Assembly: GCA_963762145.1 (NCBI GenBank)
Contig: CAVXJS010000007.1
Location: 1 to 64,000 of the forward strand
Direction: 5' to 3'
Source of the DNA: an uncultured Candidatus Rokubacteria bacterium
Lineage (GTDB): Bacteria; Methylomirabilota; Methylomirabilia; Rokubacteriales; CSP1-6
DNA length: 64,000 bases
How positions within the stretch are numbered: the stretch's first letter is position 1; each line of letters opens with the position of its first letter. The translations under genes were made by a program, and so were the position numbers. Shown here in pieces: positions 1 through 64,000 of this stretch. The notes beneath the pieces were generated by a model. That model saw only the letters and a program-made list of their open reading frames with translations. It was not told the DNA's origin and did not search any database.

Positions 1-738
1 TCGGGAGGCCGAGATACGACAGCGCGATCGCGGCGATGGAGACCGCCAGCATGGCCACGTAGCCGACGAACGCCACCGCCATGGCCGGGACCCCCGCCCC
101 CTGGCCGAAGATGACCGTGGTCAGGTAGGCGGCGAAGGCCGCGCACCACGCGCCCAGGGCGAGGTTGCCCTTGGCCAGCGCGATGGCCATGGTGACCAGG
201 GCGGCCAGCCAGAGTGTGTCGCGCAGGATCATGACCCACGGCTCGCTGTTGCCGAGCCAGAGGATCGGCAGCACGATTCGCCGGGTGCCGGGCCCCCCGC
301 CGACCTTGGCCGCGTGCTTGCGGGTGCACCGGAGCCCGCTACGCCGCCGCATGACGCGCACGGCCTCGGTGGTCGCGCGCGAGGCCACGTTGTGGGAGTT
401 GTTCAGCTTGTCGGGGGTGATATCCGGCGGAAACTTGGTGATCGCCTTGTTGGTCTCATCGGTGAAGTCCTTCTTGCTGACGGTGACGTCGTAGCTTCCC
501 GGGCTGAGCCCGCTGAACGTCACCTCCCCGTTGCCGGCGGTGAGCTGAGGCTTCGTGCTCGTCGGTCCGCTGATGCTGACCTCGACGCCGTTGAACGGCC
601 GGTCCGGCGAGCGGGTGCCGAGCTTGAGATCCGTGTCCCAGCACAGGATCTGCAGGTAGACCTTCACCTTCAGGGTGCCGTCGGTGCACGGATGGCAGAT
701 CTCGTCGGGCGGAGCGGTCTCGGAGCCGGGCGGCTCAT
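1..738 (-). CDS. Putative T6SS-type cargo/effector (3' end off window): CxxC, transthyretin/carboxypeptidase-regulatory-like domain, then multiple TM helices
   Basis: Not in the ORF track because it has no stop in the window. Manual translation gives PPDEICHPCTDGTLKVKVYLQ...GNGEVTFSGLSPGSYDVTVSKKDF...TLWLAALVTMAIALAKGNLALGAWCAAFAAYLTTVIFG...AVAFVGYVAMLAVSIAAIALSYLGLP, open to base 1. ATG 738 overlaps the DUF4123 stop but is 1 nt out of frame (probable indel); the nearest in-frame start downstream is GTG 667. Confidence 0.7.
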
Positions 739-1652
739 CGCGCCGCCGCTTGCCGGGAGGCGAGCCGGTCGCGGATCCCTTCCAGCACCGCGCGGCGCTG
801 CGCCTCGGCCGCGCCCTGCACCAGGGCCTCGTCGTCGCCCCCGAATCCGAGCACGAGCGCCTCGGCCAGCGTCGTCACGTCGCTCCCGGCCCGAAGGCCG
901 AGGGTGAGGCCGAGCGTCCGGGCCCGGACGACGGTGCGCGCCACGTCCTCGTCGACGCGGCCCTCGAGCGCGGCCGGGAACTGCTCGCGGAGCCAGCGCA
1001 CGCAGCGCGCATCGTACCGGGCGAGCGCGTCTTGTCGCAGGATTGTCTCGTGGCGCTCGGTGAGGCGGAAGGGATCGGTGGCGCTCGGAGGTCGGACGTC
1101 CGCGACCGCGCCGGCGGGCGGCCGCAGCGCGCGGAAGCTCGGCGTACCGTCGGGCCCGCGGCTCTCGAGGACGAAGAACGCCTGGACCGGCCCGAAGAGC
1201 TGCGCGCGCTCGGACTCGGTGGATCCCGCGAGCAGCGGCGGCAACACGCGGGAATCGTAGAAGCGTAGGTAGTTCCGGGCGCCCCGAGGGTCGAGCACCA
1301 GCAGCAGGCGGCGGAAGTGGGTCTGGAGCTCCTCGAGGGTGGCGTTCGCGAGCACGAATACCGCGCTCTCGAGCAGGTCGGGGCCGACGGCCAGCCAGAG
1401 GGGAAGCGGTCCCGGCAGCACGACGCGCGCGATCGAGGGCATGACGTGCCCGAGCGTCTCCTCGGCCCCGGCCCGGTAGAGTCCGAGGGCGGGGACGCCC
1501 AGCTCTCGCAGCATCACGGAAAGGTCGGGGATCCGGGCGCCGTCGAGCAGCGCGAAGAGGCGGCCGTCGTCGTGGCCGCAGAGGTCGGCGAGGACCGCGC
1601 GAAGGGCGTTTGCCGGCGGCGGCTCGTCGGTGGGCGGCTCAGTGATGGCCAA
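735..1652 (-). CDS. DUF4123 domain protein (T6SS effector chaperone/adaptor, Tec/Tap family)
   Basis: Motifs LFALLDGARIP and HFRRLLLV..RGARNYLRFYDSRVL are typical of DUF4123; the gene overlaps the PAAR gene end. Confidence 0.85.
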   Translation of the reverse strand: MAITEPPTDEPPPANALRAVLADLCGHDDGRLFALLDGARIPDLSVMLRELGVPALGLYRAGAEETLGHVMPSIARVVLPGPLPLWLAVGPDLLESAVFVLANATLEELQTHFRRLLLVLDPRGARNYLRFYDSRVLPPLLAGSTESERAQLFGPVQAFFVLESRGPDGTPSFRALRPPAGAVADVRPPSATDPFRLTERHETILRQDALARYDARCVRWLREQFPAALEGRVDEDVARTVVRARTLGLTLGLRAGSDVTTLAEALVLGFGGDDEALVQGAAEAQRRAVLEGIRDRLASRQAAAR

Positions 1653-2163
1653 ACGGGCAGTGCTCCACGAGCGGTGTGCCCTCCGCGGCGGCGGCTTTCA
1701 GCGCGAGCGACTGGGGCGTCGAGGGCGCCTTCGGCGCCTGGGCGGCGGCGATCGAGGCGGCCTGCATGCTGGCGAGGTTCGTCGCCGCCGCGGTGCGCGT
1801 CGAGGGGATCGCGCTCGCCGAGGGCATCGCGGCGGCCGGTCCCGCCGCCCACGGCGTCTCGCCGATGATGACGGTGGGACAGCCGACGGCGATGGGATTC
1901 ACCGGCCCCATGGCCGAGCCCGGCTTCTCCACCACGATGTCGAGGACGCGGCAGGCCATCTGCATGTTGATGAACACGTTGATGCTCCCGACGATCACGC
2001 AGCCCACGCCGTCGGCGCCGCTGATGCTCGTGGCCGGACAGGCGTGCTGGTCGATGTTGGTGCGCCAGGCCGGCAGGCCTCCGATCAGGGTGTTGGGGCT
2101 TCCCGGCCCGGGCAGGAGCGGGCTGCCGTGCGTGGTCTGATCCTTGATTCGCGCCGCGGGCAT
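1639..2163 (-). CDS. PAAR domain protein with Ala-rich linker and C-terminal tail
   Basis: MPAARIKDQTTHG..GSPNTLIGGLPAWR..HAC..GSINVFINMQMACRVLD..GCPTVIIG, then a ~70-aa extension ending QSLALKAAAAEGTPLVEHCPFGHH. Alternative start at 2172. Confidence 0.9.
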   Translation of the reverse strand: MPAARIKDQTTHGSPLLPGPGSPNTLIGGLPAWRTNIDQHACPATSISGADGVGCVIVGSINVFINMQMACRVLDIVVEKPGSAMGPVNPIAVGCPTVIIGETPWAAGPAAAMPSASAIPSTRTAAATNLASMQAASIAAAQAPKAPSTPQSLALKAAAAEGTPLVEHCPFGHH

Positions 2164-2232
2164 TGCGGGCATGCTTGCCGAGCATCTTCCTCCGGCGCGG
2201 GCCCAGCGTCAATATCATCCCGGCGGCGGGAG

Positions 2233-2997
2233 CTACTGGCCCAGGCGGGTGAGCGCGAAGCGCACCGGCTCCGACGACACCTGGATCAGGCCGTCGAACG
2301 GTCCGTCCATCTCCAGGGTCAGGAAGACCGCGCCGGCGACCGAGAGCGCACAGAGGATCAGGACGGCGAGCACGGTGGCGTTCGCCGGCGCCTGCAAGCC
2401 GAAGCTCGTGAACGTGATCGTGAGCCAGAACACGAGCACGATGAGAAACGGCCAGGGGATCGCGGTGCCGAGCTCGCCCAGCACGACCCACCGCGATCTC
2501 AACACGGTCTCGGCCTGATCGGAGGCACGAGATTGCAGCGACCGCTGCGCGGCGGTCGACGGCGTCATGGCACGGATCTGGTCCACGATCCATTCCGCCG
2601 TTTCCGATTCCTTGTTCACGGCCAGTTTCGGGCCGTCTCGGGACGGATCGTCGCTCCAGATCTCGTCGATCCGGCGGGCCACGACGCGCTTCAAGGTCTC
2701 ACGGATATCCTTCGTCTCGGGTCCATAGCGAGCCAGGAGGCGATCAGTCGCGATCACATCGGCGGCCATGCTCCTGATCGACGTGTTCAAGGTGTCGAAG
2801 GAGCTCTTGGCCGAGGCCGTCATCAGGCCGAGGACCAGCGCGGTCAGCGTGGCGACGAGCCCGATCCCGAGTCTCACCGTGTCCCGGGATTCATCGCGGA
2901 GATGCTCGGGCGGCAGGGTCGCGCGCAGCCACATCCCGAACAGCGCGCCCGCGAGGGTGCACACGAACACGATCATGCCGATCCAGAGCGGCTTCAT
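2233..2997 (-). CDS. DUF4239 / bestrophin-like membrane protein
   Basis: GIGLVATLTALVLGLMTASAKSSFD and LTLEMDGPFDGLIQVSSEP; about 4 TM segments. Confidence 0.8.
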   Translation of the reverse strand: MKPLWIGMIVFVCTLAGALFGMWLRATLPPEHLRDESRDTVRLGIGLVATLTALVLGLMTASAKSSFDTLNTSIRSMAADVIATDRLLARYGPETKDIRETLKRVVARRIDEIWSDDPSRDGPKLAVNKESETAEWIVDQIRAMTPSTAAQRSLQSRASDQAETVLRSRWVVLGELGTAIPWPFLIVLVFWLTITFTSFGLQAPANATVLAVLILCALSVAGAVFLTLEMDGPFDGLIQVSSEPVRFALTRLGQ

Positions 2998-3103
2998 CGG
3001 TACCTGGTCAGGGTAGGGAGGGCCTGGACGGCTGTCCATAGGACCAAAGGCCCATCGAAATCCGCTTGCCCGTGCGCTGCCGTCTTTGATCTAATCGCGG
3101 GCC

Positions 3104-3883
3104 ATGATCTACACCCTGTTCGGCCTCGGGCTGGCCGTCGCGCTGTTCGGGGCGCTGCTGTTGCTCATCGAGTGCGGCCGGCGCATCGGAGGCTGGGCGC
3201 TGGCCCGGGATCCCGTCGGAGCCCGTGCGGGGTCCGGCATCGTCGACGGGGCGGTGTTCAGCCTCCTCGGGCTGCTCGTGGCCTTCACCTTCTCCGGGGC
3301 GGCGGCGCGATTCGACACGCGACGGGCGCTCATCGTGGAGGAGACCAACGCCATCGGCACCGCGTACCTCCGCCTCGACGTCCTGCCCACCGCCGCCCAG
3401 CCGCTCCTGCGGGATCGGTTCCGCGAGTACGTCGAGTCGCGGCTGGCCGCCTATCGCGCGGTGCCCAACATGGCCGCGGTCCGGGCCGAGCTGGCGCGGA
3501 CGGCGAGGCTCCAGGAGGAGATCTGGCGCCGCGCGGTGGCCGCGTGCGGCGAGCCCGGTGTGCCGCCGTCCACCGCGACGCTCGTGTTGCCGGCGCTCAA
3601 CGCGATGATCGACATCGTCAACACCCGGACCATCGCGGGCCAGACCCATCCGCCGCTGGTCATCTTCGTGACGCTCATCGGGCTGGCACTCGTGGGCGCG
3701 CTGCTCGTCGGATACGGGATGGGCGGCGCGGGCTCCCACAACTGGGTCCACATGATCGGCTTCGCCCTTGCACTCGCGGTGGCGATCTACGTCATCCTCG
3801 ACCTCGAATATCCCCGCCTCGGGCTGATCCGTGTCGACGAGTTCGACCTCGCGCTGGAGGAGCTGCGCCAGACCATGAAGTGA
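3104..3883 (+). CDS. DUF4239 / bestrophin-like membrane protein
   Basis: FSLLGLLVAFTFSGAAARFDTRRALIVEETNAIGTAYLRLD and ILDLEYPRLGLIRVD. Confidence 0.85.
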   Translation: MIYTLFGLGLAVALFGALLLLIECGRRIGGWALARDPVGARAGSGIVDGAVFSLLGLLVAFTFSGAAARFDTRRALIVEETNAIGTAYLRLDVLPTAAQPLLRDRFREYVESRLAAYRAVPNMAAVRAELARTARLQEEIWRRAVAACGEPGVPPSTATLVLPALNAMIDIVNTRTIAGQTHPPLVIFVTLIGLALVGALLVGYGMGGAGSHNWVHMIGFALALAVAIYVILDLEYPRLGLIRVDEFDLALEELRQTMK

Positions 3884-4723
3884 CTACCCCTTGAGCGCCC
3901 CGAACGTCAGCCCGCGCACGATGTGCTTCTGCACCAGCATCGCCAGGATGAGCACCGGCAGCGTGATGATCGTGGCCGCCGCGGTGAGCCCACCCCAGTT
4001 GATCTCCTCGTAGGAGAGAAAGCTGTAGACCGCGATCGGCAGCGTGCGCGTCTTGAAGCCGGCGATGATGAGCGAGAACAGGAAGTTGTTCCACGAGAAG
4101 ATGAACGAGAGGATGGCCGTCGCCACGATGCCCGGCTTGGCCAGCGGGAGGGCCACGCGCAGGAAGGCCGCCCAGTGCGAGCAGCCGTCGAGCCTGGCCG
4201 ATTCGATCAGCTCGCCGGGGACGTCCTCGAAGAAGCCGATCATGACCCACAGCACCAGGGGCAGGGCCACGATCAGGTGGGTGAGGATGAGCGCCGAGTA
4301 CGTGTCGATCATCCCCGCCTTGGTGAACAGGATGAACCACGGGATGAGATAGCCGATGCCCGGGGCCATGCGCGCGGTCAGGATGCCGAGGGCGATGCCG
4401 GTGCGCTTGAAACGCGCGATGGCGTAGGCGCCCGGCAGGCCCAGGAGCAGGGCGAGGCCCGTCGAGCCGGCCGCGACCACCAGGCTGTTCCAGGCGAAGG
4501 TGAAGAACGGGTTCTTGATGAAGACCTCGCGGTAGTTGGCCAGGGTCGGCCGGAAGACCCAGATGGGCGGATAGGCGGTGTTCTCCACCTGGGTCTTGAG
4601 CGAGGACAGGAGCATCCACGCGAGCGGGAAGAGGAACGGCACGAGGAGCACCACCAGCAGAACGTAGGTCCACGGGCTCACCCGGTCCTGCCGCCAGCTC
4701 CTGATCGCCGACCTCTTTCTCAC
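3884..4723 (-). CDS. Carbohydrate ABC transporter permease (MalG-like)
   Basis: EAA loop ELIESARLDGCS and FIFSWNNFLF; GTG start overlaps the upstream TGA. Confidence 0.92.
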   Translation of the reverse strand: MRKRSAIRSWRQDRVSPWTYVLLVVLLVPFLFPLAWMLLSSLKTQVENTAYPPIWVFRPTLANYREVFIKNPFFTFAWNSLVVAAGSTGLALLLGLPGAYAIARFKRTGIALGILTARMAPGIGYLIPWFILFTKAGMIDTYSALILTHLIVALPLVLWVMIGFFEDVPGELIESARLDGCSHWAAFLRVALPLAKPGIVATAILSFIFSWNNFLFSLIIAGFKTRTLPIAVYSFLSYEEINWGGLTAAATIITLPVLILAMLVQKHIVRGLTFGALKG

Positions 4724-5613
4724 CACGATCCCCGTCGCACCTTGATCAGGAGCAGGCTCACCCCGAGCACGAGGGCGAACAGGATGACGAGGAGCGAGCT
4801 CGCGTAGCCGATGTGGAAGTAGAAGAGGCCGACCTGGAAGGTGTAGACGTTGAGCGTCTCGGAGGCGAAGCCCGGCCCGCCCTGGGTCATCACGTAGATG
4901 ATGTCGAAGGTCTTGAGGCAGTCGATGGCGCGGAACAGGATGGCGACGACGATGGTCGGGCGCAGCAGGGGCAGCGTGATGCGCCAGAACATCTGGGCGG
5001 TGGAGGCGCCGTCGATCTGCGCCGATTCGTACGGCTCGATCGGCAGGGTGGCGAGGCCGGCGAGGGTGATCAGGGTGATGAGCGGCGTCCACTCCCAGGT
5101 GTCGACCACCGCGAGGGCGGGAATCACGATGGCGGCATTGCTGACCCAGTTGTACGGCCCGAGGCCCACCAGCCCGACGAGGTAGTTCATCACCCCGAGC
5201 GTCGGGTTGTACATCATCATCCACACGAGCGCGATGGCCACCGGGGTCGCCACCATGGGCAGGAGGAAGATGGCGCGCATGACCCCCTTGCCGCGAAACG
5301 GCCGGTTCAGCAGCAGCGCGACCGACACCCCCAGCACGAGCTGGAGCGCGGTGGCGAGCACCGTGAAGTAGATGGTCAGCCACAGCGCGTTGCGAAAGCG
5401 CTCGTCGTCGACGAAGGCGCGCTTGAAGTTGGCGAGCCCCACGAAGTCCGGGGTCGTGAGGCTCGAGGCGTACCAGGAGTGCACGCTCATGTAGAGGGTG
5501 AAGACGACCGGGAAGACCATCAGGACCGCGACCACGGCGACGGCGGGGAGGGTGAAGACCGGCACCGGGTGGCGCTCGACGAATCGCGACCACCCGGTGC
5601 CGGACGGAGCCAA
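4720..5613 (-). CDS. Carbohydrate ABC transporter permease (MalF-like)
   Basis: EPYESAQIDGAS, FRAIDCLKTFDIIYVMTQGGPG. Confidence 0.92.
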   Translation of the reverse strand: MAPSGTGWSRFVERHPVPVFTLPAVAVVAVLMVFPVVFTLYMSVHSWYASSLTTPDFVGLANFKRAFVDDERFRNALWLTIYFTVLATALQLVLGVSVALLLNRPFRGKGVMRAIFLLPMVATPVAIALVWMMMYNPTLGVMNYLVGLVGLGPYNWVSNAAIVIPALAVVDTWEWTPLITLITLAGLATLPIEPYESAQIDGASTAQMFWRITLPLLRPTIVVAILFRAIDCLKTFDIIYVMTQGGPGFASETLNVYTFQVGLFYFHIGYASSLLVILFALVLGVSLLLIKVRRGSW

Positions 5614-5620
5614 CGCGGGG

Positions 5621-6943
5621 CTACTTCTTCTCGGTCTCGGCCATGATCCGCTTGACGTCGGCGGCCGCCTTGTTGGCCGCGGCCTTGACGTCGCCGCCCT
5701 GGATCGACGTCACGATGGCGGCGCCGATGGCGTCACGGCACTCCGCGACGGCCACCACCGGCGGGTTCCACAGGGGCGTGCCGACCTTCGAGCCCACGGT
5801 GAGCGACTCCTTCAGGTCCGCGGGCACCTTCGCGCTGCCCTTGGGATCCTTCCAGACCGACTCGCGCGCGCCGAGCACGCCCTTCTCGCTCTGGACCGCC
5901 ATCACCTGCTCCTTCGCGGTGGCCCACTGCATGAAGAGCCACGCCGCCTTCTGGTTCTTGCCGCTCTTCGGCATCGCGAGCCCCCACGCCGCCACCGTCG
6001 AGCCGTACTGGCCCTTGGGGCCCTTGGGGAATACCGCGTAGCCGACCTTGCCGACCACCTTCGACTTCTGCGCGTCCTCGATGACCGGGAACAGCGAATT
6101 GGCGTCGGTGTACATCGCGGCCTTGCCCTGGGAGAAGATCGACGACGCCTCGTACCAGTGGTTGTTCTCCGAGCCCGGAGGCCCGTACAGGCGCAGGAGC
6201 CGGCCGTACAGCTCCAGCGCCCTCATGCCGTCCTCGTTGTTGAACGACGGCTCCCGGTTGGCGCCGAGCCAGGTGCTGCCGCTCGCGTGCAGGTACGCGG
6301 CGAACTGCGAGGTCGCGGCCGCGCGCTTGCCGCGCGCGACGATGCCGAAGCCCGGCTGGCCGTCGTCGGTCATCGCCTTGCCGTTCAAAGCCTTGGCGGC
6401 CGCCTCGAGCTCGTCGAGCGTGGTGGGCACCTTCACGTTGTACTTCTGGAAGACGTCCTTCCGGTACATCAGCGAGGTGTTCTCGACCTGGATGGGCACC
6501 CCCACGAGCTTGCCCTCGATCACCATGGCCTCGCGCGTCTTCTCCAGGAAGTCGTTCCAGTTGTAGTCGGGTGCGGTGAGCGTCGGGCTCTTCAGCATCT
6601 CGTCGAGCGGCTGCAGCCACCCGGCGCGCATGTACTTGAGCCCCTCCTGGGCGGGCATGCTCATGAACACGTCGATGGAGCTGGACCCCGAGGTCAGCTC
6701 GACCAGCACCTTGGCCCGGAACTGGTCCTCGGGATAGACCTCGGCGATGAGCTTGATGCCGGTCCGCGCCTCGAAGTCCTTGAGGTGCGGCTCGATGGCG
6801 CCCTGCCACGGGTGCTTGTTCATGAGCACGCGGAGCTGGGTGCCCTTGGCCTGCTGCCAGTCGAATTGCTGGGCGAGCGCCGGCGTCGCCACCGCGAGCA
6901 GCAGCGCCCCGCCGAGTAGGGACATTCGTCGAATGATTCGCAT
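5621..6943 (-). CDS. Sugar ABC transporter substrate-binding protein
   Basis: Signal peptide MRIIRRMSLLGGALLLAVATPALAQ; YRKDVF..KVPTTLDEL; AAWLFMQWAT. Confidence 0.9.
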   Translation of the reverse strand: MRIIRRMSLLGGALLLAVATPALAQQFDWQQAKGTQLRVLMNKHPWQGAIEPHLKDFEARTGIKLIAEVYPEDQFRAKVLVELTSGSSSIDVFMSMPAQEGLKYMRAGWLQPLDEMLKSPTLTAPDYNWNDFLEKTREAMVIEGKLVGVPIQVENTSLMYRKDVFQKYNVKVPTTLDELEAAAKALNGKAMTDDGQPGFGIVARGKRAAATSQFAAYLHASGSTWLGANREPSFNNEDGMRALELYGRLLRLYGPPGSENNHWYEASSIFSQGKAAMYTDANSLFPVIEDAQKSKVVGKVGYAVFPKGPKGQYGSTVAAWGLAMPKSGKNQKAAWLFMQWATAKEQVMAVQSEKGVLGARESVWKDPKGSAKVPADLKESLTVGSKVGTPLWNPPVVAVAECRDAIGAAIVTSIQGGDVKAAANKAAADVKRIMAETEKK

Positions 6944-7067
6944 GAAGGCCTCCTTGCCTTTCCGATCACGAGGTGGGTGTCGACCGATCTTGCCAGATCG
7001 CCCGGGACGGGTCAAACCACCGGCGCCCCTCGCGCCGGGCGGACCGCCTTCTGCTATAGTGCGCGCC

Positions 7068-8627
7068 ATGTTCGAACAACCCCTGCCGCGATGGCTCGCC
7101 TGGGCGGAGGACCCCGAGCAGGCTCGTCGCGCGCCCTTTCTCGCGCGCTCGCCGCTCTTCGCCGGCCTGCCGCGCCGCCTCCTGGCCCGGCTGGCCACGC
7201 GGTTCTTCGAGAAGCTCTATCACCCGGGCGACGTGGTCTTCGAGGAGGGGGATCCGGGCCGGGCGCTGTTCGTCGTCGTCGAGGGCGAGGTGCAGATCAC
7301 CCGCGCGACCGCGCAGGGCCCGTACGTTCTGAACAAGCTCGGCCCCGGGGACGCCTTCGGCGAGCTCGCCCTCATCGACGACTTCCCGCGCTCCGCCACC
7401 GCGCGGGCCGCCACGCCGGCGCAGCTGCTCATCCTCTACAAGACCGACTTCGACGGGCTCATGGAGGGCAATGCCCGCATCGCCGTCGCGGTGATGCGCA
7501 ACCTCTCCCGGATGCTTGCCATCTATGCGCGGCGCAACACGATCCCCGCGAGCGAGCAGAGCCGGGGCCCCGAGAGCGGCCGGCCCGCTGTGAAGCTGAC
7601 CCGGATTCTCACGTGGGCCGGTGTCGCCGCGCTCCTCTGGCTGGCGCGGGGCATGATCCTGCCCGTGTTCTTCGCGGCCGCGCTCGCCTACCTCCTGAGC
7701 CCGGTGGTCGTGTGGGCGGACACCCTCGCCATCCGGCGGAGCGTGGCGGTGGGCGCGCTGTTCGCGGTCATCATCGTGGTGCTGGTCGTCGTGGGGTTCC
7801 TGCTGGGACCGGGGATGCTCGCCGAGGGAGCGGCGCTGATGGATCGCCTTCCCGGGCTGGCGCGGCAGATCGACCTCGGCCTCGACGCCGCGGTGCGCGA
7901 GCTCGCGGAGTCGGCGCCGGCGGTCCGGCGCCTCCTGCCGGAGGGCGGTGGCTGGGTCCAGGGCTTCGTCTCCGATCTGGGCACGGCCGAGCCGGCCCAT
8001 CTCTTCGAGGAAGCGGGGCACTTCTTCCTGCTGACGATCCTGGTGCCGTTCTTCGCCTTCTTCCTGTTGCGGGACATGCAGCGGCTCATCGCCTCGGTCA
8101 TGAACCGGCTGCCGCCGCAGCACGTGGAGACGTCGGTCGCGGTGTGGCGCGAGCTCAACGGGGTCATCGGGCGCTACATCCGCGGGGTCGTGCTGGACGG
8201 CCTCGTGGTGGGTGCGCTGGCCGCCCTGGGCTTGTGGGCGGCGCGCGTGCCGTATCCGCTCCTGCTCGGCGCGTTTGCCGGCCTCGCCAACGTCGTGCCG
8301 TTCGTGGGGCCGCTACTCTCGACGGTGGCCGCGGGACTCGTGGTGGTGCTGACGCCGGGGCAGGGGCTGGCCGGTGTCGTGCGCGTGGCGCTGCTCTTCC
8401 TGGTCATCAAGGTCCTCGACGACACCATCATCCAGCCGCTGACCATCGGGCGGAGCGTTCACCTCCATCCGGCGCTCCTGCTGGGCTCGGTGGTGGTGGG
8501 CAGCCACGCGCTCGGCGTGCTCGGCATGATCATCGCCGTGCCGGTGGCCACGGTGCTGCAGGAGACGGTTCGCCTGCTCCTCGAGCATCGCCGCGTGCTG
8601 GCGCGACACGACCGCCTGGTCGTCTGA
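7068..8627 (+). CDS. Cyclic-nucleotide-binding domain plus AI-2E family transporter (one ORF as sequenced; may be two genes split at 7590)
   Basis: VFEEGDPG..FGELALIDDFPRSATA (cNMP cassette), followed by AGLANVVPFVG..QPLTIGRSVHLHP..GMIIAVP (AI-2E). A GTGA overlap motif lies at 7590-7593. Confidence 0.8.
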   Translation: MFEQPLPRWLAWAEDPEQARRAPFLARSPLFAGLPRRLLARLATRFFEKLYHPGDVVFEEGDPGRALFVVVEGEVQITRATAQGPYVLNKLGPGDAFGELALIDDFPRSATARAATPAQLLILYKTDFDGLMEGNARIAVAVMRNLSRMLAIYARRNTIPASEQSRGPESGRPAVKLTRILTWAGVAALLWLARGMILPVFFAAALAYLLSPVVVWADTLAIRRSVAVGALFAVIIVVLVVVGFLLGPGMLAEGAALMDRLPGLARQIDLGLDAAVRELAESAPAVRRLLPEGGGWVQGFVSDLGTAEPAHLFEEAGHFFLLTILVPFFAFFLLRDMQRLIASVMNRLPPQHVETSVAVWRELNGVIGRYIRGVVLDGLVVGALAALGLWAARVPYPLLLGAFAGLANVVPFVGPLLSTVAAGLVVVLTPGQGLAGVVRVALLFLVIKVLDDTIIQPLTIGRSVHLHPALLLGSVVVGSHALGVLGMIIAVPVATVLQETVRLLLEHRRVLARHDRLVV

Positions 8628-8639
8628 GCCGGGCGGCGA

Positions 8640-9146
8640 TCAGCCGCGCTCGGGCAGGGACTGGCCCTTGACCGGATTGGCCACCGCTTCCTCGAGCGTC
8701 TTCGCCGGGCGCCACTCGTTGGCGGCGCGCACGGTGCCCTCGGTGCCCACCTGGTCGATGTTCCAGTAGATCTCCAGATTGTTGCCGTCGGGATCCTGGA
8801 ACTCGATGGCGATCTGACAGCCGGCGCGGCGGCGGCCCTCGAAGTGGATCGGCACGCCCCGCTCGCGCAGCAACGCGCGGGCCCGGAAGACCTCGTCGAG
8901 CGAGCCGACCTCGAAGGCGAAGTGGTTCAGGCTGGTGCGCTCGCTCTTCTGGGCGCCTCCGACGAGGGCGACGCCGTGGTGATCGGTGTTGACCCGGAGG
9001 AAGACCATGCCGCCCGGCACCATGGTGTCGGGATAGCGGTCGCTCACCTCGAGGCCGAGGACGCCGGTGTAGAAGGCCACCGCGCGATCCAGGTCGGTGA
9101 CGTTGAGCACGACGTGGCCGATCTTGCGGAGCTGGAATTGCGCCAT
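8640..9146 (-). CDS. VOC/glyoxalase family protein (extradiol dioxygenase-like)
   Basis: IGHVVLNVTDL..FYTGVLG, HHGVAL, LNHFAFEV, FQDPDGNNLE. Confidence 0.88.
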   Translation of the reverse strand: MAQFQLRKIGHVVLNVTDLDRAVAFYTGVLGLEVSDRYPDTMVPGGMVFLRVNTDHHGVALVGGAQKSERTSLNHFAFEVGSLDEVFRARALLRERGVPIHFEGRRRAGCQIAIEFQDPDGNNLEIYWNIDQVGTEGTVRAANEWRPAKTLEEAVANPVKGQSLPERG

Positions 9147-9358
9147 GATGTGCCCGCGCATGCTGCCACTGCGGCGAGCCCTCGTCAAGTGCGGCGGCGC
9201 GCCCCCCATGCTGCCCCAGGTCGCTTGGCCCGGCTTGAAGTCGGTCCCGACCCCGCATATCCTCTCTTCGACTGCCGGACGCGGGGCCGGCGACACTCCG
9301 TTCTCCCTGCCGGACCCATGGGCCGGCGAAAGACGTCTTCCACGTGACGGAGGGTGCC

Positions 9359-9893
9359 ATGCCGAAGCCGGATCCTGTCTTGTCGGCTCGCGTCGAGCAG
9401 CCGGTTCTCATCGTCTTCGCGGACCTTACCCGCTTCATGGCGAACTCGCGAAGCGCGGCCGATGCTGCGCTGGCCGAGCTGCTCGACGGGTACTACCGGC
9501 ATGCCCACGGGCTCGTCGAGGCCGCCGGCGGCCGGGTCGTCAAGTTCATGGGCGACGCGTTCCTGCCCGTCTGGCCCGAGGCCGGCGCCGGTGACGGGGT
9601 GGAGGCGCTGCCGGCCCTCAAGCGCGATATCGACGCATGGTGGGCCGCGAAGGGCTGGGATTCGCGCGTGGTCTTCAAGGCACATTTCGGCCGCGCGGTC
9701 ATCGGTCCGTTCGGCGCCGATGCGCGCTTCGATGTGATCGGGAACGAGGTGAATGTCGCGGCGACGCTTCCGGCCCGGACCGTGTCGCTGTCCGCGGAGG
9801 CGTTCCCGGCGCCTCGAGAACGGCAAGCGGCGTGCGTTCAGGAAGCACAGCGCGCCGGTCGTGCATATCCCGGTGGACGATCCGCGACCGTGA
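9359..9893 (+). CDS. Stand-alone class III adenylate/guanylate cyclase domain protein (1-bp frameshift near 9805)
   Basis: VFADLTRF, VKFMGDAFL, FDVIGNEVNVAA; removing one C near 9805 gives ...AFRRLENGKRRAFRKHSAPVVHIPVDDPRP and TGA 9891-9893. Confidence 0.75.
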
Positions 9894-9933
9894 TACGGTC
9901 ATGTAAAGTGGGGGCCAACCAGAAGGGAGTGCG

Positions 9934-10224
9934 ATGGCTCAAAAACGGCCGGGGATGTACCGTGGCGACCGCCGCCGCAAGGAAGATCAACGTAAAGCCA
10001 AGCAGGACGCGAAGCGCGCGCGGAAGGCAGAGCGCCGCGAGAGCGGCACCAGTGGGCCGGAGATCGAGGCGGCCGGTGCGAATGGCGGCCAGGGCGGGAA
10101 GGAGTTCGTCTGGTTCTCGCCGAGCAAGGGGCGAACCCATACGACGACCACCGCGGCAACGCCGACCATCGAGGGCGTCGACGACTGGACGCTCGTCAGT
10201 GACCCTCGGCTGAATCCTCAGTAA
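9934..10224 (+). CDS. Small basic hypothetical protein
   Basis: RBS GGGAG upstream; Lys/Arg-rich N-terminus; plausible codon usage. Confidence 0.6.
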   Translation: MAQKRPGMYRGDRRRKEDQRKAKQDAKRARKAERRESGTSGPEIEAAGANGGQGGKEFVWFSPSKGRTHTTTTAATPTIEGVDDWTLVSDPRLNPQ

Positions 10225-10310
10225 GGATCCGCCCTCCACGTCGGGCACTGGTCCCCTTCGGGATCCCGGCCGCGAACCAGCCCCCGTTGGTCGCGTTCAC
10301 CCGCGCGGCC

Positions 10311-10844
10311 TCACGCCGGCTCGGGCTCCACCCCGAGCCCCTCGGCGACGCGGTTCGTGTAGTTGAAGTACGCGGTGGTGAACGCGATCTCGAAGATCTC
10401 GGCGTCCGAGAAGCCGTGGCCGCGCAGCGCCTCCACGTCGGCGCGGATCATCGCGCGGGGCGTGCGGGTCAGCTTGAGCGCGTAGTCCACGATCGCCCGG
10501 TCCGCGGGCGGCAGGACCGCCGCGGATGGATCGGTCGCGAGCCCGTCGACCAGCCCGGGGTCGCCGCCGAGGGCGCGGAGGAACCCGCCGTGGAGCTGGG
10601 TGCAGTGCGCGCACCCGTTCTCCGCGCTGACCGCGGTGGCGATGTACTCGCGGCGCAGCTTGGAGAGGACCCCGGGTCCGCCGAGGGCGCCGTAGAACTC
10701 GAGGTGGGCGCCGAGCAGGCGCGGGCTCGGCGTGAAGACGCGATAGAAGGGGATCATGCGGCCCAGCCCGCGGATGACCCGCTCGTAGCATTCCTTCAGG
10801 CGGCCCTCGGCCGCGCTCTCGTGCACCTCGGCGATCCAGGACAT
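10311..10844 (-). CDS. Peroxidase-related AhpD/carboxymuconolactone decarboxylase family protein
   Basis: REYIATAVSAENGCAHC, YALKLTRTP, AYFNYTNRVAEGLG. Confidence 0.88.
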   Translation of the reverse strand: MSWIAEVHESAAEGRLKECYERVIRGLGRMIPFYRVFTPSPRLLGAHLEFYGALGGPGVLSKLRREYIATAVSAENGCAHCTQLHGGFLRALGGDPGLVDGLATDPSAAVLPPADRAIVDYALKLTRTPRAMIRADVEALRGHGFSDAEIFEIAFTTAYFNYTNRVAEGLGVEPEPA

Positions 10845-10857
10845 GGCGGGGTGTCTC

Positions 10858-11481
10858 CTAGGGCCGCGTCGCCCGGACCAGGGCGTCGATCGCCTCGCGC
10901 GGGGCGTCCGGGTCCGCGACCGTCCGGCGCAGGCGCTGGGCCTTCTCGATCCGGAGATCTCCGATCTCCGCGACCACGTCGTCCGGGGTGAAGAGGACGT
11001 CGGGCTGGGTCGGGCCGCCCCAGCCCTCGGTGAGATTGAGCAGATCATGACCGACGACCAGCAGCGTGCCGCCGGGACGGACCGCGCCGGCCGCGCGCGC
11101 GAGCGCGGTCGGGCGCTCGCGGGCCGGGAGCTGCAGGTAGAAGACGCACACCAGATCGTAGCCGGGCGCGGGCGGCGCCCCCGCCATCACGTCGGCCTCG
11201 ACCCACTCGACCTCCACGCGACGCTCGGCCGCGAAGGCGCGCGCCATCCGGAGGGCCACGCCGGAGAAATCCACCGCGGTCACTCGCCAGCCCTGCTCGG
11301 CGAGCCAGACCGCGTTCCGGCCCGCGCCGCACGCGAGGTCGAGCGCCGTCCCAGGTCGCAGATCGGCGACCTCGGCGACCAGGAACCGGCTCGGCGTGGT
11401 GCTGGCGTGGACGCGCTCCTCGCCGGCCCAGCGACGGTTCCAGCGGTCGCGCGAGGGCTCCGACGTCGTGGTCAGTCGCAC
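10858..11481 (-). CDS. Class I SAM-dependent methyltransferase
   Basis: ALDLACGAGRNAVWLAEQGWRVTAVDFS. Confidence 0.88.
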   Translation of the reverse strand: MRLTTTSEPSRDRWNRRWAGEERVHASTTPSRFLVAEVADLRPGTALDLACGAGRNAVWLAEQGWRVTAVDFSGVALRMARAFAAERRVEVEWVEADVMAGAPPAPGYDLVCVFYLQLPARERPTALARAAGAVRPGGTLLVVGHDLLNLTEGWGGPTQPDVLFTPDDVVAEIGDLRIEKAQRLRRTVADPDAPREAIDALVRATRP

Positions 11482-11831
11482 CGCTTGAGCAGGATGGACC
11501 AGAAGCGGGCCGGGCGCTTCGTCTCGTTGCGGGCGAGATGCGCCGAGCCCTCCTCGAGCCAGTGGGCGCTGCGCGGCCGCAGCGCCTCGCGCTTGCCCTT
11601 CGCGTAGAGCGCCAGCTCCCCGTCCTGGACGATGGTGATCTCGGGCCCTTCGTTGAGGTGGAGATCGGAGTCGGCGCCGGGCGGATAGGTCATCAGGACG
11701 ATCCGCACCGACTCGTTGTTCAGCAGCTCCTGCTCGGTGACCTGCGCCTGGGGCGAATGGGCCATCGTGGCCCGTCCGATGAACACCCCCAGCACGATCA
11801 GCAGACCGCAGAGCATCAGCTTCGCCGTCAT
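11472..11831 (-). CDS. Exported cupin-domain protein
   Basis: Hydrophobic N-terminus; YPPGADSDLH..PE and GSAHLARN. Confidence 0.7.
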   Translation of the reverse strand: MTAKLMLCGLLIVLGVFIGRATMAHSPQAQVTEQELLNNESVRIVLMTYPPGADSDLHLNEGPEITIVQDGELALYAKGKREALRPRSAHWLEEGSAHLARNETKRPARFWSILLKRCD

Positions 11832-11854
11832 TCCTGTCTCCTTTGACGGCGATC

Positions 11855-12451
11855 CTACCAGAAGATCAGGAGCACGGAGGCGGCGAGAAGCGCCCCCATC
11901 GCCCCATTGAAGACCCGACGGGCGCGCTCGGAGCGGAGCACGCGCTGCAGGACGGCGCCGAAGGCCAGCCACGGCAGGCAGCTCGGGAGCGACGCGAGGA
12001 CGAACGTGAGCCCGAAGGCGGCCGACTGGACCAGCGCGCTGCTCGCGCCGTCCTGGAGGAACGTCGCGGCCGCGCTCGCGCAGACGAGCCAGGATTTCGG
12101 GTTGATCCACTGGAAGGCGGCCGCGCCGATGAATCCCACCGGGGGGCCGGCGGCGGTGGCGCCCGAGCGGCCCGCGGTCGCGATCTTCCAGGCGAGCCAG
12201 CACAGCATCGCCGCCCCGCACCACTTGATGACCTCCAGCACCATCGGGTGGTGGAGGATGACGCTGCCGAGCCCGAAGGCCACGATGAACATCATCAGCC
12301 CCATGCCGACGGCGACGCCGAGCAGGCACGGCAGCCCGCGCAGCACGCCCACCGTCGCGCCGGTGGCGGTCAGCAGCGCGTTGCTGGGGCCCGGCGTACC
12401 GGCGGCGGCGACCGAGAAGAGGAAGAAGGCGACGGCCTGCTCGAGCGTCAT
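11855..12451 (-). CDS. LysE family translocator
   Basis: AGTPGPSNALL and FQWINPKSW. Confidence 0.9.
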   Translation of the reverse strand: MTLEQAVAFFLFSVAAAGTPGPSNALLTATGATVGVLRGLPCLLGVAVGMGLMMFIVAFGLGSVILHHPMVLEVIKWCGAAMLCWLAWKIATAGRSGATAAGPPVGFIGAAAFQWINPKSWLVCASAAATFLQDGASSALVQSAAFGLTFVLASLPSCLPWLAFGAVLQRVLRSERARRVFNGAMGALLAASVLLIFW

Positions 12452-12487
12452 TTGCGCCGGCCGCCCCGGAGCGGGTAGATTCGCCGC

Positions 12488-13348
12488 ATGGGATCGAGTC
12501 TGGGCCGATCGGCCGGCCAGGGTCTTGAACGTTCGTGCGGCGCTCGCGAGTGGGTGCGGGGGCGGGGACCGGTCGCGGGCGTCGAGTTGCTGCACGCGTG
12601 GTTCCGCGGGCGGGCCTTCGCCCGGCACCGCCACGACACCTACGCGATCGGCCTCACCGAGGCCGGGATCCAGGTGTTCGACTACCGCGGCCGCGTCGAG
12701 CGTGCCCGGACGGGTGACGTGCTCGTGCTGCACCCCGACGAGGAGCACGACGGGCGCGCCGGAGGCGACGACGGGTTCGGCTACCGGATCGTCTACGTCG
12801 AGCCGGCCCGTATCGCCGCCGCGGTCCACGCGATCCGGGGCCGGCCGGCCTCGCTGCCGTTCGCGCGGGAGCCCGTGTCGCGGAACCCGATGCTGGCGCG
12901 CGCGATCACCGCCGCGTTCCAGGCTCCCGCGGAGCCGCTGGCCCTCGACGCGCTCGTGCTCCGGCTGGCGGAAGGACTGGTCGAGGGCGCCGCCGACGGC
13001 GGGCCGGTCCGGGTGCCTCGCCTGGACCCGGGCGCGCTCGACCGGGCCCGCGCCTTCCTGGATGACCGGCGTGTCATCGTCCGATCGACCGAGCTCGAGG
13101 CGGTCACCGGCCTGAGCCGCTACGAGCTCGCCCGCCAGTTCCGGGCCCGGTACGGAACGAGCCCGTATCGCTATTCGCTGCTGCGCCGGCTCGAGTTCGC
13201 GCGCACCCGGCTGCGCCCGGGGACGCCGCTGGCGGACCTGGCGCTGGCGGCGGGCTTTGCCGACCAGGCGCACTTCACGCGCATGTTCCGGTCGGCCTAC
13301 GGGGTGACGCCGGGCCGGTACGCGCGCCTGCGGGGTGGCGCCTCGTAG
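12488..13348 (+). CDS. AraC family transcriptional regulator
   Basis: FARHRHDTYAIG cupin and AGFADQAHFTRMFRSAYGVTPG HTH; divergent from the LysE gene. Confidence 0.92.
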   Translation: MGSSLGRSAGQGLERSCGAREWVRGRGPVAGVELLHAWFRGRAFARHRHDTYAIGLTEAGIQVFDYRGRVERARTGDVLVLHPDEEHDGRAGGDDGFGYRIVYVEPARIAAAVHAIRGRPASLPFAREPVSRNPMLARAITAAFQAPAEPLALDALVLRLAEGLVEGAADGGPVRVPRLDPGALDRARAFLDDRRVIVRSTELEAVTGLSRYELARQFRARYGTSPYRYSLLRRLEFARTRLRPGTPLADLALAAGFADQAHFTRMFRSAYGVTPGRYARLRGGAS

Positions 13349-13414
13349 TCCGCGGGTAAATCCCGCCCTTGGCGAACGATTCGTCCTCTGCTAGGCTGCG
13401 GCTTCTCCAGGGAG

Positions 13415-13681
13415 ATGCCAGTGAGCCTTTTCCTTCTGCTCGTCGTGGCGGTTCTCGCGTGTCTTCTCATCGGCGGCCTGCTGGGGCGCTTGTGGGAGCG
13501 GCACGAGGAGCGGGCCACCCAGAGGAAATGGGAGGAGCGAGAGCGTCTGCTGGACCGCCGCCCGGGCGTGGCCTCGCGGCCCGAGGTGCTCCGCCGCCGC
13601 TCCCTCCGTCGACGGCGGCTCGACCCGGCGGGCCGGGACAGCGGGCGGCGTTCCGGCCGGGGCCGACATCTCGGACGGTGA
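13415..13681 (+). CDS. Small single-TM hypothetical protein
   Basis: N-terminal hydrophobic helix and Arg-rich tail; upstream TAGGCT and GGGAG. Confidence 0.4.
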   Translation: MPVSLFLLLVVAVLACLLIGGLLGRLWERHEERATQRKWEERERLLDRRPGVASRPEVLRRRSLRRRRLDPAGRDSGRRSGRGRHLGR

Positions 13682-13716
13682 TGGGGCCGGCCCGTGATGG
13701 GCCGGCCGCGGATGGC

Positions 13717-14376
13717 ATGAGACTCGGCTTCCTGCCCCGGCATCCGTCCGGTGTCTTGCTGGCCGTGCAGCTGCTCGGCCTTCTGCTGTATCCGCTGATG
13801 GAAGACGCCGGGGCGGGCCGGGCCCTGTTCAGCAGCTTCGGGGTGCTGGTCCTGGCGCTGGCGCTCTGGGTCGTCAACCGCAGCCCAACCGTCAACTGGA
13901 TCGCGTGGCTGCTGGCGGCCCCGGCGGTGCTGCTGTCGTTGCTCGGCGGGTGGGGCGGGCAGCCCCAGTGGCTCGTGTGGGCGTACCTGCTGGAGAGCGC
14001 GCTGTACTTCTACGCAGCCGCGGGCCTGATCGCCTACATGCTCAGCGATCAGCGCGTGACCGCCGACGAGCTCCTTGCCGCCGGCGCCACCTTCACGTTG
14101 CTGGCCTGGGGCTTCGCCTTCGCGTTCGCCGCCTGCCAGACCCTGTCGCCCGGGAGCTTCATCGCGGCGGTGGATCCCGCGGCGCCGCGGAGCTGGATGG
14201 AGCTGCTGTTCCTGAGCTTCACGACCCTGTCCAGCGTCGGCCTCGGCGACGTCCTGCCGATCAGCCCGTGGGCCCGGGCGCTGGTGATGCTGGAGCAGTT
14301 CGCGGGAGTGATGTACATCGCGCTGGTGGTGTCACGCCTGATCGGCCTGACCATCGTGCGCTCCGAGCTTCGCTAG
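13717..14376 (+). CDS. Ion channel family protein (Ion_trans_2, K+ channel-like)
   Basis: LSFTTLSSVGLGDVLP pore loop and MLEQFAGVMYIALVVSRL. Confidence 0.85.
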   Translation: MRLGFLPRHPSGVLLAVQLLGLLLYPLMEDAGAGRALFSSFGVLVLALALWVVNRSPTVNWIAWLLAAPAVLLSLLGGWGGQPQWLVWAYLLESALYFYAAAGLIAYMLSDQRVTADELLAAGATFTLLAWGFAFAFAACQTLSPGSFIAAVDPAAPRSWMELLFLSFTTLSSVGLGDVLPISPWARALVMLEQFAGVMYIALVVSRLIGLTIVRSELR

Positions 14377-14768
14377 GCTTCGCCTCTCGGATCCCCCGCC
14401 GCCGAGTGGTCGGTGGGCTGTGGCGTCGCGCTCAGCACCGTGACGCCGTCGGGCGCCTCGAACCGGTGCCAGTGCCCCTGCGGGACGACGATCAGCATCC
14501 CGGCGCGGAGCTCGAACGACCGGGGCCCCTCGTCGGTCATGATCGTGAGGGTCGCGGCCCCGTCCAGGATCTGCACGAGCTCGTCGCCCTTCCGGTGCCG
14601 CTCCCATGGCGTGTCCCCGGAGAAGCGGCCCGCGAAGACGCTGCCGTCGCGGAACGGAGCCAGCGCGGCGAACGCGGCCCGGACCTCATCGGCGGGCGTG
14701 TCCACCGCGCGTTCCCGCAGCACCGGCAGGCCGGCCAGCTCGGCCCGGATGTCCACCGCTCGGATCAT
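14373..14768 (-). CDS. Cupin domain protein
   Basis: WERHRKGDELVQILDG and VVPQGHWHR. Confidence 0.85.
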   Translation of the reverse strand: MIRAVDIRAELAGLPVLRERAVDTPADEVRAAFAALAPFRDGSVFAGRFSGDTPWERHRKGDELVQILDGAATLTIMTDEGPRSFELRAGMLIVVPQGHWHRFEAPDGVTVLSATPQPTDHSAAGDPRGEA

Positions 14769-14770
14769 GG

Positions 14771-15652
14771 TCAGGTCTGGAGATCTCCGACCGCGTCGGC
14801 CAGGGCCTCCAGCTCCGCGCGCCAGGACCTGGGCGTGACCAGCGGGCGCACCACGAACTTCGAGAAGCCCACCGCGATGAACTGCTCGAGCAGCGCGCGG
14901 AGCGCGGGCAGCCCCACCGGGGTCAGCTCGACCGAGCGAGGCCGCCGCGCGGCCATGGCGCGGGCGGTGGCCGGATCGATCGCCGCGGTGGCGTAGCCGA
15001 CGCTCATGCCGAAGTGCTCGCCGCTGATCGAGCGCCCGGCGCGCGCCGCCGCCGCCTCGATCACGACGCGCCCCGCCGCCGCTTCCGCGGGCGTGCACAG
15101 CGACGGCAGCCAGCCATCCGACAGCCGGCCGCAGCGCTCGAGAGCAGCCGGCACCGTGCCGCCCAGCCACACCTCGAGCGGCTGCTGCACGGGGAGCGGG
15201 GAGAGCTTGACCTCCCTGAGAGTCCCGGCGGGCCCGTCGTGGCTCACGGTCTCGCCGGCCCAGAGGCGGCGCAGGACCGGGAGGGCCTCGTCGATGAAGG
15301 CGCCGCGCTGCTTGGGCTCGACGCCGATGGCCTCGCGCTCCGGCGCGAAGGTGAGGCCGGGCACCAGCGTCACCAGCAGGCGCCCCTGGGACAGCCGGTC
15401 GAGGCTCGCGAGCTGCTTGGCCAGGCGCAGCACGTTTCGACCCGGCAGGAGCATGGTGGTTCCGACCTTCAGGCGCGGGTTGCTCGCGGCGGCCCACGCG
15501 AGGCCCACCACCGGATCGAGCACCGGGCCGGTCAGCACCTCCGAGAGCCAGAGGGAATCGAACCCGAACTCGTCGAGGCCGGCCACCAGCTCGGCCATCG
15601 CTTCCATGGAAGCGGTCGCGCCCGCGGAGCCCACCCCGATCCGGATCTTCAT
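14771..15652 (-). CDS. LLM-class flavin/F420-dependent oxidoreductase
   Basis: GFDSLWLSE, LAKQLASLDRLSQGRL, VWLGG, DGWLPS. Confidence 0.9.
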   Translation of the reverse strand: MKIRIGVGSAGATASMEAMAELVAGLDEFGFDSLWLSEVLTGPVLDPVVGLAWAAASNPRLKVGTTMLLPGRNVLRLAKQLASLDRLSQGRLLVTLVPGLTFAPEREAIGVEPKQRGAFIDEALPVLRRLWAGETVSHDGPAGTLREVKLSPLPVQQPLEVWLGGTVPAALERCGRLSDGWLPSLCTPAEAAAGRVVIEAAAARAGRSISGEHFGMSVGYATAAIDPATARAMAARRPRSVELTPVGLPALRALLEQFIAVGFSKFVVRPLVTPRSWRAELEALADAVGDLQT

Positions 15653-15813
15653 GGCGGGGTCGATTCTACCGCGTCCGGCCGGGCCGCAGCGCTCGAGCTT
15701 CGAATCGTGAAGAAGCGCCTTCCCGGTAAGGTCCACCCGGAAACCTCGGGGTACCCCTCTCGATTCCGACCGACCATCCGGCCCTATCCGGCGCGAGCGT
15801 CTGGTTTGGCGCG

Positions 15814-15829
15814 CGGCACAGGCCTTGCT
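15814..15829 (+). promoter_or_regulatory. Putative sigma-54 (-24/-12) promoter
   Basis: CGGCACAGGCCTTGCT has GG-N10-GC spacing close to consensus TGGCACG-N4-TTGC, about 50 nt upstream of ATG 15878. Confidence 0.55.
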
Positions 15830-15877
15830 CTCTCGCGAGCACAGGAACGATCTCGACCGCAACCAAGGAGAAACCTC

Positions 15878-16345
15878 ATGACGTGGAAACCGACTCTCGC
15901 GATCGCAGTGGGCAGTCTACTTCTCGCGGGCACCGCATTCGCCCAGGCGCCGGGCGGAACAGGCGGCTCTGGCGCCGGCGCCCCCGGGGGCGGGGCGATG
16001 ACGCCCACGACGCCCGGGACCGGAGTCAACCCGTGTCCGCCGGGGCAGGTCAAGGAAGGGGGCACGTGCGCACCGGCTCGAGTCCAGGGGGATCAGACGT
16101 CGCAACCGCGGATGGGCCGATCAATGGAGAAGATGGATCGGCAGGTCGGCGCTGAACATGGCAAGAGCAAGCAGCAGGTGAAGATGATGCAGGAAGCCCT
16201 GAAGGGGAAGGGCTACGATCCGGGCGCGATCGATGGCGCGATGGGCCCGAGGACCAGCGCGGCGCTCCGCGAGTTCCAGCAGTCCGAGGGACTTCGCGTG
16301 ACCGGTCGCCTCGACGCCGAGACTCGCAGCAAGCTCGGGATCTAG
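15878..16345 (+). CDS. Secreted peptidoglycan-binding domain protein
   Basis: Signal peptide; QEALKGKGYDPGAIDGAMGPRTSAALREFQQSEGLRVTGRLD; RBS AAGGAG. Confidence 0.88.
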   Translation: MTWKPTLAIAVGSLLLAGTAFAQAPGGTGGSGAGAPGGGAMTPTTPGTGVNPCPPGQVKEGGTCAPARVQGDQTSQPRMGRSMEKMDRQVGAEHGKSKQQVKMMQEALKGKGYDPGAIDGAMGPRTSAALREFQQSEGLRVTGRLDAETRSKLGI

Positions 16346-16353
16346 CGGAGACG

Positions 16354-16385
16354 GGGAAGCCGGTGCAGTAGCCGGCCGGCTTCCC
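16354..16385 (+). terminator. Hairpin after the PG-binding gene (possible terminator)
   Basis: 10-bp inverted repeat GGGAAGCCGG...CCGGCTTCCC; weak U-tail. Confidence 0.4.
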
Positions 16386-16433
16386 TTGCGGATCTTCGTC
16401 CGGCCGGTCGGGTGTTGTCGTATCGTTCTGGCT

Positions 16434-17330
16434 GTGATCGTGCACCTCGTCGACGGTACCTACGAGCTCTTCCGCTATTTCCTCTCGCCCGGGGCGGCCT
16501 TCGATCGGAGCACGCCGCCCGAGCTCCGCGCGGTACGAGGCGTCGTCGCGTCGATCCTCGGCATGCTCGAGGGCGGCGCGACGCATCTGGGCGTGGCCAC
16601 CGATCATGTGATCGAGTCGTTCCGGAACGCGCTCTGGCCGGGCTACAAGACCGGCGAGGGTATGGACCCGCTCCTCTACGCCCAGTTCGAGCCGCTCGAG
16701 GAGGCGCTCGGCGCGCTGGGGGTGGCGGTCTGGCCGATGGTCGAGTTCGAGGCCGACGATGCCCTCGCCGCCGCGGCGGCGGTCGCGGCGGCCGACGCGC
16801 GGGTGGAGCAGGTCGTGATCTGCACGCCGGACAAGGATCTGGCGCAGTGCGTGCGGGACCAGCGGGTGGTCCAGCTCGACCGGCGCCGCGCCGAGCTGCG
16901 TGACGAGGCGGGCGTGGTGAAGAAGTTCGGCGTCCGGCCCGCGTCGATTCCGGACTGGCTCGCCCTGGTCGGCGACAGCGCGGACGGCTTCCCGGGCCTG
17001 GCCGGCTGGGGCGCCGCGTCCGCGTCGGCAGTGCTGGCGCGCTACGAGCACCTGGAGCGCATTCCCGAGCAGGCCGCGAACTGGGAGGTCCCGGTGCGCG
17101 GCGCGGCGCGGTTGGCCGCGACGCTCGCCGCCCAGCGCGAGCACGCGATGCTGTTCCGCACCCTCGCCACGCTGCGCGCGGACGCGCCGATCGGCGCCTC
17201 CGTGGACGCGCTGCGGTGGGTCGGGCCGCGCCCCGGCTTCACGGCCTGGGCGGCGCGCCTCGGCCCACCCTCGCTCCAGGAGCGCGCCGCGAAGCTGGCG
17301 GAGGCGCGGGCTCGGCCTTCCACCGCGTGA
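16434..17330 (+). CDS. 5'-3' exonuclease / flap endonuclease (stand-alone)
   Basis: HLVDGTYELFR, FEADDALA, DKDLAQ, ALVGDSADGFPG. Confidence 0.9.
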   Translation: MIVHLVDGTYELFRYFLSPGAAFDRSTPPELRAVRGVVASILGMLEGGATHLGVATDHVIESFRNALWPGYKTGEGMDPLLYAQFEPLEEALGALGVAVWPMVEFEADDALAAAAAVAAADARVEQVVICTPDKDLAQCVRDQRVVQLDRRRAELRDEAGVVKKFGVRPASIPDWLALVGDSADGFPGLAGWGAASASAVLARYEHLERIPEQAANWEVPVRGAARLAATLAAQREHAMLFRTLATLRADAPIGASVDALRWVGPRPGFTAWAARLGPPSLQERAAKLAEARARPSTA

Positions 17331-17342
17331 GAGCATGGAGTC

Positions 17343-17954
17343 GTGCTCGTCTTTCAGCCCGGCCTGTTCGTCGAGGAGCCGGGGTACGATCCGGAGCTGC
17401 GCGGGCTCGAGCGGACCGATCTGGGCGCGGGCGCCTGGATCGACCGGTTGCCGGAATGGGTGAAGGGCCACGAGACGGTGCTCCAGACCCTGTGGACCAC
17501 CATGCGCTGGCAGGCGCACCGGCGCCGCATGTACGAGCGCATCGTCGACGTTCCGCGGCTCGTGGCCACCTGGCCCGACGACGGACCGGGGCATCCGCTG
17601 CTACCCGCGCTGGCGGCCGCGCTGGCCGCGCGCTACGGGCGGCCGATGGAGCGCGTGTCCCTCGCCGCGTATCGCGATGGGCGCGACAGTGTCGCCTTCC
17701 ACGGCGACCGCCTGGGGCCGGCGCGTGACGACGCGATCGTGGCGATCGTGGCCCTCGGCGGGCGGCGGCGCTTCCAGCTGCGCCCGGCGGCCGGAGGCCG
17801 CTCGCGGTCGCTCGCCCTCGGCGCGGGCGACCTCCTGGTGATGGGCGGTACCTGTCAGCGCACGTGGCAGCACGCGGTGCCGAAGGTGGCCCACGCCGAC
17901 CTGCGCATCAGCGTGCAGTTCCGCTCCGCCCCCGTCGAGCCCGCCCGGTATTGA
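17343..17954 (+). CDS. Alpha-ketoglutarate-dependent dioxygenase, AlkB family
   Basis: YRDGRDSVAFHGD, GDLLVMGGTCQRTWQHAVPK, RISVQFR; the true start may be ATG 17335 with an indel. Confidence 0.88.
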   Translation: MLVFQPGLFVEEPGYDPELRGLERTDLGAGAWIDRLPEWVKGHETVLQTLWTTMRWQAHRRRMYERIVDVPRLVATWPDDGPGHPLLPALAAALAARYGRPMERVSLAAYRDGRDSVAFHGDRLGPARDDAIVAIVALGGRRRFQLRPAAGGRSRSLALGAGDLLVMGGTCQRTWQHAVPKVAHADLRISVQFRSAPVEPARY

Positions 17955-19189
17955 TCGCGCCGCGGCCCGCGCGCCTGGCCGCGCTCCGCCACCGCGACTT
18001 CCGTCTCTTCTGGAGCGGGCAGCTGGTCTCACTGATCGGGACCTGGATGCAGAGCGTGGGGCAGGCGTGGCTGGTGCTGGAGCTGACCGGCTCGCCGTTC
18101 CAGCTCGGGCTGGTCACCGCGCTCCAGTTCACCCCGATCCTGCTGCTGTCGCCGGTGGGCGGCGCGCTGAGCGATCGATTTCCCAAGCGGCGCATCATCC
18201 TGCTGACCCAGGCGGTGATGATGGCCCAGGCCTTCGTGCTGGCCGGCCTCGTCTGGAGCGGGCACGTCCGCTACTGGCACGTGGCGGTGCTGGCCGCGAT
18301 CTACGGCCTGGGGCGCGCGGTGGACATCCCGGCGCGCCAGTCCTACATCACGGATCTCGTCGGGCGGGCCGACCTGCCGAATGCGGTCGCGCTCAACTCG
18401 CTGGTCTTCAACGGGGCGCGCATCGTGGGGCCCGCGGTCGCCGGCCTGCTCATCGCGGGGTTCGGCGTGGCGCCGGCGTTCTTCCTCAACGGCCTGAGCT
18501 TCGTCGCGGTCCTGGGCGCGCTCCTCGCGATCCGCACGCCCGGGAATCCGGATCCGGCCGGGCGGCTCGGCATCCGGGCCGGGGTCTGGGCCGCGCTCGA
18601 CTACGCGGCCCGCACGCCGTCCACCGCGTTCACGCTCTCCCTGGTCGTCGCGGTCAGCGTGCTCGTGCTCAACTTCAACGTGGTGGTGCCCCTGATCGCG
18701 AAGGACGTGCTGAACGAGGGCGCGCACGGGTTCGGGCTGCTCATGTCCTCGCTCGGCGCGGGGGCGGTGATGGCCGGGATCGGCCTGACGCTGCTCCGGC
18801 GGGGCCGACCCTCGCCGTGGTTCCTGGCCGCCGCGGCGGCGGTGCTCAGCGCGGGGACCGCCTCGCTCGGCCTGGTGGGACATCTCGGCGCCGCGGCCGT
18901 CCTGCTCGTCGCGCTCGGGTGCTGCCAGATCCTGTTCTCCACGGGCTGCAACACCACGCTGCAGCTCGACACGCCGGACGCGCTGCGCGGGCGGGTGATG
19001 GGTCTCTACGCGCTCGCCAACGCGGGCATGACCCCGTTCGGATCCGTGCTGATGGGCCTGCTCGCCGAGCGGCTGGGCGTGCGCGCGGCCTGCGCGCTGG
19101 GCGGCGGCGGCGGGCTGGTGGCGGTGATCGTCCTCGTGCTCGTCGCGCGGCGCACCGGCCTGGCCTGGCGCCACCCCCGCGAGCGGTAG
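17951..19189 (+). CDS. MFS transporter (MFS_3-like)
   Basis: [32 protein letters not shown] and PDALRGRVM. Confidence 0.9.
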
Positions 19190-19193
19190 GCGG

Positions 19194-19577
19194 TCAGTCG
19201 GGGATGCCCGCGATGACCGTGATCTCCACGAGCAGCTCGGGCGCGTTCAGGGCGGCGACGGTGACGGTGGTCCGCGCCGGCTTGTCGGTCGGGAAGTACT
19301 TCGCGTACTCCTCGTTGTAGGCGGCCAGGTCCTCGCGCCGGGTGAGATGCGTCATCGCGCTCAGCACGTGGTCGAGCGAGGTGCCCGCGGCGGCGAGGAC
19401 GACCTTGATGCGCTCGAGCGTGTTGCGGGTCTGCTCGCGGATGTCGCGGCCGACCTCGCCGGTGACCGGATGCCGGCCGGTCTGGCCGGCCACGAAGACG
19501 AGGTTGCCGAACCGGGTGGCGGCCGAGAGATTCGGATTCGCGTGCGCCAGCGTGGCCCGGACGATCTCCTTTTTCAT
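19194..19577 (-). CDS. RidA family protein
   Basis: [33 protein letters not shown]. Confidence 0.88.
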
Positions 19578-19585
19578 GGCGCGGC

Positions 19586-20799
19586 TCACTGCTTCGGGCC
19601 GATGACGCCCGCGGCCCGGAGGGTGTCGATCTGCTCGGCGGTCCGAGGCCGAGGAGCTCGCGCAGCACCTCGTCGGTGTGCTCGCCGAGCATCGGCGCGG
19701 GCGTGCGCACCGAGCCCGGCGTCGCGGAGAGCCGACCGGCGCGCCGACCATGCGCACCTTGCCGGCGCGGGGATGGTCCATCTCGACGAGCGTCCCGCGG
19801 GCGCTGCACCTGCGGGTGCTCGACCACCTGGGCGATGCTGTTGATGGCGCCCATCGGGATGCCCGTGCGCGAGCAGGAGCGGCTCCCATTCCTCGTAGCG
19901 TCCGGGTGAGGAACGACCTCCTGGAGCGTCGGGATGAGCGTGTCGCGGTTCCGCGCCCGGTCGGCATTGGTGCGATAGCGCGGGTCGTCGGCCAGCTCGG
20001 GCCAGCCGATGGCCGGGACAGAACACCTTCCAGAGCTTCTCGCTGCCCGACGGCCAGGGCCAGATCGCGCGTCTTGGTCCGGAAGGTCTGGTAGGGCAGG
20101 AGCGCCTTGTAGGCGGTGCCCATCGGCGCGGGAACCTCGCCGTCGGCGAGGTAGGCCCCGATCATGCTGCCGAGGAGCGAGAGCTGGCCCTCCAGCATGG
20201 ACACGTCGATGGCCTGGCCGCGGCCGGTCCGCTCCTTCACGCGCAGCGCGAGCATGATGCCGTAGGCCGCGTACATCCCCGCGGTCATGTCGGCGATGGA
20301 GACGCCGCAGCGCACGCCGTGGCCGCCCGGCTCGCCGGTGACGCTGATCATCCCGCTCTCCGCTTGGAGGATCAGATCGAGCGCGGCCCGGTCGCGGTAC
20401 GGGCCGTCCTGGCCGAAGCCGGAGACCGAGCAGTAGATGATCCCGGGGTTCCGCTCGCGCGCGGCCTCGTAGCCCAGGCCGAGCCGGGCGAGCGCGCCGA
20501 CGCGGTAGTTCTCGAGCACGACGTCGCACTTGCTTACCATGAGTCGGAAGAAGAGGCTCCTTGCCCTCCGGATGCTTCAGGTCGACCTCGATGCCCTTCT
20601 TGTTGCGGTGCAGGCTCACGAAGTACGAGGTCTCGCCGCCGGGCAGCGGCGGCCCCCACGCGCGCGCGATGTCGCCGGCGCCGCGCGGCTCGAGCTTGAT
20701 CACCTCGGCGCCGAAGTCGGCCAGCATCGTGGAGCAGAAGGGGCCCGCGAGGGCGTGGCTCAGGTCGAGCACCTTCACGTCTTCGAGCGGCATGCGCAT
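19586..20799 (-). CDS. CaiB/BaiF family CoA transferase (multiple frameshifts)
   Basis: [49 protein letters not shown], spread over several frames. Confidence 0.88.
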
Positions 20800-20878
20800 C
20801 GGCGGCCTCCGGGGACGGCGAGAGTGAGGCGATCCTGCCAGATCGTCCCGGGCCAGGTCAAACCGCCCGCGCGGCGCC

Positions 20879-22139
20879 TCAGTCCCGGAGCTCGGCCAGG
20901 CGGCGCTCGAGAAACCGCCGCTCCGGCTCCTGGCGGGTGAGGCCGAGCGCGCGCTCGTAGGAGGCCCGCGCCTCGCCCGTCTTCCCGAGGCGCCGGCACA
21001 GCTCGGCCCGCGCCGAGTGCGCCAGGTGGTAGTCGGCCAGGTCGCCGCGCGCCAGGATCGCGTCGATCGAGGGCCAGGCCCGCCGCGGGGCCGTCGCGCA
21101 TCGCCACCGCGACGGCGCGGTTCAGCTCGACCACCGGCGACGGCTCGGCCCGCACCAGCACGTCGTAGAGCCCGACGATCTGGGCCCAGTCGGTCGCGGC
21201 GGCGGCGGACGCTTCCGCGTGCACCGCCGCGATCGCGGCCTGGAGCGTGTACGGGCCGATCCGGCGCGACGCGAGCGCCCGCTCCACCAGCGCCGTGCCC
21301 TCCGCGATCTGCGCGCGGTTCCAGAGCGAGCGGTCCTGGTCGTCCAGCAGGATCAGCTCGCCGGTCGGCGACGTGCGCGCGGCGCGGCGCGATTCGTGCA
21401 GCAGCATCAGCGCCAGCAGGCCGATCGCCTCGGGCTCCGGCAGCAGCTCGACCAGCAGCCGCCCCAGGCGGATCGCCTCGCCCGAGAGATCGGCCCGGGT
21501 CAGCGACGTCGCCGGAGGAGGCCGAGTAGCCCTCGTTGAACACGAGGTAGATCACGTGGAGCACGGTGTCCAGCCGGTCCGGCAGCTCGGCCAGCGCGGG
21601 GACCTGGTAGGGGATGCGCGCGTCGCGGATCTTCGCCTTGGCGCGCACGATGCGCTGGGCGAGCGTCGGGCGGCGCGGTGAGGAAGGCGCGCGCGATCTC
21701 CTCGGTGGTGAGGCCGCAGACCTCGCGCAGGGTCAGCGCGACCTGCGCGTCCGGCGGGCAGGGCCGGGTGGCAGCAGGTGAAGATCAGGCGCAGCCGGTC
21801 GTCCTCGATGTCCTCCGCCTCGCCCGGTCCGGCCCGGGCGGTCTCGGCCTCGAGACGCTCCGCGAGCTCCGCCTGGGAGGCGTCGAACCGGGCGCGCCGG
21901 CGCATGGCGTCGATGGCCTTGAAGCGGCCGGTGGAGACGAGCCAGGCCCGCGGATTGGCCGGCACGCCCTCCCGCGGCCACTGCTCGACGGCGGCCGCGA
22001 AGGCCTCGTGCAGCGCCTCCTCGGCGAGGTCGAAGTCGCCGAGCAGGCGGATGAGGGTGGCGAGGACGCGGCGCGACTCCGAGCGGTAGACCGCCTCCAC
22101 CGCCTCGCGCGCGCGGTCGTCTCCCGCGGGCTCGCTCAT
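20879..22139 (-). CDS. ECF sigma-70 factor with C-terminal extension (ECF42-like; frameshifts)
   Basis: [70 protein letters not shown]. Confidence 0.9.
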
Positions 22140-22155
22140 GACCTGGCCGTCGCGG

Positions 22156-22512
22156 CTAGGAGTGCCGCAGCTCCTCGACCGGGCGCACCTCGATGGTGCC
22201 GATACGGGCCGGCGGGAACCGCGCGGCCAGCGCGCACGCCTCGTCGATGTCCTTGGCCTCGACGAGGAAGAAGCCGCCGAGCTGCTCCTTGGTCTCGGCG
22301 AATGGCCCGTCGGTGGTGGTCGTCTTGCCGCCCCGGACCCGGATCGTCCGGGCGGTCCGTCCGCGCTGCAGGGCATTGGAGACGATGTAGTGGCCACTCT
22401 GCCGCAGCTCCTCGTCGTAGCCGAGGGCCGCGTCCACGAGCCGCTGCATCTCCCCGTCGGGCAGGGAATCCAGCACCTGTTCGTCGTGGTAGATCATGAA
22501 CATGAACTTCAT
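22156..22512 (-). CDS. YciI/DGPF family protein
   Basis: TDGPFAETKEQLGGFF and IEVRP. Confidence 0.92.
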   Translation of the reverse strand: MKFMFMIYHDEQVLDSLPDGEMQRLVDAALGYDEELRQSGHYIVSNALQRGRTARTIRVRGGKTTTTDGPFAETKEQLGGFFLVEAKDIDEACALAARFPPARIGTIEVRPVEELRHS

Positions 22513-22862
22513 GGCTTGAGCTCCTTGATCGGCCGCACCTCGATGCTGCCCCGGCGGGCCAGGGGGATCTTCGCGGCCACCTGGATGGCGTCGTTCAGGT
22601 CCCGCGCCTCGATCAGGATGAAGCCGCCGAGCTGCTCCGTGGTCTCGGCGAACGGGCCGTCGGTCGTGGACAGCTTGCCGCTCCGGACCCGCACGGTCGT
22701 GGCCGTCTCGACCGGCTGGAGAGCCTGGGCGACGACGAGGTGCCCGGCCTTCCTCAGGGCCTCATCGTAGGCGAGGCTCTCGTCGGTGCAGGCGTCAGCC
22801 TCTCGCTTGGACATGGCGTGCATTTCCTTCTCCACAAGATAGACCAGGCAGACGTACTTCAT
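22509..22862 (-). CDS. YciI/DGPF family protein
   Basis: TDGPFAETTEQLGGFI and IEVRP. Confidence 0.92.
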   Translation of the reverse strand: MKYVCLVYLVEKEMHAMSKREADACTDESLAYDEALRKAGHLVVAQALQPVETATTVRVRSGKLSTTDGPFAETTEQLGGFILIEARDLNDAIQVAAKIPLARRGSIEVRPIKELKP

Positions 22863-23016
22863 AGCCCCTCCCCGAGATCGGATGGCTGCCGACACCGGAT
22901 GGTCGTTCGAGCGCCATGCAATTCGACAGGATACCGGTATTTTTCCGCGTCCGGGCCGGGGCCAATCCGAACCTGGGGCGGCTCCTGCCGCCGGCCCGTG
23001 GTAGGCTCGGTGCGCG

Positions 23017-24228
23017 ATGAAAATCTTCTACGGCTGGGTCATTGTGGCGGCGGGCATCGTGATGACGTGCGTCGGGATCGGCTCGATGCTCTCGCTCGGG
23101 GTGTTTCTGCAGCCCATGTCCGAGGCGATGGGGTGGTCCCGGAGCGGCATCTCGCTGGCCGCGATGCTGAACTTCCTCTGCATGGGCGTCGGATCGTTCT
23201 TCTGGGGCTCCCTCTCCGACCGGTTCGGCACGCGGGTGGTGGTGCTCTCGGGCGGCATCCTGCTGGGGGCGGGTCTGGTGGCCGCGAGCCGGGCCGCGAC
23301 CCTGGGCCAGTTCCAGCTCCTGTTCGGGGTGATCGTTGGCGTCGCGGCCGGAAGCTTCTACGCGCCGATGACCGCGACGACGACCCGGTGGTTCGTCGAG
23401 CATCGAAGCCTCGCGGTCGCCCTCGTCTCGGCGGGGCTCGGCCTGGGCTCGATGACGATCGCGCCGCTCGCGGGCTGGATCATCACCAACTACGACTGGC
23501 GCGTCGCGATGCTGGTGATCGGCGACCTCGCGTGGCTCCTGCTCATCCCGGCCGCCCTGCTCGTGCGCAACCCGCCGGCGGCGGCGCCGGTGGTGCTCGC
23601 CCCCGGCGCGGTCGCGGCGCGGGAGTTCACGGTGGCGGAGGCCCTGCGCACCCCGCAGTTCGCGGCCATCGCGCTGACCCACTTCGCGTGCTGCGCGGCG
23701 CACTCGGGCCCGATCTTCCACATGGTCACGAACGCGATCGATCACGGCGTGTCCGCGATGGCCGCGACCACCGTGCTGGGCGCGGCGGGCCTGGCCTCGC
23801 TGAGCGGCCGTGTGATCTGCGGGCTCCTGGCCGATCGGCTGGGGGCCAAGCGGGTGCTGATCGTGGGCCTCGCGATCCAGGCGGTCGCGGTGAGCCTCTA
23901 CCTGGTCACCGGCCAGCTCGCGGGCTTCTACGCGCTGGCCCTCATGTTCGGCCTCGCCTACGGCGGGGTGATGCCGCTGTACGCGATCGTGGTGCGCGAG
24001 TACTTCGGCGCCCGGATCATGGGCGCCACGTTCGGCGCGGTCGCCTTCGCGTCCACCCTGGGCATGGCGCTCGGGCCGTGGGCCGGTGGCTGGTTCTACG
24101 ATTCGCTCGGGAGCTACGCGTGGCTCTTCATCGCCTCCTTCGGCATCGGCCTCGGGGCGGTGGCCATCGCGTTCACGTTCCGGCCGCCGGCCCCGTTCCG
24201 GGCCGCGGTGCCGGTCGTGGCGCACTGA
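23017..24228 (+). CDS. MFS transporter (OFA/MCT-like)
   Basis: FYGWVIV, GSLSDRFGTR; pattern consistent with 12 TM helices. Confidence 0.9.
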   Translation: MKIFYGWVIVAAGIVMTCVGIGSMLSLGVFLQPMSEAMGWSRSGISLAAMLNFLCMGVGSFFWGSLSDRFGTRVVVLSGGILLGAGLVAASRAATLGQFQLLFGVIVGVAAGSFYAPMTATTTRWFVEHRSLAVALVSAGLGLGSMTIAPLAGWIITNYDWRVAMLVIGDLAWLLLIPAALLVRNPPAAAPVVLAPGAVAAREFTVAEALRTPQFAAIALTHFACCAAHSGPIFHMVTNAIDHGVSAMAATTVLGAAGLASLSGRVICGLLADRLGAKRVLIVGLAIQAVAVSLYLVTGQLAGFYALALMFGLAYGGVMPLYAIVVREYFGARIMGATFGAVAFASTLGMALGPWAGGWFYDSLGSYAWLFIASFGIGLGAVAIAFTFRPPAPFRAAVPVVAH

Positions 24229-24244
24229 CGGGGCGGTCACCGGC

Positions 24245-24607
24245 ATGCGCTACATGCTGCTGATGTACCGGGACGAGAAGTGGTGGGACGCGAAGCCGGA
24301 GCAGGAGCGCACCGCGATCCGCCAGCTCGCGGTGGACGCGGCTGAAGACCTCCGAAAGCGCGGCATCTTCCTGGGCGGCGATCCGCTGCTGCCCACCCAC
24401 ACCGCCACCACCGTGCGGCTCCGGAGCGGCAAGGCGGTCACCACGGACGGGCCCTTCGCGGAGACCAAGGAGCAGCTCGGCGGCTACTCCATCGTGGAGG
24501 TGGCGAGCCTCGATGAGGCCCTCGCGATCGCGACCGATCACCCGCTGCTGCGGGTGGGCGGCCACTCGATCGAGGTGCGGCCCATCCGGGAGCTGCCGCC
24601 GCGGTAG
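24245..24607 (+). CDS. YciI/DGPF family protein
   Basis: TDGPFAETKEQLGGYS and IEVRP. Confidence 0.9.
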   Translation: MRYMLLMYRDEKWWDAKPEQERTAIRQLAVDAAEDLRKRGIFLGGDPLLPTHTATTVRLRSGKAVTTDGPFAETKEQLGGYSIVEVASLDEALAIATDHPLLRVGGHSIEVRPIRELPPR

Positions 24608-24648
24608 CTCAGCCGGGCCGCGCTTGCCAGCCGGCCGGTCCACTGCGT

Positions 24649-25644
24649 ATGCTGACCGCGCAGATGATGACCTGGAACCGGGCGTGGGCGAGGGCGGGCG
24701 CATTCCTGATCGTGCTGGCGCTGGCCGTCCCCGCGGCGGCTCAGGCGCCCGCCCCACGAGTCGGCATCCTGTTCCTGGCGAGCCCGGAGACCGATAACTC
24801 CCAGCGAGCCGTCGCCCTTCGCGAGGGCCTTCGAGAGCTCGGCCACGTGGAGGGACAGACCGTCGTCTTCGAGTACCGGTACGCGGGCGGAAAGCCGGAG
24901 CGACTTCCCGACCTCGCAACGGAGCTCGTCAGGAGCCGGGTCGAGGTCATCGTCGCGGTCGGGTTTCAAGCCGCCCGCGCGGCCAAGGGGGCCACGAAGA
25001 GCATCCCGGTCGTCATGGCGCCGGTGGGCGACCCGGTCAGTCAGGGGCTGGTGACGAACCTGGCCCGACCGGAAGCCAACGTCACCGGGGTGGCCCTGAT
25101 CAGCCCGGACGTGAGGAGCAAGCGCCTGGCGCTTCTCAAGGAGATGGTGCCGAAGCTCACTCGGGTCATGGTGCTCGTCAATTCGGTGCAGCACTCCGCC
25201 GTCACGGAGCTCGACAGCGTGGCGGCACGTCTCGGCGTGCGGATCGAGTGGGTCGAGTTCAAGGGGCCCCAGCCGCTCGAGGTGCTGCGAAGCCGGCTGC
25301 GCGCGGTCCCGGTACAGGGGCTCTACACGGTCGAGAGCCCCCTGATCGACGGGGTCGCCCCGCGCATCGCGGAGATCGCCCGGGAGCAGCGGCTGCCGTC
25401 CGTCTTCCCGTTCAAGGAGGCCGTGGAGGGCGGGGGCCTCATGAGCTATGCCACGAGCTTTGCGGAGACGCAGCGGCGCGCCGCCTCATACGTCCACCGG
25501 TTGCTCAAGGGCGCCCGACCGGGCGAGCTCGCGGTCGAGCAGGCGGACCGGTTCGAGCTGGTCCTGAACCTCAAGACCGCGAAGGCGATCGGGCTGACGG
25601 TGCCGCCGTCGATCCTGGCCCAGGCCGACAAGATCATCGAGTAG
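24649..25644 (+). CDS. ABC transporter substrate-binding protein (ABC_sub_bind family)
   Basis: GLRELGHVEG, GLVTNLARPEANVTG, FELVLNLKTAKAIGLTVPPSILAQADKIIE. Confidence 0.9.
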   Translation: MLTAQMMTWNRAWARAGAFLIVLALAVPAAAQAPAPRVGILFLASPETDNSQRAVALREGLRELGHVEGQTVVFEYRYAGGKPERLPDLATELVRSRVEVIVAVGFQAARAAKGATKSIPVVMAPVGDPVSQGLVTNLARPEANVTGVALISPDVRSKRLALLKEMVPKLTRVMVLVNSVQHSAVTELDSVAARLGVRIEWVEFKGPQPLEVLRSRLRAVPVQGLYTVESPLIDGVAPRIAEIAREQRLPSVFPFKEAVEGGGLMSYATSFAETQRRAASYVHRLLKGARPGELAVEQADRFELVLNLKTAKAIGLTVPPSILAQADKIIE

Positions 25645-25663
25645 CCAGCAGAGGAGACGACAC

Positions 25664-27590
25664 ATGACATCGACCGTTCATCCCCTGGATCCGCTGAGCG
25701 CGGCCGAGATCGAGCGCGCGTGGGAGATCGTGCGGACGGAGCGCGCGCTCGGGCCGCGGGTCCGGGTCATCTTCATCATGCTGCACGAGCCCGACAAGAA
25801 GATCGTGCTCGCGCACCGGCGGGGCGACGCGGTGGAGCGGGCCGCCTTCGTGGCCCTGGTGGACTCCGGCCCCGGCCGGACCTACGAGGCGGTGGTGTCG
25901 CTCTCCGGGGGCCGCGTGCTGTCGTGGGAGCACGTGCCCGGCGCGCAGCCCGCCATCGTGCTGGACGAGTTCGTGGAGTGCGAAGCCGCGGTCCGCGCCG
26001 ACCCGCGCTGGCAGGAGGCAATGCGCCGGCGCGGCATCACCGATTTCGAGCCTCGCGATGGTGGACAGCTGGTCGGCGGGCAACTTCGGCTTCCCGCAGG
26101 ACGAGGGGCGGCGCCTGGTGCGCGCGCTGACGTGGGTGCGCCGCCACGCGCAGGACAACGGCTACGCGCGGCCGGTGGCCAACCTGCTGACGGTCGTGGA
26201 TCTCAACGCGATGGCGGTGATCGCGGTGGAGGACGGCGAGGTCGTCCCGCTCCCGCCCGAGGACGGCAACTACTCGCCGGAGGCGGCGGGCACGCGCGCC
26301 GGGCTCAAGCCGGTCGAGATCCGCCAGCCCGACGGCCCGAGCTTCGAGCTCGACGGGCCACGAGGTGCGCTGGCAGAAGCTGGCGGATGCGCATCGGCTT
26401 CACGCCCCGCGAGGGGCTGGTGCTCCACACCGTCAGCTACGAGGACCAGGGGCGCGAGCGGCCGGTCCTCTACCGCGCCTCGATCGCCGACATGGTGGTG
26501 CCCTACGGCGACCCGCGCCCGACCTACTTCCGCCGGAACGCGTTCGACGTGGGCGAGTACGGCATCGGCACGCTGCGCCAACTCGCTGGAGCTCGGCTGC
26601 GACTGCCTGGGCGAGATCCGCTACTTCGACGCGCGTGGTCAACGACAGCCAGGGCCGCCCGGTGACGCTCGACGAACGCGATCTGCCTGCACGAGGAGGA
26701 CTGCGGGCATCCTCTGGAAGCACGTCGACTGGCGCACTGGGCACGACCGAGGTGCGCCGCTCGCGCCGCCTGGTGGTGTCGTTCATCTCCACGGTGGGCA
26801 ACTACGAGTACGGCTTCTACTGGTACTTCTACCAGGACGGCACGATCCAGCTCGAGGTCAAGCTGACCGGCATCATCTCGAACGGGGCCGAGCCGCCCGG
26901 GCGAGCAAGCCGCGATGGGGCGACGATGGTCGCGCCGCGGCGTGTACGCGCCCATCCACCAGCACTTCTTCAACGCGCGCCTCGACATGATGGTGGACGG
27001 ACCCGACAACTCGGTCTACGAGGTCAACACCGTCGCGGACGCGCCCGGGCCCGAGAACCCGCACGGCAACGCCTTCCACGCCGAGGCCACCCTGCTGGCC
27101 TCGGAGGCCGAGGCCCAGCGGCTCCTCGATCCGCTGGCCGGCGCGCTTCTGGAAGGTCGTCAATCCCTCGGTGCGCAACCGCCTCGGCGAGCCGGTCGCC
27201 TACAAGCTGATGCCGGGCGAGAACGTGCTGCCGTTCGCCGGGCCCGGAGGCCTCCGTCACGCAGGCGCGCCGCCTTCATGACCCGCCACCTCTGGGTCAC
27301 GCGTCACGACCCGCGCGAGCGCTACGCCGCCGGCGAGTATCCGAACCAGCACCCGGGCGGCGGCGGGCTTGCCGACCTACGTGCGCGGACGACGCGCCGC
27401 TCGAGAACACCGACGTCGTGCTCTGGTACACGTTCGGCGCGCACCACGTCGTGCGGCCCGAGGACTGGCCGGTGATGCCGGTGGCCACGATCGGCTTCAT
27501 GCTCAAGCCGGCCGGCTTCTTCGACCGCAACCCCGCGCTCGACGTGCCCGCGCCCGATGCCGCACGGCGAGTGCTGCAACGGCGGCCTAG
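25664..27590 (+). CDS. tynA: Copper-containing primary amine oxidase (multiple frameshifts)
   Basis: [17 protein letters not shown] motif TVGNYEY, Cu ligands HQH, and [22 protein letters not shown]. Confidence 0.9.
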
Positions 27591-29133
27591 AGCACGGCCT
27601 CGATGAGGTAGGGGCCGGGGGCGGCGAGGCCGGCCGCGAACTGCTTGTTGAACTCCTCCGCGGTGGTGGCGCGGCTCGCGGGCACGCCCATGCCGCGCGC
27701 GAGCGAGACCCAGTCGAGGTCCGGGCGGCCGATGTCGAGCATGTCGGCCGCCTTGGGGCCGGGCGTGCCCGCGCGGACGCCGCTCAGCTCGTGCCGCAGG
27801 ATCGCGTAGGTGCGGTTGGCGAAGACCACGGTGGTCACGTCGAGGCCCTCGCGCGCCTGCGTCCACAGCGCCTGCACCGTGTACATGCCGCTGCCGTCAC
27901 CCTCGAGGCACACGACCTTGCGGTCGGGGCAGGCCACCGCCGCGCCGGTGGCCAGCGGGAGGCCGAGGCCGATCGAGCCGCCCATGTTGTTCATCCAGTC
28001 GTGCGGCGGGGCGCCCGCGGTCGCCTTGAAGAAGCCGCGGCCGGTGGTCACCGACTCGTCGGAGACGATCGCGCCCTCGGGGAGCAGCGCCCCGAGCGCG
28101 GCGGCGAGCGTGTCGGGCGTGAGCGCGCCGGTGGGCAGCGCGGGGCGACCCGGCTGCTGCACCACCTCGCCGTTCTTCTTGGCGCCGACCGCTTCGGCCA
28201 GCGCCTCCAGCGCGCCGATCGAATCCTGGGCCAGCGTGGAGAGCTGGTGTCACCTGGCAGCCGTCGGGCGTGAGCACGCTGGGCTTGTCCGGATAGGCGA
28301 AGAAAGCCACCGGGGCCTTGGCGCCGACCAGGATGAGATGCCGCACGTCCTTCAGCACCGCGAGCGCCTGGTCCACCGGGTACGGCAGGCGCTCGATCGG
28401 GACGCGGCCGGCGCCGCGCTGGATGCGGGCGTTGGAGCCCTGGGCGATGATGCGCGCCCCGGTCGCGGTGGCGATGCGCCCGGCCAGCGCGAGCCCGCGC
28501 TCGCGGACCGCGAGGCCGGTCAGCATGAGCATGGCGGGCTCGCCCGGAGCGCAGGGCCTTGGCACAGCGCTCGATCGCGTCCGCGCCGACCGGCGCGGGC
28601 GCGGGCGCCGGCGGCACCGCCGCCACGCCGTCGGCCTCGTTCCACGCGGTGTCGGCGGGCAGGATGAGCGTGGCGACCTGGCCGGGCGCGGTGCGCGCGG
28701 CCGCGATGGCGGCCGCGCCGTCGGCGGCCACCGCGCGGGCGCTCGGCGACGTGCGCACCCACGCGGAGACCGGGCGCGCGATGCCCTCGATGTCCGAGGT
28801 GAGGGGCGCGTCGTGCTTGATGTGGTAGGTCGCGTGCTCGCCCACGATGTTGACGATGCCGGAGCTGGCCTTGCGCGCGTTGTGGAGGTTGGCGAGCCCG
28901 TTGCCGAGCCCGGGGCCCAGGTGCAGCAGGGTGGCGGCGGGCTTGTCGGCCATGCGCCAGTAGCCGTCGGCCGCGCCGGTCACCACGCCCTCGAAGAGGC
29001 CGAGCACGCAGCGGATGCCGTCCACCTTGTCCAGCGCGGCCACGAAGTGCATCTCCGACGTGCCCGGGTTCGTGAAGCAGACGTTGACTCCCCCCGCCAC
29101 CAGCGTTCGCGCCAGGCTCTCCGCACCGTTCAT
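27587..29133 (-). CDS. ThDP-dependent enzyme, acetolactate synthase large subunit-like (frameshifts)
   Basis: [20 protein letters not shown], and ThDP motif GDGSGMYT...N. Confidence 0.9.
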
Positions 29134-29171
29134 CGGGGTCTCCTTTGGGCCGTAGTATATGCGCGCGCGGC

Positions 29172-30197
29172 TCAGCCCATCACCGCGGATGGCGGCTTGA
29201 CCTCGAGCTCGGAGAGGGCGCCGCGGGCGATGACCGCGCGCTTGTAGGCGACCGCCCGCGCCCGCATCACCGCGCCGAGCGGGCGGTGCTCGACCAGCGC
29301 GTGCCACGGATCGAAGGACAGGCGTTCGACGTAGGCGGCCAGCGCCCGGCCCGCGCGCGACTCGGTCGCCTGCGCGGGGATCGCCAGGCGCGCCAGGGGC
29401 ACCCACGGCGCGTCACGCTCGGCCCACTCCACCGTCGGATCCTCGATCGGCGTGCGGGCCTCGTCCACGAAGCGCTGCGCCTCCACGCGGAAGGACAGCG
29501 GGGACGCCCGCACGCGGGCCTGGAGCTCGACCGCCAGCACGTCCGCGCCCCCCACCGGCGGCACCGGCGGCGGCACGTCCGTCGGGCGGAAGCGCAGCTT
29601 GACCGCGTGCGGGCCGAGGCGGAGGGGGACCGCGGTGAAGTAGGTGCGCTCGGCCAGGCTGCGGGTCGTGGAGTCCAGCGAGCGCTGCAGGCGGGGCAGC
29701 GCCCCGAAGAGGCCGAGCGGGCCGTAGTGCCGGAGGACCGCGCCGAGCACCGCGAGCTTGCTCCGACGGGACGCCACCGCGATGTCCACGAAGGCGGCCG
29801 GGTCCTTGAACGGGAAGACGGGGGAGAGGATCGTGAGGAAGTCCTGCGTGGACGCGGCCTCGAGTCCGGAGATCACCTTCCGGCCGGTCACGCCCAGGAT
29901 CTTCACCGCGAGCCCGCGCACGTCCGGCACCCGGTCGCTCTGTGCCCGCCCCGCGCCGGAGGAGAAGCGCACGAACGCGTCGTAGCTGCCCGGCTCGGCG
30001 AAGAGGCCGTGGCGCAGGTCGCGCGGGGCCTCGGTCACCTCGAACCGCGCGTGCAGGGCGGCGAGCGCCTTGCGGTGGAGCGGCCGGCCGTGGAGTCGGC
30101 CGCCGCCGAGGAGGCGCGCGGCGAGGGCGTCGAGGCGCGCGGCCTCGCCCTCCGGAATCACCTCTCGCCACGTCGGCGGCTCGCTCACGCCCGCCAC
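29172..30197 (-). CDS. Catalase-related heme protein
   Basis: LHRK distal His, FVRFSSG, DVRGLAVK, FDPWH..HRPLG..RARAVAY proximal Tyr. Confidence 0.85.
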   Translation of the reverse strand: MAGVSEPPTWREVIPEGEAARLDALAARLLGGGRLHGRPLHRKALAALHARFEVTEAPRDLRHGLFAEPGSYDAFVRFSSGAGRAQSDRVPDVRGLAVKILGVTGRKVISGLEAASTQDFLTILSPVFPFKDPAAFVDIAVASRRSKLAVLGAVLRHYGPLGLFGALPRLQRSLDSTTRSLAERTYFTAVPLRLGPHAVKLRFRPTDVPPPVPPVGGADVLAVELQARVRASPLSFRVEAQRFVDEARTPIEDPTVEWAERDAPWVPLARLAIPAQATESRAGRALAAYVERLSFDPWHALVEHRPLGAVMRARAVAYKRAVIARGALSELEVKPPSAVMG

Positions 30198-30240
30198 GCT
30201 AGCAGAGATCCAAGCGGGCGGGCGGCGGAACTTGCGGTGG

Positions 30241-30534
30241 TCAGCTACACACGTAATGCGGGGCGTAGCCCACCCAGGTCACCGTGTTGCCCCACTGATC
30301 CGTGTTCCAGAACTGCGCCGGATACCAGTACGCGACGCGGCACTGCGGGGCGGCGGCCGCGCCGGGGGCGCGGTAGAACCACGGCATGCCCGGCATGTTC
30401 TGATTCTTGCGGAACCACCAGGGCAGTCGCTGGTCGTTCGGCGCGGTCGGCGCAGGCACGCCTTGAGCGGACGCGAGCGAGACCTGGCCGACGACGGCCA
30501 GCAGCACCACGGCAGCGACGATGAGCTTCTTCAT
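30241..30534 (-). CDS. Small secreted Trp-rich protein
   Basis: RBS GAGGGAG; signal peptide MKKLIVAAVVLLAVVGQVSLASA; 7 Trp and 2 Cys in the mature part. Confidence 0.7.
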   Translation of the reverse strand: MKKLIVAAVVLLAVVGQVSLASAQGVPAPTAPNDQRLPWWFRKNQNMPGMPWFYRAPGAAAAPQCRVAYWYPAQFWNTDQWGNTVTWVGYAPHYVCS

Positions 30535-30650
30535 GCGGGACTCCCTCGAGCGGCCTCGGGACGGGGCGGATTGCCCGGGAGTCTAGGCGAAGAGGGCGGG
30601 TCTGTCAAAGGGGCCGCGGCGGGGCAGGCAGGCCCCGGCCGGGTTGCCGT

Positions 30651-33600
30651 CTAGCGGCGGGCGCGCGCGGCGCGCAGGCCGCGCCGGCTGATGCGGACGA
30701 GGCTCTGCCAGCCCAGCATCCGCGCGAGGTCCTCGAAGAGTGAGTAGGCCACCGGCGTCACCAGGAGCGTCAGCAGCAGGGAGAGGGTCTGCCCGCCGAT
30801 CACCACGACCGCGATGGCCCGGCGCTCCTCGGCCCCCGGCCCCGAGCCCACCGCGAGCGGCAGCATGCCGGCCACCAGCGCGAGCGTGGTCATCAGGATC
30901 GGGCGCAGGCGGTCACGGTTGGCCTGCATGATGGCGGGCAGGCGCTCCATGCCGTGGGTCCGGAGCGTGTTCATGTGGTCGATCTGGAGGATCGAGTTCT
31001 TCTTCACCACGCCGAAGAGGACGAGGATGCCGAGGGCCGAGTACAGATTGAGGGTGTGGCTGGTGAGCCAGAGCGACAGGAGCGCGAACGGGACCGAGAG
31101 AGGCAGCGAGATCAGGATGGTCAGGGGGTGGACGAGGCTCTCGAACTGCGAGGCCAGGATCATGTACATGAAGATCACGGATAGCAGGAACACCCACAGG
31201 AACTCCACGAAGGTGCGCTCGAGCTCCCGGGCCCGGCCCGCGATCGCGGTGGTGTAGGCCGAGGGCAGGTTCATCTGGGTGACCGCGCCCCGGAGCGCCT
31301 GGATGCGGTCGGCCTGGCCGAAGCCGGGCAGCACCGACGCGCGGAGCCGGTTCTCGCGCTGGCGGTCCGAGCGATCGATGCGAGACGCCCCCTCCGCGGT
31401 GACGATCTTCACGACGCTGTCGAGGCGGACGAGCCCGCTCCCGCCCTGGCGCGGCACGTAGAGGCGCGCGATCGCGCGGGGATCGCGGCGGTCACCGGCC
31501 GTGACCCGCAGCTGCACGTCGTAGTCGTCGTTGACGGTCGGATCCAGGAAGCGTGAAACCTCCTGGTCACCGCCCACCATGAGGCGGAGGGTCTCGGCGA
31601 CCTGCTCGGTGTCCACGCCGAGGTCGGCGGCCCGCGCGCGGTCGATCTCGACCCGGAACTCCGGCTTGTCGAGCTTGAGGGTGGTGTCGGGGTCGGCGAT
31701 GCCGCCCAGGTCGCGGGCCCGCTCCCGCAGGGTCTCGCCGTAGCGCGCGAGCGCGTTGAGGTCCGGGCCCCGGATGATGAAGTCGATGTCGAAGCTGCCG
31801 CCGCCGGTGTTGAACGAGGGCGCGTTCCGCACGGAGGTGCGCACGTCGGGAATGCGGGCCAGCCGGCGGCGGACTTCCAGCATCACGTCGCGCTGGCTCC
31901 AGAGTCCACGGAATCCCGCGAGCGGATCGCCGGAGACCACTCCGCGCCAGACGCGCGCGAACGTGACGGTGCGCTCCCCGTGGGGGGCCAGGCGCACGTA
32001 GGCGGTGCCCTCGTTGACCTGGCCCAGGAAGCCCCCGCCCGCCGAGGCGAGCACGAGCCGCACCCCGGGGGCGGACGCGATCACTCCGGCCACCCGCTGC
32101 ATGACCTCGTCCATGGCGGTCACGCTCACGTTCTGGGGAGCGGTGACCCGGACGTCGAACTCCGCCTCGTCCACGTCGGTCGGGATGTACTCCTGCCGCA
32201 CGAGGCCGTACAGCGGTACCGTCGCCGCGATCACCAGGACGGCGATCAGGGCCACCGCGGTGCGGTGGCGCATGGAGCGGTCGAGCATCCACGCGTAGCC
32301 CCGGTCGATCCAGGCGTAGAAGCCGCCGCGCGACGCCGCGACGTGCTTCCCGCGGTCGCCCGCCGCCGGCTCGTCGTGCGTGCGGGTCTCGGCGCGCAGC
32401 AGCCGGGCGCTCATCATCGGGGTGAGGGTGAACGACACGAGCAGGGAGACCATCACCGCCACCGCCGCGGTGAGGCCAAACTGGTACAGGAAGCGGCCCG
32501 AGATCGACGACATGAACGACACCGGCACGAAGATGACCACCAGGCTGAGGGTGGTGGCGAGCACCGCGAGGCCGATGTCGGCGGTGGCCGCGCGGGCCGC
32601 CGCGAAGGGCTCCATCCGCTTCTCCTCGACGAAGCGGAAGATGTTCTCGAGCACCACGATCGCATCGTCGATGACGATACCCACCATGAGCACGAGGGCC
32701 AGCATGGTGACGCTGTTGAGCGTGAAGTTGAGCGCCCACATCATGCCGAAGGCGGAGATCACGGAAGCGGGGATCGCCACCGCCGCGATCAGGGTGGAGC
32801 GCCAGCTCCGCATGAAGGCGAGGACCACCAGCGACGCGAGGATGGCGCCCAGGATCAGATGCACGTTGATCTCGTGAAGCGCTGCGTAGATGTAGCGCGA
32901 CTGGTCCCGGATCACCTCGAGCCGGACGCCGGGAGGCAGCTGCCCGACGATGCGGACGAGGTTGGCCTTGGCCGCCTCGATGACCGCGATCGTGTTAGCG
33001 CCGGATTGCCGCCGTACCTCCAGGGTCACGGTGGGGACGCCGTCGAGCCGCGCGATCGAGCGCTGCTCCTTGGTCCCGTCCTCGGCGTGGCCGATGTCGC
33101 GCACTCGGACCGCCACCCCGTTGATGGTGGCAAGGACCAGGTCGTCGAAGTCCTTCGGATCCAGCACCCGGCCCATCGTGCGCAGGGCGGCCTCGTGTGC
33201 GCCTTCGGTGACGTTGCCGCCGGGCAGGTCGGCGTTCTGGCGGACGATCGCGGCGCGTACTGCGGTGATCGGGATCTGGTAGGCGGCCAGGCGGTCGGCG
33301 TCGACCCAGACGCTGATGGCCCGCTCGAGGCCGCCCACGAGCCGCACCTCGCCGACCCCCGAGGAGCGCTCGAGCCGGACCTTCACCACCTTGTCGGCCA
33401 GCTCGGTCAGCTCCCGGAGCGGCCGGTCGCCCGCGAGCGCCACCGTCATCACCGGCGACGACTCGTTATCGGACTTGGAGATGATCGGCGCGAGGGTATC
33501 GCGCGGAAGATTTCGGATCACGGTGGCGACCTTGTCGCGGACGTCCTGGGTGGCCACGTCGATGTTCCGGGACAGCTCGAACGTGACGATCACCACCGAG

Positions 33601-33866
33601 TTGCCCGGGCCCGAGATCGATCGCAGCTCGCTGATGCCGGCCACCGTGTTCACGACCTCCTCGATCCGCTGGGAGACCTGGATCTCCATCTCCTCGGTGG
33701 AGGCGCCCGGCAGCGTGGTGCGCACCGTGACGGTGGGGAGATCGACGGCGGGAAAGCGGTCCACTCCGAGCCGGAAGTAACTGGCCGCCCCCACCACGAC
33801 GAGCGCGAGGACGAGCATCGTCGCGAAGACGGGGCGACGGATGCAGACCTCGGCGAGCTTCTGCAC
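30651..33866 (-). CDS. RND efflux transporter permease (AcrB-like)
   Basis: 1071 aa; IRRPVFA, GIVIDDAIVVLENI, KNSIL, RLRPILMTT. Confidence 0.95.
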   Translation of the reverse strand: MQKLAEVCIRRPVFATMLVLALVVVGAASYFRLGVDRFPAVDLPTVTVRTTLPGASTEEMEIQVSQRIEEVVNTVAGISELRSISGPGNSVVIVTFELSRNIDVATQDVRDKVATVIRNLPRDTLAPIISKSDNESSPVMTVALAGDRPLRELTELADKVVKVRLERSSGVGEVRLVGGLERAISVWVDADRLAAYQIPITAVRAAIVRQNADLPGGNVTEGAHEAALRTMGRVLDPKDFDDLVLATINGVAVRVRDIGHAEDGTKEQRSIARLDGVPTVTLEVRRQSGANTIAVIEAAKANLVRIVGQLPPGVRLEVIRDQSRYIYAALHEINVHLILGAILASLVVLAFMRSWRSTLIAAVAIPASVISAFGMMWALNFTLNSVTMLALVLMVGIVIDDAIVVLENIFRFVEEKRMEPFAAARAATADIGLAVLATTLSLVVIFVPVSFMSSISGRFLYQFGLTAAVAVMVSLLVSFTLTPMMSARLLRAETRTHDEPAAGDRGKHVAASRGGFYAWIDRGYAWMLDRSMRHRTAVALIAVLVIAATVPLYGLVRQEYIPTDVDEAEFDVRVTAPQNVSVTAMDEVMQRVAGVIASAPGVRLVLASAGGGFLGQVNEGTAYVRLAPHGERTVTFARVWRGVVSGDPLAGFRGLWSQRDVMLEVRRRLARIPDVRTSVRNAPSFNTGGGSFDIDFIIRGPDLNALARYGETLRERARDLGGIADPDTTLKLDKPEFRVEIDRARAADLGVDTEQVAETLRLMVGGDQEVSRFLDPTVNDDYDVQLRVTAGDRRDPRAIARLYVPRQGGSGLVRLDSVVKIVTAEGASRIDRSDRQRENRLRASVLPGFGQADRIQALRGAVTQMNLPSAYTTAIAGRARELERTFVEFLWVFLLSVIFMYMILASQFESLVHPLTILISLPLSVPFALLSLWLTSHTLNLYSALGILVLFGVVKKNSILQIDHMNTLRTHGMERLPAIMQANRDRLRPILMTTLALVAGMLPLAVGSGPGAEERRAIAVVVIGGQTLSLLLTLLVTPVAYSLFEDLARMLGWQSLVRISRRGLRAARARR

Positions 33867-33867
33867 G

Positions 33868-35118
33868 TCAGGGGCTCGCGGTGACGGGCACGCCGGGCGC
33901 GACGCCGCCGGGCCGGACGATGACCGGCTCGCCGGGGGCGAGGCCGGAGAGGATCTCGAGGCGATCGCCGCTGCGGCGGCCGGTGGTCACCTGCTTCTCG
34001 ACCGCACGCCCGTCCTTGACCACCATTACCTTTTCAATTCCCGCGAACGTGATGATGGCCTCCGCGGGCACCGTGACGAGGCGGCGGTCCGGCTGCACGA
34101 CGATCTCCGCGCGGGCGAAGGCGCCCGGGCGCAGCCGGCCCTGCTCGTTGGGGATCTCGGCCTCGATCATGAGCGCCCGGTTCTGCTCGCTGATCGCGGG
34201 CGCCAGCCGGGCCACCCGGCCCTCGTACACCGTCGGATCGGTCTCGAGGGTGAGCCGAACGAGCTGGCCTTGCCGGATCGCGCCCGTCTCGCGCTCGGGC
34301 ACCGCGAGGCGGAGCCGGAGCGGGTTGATGCGCACCAGCGTGGCCACCGGCGCGCCGGCGTTCAGGAACTCGCCCACCGCGGCCTGGCGCGCGTTCATGG
34401 CCCCGTCGATCGGTGCCCGCAGCACGGTGTCCGCGAGCTGTTGCCGGGCCAGCTCGAGCTCGGTGCGCTTCTCGGCGAGGATGCCCAGCCGGTTGTTCAC
34501 TTCCTCGACCGCGTCGTGGTAGCGGCTCTCCGCGACCTTGGCGGCCGCCTCGGCGGTGTCGAGCTCGGCCCGCGCGATGAACTGCTGCTCCAGCAGCTTG
34601 ACCCGCCGATCGCGGGTGAGCAGCGCCTCGTCGAGCACCGCCTGGGCCTGCCGGACGAGGGGGGTCTTCGCGGGATCCACCCGATCGCTCCCGCCGTCCG
34701 CCGGCAGGCCGAGCCGCGCCCGCGCCTGCTGGATGGCGTTCTCCACGAGCTGCACCCGGAGCCGGAAGTCGGTGGGATCGAGGCGCGCGACCACGTCGCC
34801 CTGCTTCACGCGGGTGCCCAGGTCCACCGTGATCTCCGCGAGCCGGCCCGCGACCTTCATCCCCAGCACGATCTGCTCCTCGGCCGCGAGCGTGCCCGAG
34901 GCCACGACCACACCGGCCGCGCGCTCTTCCATGGCGGGGACGACCCGGACCGACGTGGTCTTCTCGGGGGTCGCGGCGCCCGCCGTCCCCGAAGGGGGAG
35001 CCTTCGCGGTGCTCGTCGTCGGGTAGTCGCTGCCGCAGCCGATCAGGAGCGTGAGGGCCAGCAGCGTGGCGGGAGCGGCGGTCAGGTTCCGGATAGTCGT
35101 CATGGGGAGATACCCCAT
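33868..35118 (-). CDS. RND efflux periplasmic adaptor (MFP), probable lipoprotein
   Basis: LLIGC lipobox-like motif, VAGRLAEITVDLG, LRAPIDG, LRPGAFAR. Confidence 0.92.
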   Translation of the reverse strand: MGYLPMTTIRNLTAAPATLLALTLLIGCGSDYPTTSTAKAPPSGTAGAATPEKTTSVRVVPAMEERAAGVVVASGTLAAEEQIVLGMKVAGRLAEITVDLGTRVKQGDVVARLDPTDFRLRVQLVENAIQQARARLGLPADGGSDRVDPAKTPLVRQAQAVLDEALLTRDRRVKLLEQQFIARAELDTAEAAAKVAESRYHDAVEEVNNRLGILAEKRTELELARQQLADTVLRAPIDGAMNARQAAVGEFLNAGAPVATLVRINPLRLRLAVPERETGAIRQGQLVRLTLETDPTVYEGRVARLAPAISEQNRALMIEAEIPNEQGRLRPGAFARAEIVVQPDRRLVTVPAEAIITFAGIEKVMVVKDGRAVEKQVTTGRRSGDRLEILSGLAPGEPVIVRPGGVAPGVPVTASP

Positions 35119-35224
35119 GGTCTCATGGGAGGAGGCTCACCCTTCAGTGACGGGCGGCCGCGGCCGGATATTCTCCCGCGCTCACCAGCGCGTCAAGCGG
35201 CGGCTGCGCCGGCTCGACCGGCCA

Positions 35225-35557
35225 CTATCGCCAGCCGCGGCGGCCATGCTCCGGCGCGCGGGTGGGTGTGGCCACCTGGACCGCGATGTTGCGGAGGAAC
35301 ATGACGGCCATGCTGTCCGACTCCACGCGCCACACGACCCCGGAGACCTCCATCATGGGCCCGTCCGGCGGCTGGAACTGCAGGTCGACGGGCGTCCCGG
35401 GCTGGATGTCCCGGCGTGGCCTGAGTCGGGCACCGTTGGCGCTCAGGTCCACGGTGTGGCAGCGGAGCCGGGTCTTGCCGACCGAGACCCAGGCAGTCCA
35501 CGAGACGTTCTTCCGGACGTGAAGTCGGCGGGTGGCGGAACGGGTAGAGGTATCCAT
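35225..35557 (-). CDS. PilZ domain protein
   Basis: RRLHVR (RxxxR) and DLSANG (DxSxxG) c-di-GMP-binding motifs. Confidence 0.85.
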   Translation of the reverse strand: MDTSTRSATRRLHVRKNVSWTAWVSVGKTRLRCHTVDLSANGARLRPRRDIQPGTPVDLQFQPPDGPMMEVSGVVWRVESDSMAVMFLRNIAVQVATPTRAPEHGRRGWR

Positions 35558-35770
35558 GGTTGCCAGATGCTTGAGCAAGCAGCGGGCCAGTCGCCTCGCC
35601 AAGGAAACCCGCCTGAATCCAGGGTTTGGCGTCATCGAGGGAGCGGGCAGGTTCCCATCGTGGTCACCGCGCGGCTCAAATCTTGGCAGGCCACGGGATG
35701 GTTGACAGCGGGCGGGCCACGGCGCAGCATCGGGGCCGCGTAAAATCTACCGCTGCGAGGAGACGCCCGG

Positions 35771-36958
35771 ATGAGCAAGACACGCCCAGAGTGGAGCCAG
35801 GAGATCACCAGGCGCGCGGACGATCTGATCGCGCTCCGGCGCGACTTCCACCGTCATCCCGAGCTGAGCCATCAGGAGCGGCGCACTGCGGAGATCATCG
35901 CGGAGCGTCTCCACGCGGCGAAGCTGGACGTGCGGACCGGCGTCGGCGGCACCGGGGTAGTGGGGGTGCTCCACGGCGACCGGCCGGGGCCGACCATCGC
36001 GTGGCGCGCCGACATCGACGCGCTGCCGCTCACCGAGCTGCTCGAGGCGCCCTTCACCTCCGGCACGCCGGGCGTGATGCACGCGTGCGGGCACGACGGC
36101 CACACCGCGATCGCGATCACGATGGCGGACATCCTGGCCGCGCGGCGCGCGGAGATGTCCGGGACCGCGGTGTTCCTCTTCCAGCCGGCCGAGGAAGTGC
36201 TGGGCGGCGCGCGGCCGATGATCGAGGCGGGGGCGCTCGACAACCCGCGGGTGGAGGAGATCTACGGCCTGCACCTCACGACCCAGCAGCCGGTCGGCCA
36301 GGTCCAGGTGCGCCCGGGCCCGTCCATGGCCTCGGCGGACGCGTTCACCGTCGAGGTGCGGGGCAGCGGTGGTCACGGCGCGATGCCGCATCTCTCCGTG
36401 GATCCCATCACCGCCGCCGCGAGCATCCTGCTCGGCATGCAGGCCCTCATCTCGCGCGAGGTCCCGGCCCAGGACACCGCGGTGCTCACGGTGGGGCAGA
36501 TCGTGTCCGGCACCAAGGGCAACATCATCCCGGACTCGCGCGATCATGCGGGGCACCATCCGCGCCTTCGAGCCGTCGGTGCGGGATCACCTCGTCGACC
36601 GGCTCGGCGCCTTCGCCGCCGATATCGCGAAGGCCTACCGCGCGGAGGCGACACGCGCTTCGACGGCGGCTCGTGCCCGGCGGTGGTGAATCACGCGAAG
36701 GAGACGGAGTTCGTGCGGGCGTGCGCGGTGGACGAGGTCGGGGGCGAGGCGGTGACCGACGGCCGCGTGGTCATGGCCAGCGACGACATGAGCCTCTTCC
36801 TGCGCGAGCGCCCGGGCTGCTACTTCCGGGTCGGCATCGGCTCCGCGACCGGCGCGGCCCGGCCGCACCACGCGCCGGAGTTCGAGATGAACGAGGCGGG
36901 CCTCCCGGTGGCGCTGCGCGTCGGACTGTCCGTGATGCGCGCCGCGCTGGCGCGCTGA
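35771..36958 (+). CDS. M20D amidohydrolase (compensating frameshifts around 36540-36655)
   Basis: RRDFHRHPELS, RADIDAL, MHACGHDGH, FQPAEE, PHHAPEF. Confidence 0.92.
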   Translation: MSKTRPEWSQEITRRADDLIALRRDFHRHPELSHQERRTAEIIAERLHAAKLDVRTGVGGTGVVGVLHGDRPGPTIAWRADIDALPLTELLEAPFTSGTPGVMHACGHDGHTAIAITMADILAARRAEMSGTAVFLFQPAEEVLGGARPMIEAGALDNPRVEEIYGLHLTTQQPVGQVQVRPGPSMASADAFTVEVRGSGGHGAMPHLSVDPITAAASILLGMQALISREVPAQDTAVLTVGQIVSGTKGNIIPDSRDHAGHHPRLRAVGAGSPRRPARRLRRRYREGLPRGGDTRFDGGSCPAVVNHAKETEFVRACAVDEVGGEAVTDGRVVMASDDMSLFLRERPGCYFRVGIGSATGAARPHHAPEFEMNEAGLPVALRVGLSVMRAALAR

Positions 36959-36974
36959 GCCGCGGCGCGCTGCC

Positions 36975-37742
36975 ATGGGCCGGCTCGGGGGGAAGGTGGC
37001 GGCGATCACCGGGGGGGCCTCCGGGATCGGCGAGGCGACTGCGCGGCGCCTCGCCGAGGAGGGTGCGCACGTGGCCCTCGCGGACATCGACGCGGAGCGG
37101 GGCCGCGTGGTGGCCGACGAGATCCGCGCCACCGGCGCCCGCGCGATCTTCGTGGAGACGCACACCGAGCGCGAGGCCGAGTGCGTCCGCTTCATCCGGG
37201 CCGCCCACGCGGAGATGGGTCGCCTGGACATCCTCGTCAACAACGCGGGGATGCGGCTCTACCAGACGGTGGTGGACGCGAGCGAGGAGAGCTGGGACGC
37301 GATCCTGGCCGTGAACGTGAAGGGCTACGCCTTCTGCGCGAAGGCGGCGATCCCCCTGATGCGCCAGACCGGGGGCGGCAGCATCGTCAACGTGGCCTCG
37401 ATCCGCTCGGTGGTCGCGGGCGGCAACATGGTGCAGTACGACACCACCAAGGCCGCGGTGGCGGGCCTGACCCGCGCGATGGCCCTCGACCACGCGGGCG
37501 AGGGGATCCGGGTGAATGCGGTGTGCCCGGGCCCGATCTTCACGCGCTTCCACGAGCGCCGGGCCACCACCGCCGGGAAGACCTTCGAGGAGTTCCGGAC
37601 CGCGTTCGGCCGCGGCACCATGCTGGGACGGCCCGGGACGCCGGCCGAGGTTGCGGCGTGCATCCTCTTCCTCGCGTCGGACGACGCCTCCTACGTCACC
37701 GGCACGTCGCTCTACGTGGACGGCGGCCAGGTCTCCCTCTAG
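36975..37742 (+). CDS. SDR family oxidoreductase
   Basis: TGGASGIG, NNAG, YDTTK. Confidence 0.92.
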   Translation: MGRLGGKVAAITGGASGIGEATARRLAEEGAHVALADIDAERGRVVADEIRATGARAIFVETHTEREAECVRFIRAAHAEMGRLDILVNNAGMRLYQTVVDASEESWDAILAVNVKGYAFCAKAAIPLMRQTGGGSIVNVASIRSVVAGGNMVQYDTTKAAVAGLTRAMALDHAGEGIRVNAVCPGPIFTRFHERRATTAGKTFEEFRTAFGRGTMLGRPGTPAEVAACILFLASDDASYVTGTSLYVDGGQVSL

Positions 37743-38792
37743 TTCGCGCCCGGCCCTGACAGGAACCCGGGTGCCGCCCCGATCGCGGCGGGCTCGGAGG
37801 GGTCCCAGGCGCGCAGACCGTCCACCGTCGCCCCCACCACGCGGGCCTTCACCGGCTCCTGACCGTTCACGGTCTGCGTGATGCGCGTGAAGAGCCGCTC
37901 GCCGGGCCGCGCCTCCCCGCGGATGTCCTGCCGGTAGGCGGAGAAGCCGGCGTAGCGTCCGGTGATGCGCGCGGTGAACGCTCCCGCGCCGGTGCCGGTC
38001 AGGATCAGCGTGTAGGGGCCCTCGTGGCCGCCCGGCACTTCCACGAGCCAGCGCTGCCCGCCCTTCGCCTCGGTGAGCGAGCCGAAGACCTGGTTGACCT
38101 CGACGTCGGGCGCGAGGAATCCCGCGGCCTGGCTCCCGTCGGGCATGCGCACCAGCGGCACCACCGGCCCCGTGGTCCGGACCTCGAGCGTGCTCGCGCT
38201 CGGCGCGAAGGGTTCGGCCGTCACCGCCGCGGCGAAGCGCGCCCGTGCGCGCTGCCCGGCCACCAGGACCGTGTCGGTCTGGCCGCTCTTGTCGGTGAGC
38301 CAGAGCGTGCCGCGCCGTGTCCAGCACACGAAGGTGCCGGCCGACTGCTCGGCGCCGATCAGCCCGTCGTGGGCGGTCGCGGTGTAGTCGTTGGACTCGA
38401 GCGTGAGGCGTCGAGCGACTGCCCGCCGCCTGCACCACGCGGGCCCACACGCGGCCGGTGTGGATCAGCATGCGAATCCCCGCCGCCTTGGCGCGGCCGG
38501 TCGGCGCCTGCTTCACCGTGATCTCGGTATCGGAGAGCAGGGTGACCGTGCTGCCGTTCAGGAACGTGATGAGCGCGGCGCCCCCGGCGCCGGTGCGGAT
38601 GCGGTCGCCCTCGGCCAGGTTCATCCCGGTGACGCCGGGCTCGGGCGCGTTCGCGTCGCCCCCGACGCGCTCCACCGGCGCGGTCAGCACGCTGAGCGTT
38701 GCGGTCACGGCGCCCTGAGCCATTCCCGAGGACGGGATCAGGAGGGGGGTCATCAGGACCATCGCCATCACGCTCTGCCGGTGCCACGTCAT
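37739..38792 (-). CDS. Secreted FecR-domain protein (frameshift near 38410)
   Basis: Signal peptide; LAEGDRIRTG..ITFLNGSTVTL..GRVWARV; C-terminal part is ORF 37739-38329. Confidence 0.75.
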
Positions 38793-38964
38793 CGTGCGCC
38801 TCCTTGGTTCGGGGGTGAGCCGGATGGACGGAGCCTGTGGGGAGCAAGCGGCGCGCCAGGCCTGGCCGCGGGATAAGTGGTCGTCCTGCTTGTGCTCTTC
38901 CGACGTCGCCGGGCAACACGCCCGAAGCGGAGATGGCAGTCCGCCCGGACGTCGCGAGGGGCTG

Positions 38965-39837
38965 CTACGCGCGCGGCACCTCGCGCACCGTGCCGGGCAG
39001 GCCGGTGCTCCCCGTGTTGAGGCCGGCCTTCCGCAGCAGGCGGCTGCCCGCGTCGTGGCCGAAGAGATCCGGACCCTGCGCGGTCAGCCCTCCGTCCACC
39101 ACGATCACCTGGCCGGTGATGAAGCGAGATTCCTCGCCGGCCAGGAAGAGCGCGGTGTCGGCGATGTGCTGCGGCAGACCGGGCTCCGGCCACGGCTGCT
39201 TCTCCTGCACCAGCCGGTCCCAGGCCTCTTCCCGATGGCCGGTGGCGAGCGGAGTCCGGATCATGCCCGGGGCGATCGCGTTGACCCGGATGCGGTGGGC
39301 GGCCAGCTCCGTGGACACCGAGCGGGTGAGGTTGGCCACCGCCGCCTTGGCCGCGGAGTAGGCGTGCGGGCCGGCCCCGCCGCCGAGGCCCGCGATCGAC
39401 GCGGTGTTGATGATGCTGCCGCCGCGGCCCTGCGCTCGCATGCGACTCGACGCGTGCTTGACGCCGAGGAACACGCCGCGCACCAGCACCGCGAAGGTGA
39501 AGTCCCATTCCTCCGTGGTGGTCTCGCCGATGGGCCCGAAGGCGCCGCCGACGCCCGCGTTGTTGAAGATGCAGTCGAGGCCCTGGAAGCGCTGGACCGC
39601 GAGGGCGACGAGGCCCGCGACGTGGAGCTCCGTCGAGACGTCTCCGTGGAGCACGGCCAGCCCACCGTCCTGGTCCTGCGCGCGGGCGAGCGCGACGGTC
39701 TCGGCGAGCCCCGCCTCGTTCAGGTCGCCGATCACCACCCGGGCCCCCTCGCGAAGAAACGTGAGCGCGGCGGCGCGGCCGATGCCGCTGCCGCCCCCGG
39801 TGATGATCGCGACCTTGCCGTCGAGGCGCCCGCTCAC
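38965..39837 (-). CDS. SDR family oxidoreductase
   Basis: TGGGSGIG, FNNAG, YSAAK. Confidence 0.92.
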   Translation of the reverse strand: MSGRLDGKVAIITGGGSGIGRAAALTFLREGARVVIGDLNEAGLAETVALARAQDQDGGLAVLHGDVSTELHVAGLVALAVQRFQGLDCIFNNAGVGGAFGPIGETTTEEWDFTFAVLVRGVFLGVKHASSRMRAQGRGGSIINTASIAGLGGGAGPHAYSAAKAAVANLTRSVSTELAAHRIRVNAIAPGMIRTPLATGHREEAWDRLVQEKQPWPEPGLPQHIADTALFLAGEESRFITGQVIVVDGGLTAQGPDLFGHDAGSRLLRKAGLNTGSTGLPGTVREVPRA

Positions 39838-39848
39838 CGCGCCGCCCG

Positions 39849-40427
39849 CTAGCCGCGCGGCTTCACCCAGGTCTCGGACCAGGCCAGGGTCGCGCTGCTG
39901 CCCTGGCGATCGCCCCGCATCTCCGCCCACACGTTGCCCGACGCCACCTTACCGTTGATCTCGAGCTGGGCCGCGCGCGCCGGGAAGAACGTGCTGAAGA
40001 CGCCGATCGGCCGGTCGTTGAAGCCGGGAGGCGCGTTGAGCACGAAGGGCTCGATGCAGTCGTACCAGCTCATCGTGACCCGCGCGTCCACCGACAGGAC
40101 CGACTCGGTCGCGCTCGACCAGGGGCCGCCCTGCCGCTCGAAGCGTGCGTTGATCACCGGGATGGATGTGTCCGCGAAGGCGGGGAAGAGCAGGGTCTCG
40201 ATGGACTTCTGCAGCCAGCGCGCCACCGCGATGTTGTCGCTGTAGATGCGGACCCGCCCGTCGGTGAGCGTGCTCTGGAGGAACAGCGCGTGGCCGCCGC
40301 CCGCCGGGCACCACAGCACCCGCCAGTGGCTCGCGCGGTCGGACAGCGTCTTGCCGCCGTCGGGGCTCAGCCGGATGAAGGAGTTCTCGCCGGTCATCAT
40401 CACCTCGTTCGGGTCAACTGGCGGCAT
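39849..40427 (-). CDS. Hypothetical protein (predicted beta-rich)
   Basis: RBS AGGAG; clean ORF MPPVDPNEVMMTGENSFIRL..; co-oriented with the SDR gene. Confidence 0.75.
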   Translation of the reverse strand: MPPVDPNEVMMTGENSFIRLSPDGGKTLSDRASHWRVLWCPAGGGHALFLQSTLTDGRVRIYSDNIAVARWLQKSIETLLFPAFADTSIPVINARFERQGGPWSSATESVLSVDARVTMSWYDCIEPFVLNAPPGFNDRPIGVFSTFFPARAAQLEINGKVASGNVWAEMRGDRQGSSATLAWSETWVKPRG

Positions 40428-40560
40428 CGGTCGTCTCCTGTGAGTGGGGTGTGCGGCCTGATGAAGATACGGGCGAAGCGGGCCCGGGGCAAGGGGCAGG
40501 CGCTCACTCACCACCAGAGGGTACGAGCCGCGCCGGCCTTCCGCGCGGCGGGCGGGGGAT

Positions 40561-41058
40561 CTAGTCCAGGACCTCGCCGCTGTCGGTCACCTGATTGCCG
40601 CCCCGGTGCGCGGCCTGCTCCAGGAGTGTCAGCGCCTGGGACAGGAGGGCGGCGTCGGTGTGACCGTCTTGCGGGAACGAGACCTTCCCCACGCTGACCG
40701 TGAGGCGCTGGGGCGCCCCGTCGGAGCTCTCCCGGAACGCGACCTGCTCGATGTTGGTGCGGATCCGCTCCGCGACTCGCAGGGCGTCCTCGCCGGCGGT
40801 GTGCAGCAGGATGATCGCGATGGCCGACGAGAGCTGCCCGACCAGGTCGGTTTCTCGCACGAACTCGGGGACCTTCTTGGTGACGGCCCGCTCGACTTCC
40901 TCCGAGATGGGTCGTTGATCGGCGGGCTCGTCCGGCCGCAAGAGGCAGACCGAGAAGAAGTCCTGGTACCGGGTGGCCCGCAGCGCCTCCCGGTTCAGGA
41001 GATGGAGGAAGGCCTCTTCGTGGAAAACTTGCGTCTCGCTATCCATGAACTCGGCCAT
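40561..41058 (-). CDS. Degenerate GGDEF-domain protein
   Basis: REALRATRY..FSV, VRETDLVG, ALRVAERIR, LTVSVG, AAHRGGNQV; GGDEF position reads LSSAI. Confidence 0.8.
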   Translation of the reverse strand: MAEFMDSETQVFHEEAFLHLLNREALRATRYQDFFSVCLLRPDEPADQRPISEEVERAVTKKVPEFVRETDLVGQLSSAIAIILLHTAGEDALRVAERIRTNIEQVAFRESSDGAPQRLTVSVGKVSFPQDGHTDAALLSQALTLLEQAAHRGGNQVTDSGEVLD

Positions 41059-41254
41059 GAGATGCCCCCTTACGACGATCATGTTACTCCGGGAGGTTCG
41101 TGATCCCATCGAACTACGGAGATCCGGGCAGAATACGCAAAGATACGGATGGGCAGTTCGGGGCCTGGGAGGCCGGTGGGGCGGAGCTTCGCGTTTTCGG
41201 CCGTTCCGCAGCCCCCGCCGACTATGAGATAGTGCTGCGCCGGGAGGCCCCACG

Positions 41255-41878
41255 ATGAGCCCACATGCCCTCTACCTGGTCCGGATGGACGTCGCCCACG
41301 ACCTCGAGCCCACGTTCAACGACGTGTACGACAAGGAGCACCTGCCGCTGCTCCAGGCGGTGCCCGGCATCGTCCGGGGCTCCCGCTATCGCCAGCCCTC
41401 GCCGACCGAGCCGCGCTACCTCGCGGCCTACGAGCTCACGAGCGCGGCCGTGCTCCAGAGCGCCGCAGTGGAAGACGGCGGGCGAGGCGGGCCGCTGGCC
41501 CAGGGAGATCCGCCCGCGCACGATGAACCGGCATCTCGCCGCCTACGAGTGGGTGGGGTCGAGCCCGGCGCTGACGTACCGGACGCCCTACATCTTCTGG
41601 GTCATGATGGACATCGAGCCCCATCGCGAGGCGCTGTTCAACGAGCTCTACGACGCCGAGCACGTGCCGCTCCTGCTCAAGCTGCCCGGCTGCGTGAACG
41701 TGGTCCGCTACCGGACCGAGACGCCGGGCGAGCCGCGCTACCTGGCGGCCTACGAGGTGGACCGGCCGACCTGCCGATGTCCAAGCTCTGGAACGACACG
41801 TCCGACATCGGCCGCTGGAAGCCCGAGGTGCGGCCGTACACCTACAACAAGAAGTACATCGTGAGCGAGCGCATCTGA
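41255..41878 (+). CDS. Tandem dimeric alpha-beta barrel (EthD-like) protein (frameshifts)
   Basis: Two internal repeats: FNDVYDKEHLP..PRYLAAYE and FNELYDAEHVP..PRYLAAYE. Confidence 0.7.
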   Translation: MSPHALYLVRMDVAHDLEPTFNDVYDKEHLPLLQAVPGIVRGSRYRQPSPTEPRYLAAYELTSAAVLQSAAVEDGGRGGPLAQGDPPAHDEPASRRLRVGGVEPGADVPDALHLLGHDGHRAPSRGAVQRALRRRARAAPAQAARLRERGPLPDRDAGRAALPGGLRGGPADLPMSKLWNDTSDIGRWKPEVRPYTYNKKYIVSERI

Positions 41879-42867
41879 TGCCCATCGACATCGCCCTGAC
41901 GTCGCTCGCGATGCCGCTCTCCGAGTTCCCCGCGATGGCCCGCGAGGCGGAAGAGCGGGGCTACCGCACCGCCTGGGTGGGCGAGGCCTCGGGCGCGGAA
42001 GCCATCGTGCTGTCCACCCTGATCGCGACGCACACCCAGACGATCAAGATCGCCAACGGGGTCATCCCGGTGCAGACGCGCACCCCGATCGTGTACGGCC
42101 AGGCCGCCGCGACGCTCGGACACCTGGCTCCGGGCCGCTTCGCCCTCGGCCTCGGGCTCTCCAGCGAGATCATCGTGGGGCAGTGGCACGGCCTGCCGTT
42201 CGCGCCTTCCATCCAGCAGATGCGGGAGGCGGTGCAGATCATCCGGATGGCCGCGGCGGGCGAGCGGGTGAACTTCGAGGGCAAGTTCTACCGGCTCAAG
42301 AACTTCCGGCTCGCGATTCCCGCCCCGTCGCTGGCGCCGCGGATCTATCTCGCCGCGCTCGGCCCGCGGATGTGCGAGCTGGCCGGCGAGGTGGCGGACG
42401 GCGTCCTGCTCAACTGGATCCCGCCCTCCGCGGTCCCCGCGTCGATGGCCCACGTGGAGGCGGGGGCCAAGCGCGCGGGGCGGAGCCTGGCGGACGTGGA
42501 CGTCGCGGTGTACGTCCGCACCTGCGTCACCGACGAGCCCGAGCCGGTGCGGGAGACGCTGGCCCGCGACATCACCGGCTACGCGATCGTGAGCGTCTAC
42601 GCCCGCTTCTTCGAGGAGTGTGGCTTCGCCGAGGAGGTGGAAGCGGTCAACCGCGCGTGGAAGGCGGGCGACCGCGCCGGCGCGGTCAAGGAGATTTCCC
42701 CCCGGGTGCTCGAGGGCCTGGGCGCGGTGGGATCGGCCGAGGCGTGTCGCGAGCAGATGGCGGCCTTCGCGCGTACCGGGGCGATCCCGGTGGTGCTGCC
42801 CTTTGCGCCGCCCGGCCCCGGCGCGCGCGCCTCGCTCCTGCGTACGTTCCGCGCGTTCCCGGCATGA
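41878..42867 (+). CDS. LLM-class flavin/F420-dependent oxidoreductase
   Basis: AEERGYRTAWVGE, GRFALGLG, IYLAALGPRM..ADGVLLN. Confidence 0.9.
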   Translation: MPIDIALTSLAMPLSEFPAMAREAEERGYRTAWVGEASGAEAIVLSTLIATHTQTIKIANGVIPVQTRTPIVYGQAAATLGHLAPGRFALGLGLSSEIIVGQWHGLPFAPSIQQMREAVQIIRMAAAGERVNFEGKFYRLKNFRLAIPAPSLAPRIYLAALGPRMCELAGEVADGVLLNWIPPSAVPASMAHVEAGAKRAGRSLADVDVAVYVRTCVTDEPEPVRETLARDITGYAIVSVYARFFEECGFAEEVEAVNRAWKAGDRAGAVKEISPRVLEGLGAVGSAEACREQMAAFARTGAIPVVLPFAPPGPGARASLLRTFRAFPA

Positions 42868-43737
42868 AGCCCGCCCCGTTCGAGTATCACCGGCCGGCGT
42901 CGCTCGCGGAGACGTTCGATCTCCTCGATCGGTACGGCGACGACGGGCGCATCCTCGCCGGGGGCCAGAGCCTCGTGCCCACGCTCAACATGCGCCTCGC
43001 CACGCCGCGCGCGGTCATCGACATCAACCGCCTGCCCGGCCTCGACGCCATCCGCGTGACGCGCCGACGGGCTCGTCGATCGGCGCGCTCGCGCGGCAGG
43101 AGGCGCTCGAGCGCTCGCCGCTCGTGCGCGAGCACGCGCCGCTCATCGCGACGGCGATGCCCGCACGTCGGCCACGCGGCGATCCGGGCGCGCGGCACCA
43201 TCGGTGGCAGCCTCGCGCTGGCCGATCCCGCCGCCGAGCTGCCCGCCTGCGTGGTCGCGCTGGACGCGACGATCCGGTCGTCGGCCGCCGCGGCGGGAGC
43301 GGGACATCGCGGCCGCGGACTTCTTTCGCGGCATCTACACGACCGCGCTCGAGCCGGGGGAGATCGTCACCGCGATCCGGTGCCGCGCGCCGCCGCCGGA
43401 TGGCGCTGGGGGTTCGAGGAGCTGGCGCGCCGCCACGGCGACTTCGCCCTCGCGGGCCTGGCCGCGGGTGCGAGGCGCACTCGAGCGGCGAGAGCGGTGT
43501 GCCGAGGCTCGGCTCGTGTTCTTCGGCGTCGGCACGAGGCCCGTGCGCGCGCGGCGCTGCCGAGGCCGCGCTGGTCGGCCGGCGCGCGGACGCGGAGGCG
43601 CTCGCCGCGGCCGGCCGGGCGCTCGACGGCGACCTCGATCCGCCCGGCGACATCCACGGCTCGCCGGCCCTGCGCCGGCATCTGGCCCGCGTGCTGCTCG
43701 CGCGCGTCGTGGGCCGGCTCGCGGAGGGCGGTCGTGA
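42864..43737 (+). CDS. Xanthine dehydrogenase/CoxM-like FAD-binding subunit (frameshifts)
   Basis: MKPAPFEYHRP, LAGGQSLVP, RGTIGGSLALADPAAELP, RRHGDFAL. Confidence 0.88.
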
Positions 43738-46609
43738 AGATCGCGCTGACCGTCAACGGCGCGCCGATGACGCGCGACGTCGAGGGGCGCCAGAACCTGG
43801 TCGACTTTCTCCGCTACGACCTCGGGCTCACCGGCTCGCACGTCGGGCTGCGAGCACGGCGTGTGCGGCGCGTGCACCGTGCGGGTGGACGGCACGCCGA
43901 TCCGCGGCTGCCTGATGCTCGCCGCCCAGGCCGACGGCTGCCGGGTGGAGACGATCGAGGGCGTCGCCGAGAGCGGCGCGATCGCCGACCTCCAGCACGC
44001 GTTCCGCGCGGAGAACGCGCTCCAGTGCGGCTTCTGCACGCCGGGCATGCTGCTGACCGCGCACGGAGCTGCTCGAGCGAGAACCCCGATCCCGATCCGG
44101 CGGCCATCCGCGAGGCCATCGGCGGCAACTACTGCCGCTGCACGGGCTATCACGCGATCGTCCAGGCGGTCCTGGGCGCGGCGCGGAGCCGATCGGCGCA
44201 AGGCGCCGGCCGCGGGCCGACCTGCGACGCCGCACCCACGCCGGCCGCTCCCGGAGAACGGCAGCTATATCGGCCGCTCGGTGGTGCGGCCCCAGACCGC
44301 GCGGCTCGTCGCGGGACGCGGCACGTACACCGACGACGTGGCGGTGATCCCGCGCCTCCTGCACGCGGCCTTCGTGCGCTCGCCGCACGCCCACGCGCGC
44401 ATCGCCGGATCGACACCGCGGAGGCGGCGGCGCTGCCCGGGGTGGTCGCCGTGGTGACCGGCCGCGAGATGGCCGCGCACTGCGAGCCGTGGGTGGGCGT
44501 GCTGAAGAACTACGCGGGCATGAAGTCGGCGCCCCAGTATCCGCTGGCGCTGGACAAGGCGGTGTGGCAGGGCGAGCCGGTGGTCGCGGTGGTGGCGGAG
44601 TCGCGCGCCCTCGCGGAGGACGGCTGCGCGCGCGTGCGCGTGACGTGGGAGCCGCTGCCGCCGGTGGTGGACGCGGAGGCCGCGCTCGCGCCCGGAGCGA
44701 CGCTCATCCATCCGGAGCTCGGCGACAACCTCGTGCTCGAGACGCGGATCAAGTCGGGCGACGTGGACGCGGCGTTCCGATCGGCCGACGCGGTGTACCG
44801 GGACACCTTCGACACCGGCCGCCACACCGTGGTCAGCCTGGAGCCGCGGGTCGTGCTGGCGGACTACGACCGGGCCGACGAGACGCTGACCGTGTACCAC
44901 TCGGGCCAGGCGCCGTACATGCTCCACGACATCCTGTCGCGCCATCTGCGGATCCCCGAGCACCGCGTGCGCGTGATCAACAAGGACGTCGGCGGCTCGT
45001 TCGGGCTCAAGATCCACACGTATCCCGACGAGATCGCGACCTGCGCGCTGGCGGTGATGCTCGGCCGGCCCGTGAAGTTCCTCGCCGACCGCATCGAGTC
45101 GTTCCAGACCGACATCCACTCGCGCGACCACCGCGTCACCGCGGAGGTCGCGGTCAAGCGCGACGGGACCATCCTCGCGATGCGCCTCGACGACCTGGCG
45201 CCGGTCGGGCCCTTCTCGATGTACCCGCGCTCGAGCGTGGTCGAGTGCGGCCAGGTGCTGCGCACGACGCCCGGCCCCTACCGCTTCCGCGACTACGAGG
45301 CGCGCGGCCGCGTGGTGCTTCCAGAACAAGACGCCGATGTCGCAGTACCGCGCGGTCGGCCACCCGGTCGCCGCGCTCGTCATGGAGGCGATGGTCGATC
45401 GCGTCGCGCGCGAGCTCGGCGCTCGATCCGGTCGAGGTGCGCCGCCGGAACCTCCTGACCGCCGACATGTACCCGTACACCGCGCCCACCGGGCTCTTCT
45501 TCGAGAAGCTCTCGCACGAGGAGTCGCTCGACGCGGTGCTGGAGCTGGCGGGCTACCGCGCGCTCTGCGCGGAGCGCGATCGGCTGCGCGCGCAGCGGCG
45601 TCTACCGCGGGCTCGGCCTCTGCGTGTTCATCGACCTGACGGTGCCGGGCGCCCAGACCTACGGCACCGGCGGGGCGCGCATCTCGTCGCAGGACGGCAC
45701 GACGATCCGGCTCGAGCCGAGCGGCAAGCTGACGGTGCATCTCGAGCGTGACCGAGCAGGGGCAGGGGACCGACACCATCCTCGCCCAGGTGGCGGCGGC
45801 GACGGTGGGCGTGGCGATCGAGGACGTGCGCGTGGTGACGGGTGACACGATGGTGACGCCGTACGGCGGCGGCACCTGGGGCAGCCGCGGCGCGGGCATC
45901 GGCGGCGAGGCGACGATCCTGACGGGCAAGGCGCTGAAGGAGAACATCCTGAAGGTCGCCGCGGTCGTGCTCGAGGTGGACGCGCTCGCCCTCGACGTCC
46001 GGGGCGGGCAGATCGTCGACGCGCGGACCGGCGAGTCGCGCATGCCGCTCTCCGAGCTCGGGCGCGTGGCGTACTTCCGCCCGGATCACGCTGCCGAAGG
46101 ACTTCCAGTCCGAGCTGACGGTGACGCGGCACTACGTGCCCCGCCATCAGCCGCTCGCCTACACGAACGGCGTGCAGCTCTCCTACGTCGAGGTCGACGT
46201 GGAGACCGGGTTCGTGAAGCTCCTCGGCCACTGGGTGGCGGAGGACTGCGGCCGCATCATCAACCCGATGCTGGTGGACGAGCAGGTGCGCGGCGGCGTC
46301 GCCCACGGCATCGGCGACGCGCTCTTCGAGCACTGCGTCTACGACGAGCAGGGCCAGCTCCTGACGACGACGATGATGGACTACCTCGTCCCGATGGCGG
46401 TGGAGATGCCCGACATCGGGGTCGCCCACGTCGAGACGCCGACCGCCTACTCCGAGGGCGGCTTCAAGGGCGCGGGCGAGGGCGGCGTCGCGGGCGCGCC
46501 CGGCGCGGTGCTCAACGCGGTCAACGACGCGCTCAGCCCCTTCAAGGCGCGCGTCACCCGCGTGCCCATGACCCCCGAGGTCATCCTGCGCGCCCTCGGC
46601 AAGCTGTAG
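43734..46609 (+). CDS. CoxS-like 2Fe-2S domain plus CoxL-like molybdopterin subunit, apparently fused (frameshifts)
   Basis: GCEHGVCGACTV, QCGFCTPG, NYCRCTGY, then YIGRSV, VGGSFGLK, QYRAVGHP, QGQGT, KGAGEGG. No stop or ATG in any frame across 44141-44280. Confidence 0.85.
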
Positions 46610-46626
46610 AAGGGTTTCCTCCTCTC

Positions 46627-46661
46627 CCCTCTCCCCTCCGGGGAGAGGGCAGGGTGAGGGG
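46627..46661. repeat. REP-like palindrome, copy 1
   Basis: CCCTCTCCCC-TCC-GGGGAGAGGG hairpin followed by CAGGGTGAGGGG. Confidence 0.85.
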
Positions 46662-46714
46662 TCGGAGGGTGAGGGTCAGAGGCTGAGGGGCCGAGCTGTC
46701 AGACCCTCGCGACA

Positions 46715-46744
46715 TTGACGCCCACTCCGTCGCCGCGCTAGCCT
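46715..46744 (+). promoter_or_regulatory. Putative sigma-70 promoter for a leaderless Uma2 transcript
   Basis: TTGACG-N18-TAGCCT, 6 nt before ATG 46751; no SD sequence. Confidence 0.5.
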
Positions 46745-46750
46745 CCACGC

Positions 46751-47329
46751 ATGGAGACCTACCCCACCCGTCTCCGCCGCTGGACCCGAGCCGAGTACGC
46801 ACGCCTGATCGAGGCCGGCATCTTCCAGCCGGGCGAGCCGGTCGAGCTGCTCGGCGGGGAGCTGATGGTCAGCGAGCCCCAGGGCAGCGCGCACTACACG
46901 GCGATCGGCCTCGTGGAGGACGCGCTCCGCGCCGTGCTCGGACGGGGTTGGCTGATCCGATCCCAGGGGCCCATCGCGCTCACCGACGACTCCGAACCGG
47001 AGCCCGACGTCGCGGTGACCCGCGGCACCCGGCGCGACTACCGCGACGAGCACCCCGCGCGCCCCGCGCTCGTCGTCGAGTTCGCCGAGTCCAGCCTGGC
47101 GCTCGATCGTGAGCACAAGGGGAGCCTCTACGCGCAGGCAGGAGTGGCCGAGTACTGGATCCTGAACCTCGCGGCTCGGGTGCTCGAGGTATACCGCGAG
47201 CCGCGTGTGGATCCCACTGCCCGCTTCGGGTGGCGGTACGGGTGGACCGATGTGCTGTCCTCCGGGTCGTCGGCCGCACCGCTCGTGGCGCCGGGGGCAC
47301 GGATCTCGGTGGCGGAGCTGCTGCCGTAG
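46751..47329 (+). CDS. Uma2 family PD-(D/E)XK endonuclease
   Basis: RRWTRAEY, VELLGG, SEPEPDVAV, LVVEFAESSL..DREHKGSLYAQAGVAEYWILNL. Confidence 0.92.
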   Translation: METYPTRLRRWTRAEYARLIEAGIFQPGEPVELLGGELMVSEPQGSAHYTAIGLVEDALRAVLGRGWLIRSQGPIALTDDSEPEPDVAVTRGTRRDYRDEHPARPALVVEFAESSLALDREHKGSLYAQAGVAEYWILNLAARVLEVYREPRVDPTARFGWRYGWTDVLSSGSSAAPLVAPGARISVAELLP

Positions 47330-47345
47330 CCCCTCACCCCGAGAG

Positions 47346-47427
47346 CCCCTCACCCCGGCCCTCTCCCCAGAGGGGAGAGGGAGAAGTCATCACCCTCTCC
47401 CCTCTGGGGAGAGGGGAGGGTGAGGGG
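47346..47427. repeat. REP-like palindrome doublet (copies 2 and 3, inverted)
   Basis: CCCCTCACCCCGGCCCTCTCCCCAGAGGGGAGAGGG (47346-47381) and CCCTCTCCCCTCTGGGGAGAGGGGAGGGTGAGGGG (47393-47427); partial copy at 47330-47340. Confidence 0.85.
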
Positions 47428-47432
47428 AGGTT

Positions 47433-48142
47433 CTAGACTCCGAGGTAGCGGCGGCGGGCCTCCGCGTCGCCCGCGAGGTCGCGTGAGCGGGCCTCGTGCT
47501 TGATCATGCCCTTCTCGATCACGTAGACGCGCTGGGTGGCCTCGAGAGCGAGCCGCGTGTTCTGCTCGACCAGGAGCACCGCGACGCCCTGGCGCTGGAT
47601 CTCGAGTGATGGTGCGGCCGATCGTCTCGACGAAGGCGGGCATGAGGCCCTCGGTGGGCTCGTCGATGAGCAGGAGCTTGGGGTTCGGTGCCGAGGCTGC
47701 GCGCCATCGTCAGCATCTGCTGCTCGCCGCCGCTCAGCGTCTTGCCCTTGTTGGAGAGGCGGTCGGCGAGGGGCGGGAAGAGCTCGACGCACCCGCGCCA
47801 GGTACTCGTCCATGCGCCGGCCGCCGTCGGTGGTGAGGCGCGCCATCTTGAGGTTCTCGTACACGCTCAGGTTGGGGAAGATCCGCCGCTCCTCGGGGAC
47901 GTAGCCGATGCCCGCGCTGCACGATGCGGTAGGGCGGCAGGGCCGTGATGTCGTCGCCGTTCCACGTGATGCGGCCCCGGCGCGCGCGCACGCACCGCCA
48001 TGATCGTCTTGAGCGTCGTGGTCTTGCCGGCGCCGTTGCGGCCGAGCAGCGCGACCGCCTCGCCGGCCTCGACGGTGAGGGACACGCCCTGCAGCACGTG
48101 GCTCAGGCCGTAGTAGGCGTCGACGCTCTCGACTCGGAGCAT
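47433..48142 (-). CDS. livF: Branched-chain amino acid ABC ATPase, LivF-like (frameshifts)
   Basis: LLGRNGAGKTT, LSGGEQQML, DEPTEG, LLVEQN. Confidence 0.88.
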
Positions 48143-48153
48143 GGGTCGCCGCC

Positions 48154-49910
48154 TCAGTCCCGGAGGTAGACGCGGCGCACGTCGGCGTTCTCGCGGATCT
48201 CGGCCGGGCTGCCCTCGGCGAGGATCTCGCCGTAGTTGAGCACGGTGATGCGGTCGGAGATGCCCATCACCACCTCCATGTCGTGCTCCACCACCACGAT
48301 CGTGACGTGGCCGGCCAGCCGGCGCACGAAGGCGGCGGTGCGCTGGGTCTCGTCCGGGCTCATGCCCGCGGTCGGCTCGTCGAGCAGGAGGAAGTCCGGG
48401 TCGGTGGCGAGCGCGATGCCGATCTCCAGGTACCGCTGCTCGCCGTGCGAGAGCTCGCGGCGCGCGCGTGCCGCTTGGCGGACAGGCCCAGGTGCCGGAG
48501 GATCTCCTCCGCGCGCGCGTTCACCGCGGTGAGCCCGTCCGCGTTGCCCCAGAAGCGGTAGTGGGTGACGCGCGACTGGGCCGCGATGCGCACGTTCTCG
48601 AAGACGGTGAGGTCGCCGAAGATGTTCGTCACCTGATAGGAGCGCGCGATGCCGAGACGCGAGACCGCGTGCGCGGGCAGCCCGGTGATGTCCCCGCCCT
48701 TGAACACGATGCGGCCGCCCGACGGCGGGCAGCACGCCGGTGAGGAGATTGAAGAACGTGGTCTTGCCCGCGCCGTTCGGCCCGATGACCGAGCGCAGCT
48801 CGCCCTCGCGCACCTGGAAGTCGACGCGGTTGACCGCGGTGAGGCCGCCGAAGGTCTTGGTGAGGCCCTGGCTCTCGAGGAGCTGCCCGTCTTCCGGCCT
48901 CGGCCGGCGGCGCGCGCCGACCAGCCGCTCGGGCTCCAGGACCTGGTCGCCCTCGGCCGGAACCGCCGCCGGCGCCCGGCGGCAGGCGACGAGCCGGGTC
49001 AGGCTGCCCACGATGCCGTCGGGGAGGAAGAGGACGATCAGCACGAAGGCGCCGCCGACGAAGACCTCCCAGTACTCGAGGTACTTGCTCAGGAAATCGC
49101 GCATCCAGATGAAGACGCCGGCGCCGACGAAGGGGCCCAGCAGCGTGCCGGTGCCGCCGAAGAGCGTCATGATCAGGACGATGCCCGACATGCTGCCAGT
49201 GGATGTTCTCGATCGGCACGAACTCGAGCACGACCGTGAGCAGCGCGCCGGCGAGACCCGAGAACAGGCCCGAGATCGCGAAGGCGGCGAGCCGCACGCG
49301 GCGGGTGTCGTAGCCGCACGCGGCCGCGCGCGTCTCGTTGGCCTTCACCGCGCGCATCACGCGCCCGAGCGGCGAGCGGAGCAGGTGGCGGATCGCGAGC
49401 ATCGCGAGGAAGATGCACGCCGCGATCACGTAGTAGCGGGTGATCGGCCGCTTGGAAAGCCGCCAGCCGAGCGGATCGCTCAGGTAGAGGATCGGCAGGT
49501 TGCCGAGGCCGTCGGTGCCGCCGGTGACCGGCGTCCACATGAGCACGACATAGTAGAAGACCTGCGACAGCGCCAGCGTGAGCATCGCCAGATAGACGCC
49601 GCGCTTGCGCAGGACCAGGACGCCGAGGATCAGCGAGGTGAGGAGGCCCCCGACCGCCCCGGCCAGGATGCTCAGCTCGAGCGGGAGATGGTAGCGGGCG
49701 AGGAGGATGCCGGTGACGTAGGCGGCCACGCCGAGGAACGCGGAGTGCCCGAGCGAGAGCACGCCCGGCGTGGCCGAGCAGCACGTCGTAGGCCAGGGCG
49801 AAGAGCCCGAAGACGAGGACCTCGGTGAGCAGGCCGAGGTAGAACGGCGTGTAGTCGGCGTAGAGCGGCGCCGTGGCGAGCACCAGCGCGGCCAGGACCA
49901 GGCCTTTCAC
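48154..49910 (-). CDS. Branched-chain amino acid ABC permease-ATPase fusion, LivM/LivG-like (frameshifts)
   Basis: SLGHSAFLG, SPLGRVMRAVKANE and FLPDGIVG continue in frame into GLTKTFGGLTAV..IGPNGAGKTT and LDEPTAG. Confidence 0.85.
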
Positions 49911-50812
49911 TCCTCGGACATCCCCTCCTGGCCGAAGAGTCCCCGGGGGCGGACGAGCAGCACGAGGGCCATCGCGAGGTAGATGACGACGTCCGCGAGC
50001 ACGTCGTAGACCATGCCGGTCAGCGCCAGCGTCTGGCCGATGAGGAGCCCGCCCGCGACGACCCCCAGGAAGCTTCCCATCCCGCCGACCACCGTGACGA
50101 TGAAGCACTCGATGAGGACGAGGCCGCCCATCTCCGGCGCGACCGCCACCAGCGGCGCGGTGATCACGCCCGCGAAGCGCGGCGAGCGCCGCGCCGAGCG
50201 CGTAGGTGATGGTCCACGTGCGCGCCACGTTGATGCCGAGGAGCTGCACCATGAGGTTGTCGCTGGTCCCGGCGCGGATCACGAGGCCGAGATTGGTCTT
50301 GTTCAGCAGGAGCCACAGCAGGGGCAGCAGCACGGCGGTGACGAGCAGGATGAAGACGCGGTAGCCGTGGACGTCGAGTGGCGCCGAGCCGGAACAGCGA
50401 GCCGGTGAGGACCTCCGGGACCGCGAACGGCTTGCCGGGGCGGCCGAAGGTCATGCGCACCAGGTCGGGGATCATGATCGCGAGGCCGTAGGTCACCAGC
50501 ACGCCGGCGAAGTTCGCGTTCTTGGTCCCGTAGATGCGCTTGAGCACGCCGCGCTCGACGAGGGCGCCGACCAGGCCGACCGTGAGCGGGCGCGGTGACC
50601 AGGGCGAGCCAGAAGCTCCCGGTGAGCTGCACGGTGAGCCAGCCCGCGTAGGCGCCCAGCATGTAGAAGATCCCATGGGCGAAGTTGATGATGCCCATGA
50701 GCCCGAACACGATGGACAGGCCCGAGCGCGACGAGGATCAGGATGCAGCCGTTCACCAGGCCGATGAACAGCTGCGTGTACCAGATCTCGAGCGGAAAGC
50801 CGAAGAGCGTCT
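49907..50812 (-). CDS. livH: Branched-chain amino acid ABC permease, LivH-like (frameshifts; start uncertain)
   Basis: FGLMGIINFAHG, VVGGMGS, LLVRPRGLFG. Confidence 0.85.
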
Positions 50813-52077
50813 CAGATCTGCTGGCTCAGAGGCTTCTTCGGATCGAAGCCCTCGCCCTCGCACGACTCGGCGATCGTCTCGCCGCTCACGCCTGCACGAT
50901 GTCGAAGAAGTCCCACGCGTCCTTCATCGCGGCGGCCGGCTTGCCCTTGCAGAGGTACACCTCCTGGATGTTCACGTGGTCGCAGGCGCGGATCTGCTCG
51001 GGGCCCTTGAGGTACTGGAACTTCCGGCCCTCGAGCGCGCGGGTGACCTTGTCGGTCTCGAGCGATTTCACCTCGTTCGCGGTCTCGAGCAGCACGCGCA
51101 CCGTGGAGTAGGTGGACGCCGTGTACCCGCTCGGGGCGCGCTTGCGGAGCGCGCAGTGCCGGTCGTAGTAGCTTCTTGGCCGCCGGGTACTTGTCCTTGA
51201 GGTGCCAGTACCACGGCATGCCCGACGTAGAAGTTCTCGTAGACGCCCGTGCCGGCGGCCTCCGCGAAGGTGAGCTCGGTGATGGAGTGGATGACCTGCG
51301 CCTGCTTGGCGAGCCCGAACTCCTGCACCTGCTTGGCGCACGCCACCTGGTCGGCGGCCCACGTCGTGATGAAGACGACGTCGGCCTTCGCCGCGGCCAC
51401 CTTCGGCAGGAAGGGCAGGAAGTCGCGCGTGCCGAGCGGCGCCCACGTCACGCCCGTCCACTCGGCGCCGACCTGCTTGGCCACCAGCGAGTAGGCGCGC
51501 TCGAACATCTGCGGCCACGAGTAGTTGTTGGCGAGCATGTGCCACTTCTTGCCCATCTTCTGCTGGCGTCGACGAAGTGCGCCGCGGCGGCCGCGGTCTG
51601 GTAGGGCGTGAGGTTGTTGCCGAACTGGTACTTGCACATCTTGCCCTTGACGGTCAGGAAGTTCTGGCCGAAGAAGCTGACGATCACGTCGTTCTTGCAG
51701 CCCGACCTCCGCCATCGCGATGCCCTCGAAGCCGACGATGGCCCCGACCAGGAACGGCGCCTTCTCCACCTCGATCAGCTCGGTGGCCTTGCGCTTGGCC
51801 ACCTCGGGCTTGAACTCGGAGTCGCGGATGACGGTCTCGACCTTCCGGCCCATGACGCCGCCCGTCGGCGTTGACGTCCTCGACCGCGATCTGGGTGGCG
51901 GCGAGCATCTCCTGGGCCTCGAGCGCCATCGGCCCGGTCATCGGGCACCACGACGCCGAGCTTGAGCGCCTGCTGGCCGAGGGCCAGGCGGTTCACGAAG
52001 GGGAAGCCGGAGACCGCGCTGGCCGCGCCGGCTCCGGCGAGGGTCTTGAGGATCGTTCGCCGCGTCGTGGGATTCAT
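50812..52077 (-). CDS. Branched-chain amino acid ABC substrate-binding protein with Tat signal (frameshifts)
   Basis: MNPTTRRTILKTL twin-arginine signal; GRKVETVIRDSEFKP; APLGTRDF. Confidence 0.85.
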
Positions 52078-52203
52078 CGTGGTCCCTCCGCTCTGAGGGG
52101 CGCGAGATGTGAGGCTGACGCGACAGCTTATATCACGCGCGCCGCGGCGGCGTCCACTCCCGGCCCCCGCGACGCTGTGGTAGGCTCCGCGTGGAGATCG
52201 GCC

Positions 52204-53217
52204 TTGCCCAGGGACCTGCACTTCGGCCTCATCCTCGCCCTCACGATCCGCGGCCTCGCGGTGACGTCCTACGAGGACATGCGCCGAGTGGCCGGCCTCG
52301 CCGAGGATCTGGGCTTCGACTCGGTCTGGCTCTGCGATCACTTCCTCACCCTGGCGCCCGACGCCTACGTCGAGGACGCGGGCATCGCGGGACGCGCCGG
52401 GGGCGGGGCCCGCGGGGCCGAGACCCGCTCGATGCCGCTGCTCGAATGCTGGACCGCGCTCTCCGCGCTCGCCCGGGACACCACCCGGCTCCGCCTCGGC
52501 ACGAGCGTGCTGTGTCATTCCTACCGGTCGCCCGCGGTGCTGGCCAAGATGGCGGCGACCCTGGACGTGATCAGCGACGGGCGGCTCGACCTGGGCCTGG
52601 GCGCCGGGTGGTTCGAGCAGGAGTACCGCGCCTACGGGATCCCGTTCCCTCGCATCGGCGAGCGGATCGACCAGCTCGCGGAGGGAGTCGAGATCATCCG
52701 GCGCATGTGGACGGAGGCGCACCCGCGCTTCCAGGGCCGGCACTACACGATCGACGGGGCGTCGTGCGATCCGCCTCCGCGCCAGCGGCCGCATCCGCCG
52801 ATCTGGATCGGCGGGGAGGGCGACCGGGTGCACCAGCTGGCCGCGCGCGCGGCCGACGGGGTCAACGTGCGCTGGTGGGGCCCCGACCGGATCGCGGGGC
52901 GAGCCGGGTATCTCGACGCGGCGTGCCGGGAGGCGGGGCGCGATCCGGCCGCGCTCGCGCGCTCGGTCACCGCGCTGCTGATCGCGGATACCGACGCGGG
53001 GCGGGCCGCCGCGACGCGCGAGCGCTTCGCGGGTATCCCGGGCGAGGGGCACGTGGCGGGCACGCCGGAGGCGTGCGTGGCGCGCGTGCGGGAGTACGTC
53101 GAGGCGGGCGTGCGCCACTTCCTGTTCACGATCCCGGACGTGGCCTCGAGCCCCGCCCTCGAGCTGGTCGGGCGCCGGGTGCTCCCGGCGCTGCGCCAGG
53201 AGTTCGCGGCTCCCTAG
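52204..53217 (+). CDS. LLM-class flavin/F420-dependent oxidoreductase
   Basis: [42 protein letters not shown]. Confidence 0.9.
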
Positions 53218-53241
53218 ATGCCAGCGAGAAAGGACGGCGGC

Positions 53242-53937
53242 ATGGACCCCGACGAGCGGCGGCGCTATCTCGAGCCCACCCGGTTCATCGACTCGGACCA
53301 CGCGGACGTGATCGCGCGGGCGCGGCGCCTGACCGAGGGCTGCGCGAGCGACCGGGAGAAGCTCGAGCGCATCTACTACTTCGTGCGCGACATGCCCTAC
53401 GACATCCTCGCCTCGTTCCGCTACCTGGCCCAGGGTCGGAACCGCGCGAGCGACGTGCTCCAGGCCGGCCACGCCTTCTGCATGGGCAAGGCGAGCTCGT
53501 TCGTGGCGCTGTGCCGCGCCTCCGGCATCCCGGCGCGCATCGGGTTCCAGCAGCTCCACTGTCCCGACAAGCCGTTCATGTCCGAGGAGGTCCGGCGGCT
53601 GTGGGGCGACCGTACGCTGCCGCGGCATTCGCTCGGCGAGGCCTATCTCGACGGCCGGTGGCTCAAGCTCGACGCGACGATCGACGCCCGGACCGCCGCG
53701 GCCAAGGGACGGCCCTACGAGCGCCAGTTCGACGGCGAGCACGACATCCCGACCGTGGAAGGCCCGATCCTCAAGGACCTGGAGAGCCACGCCGACTACC
53801 CGACGGACGTCGCCGAGTGGTACGAGATGATGGCCCGCGAGGTCATGCGGGCGCTCGCGGAAGACGACGCGCACCGGCGGGTCGCCTCGGACGACGCGCT
53901 GTGGAGCGGCCCGCGGCCGGCCGCTGGCGACCCGTGA
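53242..53937 (+). CDS. Transglutaminase-like family protein
   Basis: [18 protein letters not shown] (Cys), HSLGE (His), WLKLDAT (Asp). Confidence 0.85.
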
Positions 53938-55575
53938 CCGTCTCTCCCCTCGCGGGGAAGCCGGCGCCGCCGGAGATGCTGGTGGACGTCGTGGGGCTCG
54001 AGCGCGAGTACTACGCGCGCCGGCCCGACCCCGACGACCCGAACCAGCTCGTCGCGTTCGGGACGAGCGGGCACCGCGGCTCCCCGCTTCGTGGGTCGTT
54101 CACCGAGGCGCACATCCTGGCGACCACCCAGGCGATCTGCGATTACCGTCGCGGCCGCGGCATCGACGGGCCGCTGTACATGGGCAAGGACACGCACGCG
54201 GTGTCCGGGCCGGCCGAGCGCACCGCGCTCGAGGTGCTGGCCGCGAACGGGGTGGAGACGATCATCCAGCGTGAGGACGGCGTGACGCCGACCCCGGTCA
54301 TCTCGCATGCGATTTTGGTCTACAACCGGGGCCGCGGCGCGCACCTGGCGGACGGCATCGTGGTGACGCCGTCGCACAACCCGCCGGAGGACGGCGGCTT
54401 CAAGTACAACCCGCCCGACGGCGGCCCCGCCGACACCGACGTCACCCGCTGGGTCCAGGACCGCGCCAACGAGCTCCTGCGGGCGGGCAACGCGGGCGTC
54501 GCGCGGGTGCCGTACGAGCGCGCGCTCCGCGCCGCGACCACCCATCGGGACGATCTCGTCCTGCCCTACGTGAACGATCTGCGGCAACGTGGTGGACATG
54601 GACGCCATCCGCGGGGCCCGGCTCCGGCTCGCGGTGGATCCGCTCGGCGGCGCGTCACGGCCGTACTGGGAGCCGATCAACGCGGTCTACGGGCTGGACG
54701 TGGCGATCGTGAACCCGACGATCGACCCGACCTTCTCGTTCATGACGGTGGATCACGACGGCAAGATCCGCATGGACTGCTCGAGCCCCTACGCGATGGC
54801 CCGGCTCGTCGGCCTCAAGGACCGCTATCGCGTCGCCTTCGCGAACGATCCGGATTCGGATCGCCACGGCATCGTCACGCCCGGGGCTGGTCTGATGAAT
54901 CCGAACCACTACCTGGCCGTCGCCATCGGGTACCTGTTCGCGAGCCGCCCCGAGTGGCCCGCGGGCGCCGCGGTCGGCAAGACGCTGGTCAGCAGCGGGC
55001 TGATCGACCGGGTGGCCCGGAAGCTGGGCCGCCGCCTCCACGAGGTGCCGGTGGGGTTCAAGTGGTTCGTCCCCGGCCTGCTCGACGGCTCGCTGGGGTT
55101 CGGGGGCGAGGAGAGCGCCGGGGCCAGCTTCCTCCGGCGCGACGGCACCGTGTGGGCGACCGACAAGGACGGGCTGATCATGGACCTGCTCGCCGCCGAG
55201 ATCACCGCGCGCACCGGCCGGGACCCCGGGGAGCACTACGAGACGCTGGCCGCCGAGCTCGGGACCCCGTGGTACACGCGCATCGACGCCGCCGCGAGCC
55301 CCGAGCAGAAGGCCCGGCTGGGGAAGCTGTCCCCGGCCGCGGTGACCGCGTCGCGGCTCGCGGGCGAGCCCATCACCGCCACGCTCACCCGGGCGCCCGG
55401 CAACGACGCGCCGATCGGCGGGCTCAAGGTCGTGGCCGCGAGCGGCTGGTTCGCGGCGCGGCCCTCCGGGACGGAGAACATCTACAAGATCTACGCGGAG
55501 AGCTTCCGGGATCCGGCGCACCTCGACGCGATCGTGCGCGAGGCGCAGGAGATCGTGGACGCGGCGCTGCGCTAG
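53934..55575 (+). CDS. pgm: Phosphoglucomutase (frameshift near 54585)
   Basis: [42 protein letters not shown]. Confidence 0.95.
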
Positions 55576-56756
55576 CCGCCGGTCCTCGGCGGGTGCGCGC
55601 GGACCGCGTCCTCGTTGACCTCGGTGCCCCAGCCCGGCCCGGTGGGCAGCAGCAGGTGGCCGTTCTCGATTCGCGGCTTCACGGTCACCAGGTCGTCCTG
55701 CCACGGCACCATGTCGGGATCGATCTCCATGATGCGGAGGTTCGGGACCACCGCGCTCCAGTGCGCGTTCATCATGGTGGCGAGGTGGCCGTAGAAGTTG
55801 TGCGGCGCCACGTTGATCTCGTAGGTGTCGGCCATCGCCGCGATCTTGAGCGACTCGGCCACCCCGTTCCACGGCGTGTCGATGATGGCCACGTCCACCG
55901 CCTGCTGCTCGAAGAACGGCCGGTAGTCGCGGCGGCCGAAGAGGCACTCGCACGAGGCGACCGGGATGCGTGGTGCGGCTGCGGACGTAGGCCAGCGCCT
56001 TCGGATCGCGCGTGTCGATCTCGACCCAGAAGAGGTCGTAGGGCTCCATGGCCCGCGCCATCTTGCAGGAAGCCCTCGGTCTTGTAGTTGAAGTTGAGGT
56101 CCACCAGGATGTCCATGCCGGGCCCCGCGCCCTCGCGGAAGGCGGCGAGCTGGCCGCGGATGGCCTCGAGCACGTGGCGGTCGGCGTTGAGCTCGGGGAA
56201 GCCGGCGCCGCGGGCGAAGCCGGGCACGTGCGCGCGCGGGTTGTCGCCGAGCAGGAGCACGTTGGTCTTGAGCGCGGTGTAGCCCTTGGCCACCACCTCG
56301 CGTGCCCAGCGCCACGATGTCGTCGAGCGTGCGCACCGGCGGGATGCTGCATCTCCTTGGCGCGGCTCACCCGGTAGGTGGCGCAGTGCGACCAGTACAG
56401 GCGGATGCGGTCGCGCACCGGGCCGCCGAAGAGCTCGTAGACCGGGATGCCGAGCGCGCGCGCCTTGATGTCGAGCAGCGCGTTCTCGATCGCGCCGATG
56501 GCCTGCTGGATCACCCCGCCGGCGGCCTGCCGGCGCAGCGCGTACAGCAGCGCGACGTGCGCCTCCTACGGGCGCGGGTCCTTGCCCGAGGAGCAGCGGC
56601 GCGAGCCGCGCGATCGCCGCGGAGACGCCGGCGCCGCCGAAGGACTCGTTGTACTCGCTCCAGCCGACGAGGCCCTCGTCGGTGGTGATCTTGAGGAAGT
56701 CGAGGCTGCGCCAGCCGGCGTCGGCGTGCAGCGACTCCACCTGCGGTGATCTTCAT
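55572..56756 (-). CDS. Mandelate racemase/muconate lactonizing enzyme family protein (frameshifts)
   Basis: [45 protein letters not shown]. Confidence 0.88.
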
Positions 56757-56837
56757 CGCGTCTCCTTGGTCCACCCGGTGAGAGAGGCCCGGGCCGGCCG
56801 GGGTAGGCTACCGGAGGGACGATCAGGTCGGCAAGGG

Positions 56838-57503
56838 GTGCGGCCGCGCTCCGGGCTCGCCCTGCTGCTCGTCGCGGTCGGCTTCGCCGGCGCGGCCTGC
56901 CTCGGGCCGGTTCACGGGCTCCATCCCCCGCCGGCGGACGAGGCCACGATCACCGTCCACGTCGTACGGTACGGCTGGCACAGCGGCCTCGTGATGCGGC
57001 GCGACCAGATCCCGTCGGGTGCGTGGCCCGAGCACGACCTGTTCCCGTCCGCGCGATACCTCGAGGTGGGGTGGGGCGATCGCGCCTTCTACCAATCGCC
57101 GGACGCGGGCATCGCGCTCGCTCTCGAGGCCTCGTTCGCCTCGGGAGGCAGCGTGCTCCACGTGACGGGGCTCGCCCGCCCGCCCGCCGAGCACTTTGCC
57201 CGCGCCGAGATCACGCCGGTCGAGCTCTCCGCGGCCGGCGCGGAGGCGCTCGCCCGCTTCGTGTCGCGCGCCTACGCGCGCGACGCGTCGGGCGCGCCGA
57301 TCGACCTCGGCCCGGGCCTCTATCCCGGCAGCCGCTTCTACGCCGCGACCGGCCGCTACTCGCTCTTCCACACGTGCAACAGCTGGATCGCCGAGGCGCT
57401 CCGGGCCGGCGGCTGCCCGATCACGCCGGCCTGGGCCGCCACCGGGGGCAACCTCGCCTTCCAGGCCCGCCGGTGCGGGCCGTCCGCGCGGCAGGTTCCT
57501 TGA
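56838..57503 (+). CDS. DUF2459 domain protein (probable lipoprotein)
   Basis: GWHSGL, LEVGWGDRAFY, YSLFHTCNSW. Confidence 0.8.
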   Translation: MRPRSGLALLLVAVGFAGAACLGPVHGLHPPPADEATITVHVVRYGWHSGLVMRRDQIPSGAWPEHDLFPSARYLEVGWGDRAFYQSPDAGIALALEASFASGGSVLHVTGLARPPAEHFARAEITPVELSAAGAEALARFVSRAYARDASGAPIDLGPGLYPGSRFYAATGRYSLFHTCNSWIAEALRAGGCPITPAWAATGGNLAFQARRCGPSARQVP

Positions 57504-57579
57504 CCCAGCGAAATTCGGGCGGGTACTCTCGGCGCAGCCGCTCGGAGGCTCCGGCATGGCCGGGCGGGGAGGAGGGGTG

Positions 57580-59190
57580 ATGGGCGGCTCGCTGGCCGAG
57601 GTGCCGGGGCGTGAGGTCTGCGTGACGCGCTATCTGGTGCAGCGCAACGCGGAGGAGCACGGAGACCGGCCGTTCCTGATCTTTCCTGACGCTCCGACGC
57701 TGACCTGGCGGGGCGCGCACGATCGCGTCGTGCAGATGGCCTGCGGCCTGGCGCGGCTCGGCGTCCGCCAGGGCGAGCACGTGCTGAGCTGGCTGCCGAC
57801 CGGCGCCGACAGCATTCTCCTCATGCTGGCCCTGAATCACCTGGGCGCCGTCTACGTGCCCGTGAACCTGGCCTATCGCGGCCGGCTGCTGGAGCACGTC
57901 GTCCGCGTCTCGGACGCCCGGCTGATGGTGGCCCACGCCGACCTCGTGCCGCGCCTGGACGAGATCGAGCGGGCGCGGCTCGAGGCCGTCGTCGTCCTCG
58001 GTGGCACGGCCGCGACCGCGCTCGCGGCGCACGGCCCCGAGGCGCTGGCCCCGAGCGATCGCACGCTCCCGCCGCTCGCGCGCCCGATCGAGCCGTGGGA
58101 CACCCAGACCGTGATCTTCACCTCCGGCACCACCGGGCCGTCCAAGGCCGTGCTGTCGTCGTACTGCCAGGGCTGGTCGATGATGGGGCCGGAGGCGTGG
58201 CCGTTCATCACCGGGGCGGACCGCTATTTCATGACGATGCCGATGTTCCACGTCGGCGGCACCGGCCTGGTCAATTGCATGACCTTCCGCGCCGGCTCGC
58301 TCGTGGTGGTGCCGAGCTTCGACACCGAGCGCTTCTGGCCCCTGGTGCGACGCACCGAGGCGACGGTCGTCTTCCTCCTCGGCGGGATGGCGAGCTTCCT
58401 GTGGAAGCGCCCGCCGGGTCCGGACGATCGCGACCACCGGCTCAAGCTCGCCTTCATGGTGCCGCTCGTCGACGACGTGCCGGGTTTCGCCGCCCGCTTC
58501 GGCGTGGACGTGCGCACCGTGTTCAACATGACCGAGATCAACAACCCGATCGTGTCCGAGCCGCAGCCGCAGGGCCGCGGCTTCTGCGGCCGCCTGCGTC
58601 CCGGCAGCGAGGCGCGGCTGGTCGACGCCAGCGATCGCGCGGTGCCGCCGGGCGAGGTCGGCGAGATGATCCTGCGCACGGCCCGGCCTTGGGCGCTCAA
58701 CCACGGCTACCACAACGACCCGGCCGCCACCGCGCGCGCCTGGCGCAACGGCTGGTTCCACACCGGCGACGCCTTCCGCCAGGACCCCGAGGGCAACTAC
58801 TACTACGTCGACCGGGTGAAGGATTCGATCCGCCGCCGCGGCGAGAACATCTCCTCCTACGAGGTGGAGATCGAGCTCCTGGCGCACGCCGCGGTCCGCG
58901 AGGCCGCCGCGGTGGCGGTGCCGAGCGAGCACGGCGAGGACGAGGTCATGGCGGTGCTGGCGCTGGTGCCCGGAGCCCTCCTCGATCCGGCGGAGCTGAT
59001 CGAGTTCCTGCGGCCACGCCTCGCGCACTTCATGATTCCGCGCTACGTGCGCATCACCGCCGAGCTGCCGAAGACCCCCACGCAGAAGGCAGAGAAGCAC
59101 CGCCTGCGCGCCGAAGGCGTGACGCCGGACACCTGGGACCGCGAGGCGGCCGGCATCCGGGTGCGGCGCGAGAAGGTCGGCGGGACCTGA
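57580..59190 (+). CDS. AMP-dependent CoA ligase (CaiC-like)
   Basis: FTSGTTGPSK, FNMTE, WFHTGD, DRVKDSIRRRGENIS, LPKTPTQK. Confidence 0.92.
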   Translation: MGGSLAEVPGREVCVTRYLVQRNAEEHGDRPFLIFPDAPTLTWRGAHDRVVQMACGLARLGVRQGEHVLSWLPTGADSILLMLALNHLGAVYVPVNLAYRGRLLEHVVRVSDARLMVAHADLVPRLDEIERARLEAVVVLGGTAATALAAHGPEALAPSDRTLPPLARPIEPWDTQTVIFTSGTTGPSKAVLSSYCQGWSMMGPEAWPFITGADRYFMTMPMFHVGGTGLVNCMTFRAGSLVVVPSFDTERFWPLVRRTEATVVFLLGGMASFLWKRPPGPDDRDHRLKLAFMVPLVDDVPGFAARFGVDVRTVFNMTEINNPIVSEPQPQGRGFCGRLRPGSEARLVDASDRAVPPGEVGEMILRTARPWALNHGYHNDPAATARAWRNGWFHTGDAFRQDPEGNYYYVDRVKDSIRRRGENISSYEVEIELLAHAAVREAAAVAVPSEHGEDEVMAVLALVPGALLDPAELIEFLRPRLAHFMIPRYVRITAELPKTPTQKAEKHRLRAEGVTPDTWDREAAGIRVRREKVGGT

Positions 59191-59191
59191 G

Positions 59192-60412
59192 CTAGCGCAG
59201 GCGCGGGCCCGGGTCCATCTTCATGAAGACCCGGCCGCCCATCGGGTACCACTCCGGCATGATGGTGACCGCCTGAGCGACGACCTGGAGATCGCGCCAG
59301 CACTCGGCCAGACGGCTCTCGCGCCGGTAGGACGTGCTGCCACCCTGCCGGTACACCAGGTCCATCGCCTCGCGGGCGCAGTCGGCGGCGTGGACGGCGG
59401 CCAGCCGGCACCGGGCGCGCTGCTCCAGGGTCGTATCTTCTCCGGCCGCGATCGTGTTCCACGCCTCCGTGATCGTCGCGCTGCGATACGCGCGGCCCGC
59501 GTTCAGGATCGCGTCGGCCCGGCCGATCGCGTCCTGCACTTGCGGGTTGTCGCAGAGACGACTGGTCCGGCCGCGGGGCGTCTTCTCGACGGCCAGCTCG
59601 ATCAGCGCGTCGATGCCGGCCCGGGCGATGCCGGTGATCACGGCGCTGTGATGTGGCCCGACCCAGGCCTGCGCCGGCAGCGCGTACGAGATTCCCGGCC
59701 AGTGGCTCCACTGGTTGTCGAGCGGGACACCGGCGTGGACCATCGTCCGCCGCTCCGGCAGAAAGACGTCGTCGACCGTCCAGTCGAAGCTGCCGGTCGC
59801 ACGGAGCCCGGACACATCCCAGCTCCCCGCGACAATCTGCGCTTCGGCGCGATGGAAGACGCCGCGCCAGTAGACCGAGGCGCCATCCGGGCTCCGGCGC
59901 GGCTGGTCGCCATCGAGGATCTGGAAGCTGCCCAGCATCCAGGGGCTCTCCTGGCACCCGGTGCCGAATGGCCAGCGACCGGTGACCCGGTAGCCACCGT
60001 CGACAGGTACAGCCCGGCCGCCGCCCTGCACGGCAGTGCCGGCGACGGCGACGTCACCGCCGGGCCCGTAGATCTCCCGGATACCCCCTTCCGGCAAGCC
60101 GAGCGTGACCAGCTGCGCGATATTGTTGTTGCAGAGATTCCAGCCGACCGAGCCGGAACCCTCGGCCAGCAGCTCGACCGTGCGCAGATACGTGAGCGGG
60201 TCGGCCTGCAGACCGCCCAGCTCCCGCGGTCTCACGAGCCGGTAGAAGCCGGCCGCGTGAAACTGTTCGACCAGCGCCTTCGGCAAGCGCTGCTCGCGCT
60301 CGAGCTCATCGCGATACGCGCGGATGACCGACCGCAGCGCGGCCGCGGCCTGGACCGGGGCCTGAGCCTCGACGTCGGCCGGTAGACGCTTGTCGTCGGT
60401 AATCTGCCGCAT
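59192..60412 (-). CDS. Acyl-CoA dehydrogenase-fold flavin-dependent monooxygenase (HsaA-like)
   Basis: GYRVTGRWPFGTGC, WDVSGLRATGS, GGSTSY..WRD. Confidence 0.85.
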   Translation of the reverse strand: MRQITDDKRLPADVEAQAPVQAAAALRSVIRAYRDELEREQRLPKALVEQFHAAGFYRLVRPRELGGLQADPLTYLRTVELLAEGSGSVGWNLCNNNIAQLVTLGLPEGGIREIYGPGGDVAVAGTAVQGGGRAVPVDGGYRVTGRWPFGTGCQESPWMLGSFQILDGDQPRRSPDGASVYWRGVFHRAEAQIVAGSWDVSGLRATGSFDWTVDDVFLPERRTMVHAGVPLDNQWSHWPGISYALPAQAWVGPHHSAVITGIARAGIDALIELAVEKTPRGRTSRLCDNPQVQDAIGRADAILNAGRAYRSATITEAWNTIAAGEDTTLEQRARCRLAAVHAADCAREAMDLVYRQGGSTSYRRESRLAECWRDLQVVAQAVTIMPEWYPMGGRVFMKMDPGPRLR

Positions 60413-60622
60413 TGGCCGGGATGTTCCGCTGGCGAAGCAGAGGTGTCAAGGGCGCATCCGCGCTACCGCAGGCGCGGCGCCTTCGGCGGGTCGCGGCCCA
60501 TCGAGCGAGGCGCGGCGTCGCGCGCCGATCCTGTCAGAGCGGGGACAAGTCAAACCGGGGGCGTCGAGGTGGCGTGTGCCGTGAGCCTCGACGCCCTCCG
60601 GTCGATCCGGTTCCAGCGGGTC

Positions 60623-62052
<1,430 letters not shown>

Positions 62053-62081
62053 CTCGCGCCCTCCTTATGGTATGGGAGTTT

Positions 62082-62168
62082 GCGAGCGCCGTTGCCCACA
62101 GCCGACCCGAGGGGTCGGCCGCTCCGAGCCTGGCGGGAAGGGCTCCCGTCGCAACGCTCCTCGAAGCT
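62082..62168 (-). ncRNA. SAH riboswitch
   Basis: Minus strand reads GCTTCGAGGAGCGTTGCGACGGGA..TCCCGCCAGGCTCGGAGC..CAACGGCGCTC, matching the conserved SAH aptamer. It lies directly upstream of ahcY, with TATAAT at 62183-62188. Confidence 0.9.
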
Positions 62169-62208
62169 GTGTACCGGACACGATTATACATGATACAAGG
62201 AGACGGAC

Positions 62209-62746
62209 ATGCTCAGCGCAGTGGACTTCATTCGCGCCCAGCTCCGGCGGATTCACGCGGGCTTCGACAAGTCGCATGTCCGATCTCACGCCCGAGCAGC
62301 TCCACGCGGTGCCCGGCGGACACGCGAAGGCGAACACCATCGGGTGGGGCATCTGGCACTACGTGCGCACCGAGGACAACATCGTGCGCTGGGTCATCCA
62401 GAACCGGCGCCCGCCGATCTGGATGGAAGGCGGCTACGCGCGACAAGCTCGGCCTGCCCGCGACGGCGCAGGGCACCGGGCATGTCCACGGCGGAGGCGC
62501 AGGCGCTGCGCATCAGCGACGTCCCGCTCTTCCGCGAGTACACGGCCAAGGTGTGGGCGGGCACCGAGGAGCTGTTCGCGCGCGGCCACGCCCGAGCTGC
62601 TTCGACAAGACGGTGACGGTGAAGCCGCTCGGCGACATGTCGGTCGTCCAGTGCCTGGGGCAGGTCGGGCTCACCCACGGCATGACGCACCTGGGCGAGA
62701 TCGAGCTGGCGCGGACCCTGGTCGGCGCGAAGCCGTCGGCGGATAG
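62209..62746 (+). CDS. DinB family protein (frameshifts)
   Basis: RBS AAGGAG; DLTPEQLH..ANTIGWGIWHYVRTED and THGMTHLGEI. Confidence 0.8.
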
Positions 62747-62757
62747 CGGCGGCCGCC

Positions 62758-63833
62758 ATGCGCTTCGGCTGGCTGACCCTCGCGCATTCGCCGTCGGCGC
62801 GAGCCGACTACGCGGCCATCGACGATCTGCTCGTCCAGGCGTGCCTGGCCGAGGACGGTCGGCTTCGACGGCGTCTGGCTCACCGAGCACAACTTCACCG
62901 GCGAGGCGGTCTACTGCGATCCCATCCCGTTCGCGAGCGCGCTCGCCGCGCGCACCTCGCGCGTGCGGATCGGCTTCGCGGTGATCCAGCTCGCGCTCCG
63001 CCATCCGATCCGGCTCGCCGTGCAGCTCGCGCTGCTCGACAACCTGAGCCGCGGGCGCCTCGACGTGGGCGTCGGCCGCGGCTCGCTCTACAACGAGTAC
63101 GAGTTCGTCGGGCTACGGGCTCCGCAGCGACGACAGCCGCGAGCGCAGCGGCGGAGGCCCTCGAGATCCTGACCCGCGCGTGGACCGAGGAGCCCTTCGC
63201 GTACCACGGGAAGTACTACCAGATGAGCCTGCCCGCGCTGCGCCCGCGCGTGTACCAGCGGCCGCACCCGCCGATCTGGCGCAGCGTCGTCACGCCCGGC
63301 TCGTTCGCCGAGTGCGGGCGGCTGGGCGTGCCGATCATGACGTCGCGGCATGCCGCTCGGCGCGCTCCCGGCGCGCTTCAAGCTCTACGAAGACGGGCTG
63401 GTCGCGGGCGGGCACCGAGCCGGACCGCGAGCGGCTGCTCCGCGACGTCGCGGTGTGGCGCCACGTCTACGTCGCGGAGAGCCAGGCGCAGGCCGAGGAC
63501 GAGCTGGCCGACGCCGCTCGCGCACACCCGCCGGCACATGCTCCACGCGCGCGCGGCGCACAACCCCGAGGACTATCGCGTGGATCCCGCCGTGGTGAAC
63601 GCGTTCAACGACCCGCGCGTGTCGGAGGACGAGGCGATGCGCTTCGTCGATGGACACCGGCGCGCTCTGCGGCACCGCCCGACCGCGTCGCCGAGCAGAT
63701 GGCGGAGCTGCGCGACGCCGGCGTCCACCACGTGCTCTGCCAGATGAGCTTCGGCTACCTCGGGCACGAGCGGATCGTGGCGTCGATGCACCGCTTCGGC
63801 GCCCAGGTCATGCCCGCCTTCCGCGACTCCTAG
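62758..63833 (+). CDS. LLM-class flavin-dependent oxidoreductase (frameshifts)
   Basis: [47 protein letters not shown]. Confidence 0.88.
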
Positions 63834-63924
63834 GACTAGCCGCCGTTCGAGCGCCGGCTTGCCGGCGCAACCCCTTCTGGGGGGAGGTTCGGAGGGGGCC
63901 GTCGAGGCCCCCTCCGACGACTAG
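63834..63924. repeat. Double-hairpin element flanked by GACTAG direct repeats
   Basis: GACTAG at 63834-63839 and 63919-63924; hairpins GCGCCGGC-TT-GCCGGCGC and TCGGAGGGGGCC-GTCGA-GGCCCCCTCCGA. Confidence 0.6.
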
Positions 63925-64000
63925 AGGTATTTCGCGAACCAGTCCAGGATGATCCGGAAGCGCTCCAGGCGGTGGCGCGGCTTGCCCGGAGCGCGAGAGC
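63921..64000 (-). CDS. C-terminus of a probable S9 family peptidase (partial)
   Basis: Minus strand ends ..GKPRHRLERFRIILDWFAKYL*, typical of S9 peptidase C-termini. Confidence 0.65.
   Translation of the reverse strand, partial: SRAPGKPRHRLERFRIILDWFAKYL

Follow-up and report, generated by a model that had tools for sequence, protein, structure and literature searches.

Modules in which a PAAR protein, a DUF4123 adaptor and an effector are encoded together are textbook constituents of T6SS biology. In Pseudomonas aeruginosa the PAAR4-TecT/co-TecT-TseT system (Burkinshaw et al. 2018, as discussed in PMC11582642) comprises, according to that discussion, an extended PAAR protein, DUF4123 proteins binding the extension and a separate effector, all in one operon off the main cluster, the adaptor being split into TecT and co-TecT and TseT being a soluble DNase. 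In the VgrG-Tap6/Tap14-effector systems of the same organism (Colautti et al. 2024, PMC11582642), the N-lobe of the adaptor binds a C-terminal helix-turn-helix of the spike, there carried by VgrG, and the variable C-lobe binds the effector. The same paper states as a general rule that VgrG or PAAR docks, through a helix-turn-helix extension at its C-terminus, on the conserved N-lobe of DUF4123, describes DUF4123 adaptors as tethers of soluble effectors, and reports a survey of nine proteobacterial genera with five DUF4123 neighbourhoods (Rhs, Tle, alpha/beta hydrolase, MIX and MATE), none of which, as given there, is M23. M23-domain T6SS effectors are on record elsewhere, namely Acinetobacter baumannii Tpe groups 4, 14, 18, 24 and 29 (PMC6833914) and Aeromonas veronii Tse2 (PMC11014884); these are VgrG-linked, carry Peptidase_M23 and have peptidoglycan as their predicted or demonstrated target, the domain being accompanied by LysM, NlpD or lysozyme-like domains, with no transmembrane block reported in the available parts of the two accounts. 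Hydrophobic helices characterise the prePAAR/Eag (DUF1795) effectors (Ahmad et al. 2020; PMC11582642), in which, as excerpted, the TMDs lie N-terminally in the PAAR polypeptide itself, are shielded by Eag, need to stay soluble until firing and are thought to insert in the target membrane.

The locus compared here with these systems lies at the start of a window of 64,000 nucleotides (the whole stretch of DNA analysed, taken from contig C7 of a Rokubacteria-like genome of the Methylomirabilota, G000), base 1 of which is also the end of the contig. The relevant features are as follows.

1..738, minus strand: 5' part of the cargo (putative effector) gene, residues 1-246 of about 573, from the sequence and an alignment to P0009, an intact relative

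2..238, minus strand: predicted first three of the six cargo hydrophobic helices (P0009 168-246), from AF2 helices and hydropathy

344..679, minus strand: predicted cargo N-terminal beta-sandwich (P0009 residues 21-132), CarboxypepD_reg-like, from AF2

735..1652, minus strand: DUF4123 adaptor (Tap/Tec type), 305 aa, from a PF13503 match

1639..2172, minus strand: PAAR protein, 177 aa, from the ORF list and a PF05488 match

1642..1719, minus strand: conserved C-terminal stretch of the tail (PAAR residues 152-177, ..PQSLALKAAAAEGTPLVEHCPFGHH), proposed as the motif that docks on the DUF4123 N-lobe and on the cargo N-peptide

We propose, at a probability of about three in four, that this cassette serves to load its cargo, a membrane-tethered peptidase, onto the spike tip of the only T6SS in the genome. 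A sequence-only reading had already described three overlapping minus-strand genes, the first for a PAAR protein with a C-terminal extension of about 70 aa and the second for a DUF4123 protein, and both identifications are borne out by profile searches. The PAAR protein scores 40.5 bits on PF05488 (PAAR_motif), whose cut-off is 27, in the search of the window proteins (30.6 bits in the whole-genome scan); its PAAR domain occupies about residues 1-105, with PAAR-like motifs in the translation at 5-8 (PAAR), 34-37 (PAWR) and 72-75 (MACR), and is followed by a 72-aa tail, its match to the NCBIfam T6SS_PAAR_dom model being far below threshold (18.9 against 124). The DUF4123 protein scores 66.6 bits on PF13503, whose cut-off is 25.8, over profile positions 1-119 of 119, the Pfam domain spanning residues 32-151 (window 1200-1559), and is 76-77% identical in two relatives of the same genus. 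Each of these two matches is the sole one of its family in the genome, a 6.26-Mb assembly in 25 contigs that is 88% complete. The PAAR and DUF4123 genes overlap by 14 nt (1639-1652), so that this part of the described overlap stands; that of the cargo gene holds only if its start is placed at the ATG 736-738, which shares an ATGA with the DUF4123 stop.

The N-terminus of the PAAR protein (residues 6-15) carries an AARxxDxxxH-like string with invariant A6, A7, R8, D11 and H15, which we take to resemble the prePAAR motif. Since the protein has no TMD, a hydrophobic block being absent from its translation, and no Eag chaperone accompanies it, a prePAAR assignment was dropped.

That VgrG, Hcp and sheath genes are lacking in the 64 kb, as had been claimed, agrees with the genome-wide family searches, which place TssC, Hcp, VgrG and TssG on contig C11 only. 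A T6SS cluster of 12 core families (FHA-TssM, TssK, TssA, TssB, TssC, Hcp, TssE, TssF, TssG, ClpV, VgrG and TssL-OmpA, of which TssE, TssF and TssK were identified by scanning the ORFs of C11) occupies about 180.4-205.5 kb of that contig and includes the one VgrG gene of the genome. A phage-type sheath (PF04984) was found nowhere in the genome, and an eCIS or phage-tail origin was rejected on this ground. Among 61 genomes (our own and 60 relatives) the DUF4123 protein occurs in three and TssC in four; all three cassette-bearing genomes have TssC, being relatives rather than independent samples, and the fourth, G026, has the T6SS and no cassette. The two further cassette genomes, G011 and G015, belong to the same genus, and each encodes one PAAR protein, that of the cassette, and one VgrG. 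Since the cassette's PAAR is the only one in the genome, as also in G011 and G015, it is probably the tip of the machine; the earlier suggestion of an auxiliary module served by a machine encoded elsewhere is thus right as to the machine, on C11, and probably too modest as to the module. We regard the assignment of the cassette to the class of T6SS PAAR-adaptor-effector modules as very well founded. No paper linking a T6SS to Methylomirabilota was found in the open-access full texts searched.

Homologous loci carry the same association across wide phylogenetic distances. In 28 of the 32 assessable cargo loci the cargo gene is directly preceded by PAAR and/or DUF4123 and/or VgrG, or is fused to PAAR, in agreement with the expectation that cargo homologues should lie beside such genes; these linked loci span Methylomirabilota, Acidobacteriota, Nitrospirales, Nannocystaceae and Krumholzibacteriota. 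With the DUF4123 match and the T6SS cluster on C11, none of the three outcomes that the sequence-only reading had named as refuting has come about. Beyond the window, the order PAAR-DUF4123-cargo recurs in 21 other loci where DUF4123 is matched, and one locus (L024) encodes a 700-aa PAAR-cargo fusion with VgrG downstream. The remaining four loci (L032, L041, L045 and L053) have no spike or adaptor gene upstream, which counts against the association. The cargo family, as far as sequence searches define it, is small, extends over five phyla and occurs mostly in uncultured soil bacteria: a search of 5.8 billion clusters returned 23 relatives, and another of 1.84 billion representatives, by our reading of a list of 174 matches at E below 1e-30, many of them repeat-rich giants, contains on the order of 20-40 family-specific clusters. 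It is an effector family without a curated name, to judge by the profiles, since NCBIfam yields no match for the cargo (whether searched with the cargo itself, the PAAR fusion or a long variant) and Pfam only near-threshold pieces; on the window proteins NCBIfam gives only far-sub-threshold matches, to Tla1 and PAAR. A familiar type of module is thus found here with an effector family not described before.

The sequence features that would couple spike, adaptor and cargo are conserved together. The end of the PAAR tail is kept in all eight PAAR proteins of DUF4123-containing cassettes aligned, from three phyla, with Q154, L158, A161, A162, G165, V169 and C172 invariant. Likewise, an N-terminal CxxC is present in each of the nine DUF4123-linked cargos read; it is missing at the aligned place in the five Nannocystaceae cargos without DUF4123 (5/5), and the PAAR-cargo fusion has a single Cys there. 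A model of the PAAR protein alone, built by AF2 on an eight-row alignment, was unusable (mean pLDDT 37.6), and the tail helices it drew at 128-144 and 153-163 were given no weight. The modelling of tail, adaptor and cargo N-terminus that had been suggested gave a distinct result: for DUF4123 with cargo residues 1-165 and PAAR tail residues 100-177, three runs scored ipSAE 0.85, 0.85 and 0.82, the best control reaching 0.03, and agreed in at least 76% of contacts, with partner pLDDT 60-64. The same ipSAE mark is passed by 116 of 157 solved complexes and by 2 of 215 mismatched pairs, a calibration that is only rough for the present case, with its own alignments and three chains. In the model, PAAR-tail residues 157-173 lie on DUF4123 residues 37-52, 66-70, 80-89, 118-140 and 197-213 and also touch cargo residues 13-21. 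We propose that the conserved tail motif would sit on the DUF4123 N-lobe beside the cargo CxxC peptide. Since this arrangement agrees with the published N-lobe rule, the score may partly reflect likeness to known complexes.

In its extended PAAR, its adaptor predicted to bind the extension, its separate effector and its single operon away from the main cluster, the cassette resembles PAAR4-TecT-TseT as described; it differs in that the adaptor is one bilobed protein instead of a split pair, and in that the effector, where TseT is a soluble DNase, is an M23-fold protein with six hydrophobic helices and has no adjacent immunity gene. The likeness to Tap6/Tap14, as far as the source describes them, would lie in the adaptor's N-lobe, the model here placing the PAAR tail on adaptor residues 37-140; unlike there, the docking extension belongs to PAAR and not to VgrG.

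The cargo, which is 569-573 aa long in relatives, consists of a beta-sandwich, six hydrophobic helices and a peptidase of M23/LytM fold, as seen in an AF2 model of P0009 (mean pLDDT 84.4, pTM 0.79). The strands of the beta-sandwich at residues 21-132 are modelled with a block pLDDT of 79-95, and PF13620 matches there at 30.6 bits, below its cut-off of 32.3. The helices that fall in the window are predicted at 168-189, 193-211 and 213-239 and have a mean Kyte-Doolittle hydropathy of 1.7-1.8 and 0-2 charged residues each; in the cargo as a whole, seven K+R precede helix 1 and a GRR lies in the loop after helix 4. Searched as a profile against solved structures, the complete cargo finds mainly Ig-like repeats (NOMO2), and M23 chains only at E 0.005-0.7; when just the C-terminal domain is used, M23 is reached at 8.7e-6 at best. 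Foldseek matches that domain to the DipM LytM domain, zoocin A, ShyA, lysostaphin and LytM with a probability of 1.00 and target-normalised TM-scores of 0.6-0.65. Pfam M23 scores for close relatives fall just short of the cut-off of 28.7 (P0001 26.6, P0002 28.2), which counts against the assignment, and those for distant members exceed it (P0027 31.8, P0041 41.5, P0166 51.1). The cargo is thus, on modelled structure, an M23-fold peptidase with six hydrophobic helices. M23 lysins of phages turn up in the fold search as well, as do tape-measure and internal proteins; the tape-measure and internal (ejection) proteins would be alike in passing through a device that contracts or ejects and in combining hydrophobic segments with M23 to breach an envelope, but the match spans the M23 domain only, with whole-chain TM-scores of 0.1-0.2.

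The active site of the cargo reads ExxxD...H...HxH, with D392, H455, H499 and H501 invariant in 26 sequences; H499-L-H501 and H455 align to the PHLHF and Y-x-H of solved M23 enzymes. The HxxxD zinc motif of M23 is missing, the aligned position being E388-x3-D392, invariant in the same 26 sequences; since the first zinc-ligand His is replaced by Glu throughout the family, catalytic activity is not assured. A further invariant His, H379, lies nine residues upstream of E388. Compared with the Tpe groups and Tse2, by their descriptions in the parts of those papers available, the cargo shares the M23 fold and differs in its beta-sandwich, its six helices and its ExxxD variant. With the prePAAR/Eag effectors, as the source portrays them, it would share hydrophobic helices whose solubility has to be secured until the machine fires and that may enter the target membrane; unlike theirs, its helices are central, in a separate cargo handled by a DUF4123 adaptor, and no PF08786 (Eag/DUF1795) match exists in the 88%-complete genome. 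Such a six-helix client sits ill with the description of DUF4123 clients as soluble in the available text of PMC11582642, and together with the missing PF08786 this counts against our proposal.

Effectors of the T6SS that disrupt membranes are known. The same loading module could deliver a pore or ion-leak toxin formed by the six-helix region, the M23 domain only binding or locally opening peptidoglycan. The helices, almost devoid of charges, have W, F, G and R residues that do not vary from one phylum to another, long relatives carry a 7-TM ceramidase-like domain inserted within the M23 domain, which points to a membrane-centred function, and an active site altered to ExxxD might be weakly catalytic or inactive; the missing periplasmic immunity gene is equally puzzling for a pore and for a peptidase. 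Against this, degenerate LytM factors lose catalytic residues, and the invariance of D392, H455, H499 and H501 here argues for selection on catalysis. We therefore consider a pore unlikely and retain the membrane-tethered peptidase as the preferred reading of the cargo.

In the assembly the cargo gene is incomplete, which counts against any account of its product in this genome. The ORF as listed (2-667) runs off the sequence, the contig ending at base 1; an inspection to the left of the window, as had been advised, is thereby cut short there, and on another contig it was rewarded with residues 436-572 (C17:114569-114977, minus strand), residues 247-435 being absent from all contigs of the genome by tblastn. 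The C17 piece abuts 1.76 kb of DNA of about 40% GC. At the other end, a G run at 726-727 is one base short and shifts the frame from the ATG 736-738, leaving a GTG at 667, 67 nt past the DUF4123 stop, as the first usable start. The intact 573-aa P0009, obtained from elsewhere, is identical at 237 of 243 positions (98%) over residues 4-246, and since its N-terminus, MSRPGSETAPP, is the reading expected with one extra base, the frameshift looks like an assembly error; the complete form is known from P0009 and not from this assembly.

One might instead take the cassette, and perhaps the T6SS, as a decaying relic in this genome, its cargo truly broken at 726-727 and at the C7/C17 split with the foreign-looking 40% GC junction, and tssC and clpV, which the assembly gives in at least four frames and in two, respectively, as pseudogenes. 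The existence of the intact and 98% identical P0009 speaks against this, as do contigs of four public soil runs from two studies, which may include the assembly's own source sample. In these the flanking T6SS genes show 0-1 differences over kilobases, and the comparison with the assembly gives, per contig, 89-92 letters and 13 gaps in tssC and 10-13 letters and 3-5 gaps in clpV; the gaps sit where the assembly departs from the intact tssC and clpV of G011, and every remaining indel of the 13-kb comparison either keeps the frame, is compensated within 4 nt or lies between genes. Given these contigs, that tssC and clpV are true pseudogenes is the less likely reading; by sequence comparison, assembly errors seem to account for the frameshifts in both genes and at the start of the cargo, and decay of the module is most improbable.

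The expectation of an adjoining immunity gene was disappointed. Homology of the cassette extends from the PAAR start (or within about 50 nt upstream) to the cargo stop, and the Methylomirabilota cassette, compared in three distinct insertion contexts, brings no immunity gene with it, which counts against a weapon; what follows is of the housekeeping kind, namely a PALP gene (convergent, 17 nt past the stop), SelD and, for G000, a small acidic ORF. Candidate immunity genes occur elsewhere: three acidobacterial loci (L020, L022 and L025) have a signal-peptide LRR protein downstream, and L027 and L028 have a beta-propeller protein there, with a lipoprotein-like signal in the L028 copy; G000 has no homologues of the LRR, beta-propeller or 515-aa CehA/McbA-like neighbour proteins.

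A peptidoglycan hydrolase required for T6SS biogenesis is reported in PMC5061870, and the cargo might then be no weapon at all, serving like TagX of Acinetobacter as the producer's own hydrolase in assembly or firing of the machine. The missing immunity gene would be in keeping with such a role, and the positive-inside pattern fits a normal resident inner-membrane protein; by the same rule, however, a resident cargo would keep its two soluble domains on the cytoplasmic side, where peptidoglycan is out of reach. A dedicated adaptor, a tail motif co-varying with the cargo N-terminus and a PAAR fusion are, moreover, hallmarks of an exported cargo, and G026 has a T6SS without the cassette. Service on the producer's own wall thus strikes us as very improbable, and delivery into another cell remains the reading we prefer.

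As delivery by the loading module is proposed, the PAAR domain would cap the single VgrG trimer (gene on C11), the conserved end of the PAAR tail would dock on the N-terminal lobe of DUF4123, and adaptor and tail would together grip the extreme N-terminus of the cargo at its CxxC peptide. Sheath contraction would drive PAAR and cargo into the envelope of a neighbouring cell, where three helical hairpins would enter the membrane and tether the M23 peptidase by the peptidoglycan, whose cross-links it would cut; since the helix number is even, both soluble domains would lie on the delivery (periplasmic) side. That the cargo acts in this way, cleaving peptidoglycan in the periplasm of the target as an endopeptidase tethered to the membrane, we consider only somewhat better than an even bet, and its antibacterial use is our inference. 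A bolder elaboration, in which the three uncharged hairpins insert by themselves from the periplasm, the M23 site works with Glu for His, the invariant Cys of the PAAR tail and the cargo CxxC share a metal on the DUF4123 N-lobe, and immunity is dispensed with because the producer's wall is intrinsically resistant, is rather doubtful.

The pairing of a DUF4123 adaptor with a client of six hydrophobic helices bears on the current model of soluble effectors: if that bolder elaboration is true, these adaptors would extend from soluble clients to polytopic membrane proteins. The cassette itself travels with nothing but its three genes, no immunity gene among them, and a complete-looking T6SS is hereby documented in a few members of a Rokubacteria-like genus of the Methylomirabilota.

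The window spans the 64 kb at the start of contig C7. The cassette at this contig end had been read from sequence alone as three overlapping genes, for a PAAR protein with a C-terminal extension of about 70 residues, a DUF4123 adaptor and a cargo, acting as a T6SS-type effector-loading module, and we judge both the observation and this interpretation to be real and correct. The Pfam assignments in the window are as follows.

Genes of the cassette in the window
1639-2172, minus strand: PAAR protein, 177 aa; PAAR_motif, 40.5 bits (cut-off 27)
735-1652, minus strand: DUF4123 protein, 305 aa; DUF4123, 66.6 bits (cut-off 25.8), with the whole length of the profile covered
2-667 from the first start codon, minus strand: cargo ORF running off base 1; sub-threshold CarboxypepD_reg-like match

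With the PAAR domain ending at about residue 105, the protein has a tail of 72 aa, in agreement with the proposed extension, and the identity of the DUF4123 protein likewise held in the profile check. The proposed overlaps stand in part: the PAAR and DUF4123 ORFs share 14 nt, whereas the overlap with the cargo gene is lost in the assembled frame and persists only as an ATGA start at 735-738, the same ATGA in which the cargo start codon of the relatives overlaps the DUF4123 stop. The cargo frame is lost four codons after this start, at a run of G (726-727) one base short of the conserved reading. Since P0009, a 573-aa form of the cargo from another assembly, begins with MSRPGSETAPP and is 98% identical (237/243) to the window cargo from residue 4 on, the shift is read as an apparent assembly error. 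All three genes are present, at 76-77% protein identity and with a cargo of 569 aa, in G011 and G015, two genomes of the same genus; in the host assembly (6.26 Mb, 25 contigs, 88% complete, 5.4% contamination) a whole-genome profile search gave one match each for PAAR and DUF4123. The DUF4123 gene of G015 (contig C676; 10,200-11,108 of locus L016) carries one in-frame TGA, was split in two when L019 was scanned with the HMM, and is either broken or affected by a sequencing error.

The cargo end, which was to be sought left of base 1, was recovered only in part: residues 436-572 lie on another host contig (C17:114569-114977, minus strand, with frame breaks), whereas residues 247-435 were found on none of the contigs of the assembly. 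Beyond this piece the GC content falls from about 69% to about 40% (38-50%) over the last 1.76 kb (C17:114,984-116,740; 10,244-12,000 of the examined stretch L017), the genome overall being at 70%; such a low-GC contig end occurs only in C17 and, more weakly, C19. Either the end of C17 is chimeric or foreign DNA has been inserted there. The low-GC stretch holds an ORF, NUDIX-like by eye. Downstream of the cargo piece, one gene is broken up into several minus-strand ORFs that overlap and differ in frame (L017 7,256-9,370); from its translations it looks like a thiamine-pyrophosphate enzyme, and its frame breaks are probably further consensus errors of the kind found in tssC and clpV.

That the injection machine would be encoded elsewhere in the genome was confirmed by a gene search, which located one T6SS cluster, at about 180.4-205.5 kb of contig C11, in the order FHA-fused TssM, TssK, TssA, TssB, TssC, Hcp, TssE, TssF, TssG, ClpV and VgrG, followed by a lysine-methyltransferase-like methyltransferase, a Ser/Thr kinase and TssL-OmpA. 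This VgrG is the only match in the genome, and a whole-genome family search found no phage-type sheath. Of 61 genomes (the host and 60 relatives from the same order), three were found to have the DUF4123 protein (the host, G011 and G015) and four to have TssC (the same three and G026); because many of these genomes are related to one another and incomplete, the figures are co-occurrence counts and not statistics. A single VgrG and a single PAAR, the latter being that of the cassette, are present in G011 and likewise in G015. In the stretch C11:177,064-206,814 the FHA domain is fused to the N-terminus of TssM, the kinase carries a BON domain and adjoins TssL-OmpA, an autotransporter gene follows TssL, and the upstream flank encodes a caspase-Sel1 protein and a DUF4384 protein. 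In Pseudomonas, T6SS activity is under kinase/FHA control by threonine phosphorylation; by analogy, the kinase and FHA domain here suggest control of this type.

In the host assembly tssC falls into at least four frames and clpV into two. Over 13 kb aligned to G011 at 87.8% identity, the frame-breaking indels all lie within these two genes, the remaining ones being in-frame, compensated within 4 nt or intergenic; relative to the intact G011 genes there are about 19 one- or two-base indels (tssC, C11:187,102-188,262; clpV, 193,336-194,564) and none in the neighbouring T6SS genes. The cassette stretch is present in whole or part in 20 of the 21 public runs listed (soil and rhizosphere metagenomes, 8 studies); in 7 of the runs, half or more of its sampled words are present. 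Contigs of four runs (two studies) were aligned to C11:186400-195600. Between tssC and clpV the agreement is almost complete: contigs of, for example, 1562, 722, 1483 and 2875 nt are free of gaps and differ at 1, 0, 0 and 1 positions. Across tssC the contigs depart from the assembly by 89-92 letters and 13 gaps, and across clpV each contig does so by 10-13 letters and 3-5 gaps. The one-base differences among those listed (12) lie within 5 nt of the indels that separate the host from G011. Because the run contigs match G011 at the listed places, we conclude that the consensus appears corrupted in tssC and clpV and that the population versions probably agree with the intact G011 frames, with the proviso that the runs may include the source sample.

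The cargo family is small (23 proteins in a word-indexed search); when 1.84 billion representatives were scanned in full with HMMER, 174 hits fell below 1e-30, many of them giant Ig-repeat proteins that match the beta-sandwich alone. Its members come from Methylomirabilota, Acidobacteriota (Bryobacterales, Solibacter), Nitrospirales, Nannocystaceae and Krumholzibacteriota. We compared 15 loci from species genomes, scanned with Pfam, and 22 from metagenomes, both sets being searched with HMMs from our own PAAR, DUF4123, VgrG and cargo alignments; five loci that begin inside the cargo (L025, L040, L054, L055, L056) were left out of the linkage count.

Spike and adaptor genes at the cargo loci
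PAAR-DUF4123-cargo: 12 loci (L018-L023, L031, L035-L038, L042)
VgrG upstream of PAAR-DUF4123-cargo: 5 loci (L030, L043, L046-L048), three of the five being the same proteins
DUF4123 cut by the contig end: 4 loci (L039, L044, L049, L051)
VgrG directly upstream, without adaptor: 6 loci (L026-L029, L050, L052)
PAAR-cargo fusion of 700 aa, then VgrG: 1 locus (L024, Nitrospirales)

A spike link is thus found in 28 of the 32 assessable loci (12 + 5 + 4 + 6 + 1), contrary to the possibility that cargo homologues never stand beside PAAR, DUF4123 or VgrG. The other four (L032, L041, L045, L053) have nothing upstream, two of them with only 0.5-1.2 kb of upstream sequence. In L051 the cargo is also followed, some 1.1 kb further on and in the same orientation, by a PAAR-like ORF (3196-3519), an arrangement absent from the other loci.

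All eight aligned PAARs of DUF4123-containing cassettes, from three phyla, share a conserved stretch of 26 residues at the end of the tail, ..PQSxALxxAAxEGTPLVE[KH]CPYADH, with C172 invariant; in the alignment, the PAAR of the L024 fusion lacks this motif. Similarly, a CxxC-T stands at the extreme N-terminus of 9/9 DUF4123-linked cargos inspected (window/P0009, L015, L016, L020-L023, L030, L031), and CxxC is absent from the aligned place in five of five Nannocystaceae cargos without adaptor (L026-L029, L032), two of which have other Cys residues at the very start; the fusion keeps a single Cys. A three-chain prediction of DUF4123, cargo 1-165 and PAAR tail 100-177, with the tail scored as partner, gave ipSAE values of 0.85, 0.85 and 0.82 (best control 0.03), with at least 76% contact agreement between runs and a partner pLDDT of 60-64; the ipSAE mark is reached by 116/157 solved complexes and 2/215 mismatched pairs, counts that are only rough here. 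Tail residues 157-173 are predicted to touch DUF4123 37-140 and 197-213 and cargo 13-21. The model supports binding of tail, adaptor and cargo N-terminus, and its score may be owed in part to likeness with known complexes. According to excerpts of Colautti et al. 2024 (PMC11582642), the conserved N-lobe of DUF4123 binds the C-terminal helix-turn-helix of a VgrG-linked spike and TecT binds the PAAR4 extension; the predicted joint resembles the VgrG-Tap adaptors in setting a spike C-terminal extension on the DUF4123 N-lobe. A metal site shared by tail residue C172 and the CxxC of the cargo is a speculative possibility.

The cargo itself was modelled with AlphaFold2 as P0009 (26-row alignment, mean pLDDT 84.4, pTM 0.79).

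Domains of the cargo in the model, P0009 residues
21-132: beta-sandwich
168-189, 193-211, 213-239, 250-269, 278-300, 311-344: six helices
366-543: beta-rich C-terminal domain

In Foldseek searches of the PDB the cargo matched LytM-type M23 domains (probability 1.00, target-normalised TM 0.6-0.65), including DipM, zoocin A, ShyA, StM23, lysostaphin, EnpA and LytM, and among viral models M23 lysins, tape-measure proteins and internal proteins. Close-relative cargos are marginal against Pfam M23 (26.6 and 28.2 bits, cut-off 28.7), and distant members exceed the cut-off. Profile alignment to solved M23 enzymes places the HxH motif at H499 and H501, the catalytic His after Y-L at H455 and the Asp of HxxxD at D392, all four residues being invariant in 26 sequences. 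The HxxxD His is replaced by Glu (E388), and because this residue is invariant over the 26 sequences counted, the ExxxD site is, on this alignment, a conserved variant and not a decayed one. Five longer relatives (P0043, P0044, P0048, P0050, P0088; 607-1067 aa) carry a Ceramidase domain (PF05875), a 7-TM hydrolase, which in P0050 lies within the M23 domain just ahead of the HxH motif, there RLH.

The six helices are hydrophobic (mean hydropathy 0.9-2.3, 0-2 charged residues each). The loops that would cross the membrane are short, with hardly any charge (KGN, LSYLGLPKPN, AGGSLGSPQG), and the charged segments fall all to one side: seven K+R before helix 1, GRR after helix 4 and both soluble domains. 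This charge distribution fits an arrangement in which, after firing, three helical hairpins would insert from the delivery side and the M23 domain would stay in the periplasm, next to the peptidoglycan. Alternatively, the same six helices may be a pore former.

DNA homology between window and relatives extends from the PAAR start codon to the cargo stop, with the same edges in a third lineage, L037, except that in L037 and in the comparison of L015 with L016 the match reaches as much as about 50 nt beyond the PAAR start on its upstream side.

Flanks of the cassette
Host: cassette between a bestrophin-like gene and a small acidic ORF
G011, G015, L035, L036: convergent PALP enzyme 17 nt after the cargo stop
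L037: luciferase-like gene and SelD

From these edges, and from flanks that differ in each context, the putative mobile unit is the three genes without an immunity gene. The immunity gene looked for beside the cargo is thus not in the moving unit, the flanks being housekeeping or other genes; of the points against a simple antibacterial reading, this is the chief one. Elsewhere, a signal-peptide LRR protein of 277 aa directly follows the cargo in three acidobacterial loci (L020 8107-8940, L022 3840-4673, L025 1209-2042), and in L027 and L028 a gene downstream of the cargo encodes a beta-propeller protein, the L028 copy with a lipoprotein-like signal; both are candidate immunity proteins, and homologues of neither were found in the host genome. 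Two divergent genes for Bestrophin-like (PF14023) membrane proteins lie directly upstream of PAAR in the window (2233-3039, minus; 3104-3883, plus), outside the cassette because homology to the relatives stops at the PAAR start. In L020, L021 and L023 (Bryobacterales and Solibacter) a 515-aa gene precedes PAAR (2982/2987-4529/4534), the L023 copy, the one scanned with NCBIfam, matching a CehA/McbA-family metallohydrolase model.

The cassette would work like PAAR4-TecT-TseT and the VgrG-Tap-effector systems, but it differs from known systems in the domain architecture and ExxxD site of the cargo, in a DUF4123 adaptor with a polytopic client, and in the absence of an immunity gene. An Eag chaperone was not found in the host genome by a PF08786 search. 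Excerpts of two papers put M23-domain T6SS effectors already on record in Acinetobacter (PMC6833914) and Aeromonas (PMC11014884); a literature search for DUF4123 with M23 returned, as far as the excerpts go, only surveys in Proteobacteria, and in open-access full text we found no paper linking T6SS to Rokubacteria or Methylomirabilota. The finding is of moderate interest, as a known type of module with a new cargo variant.
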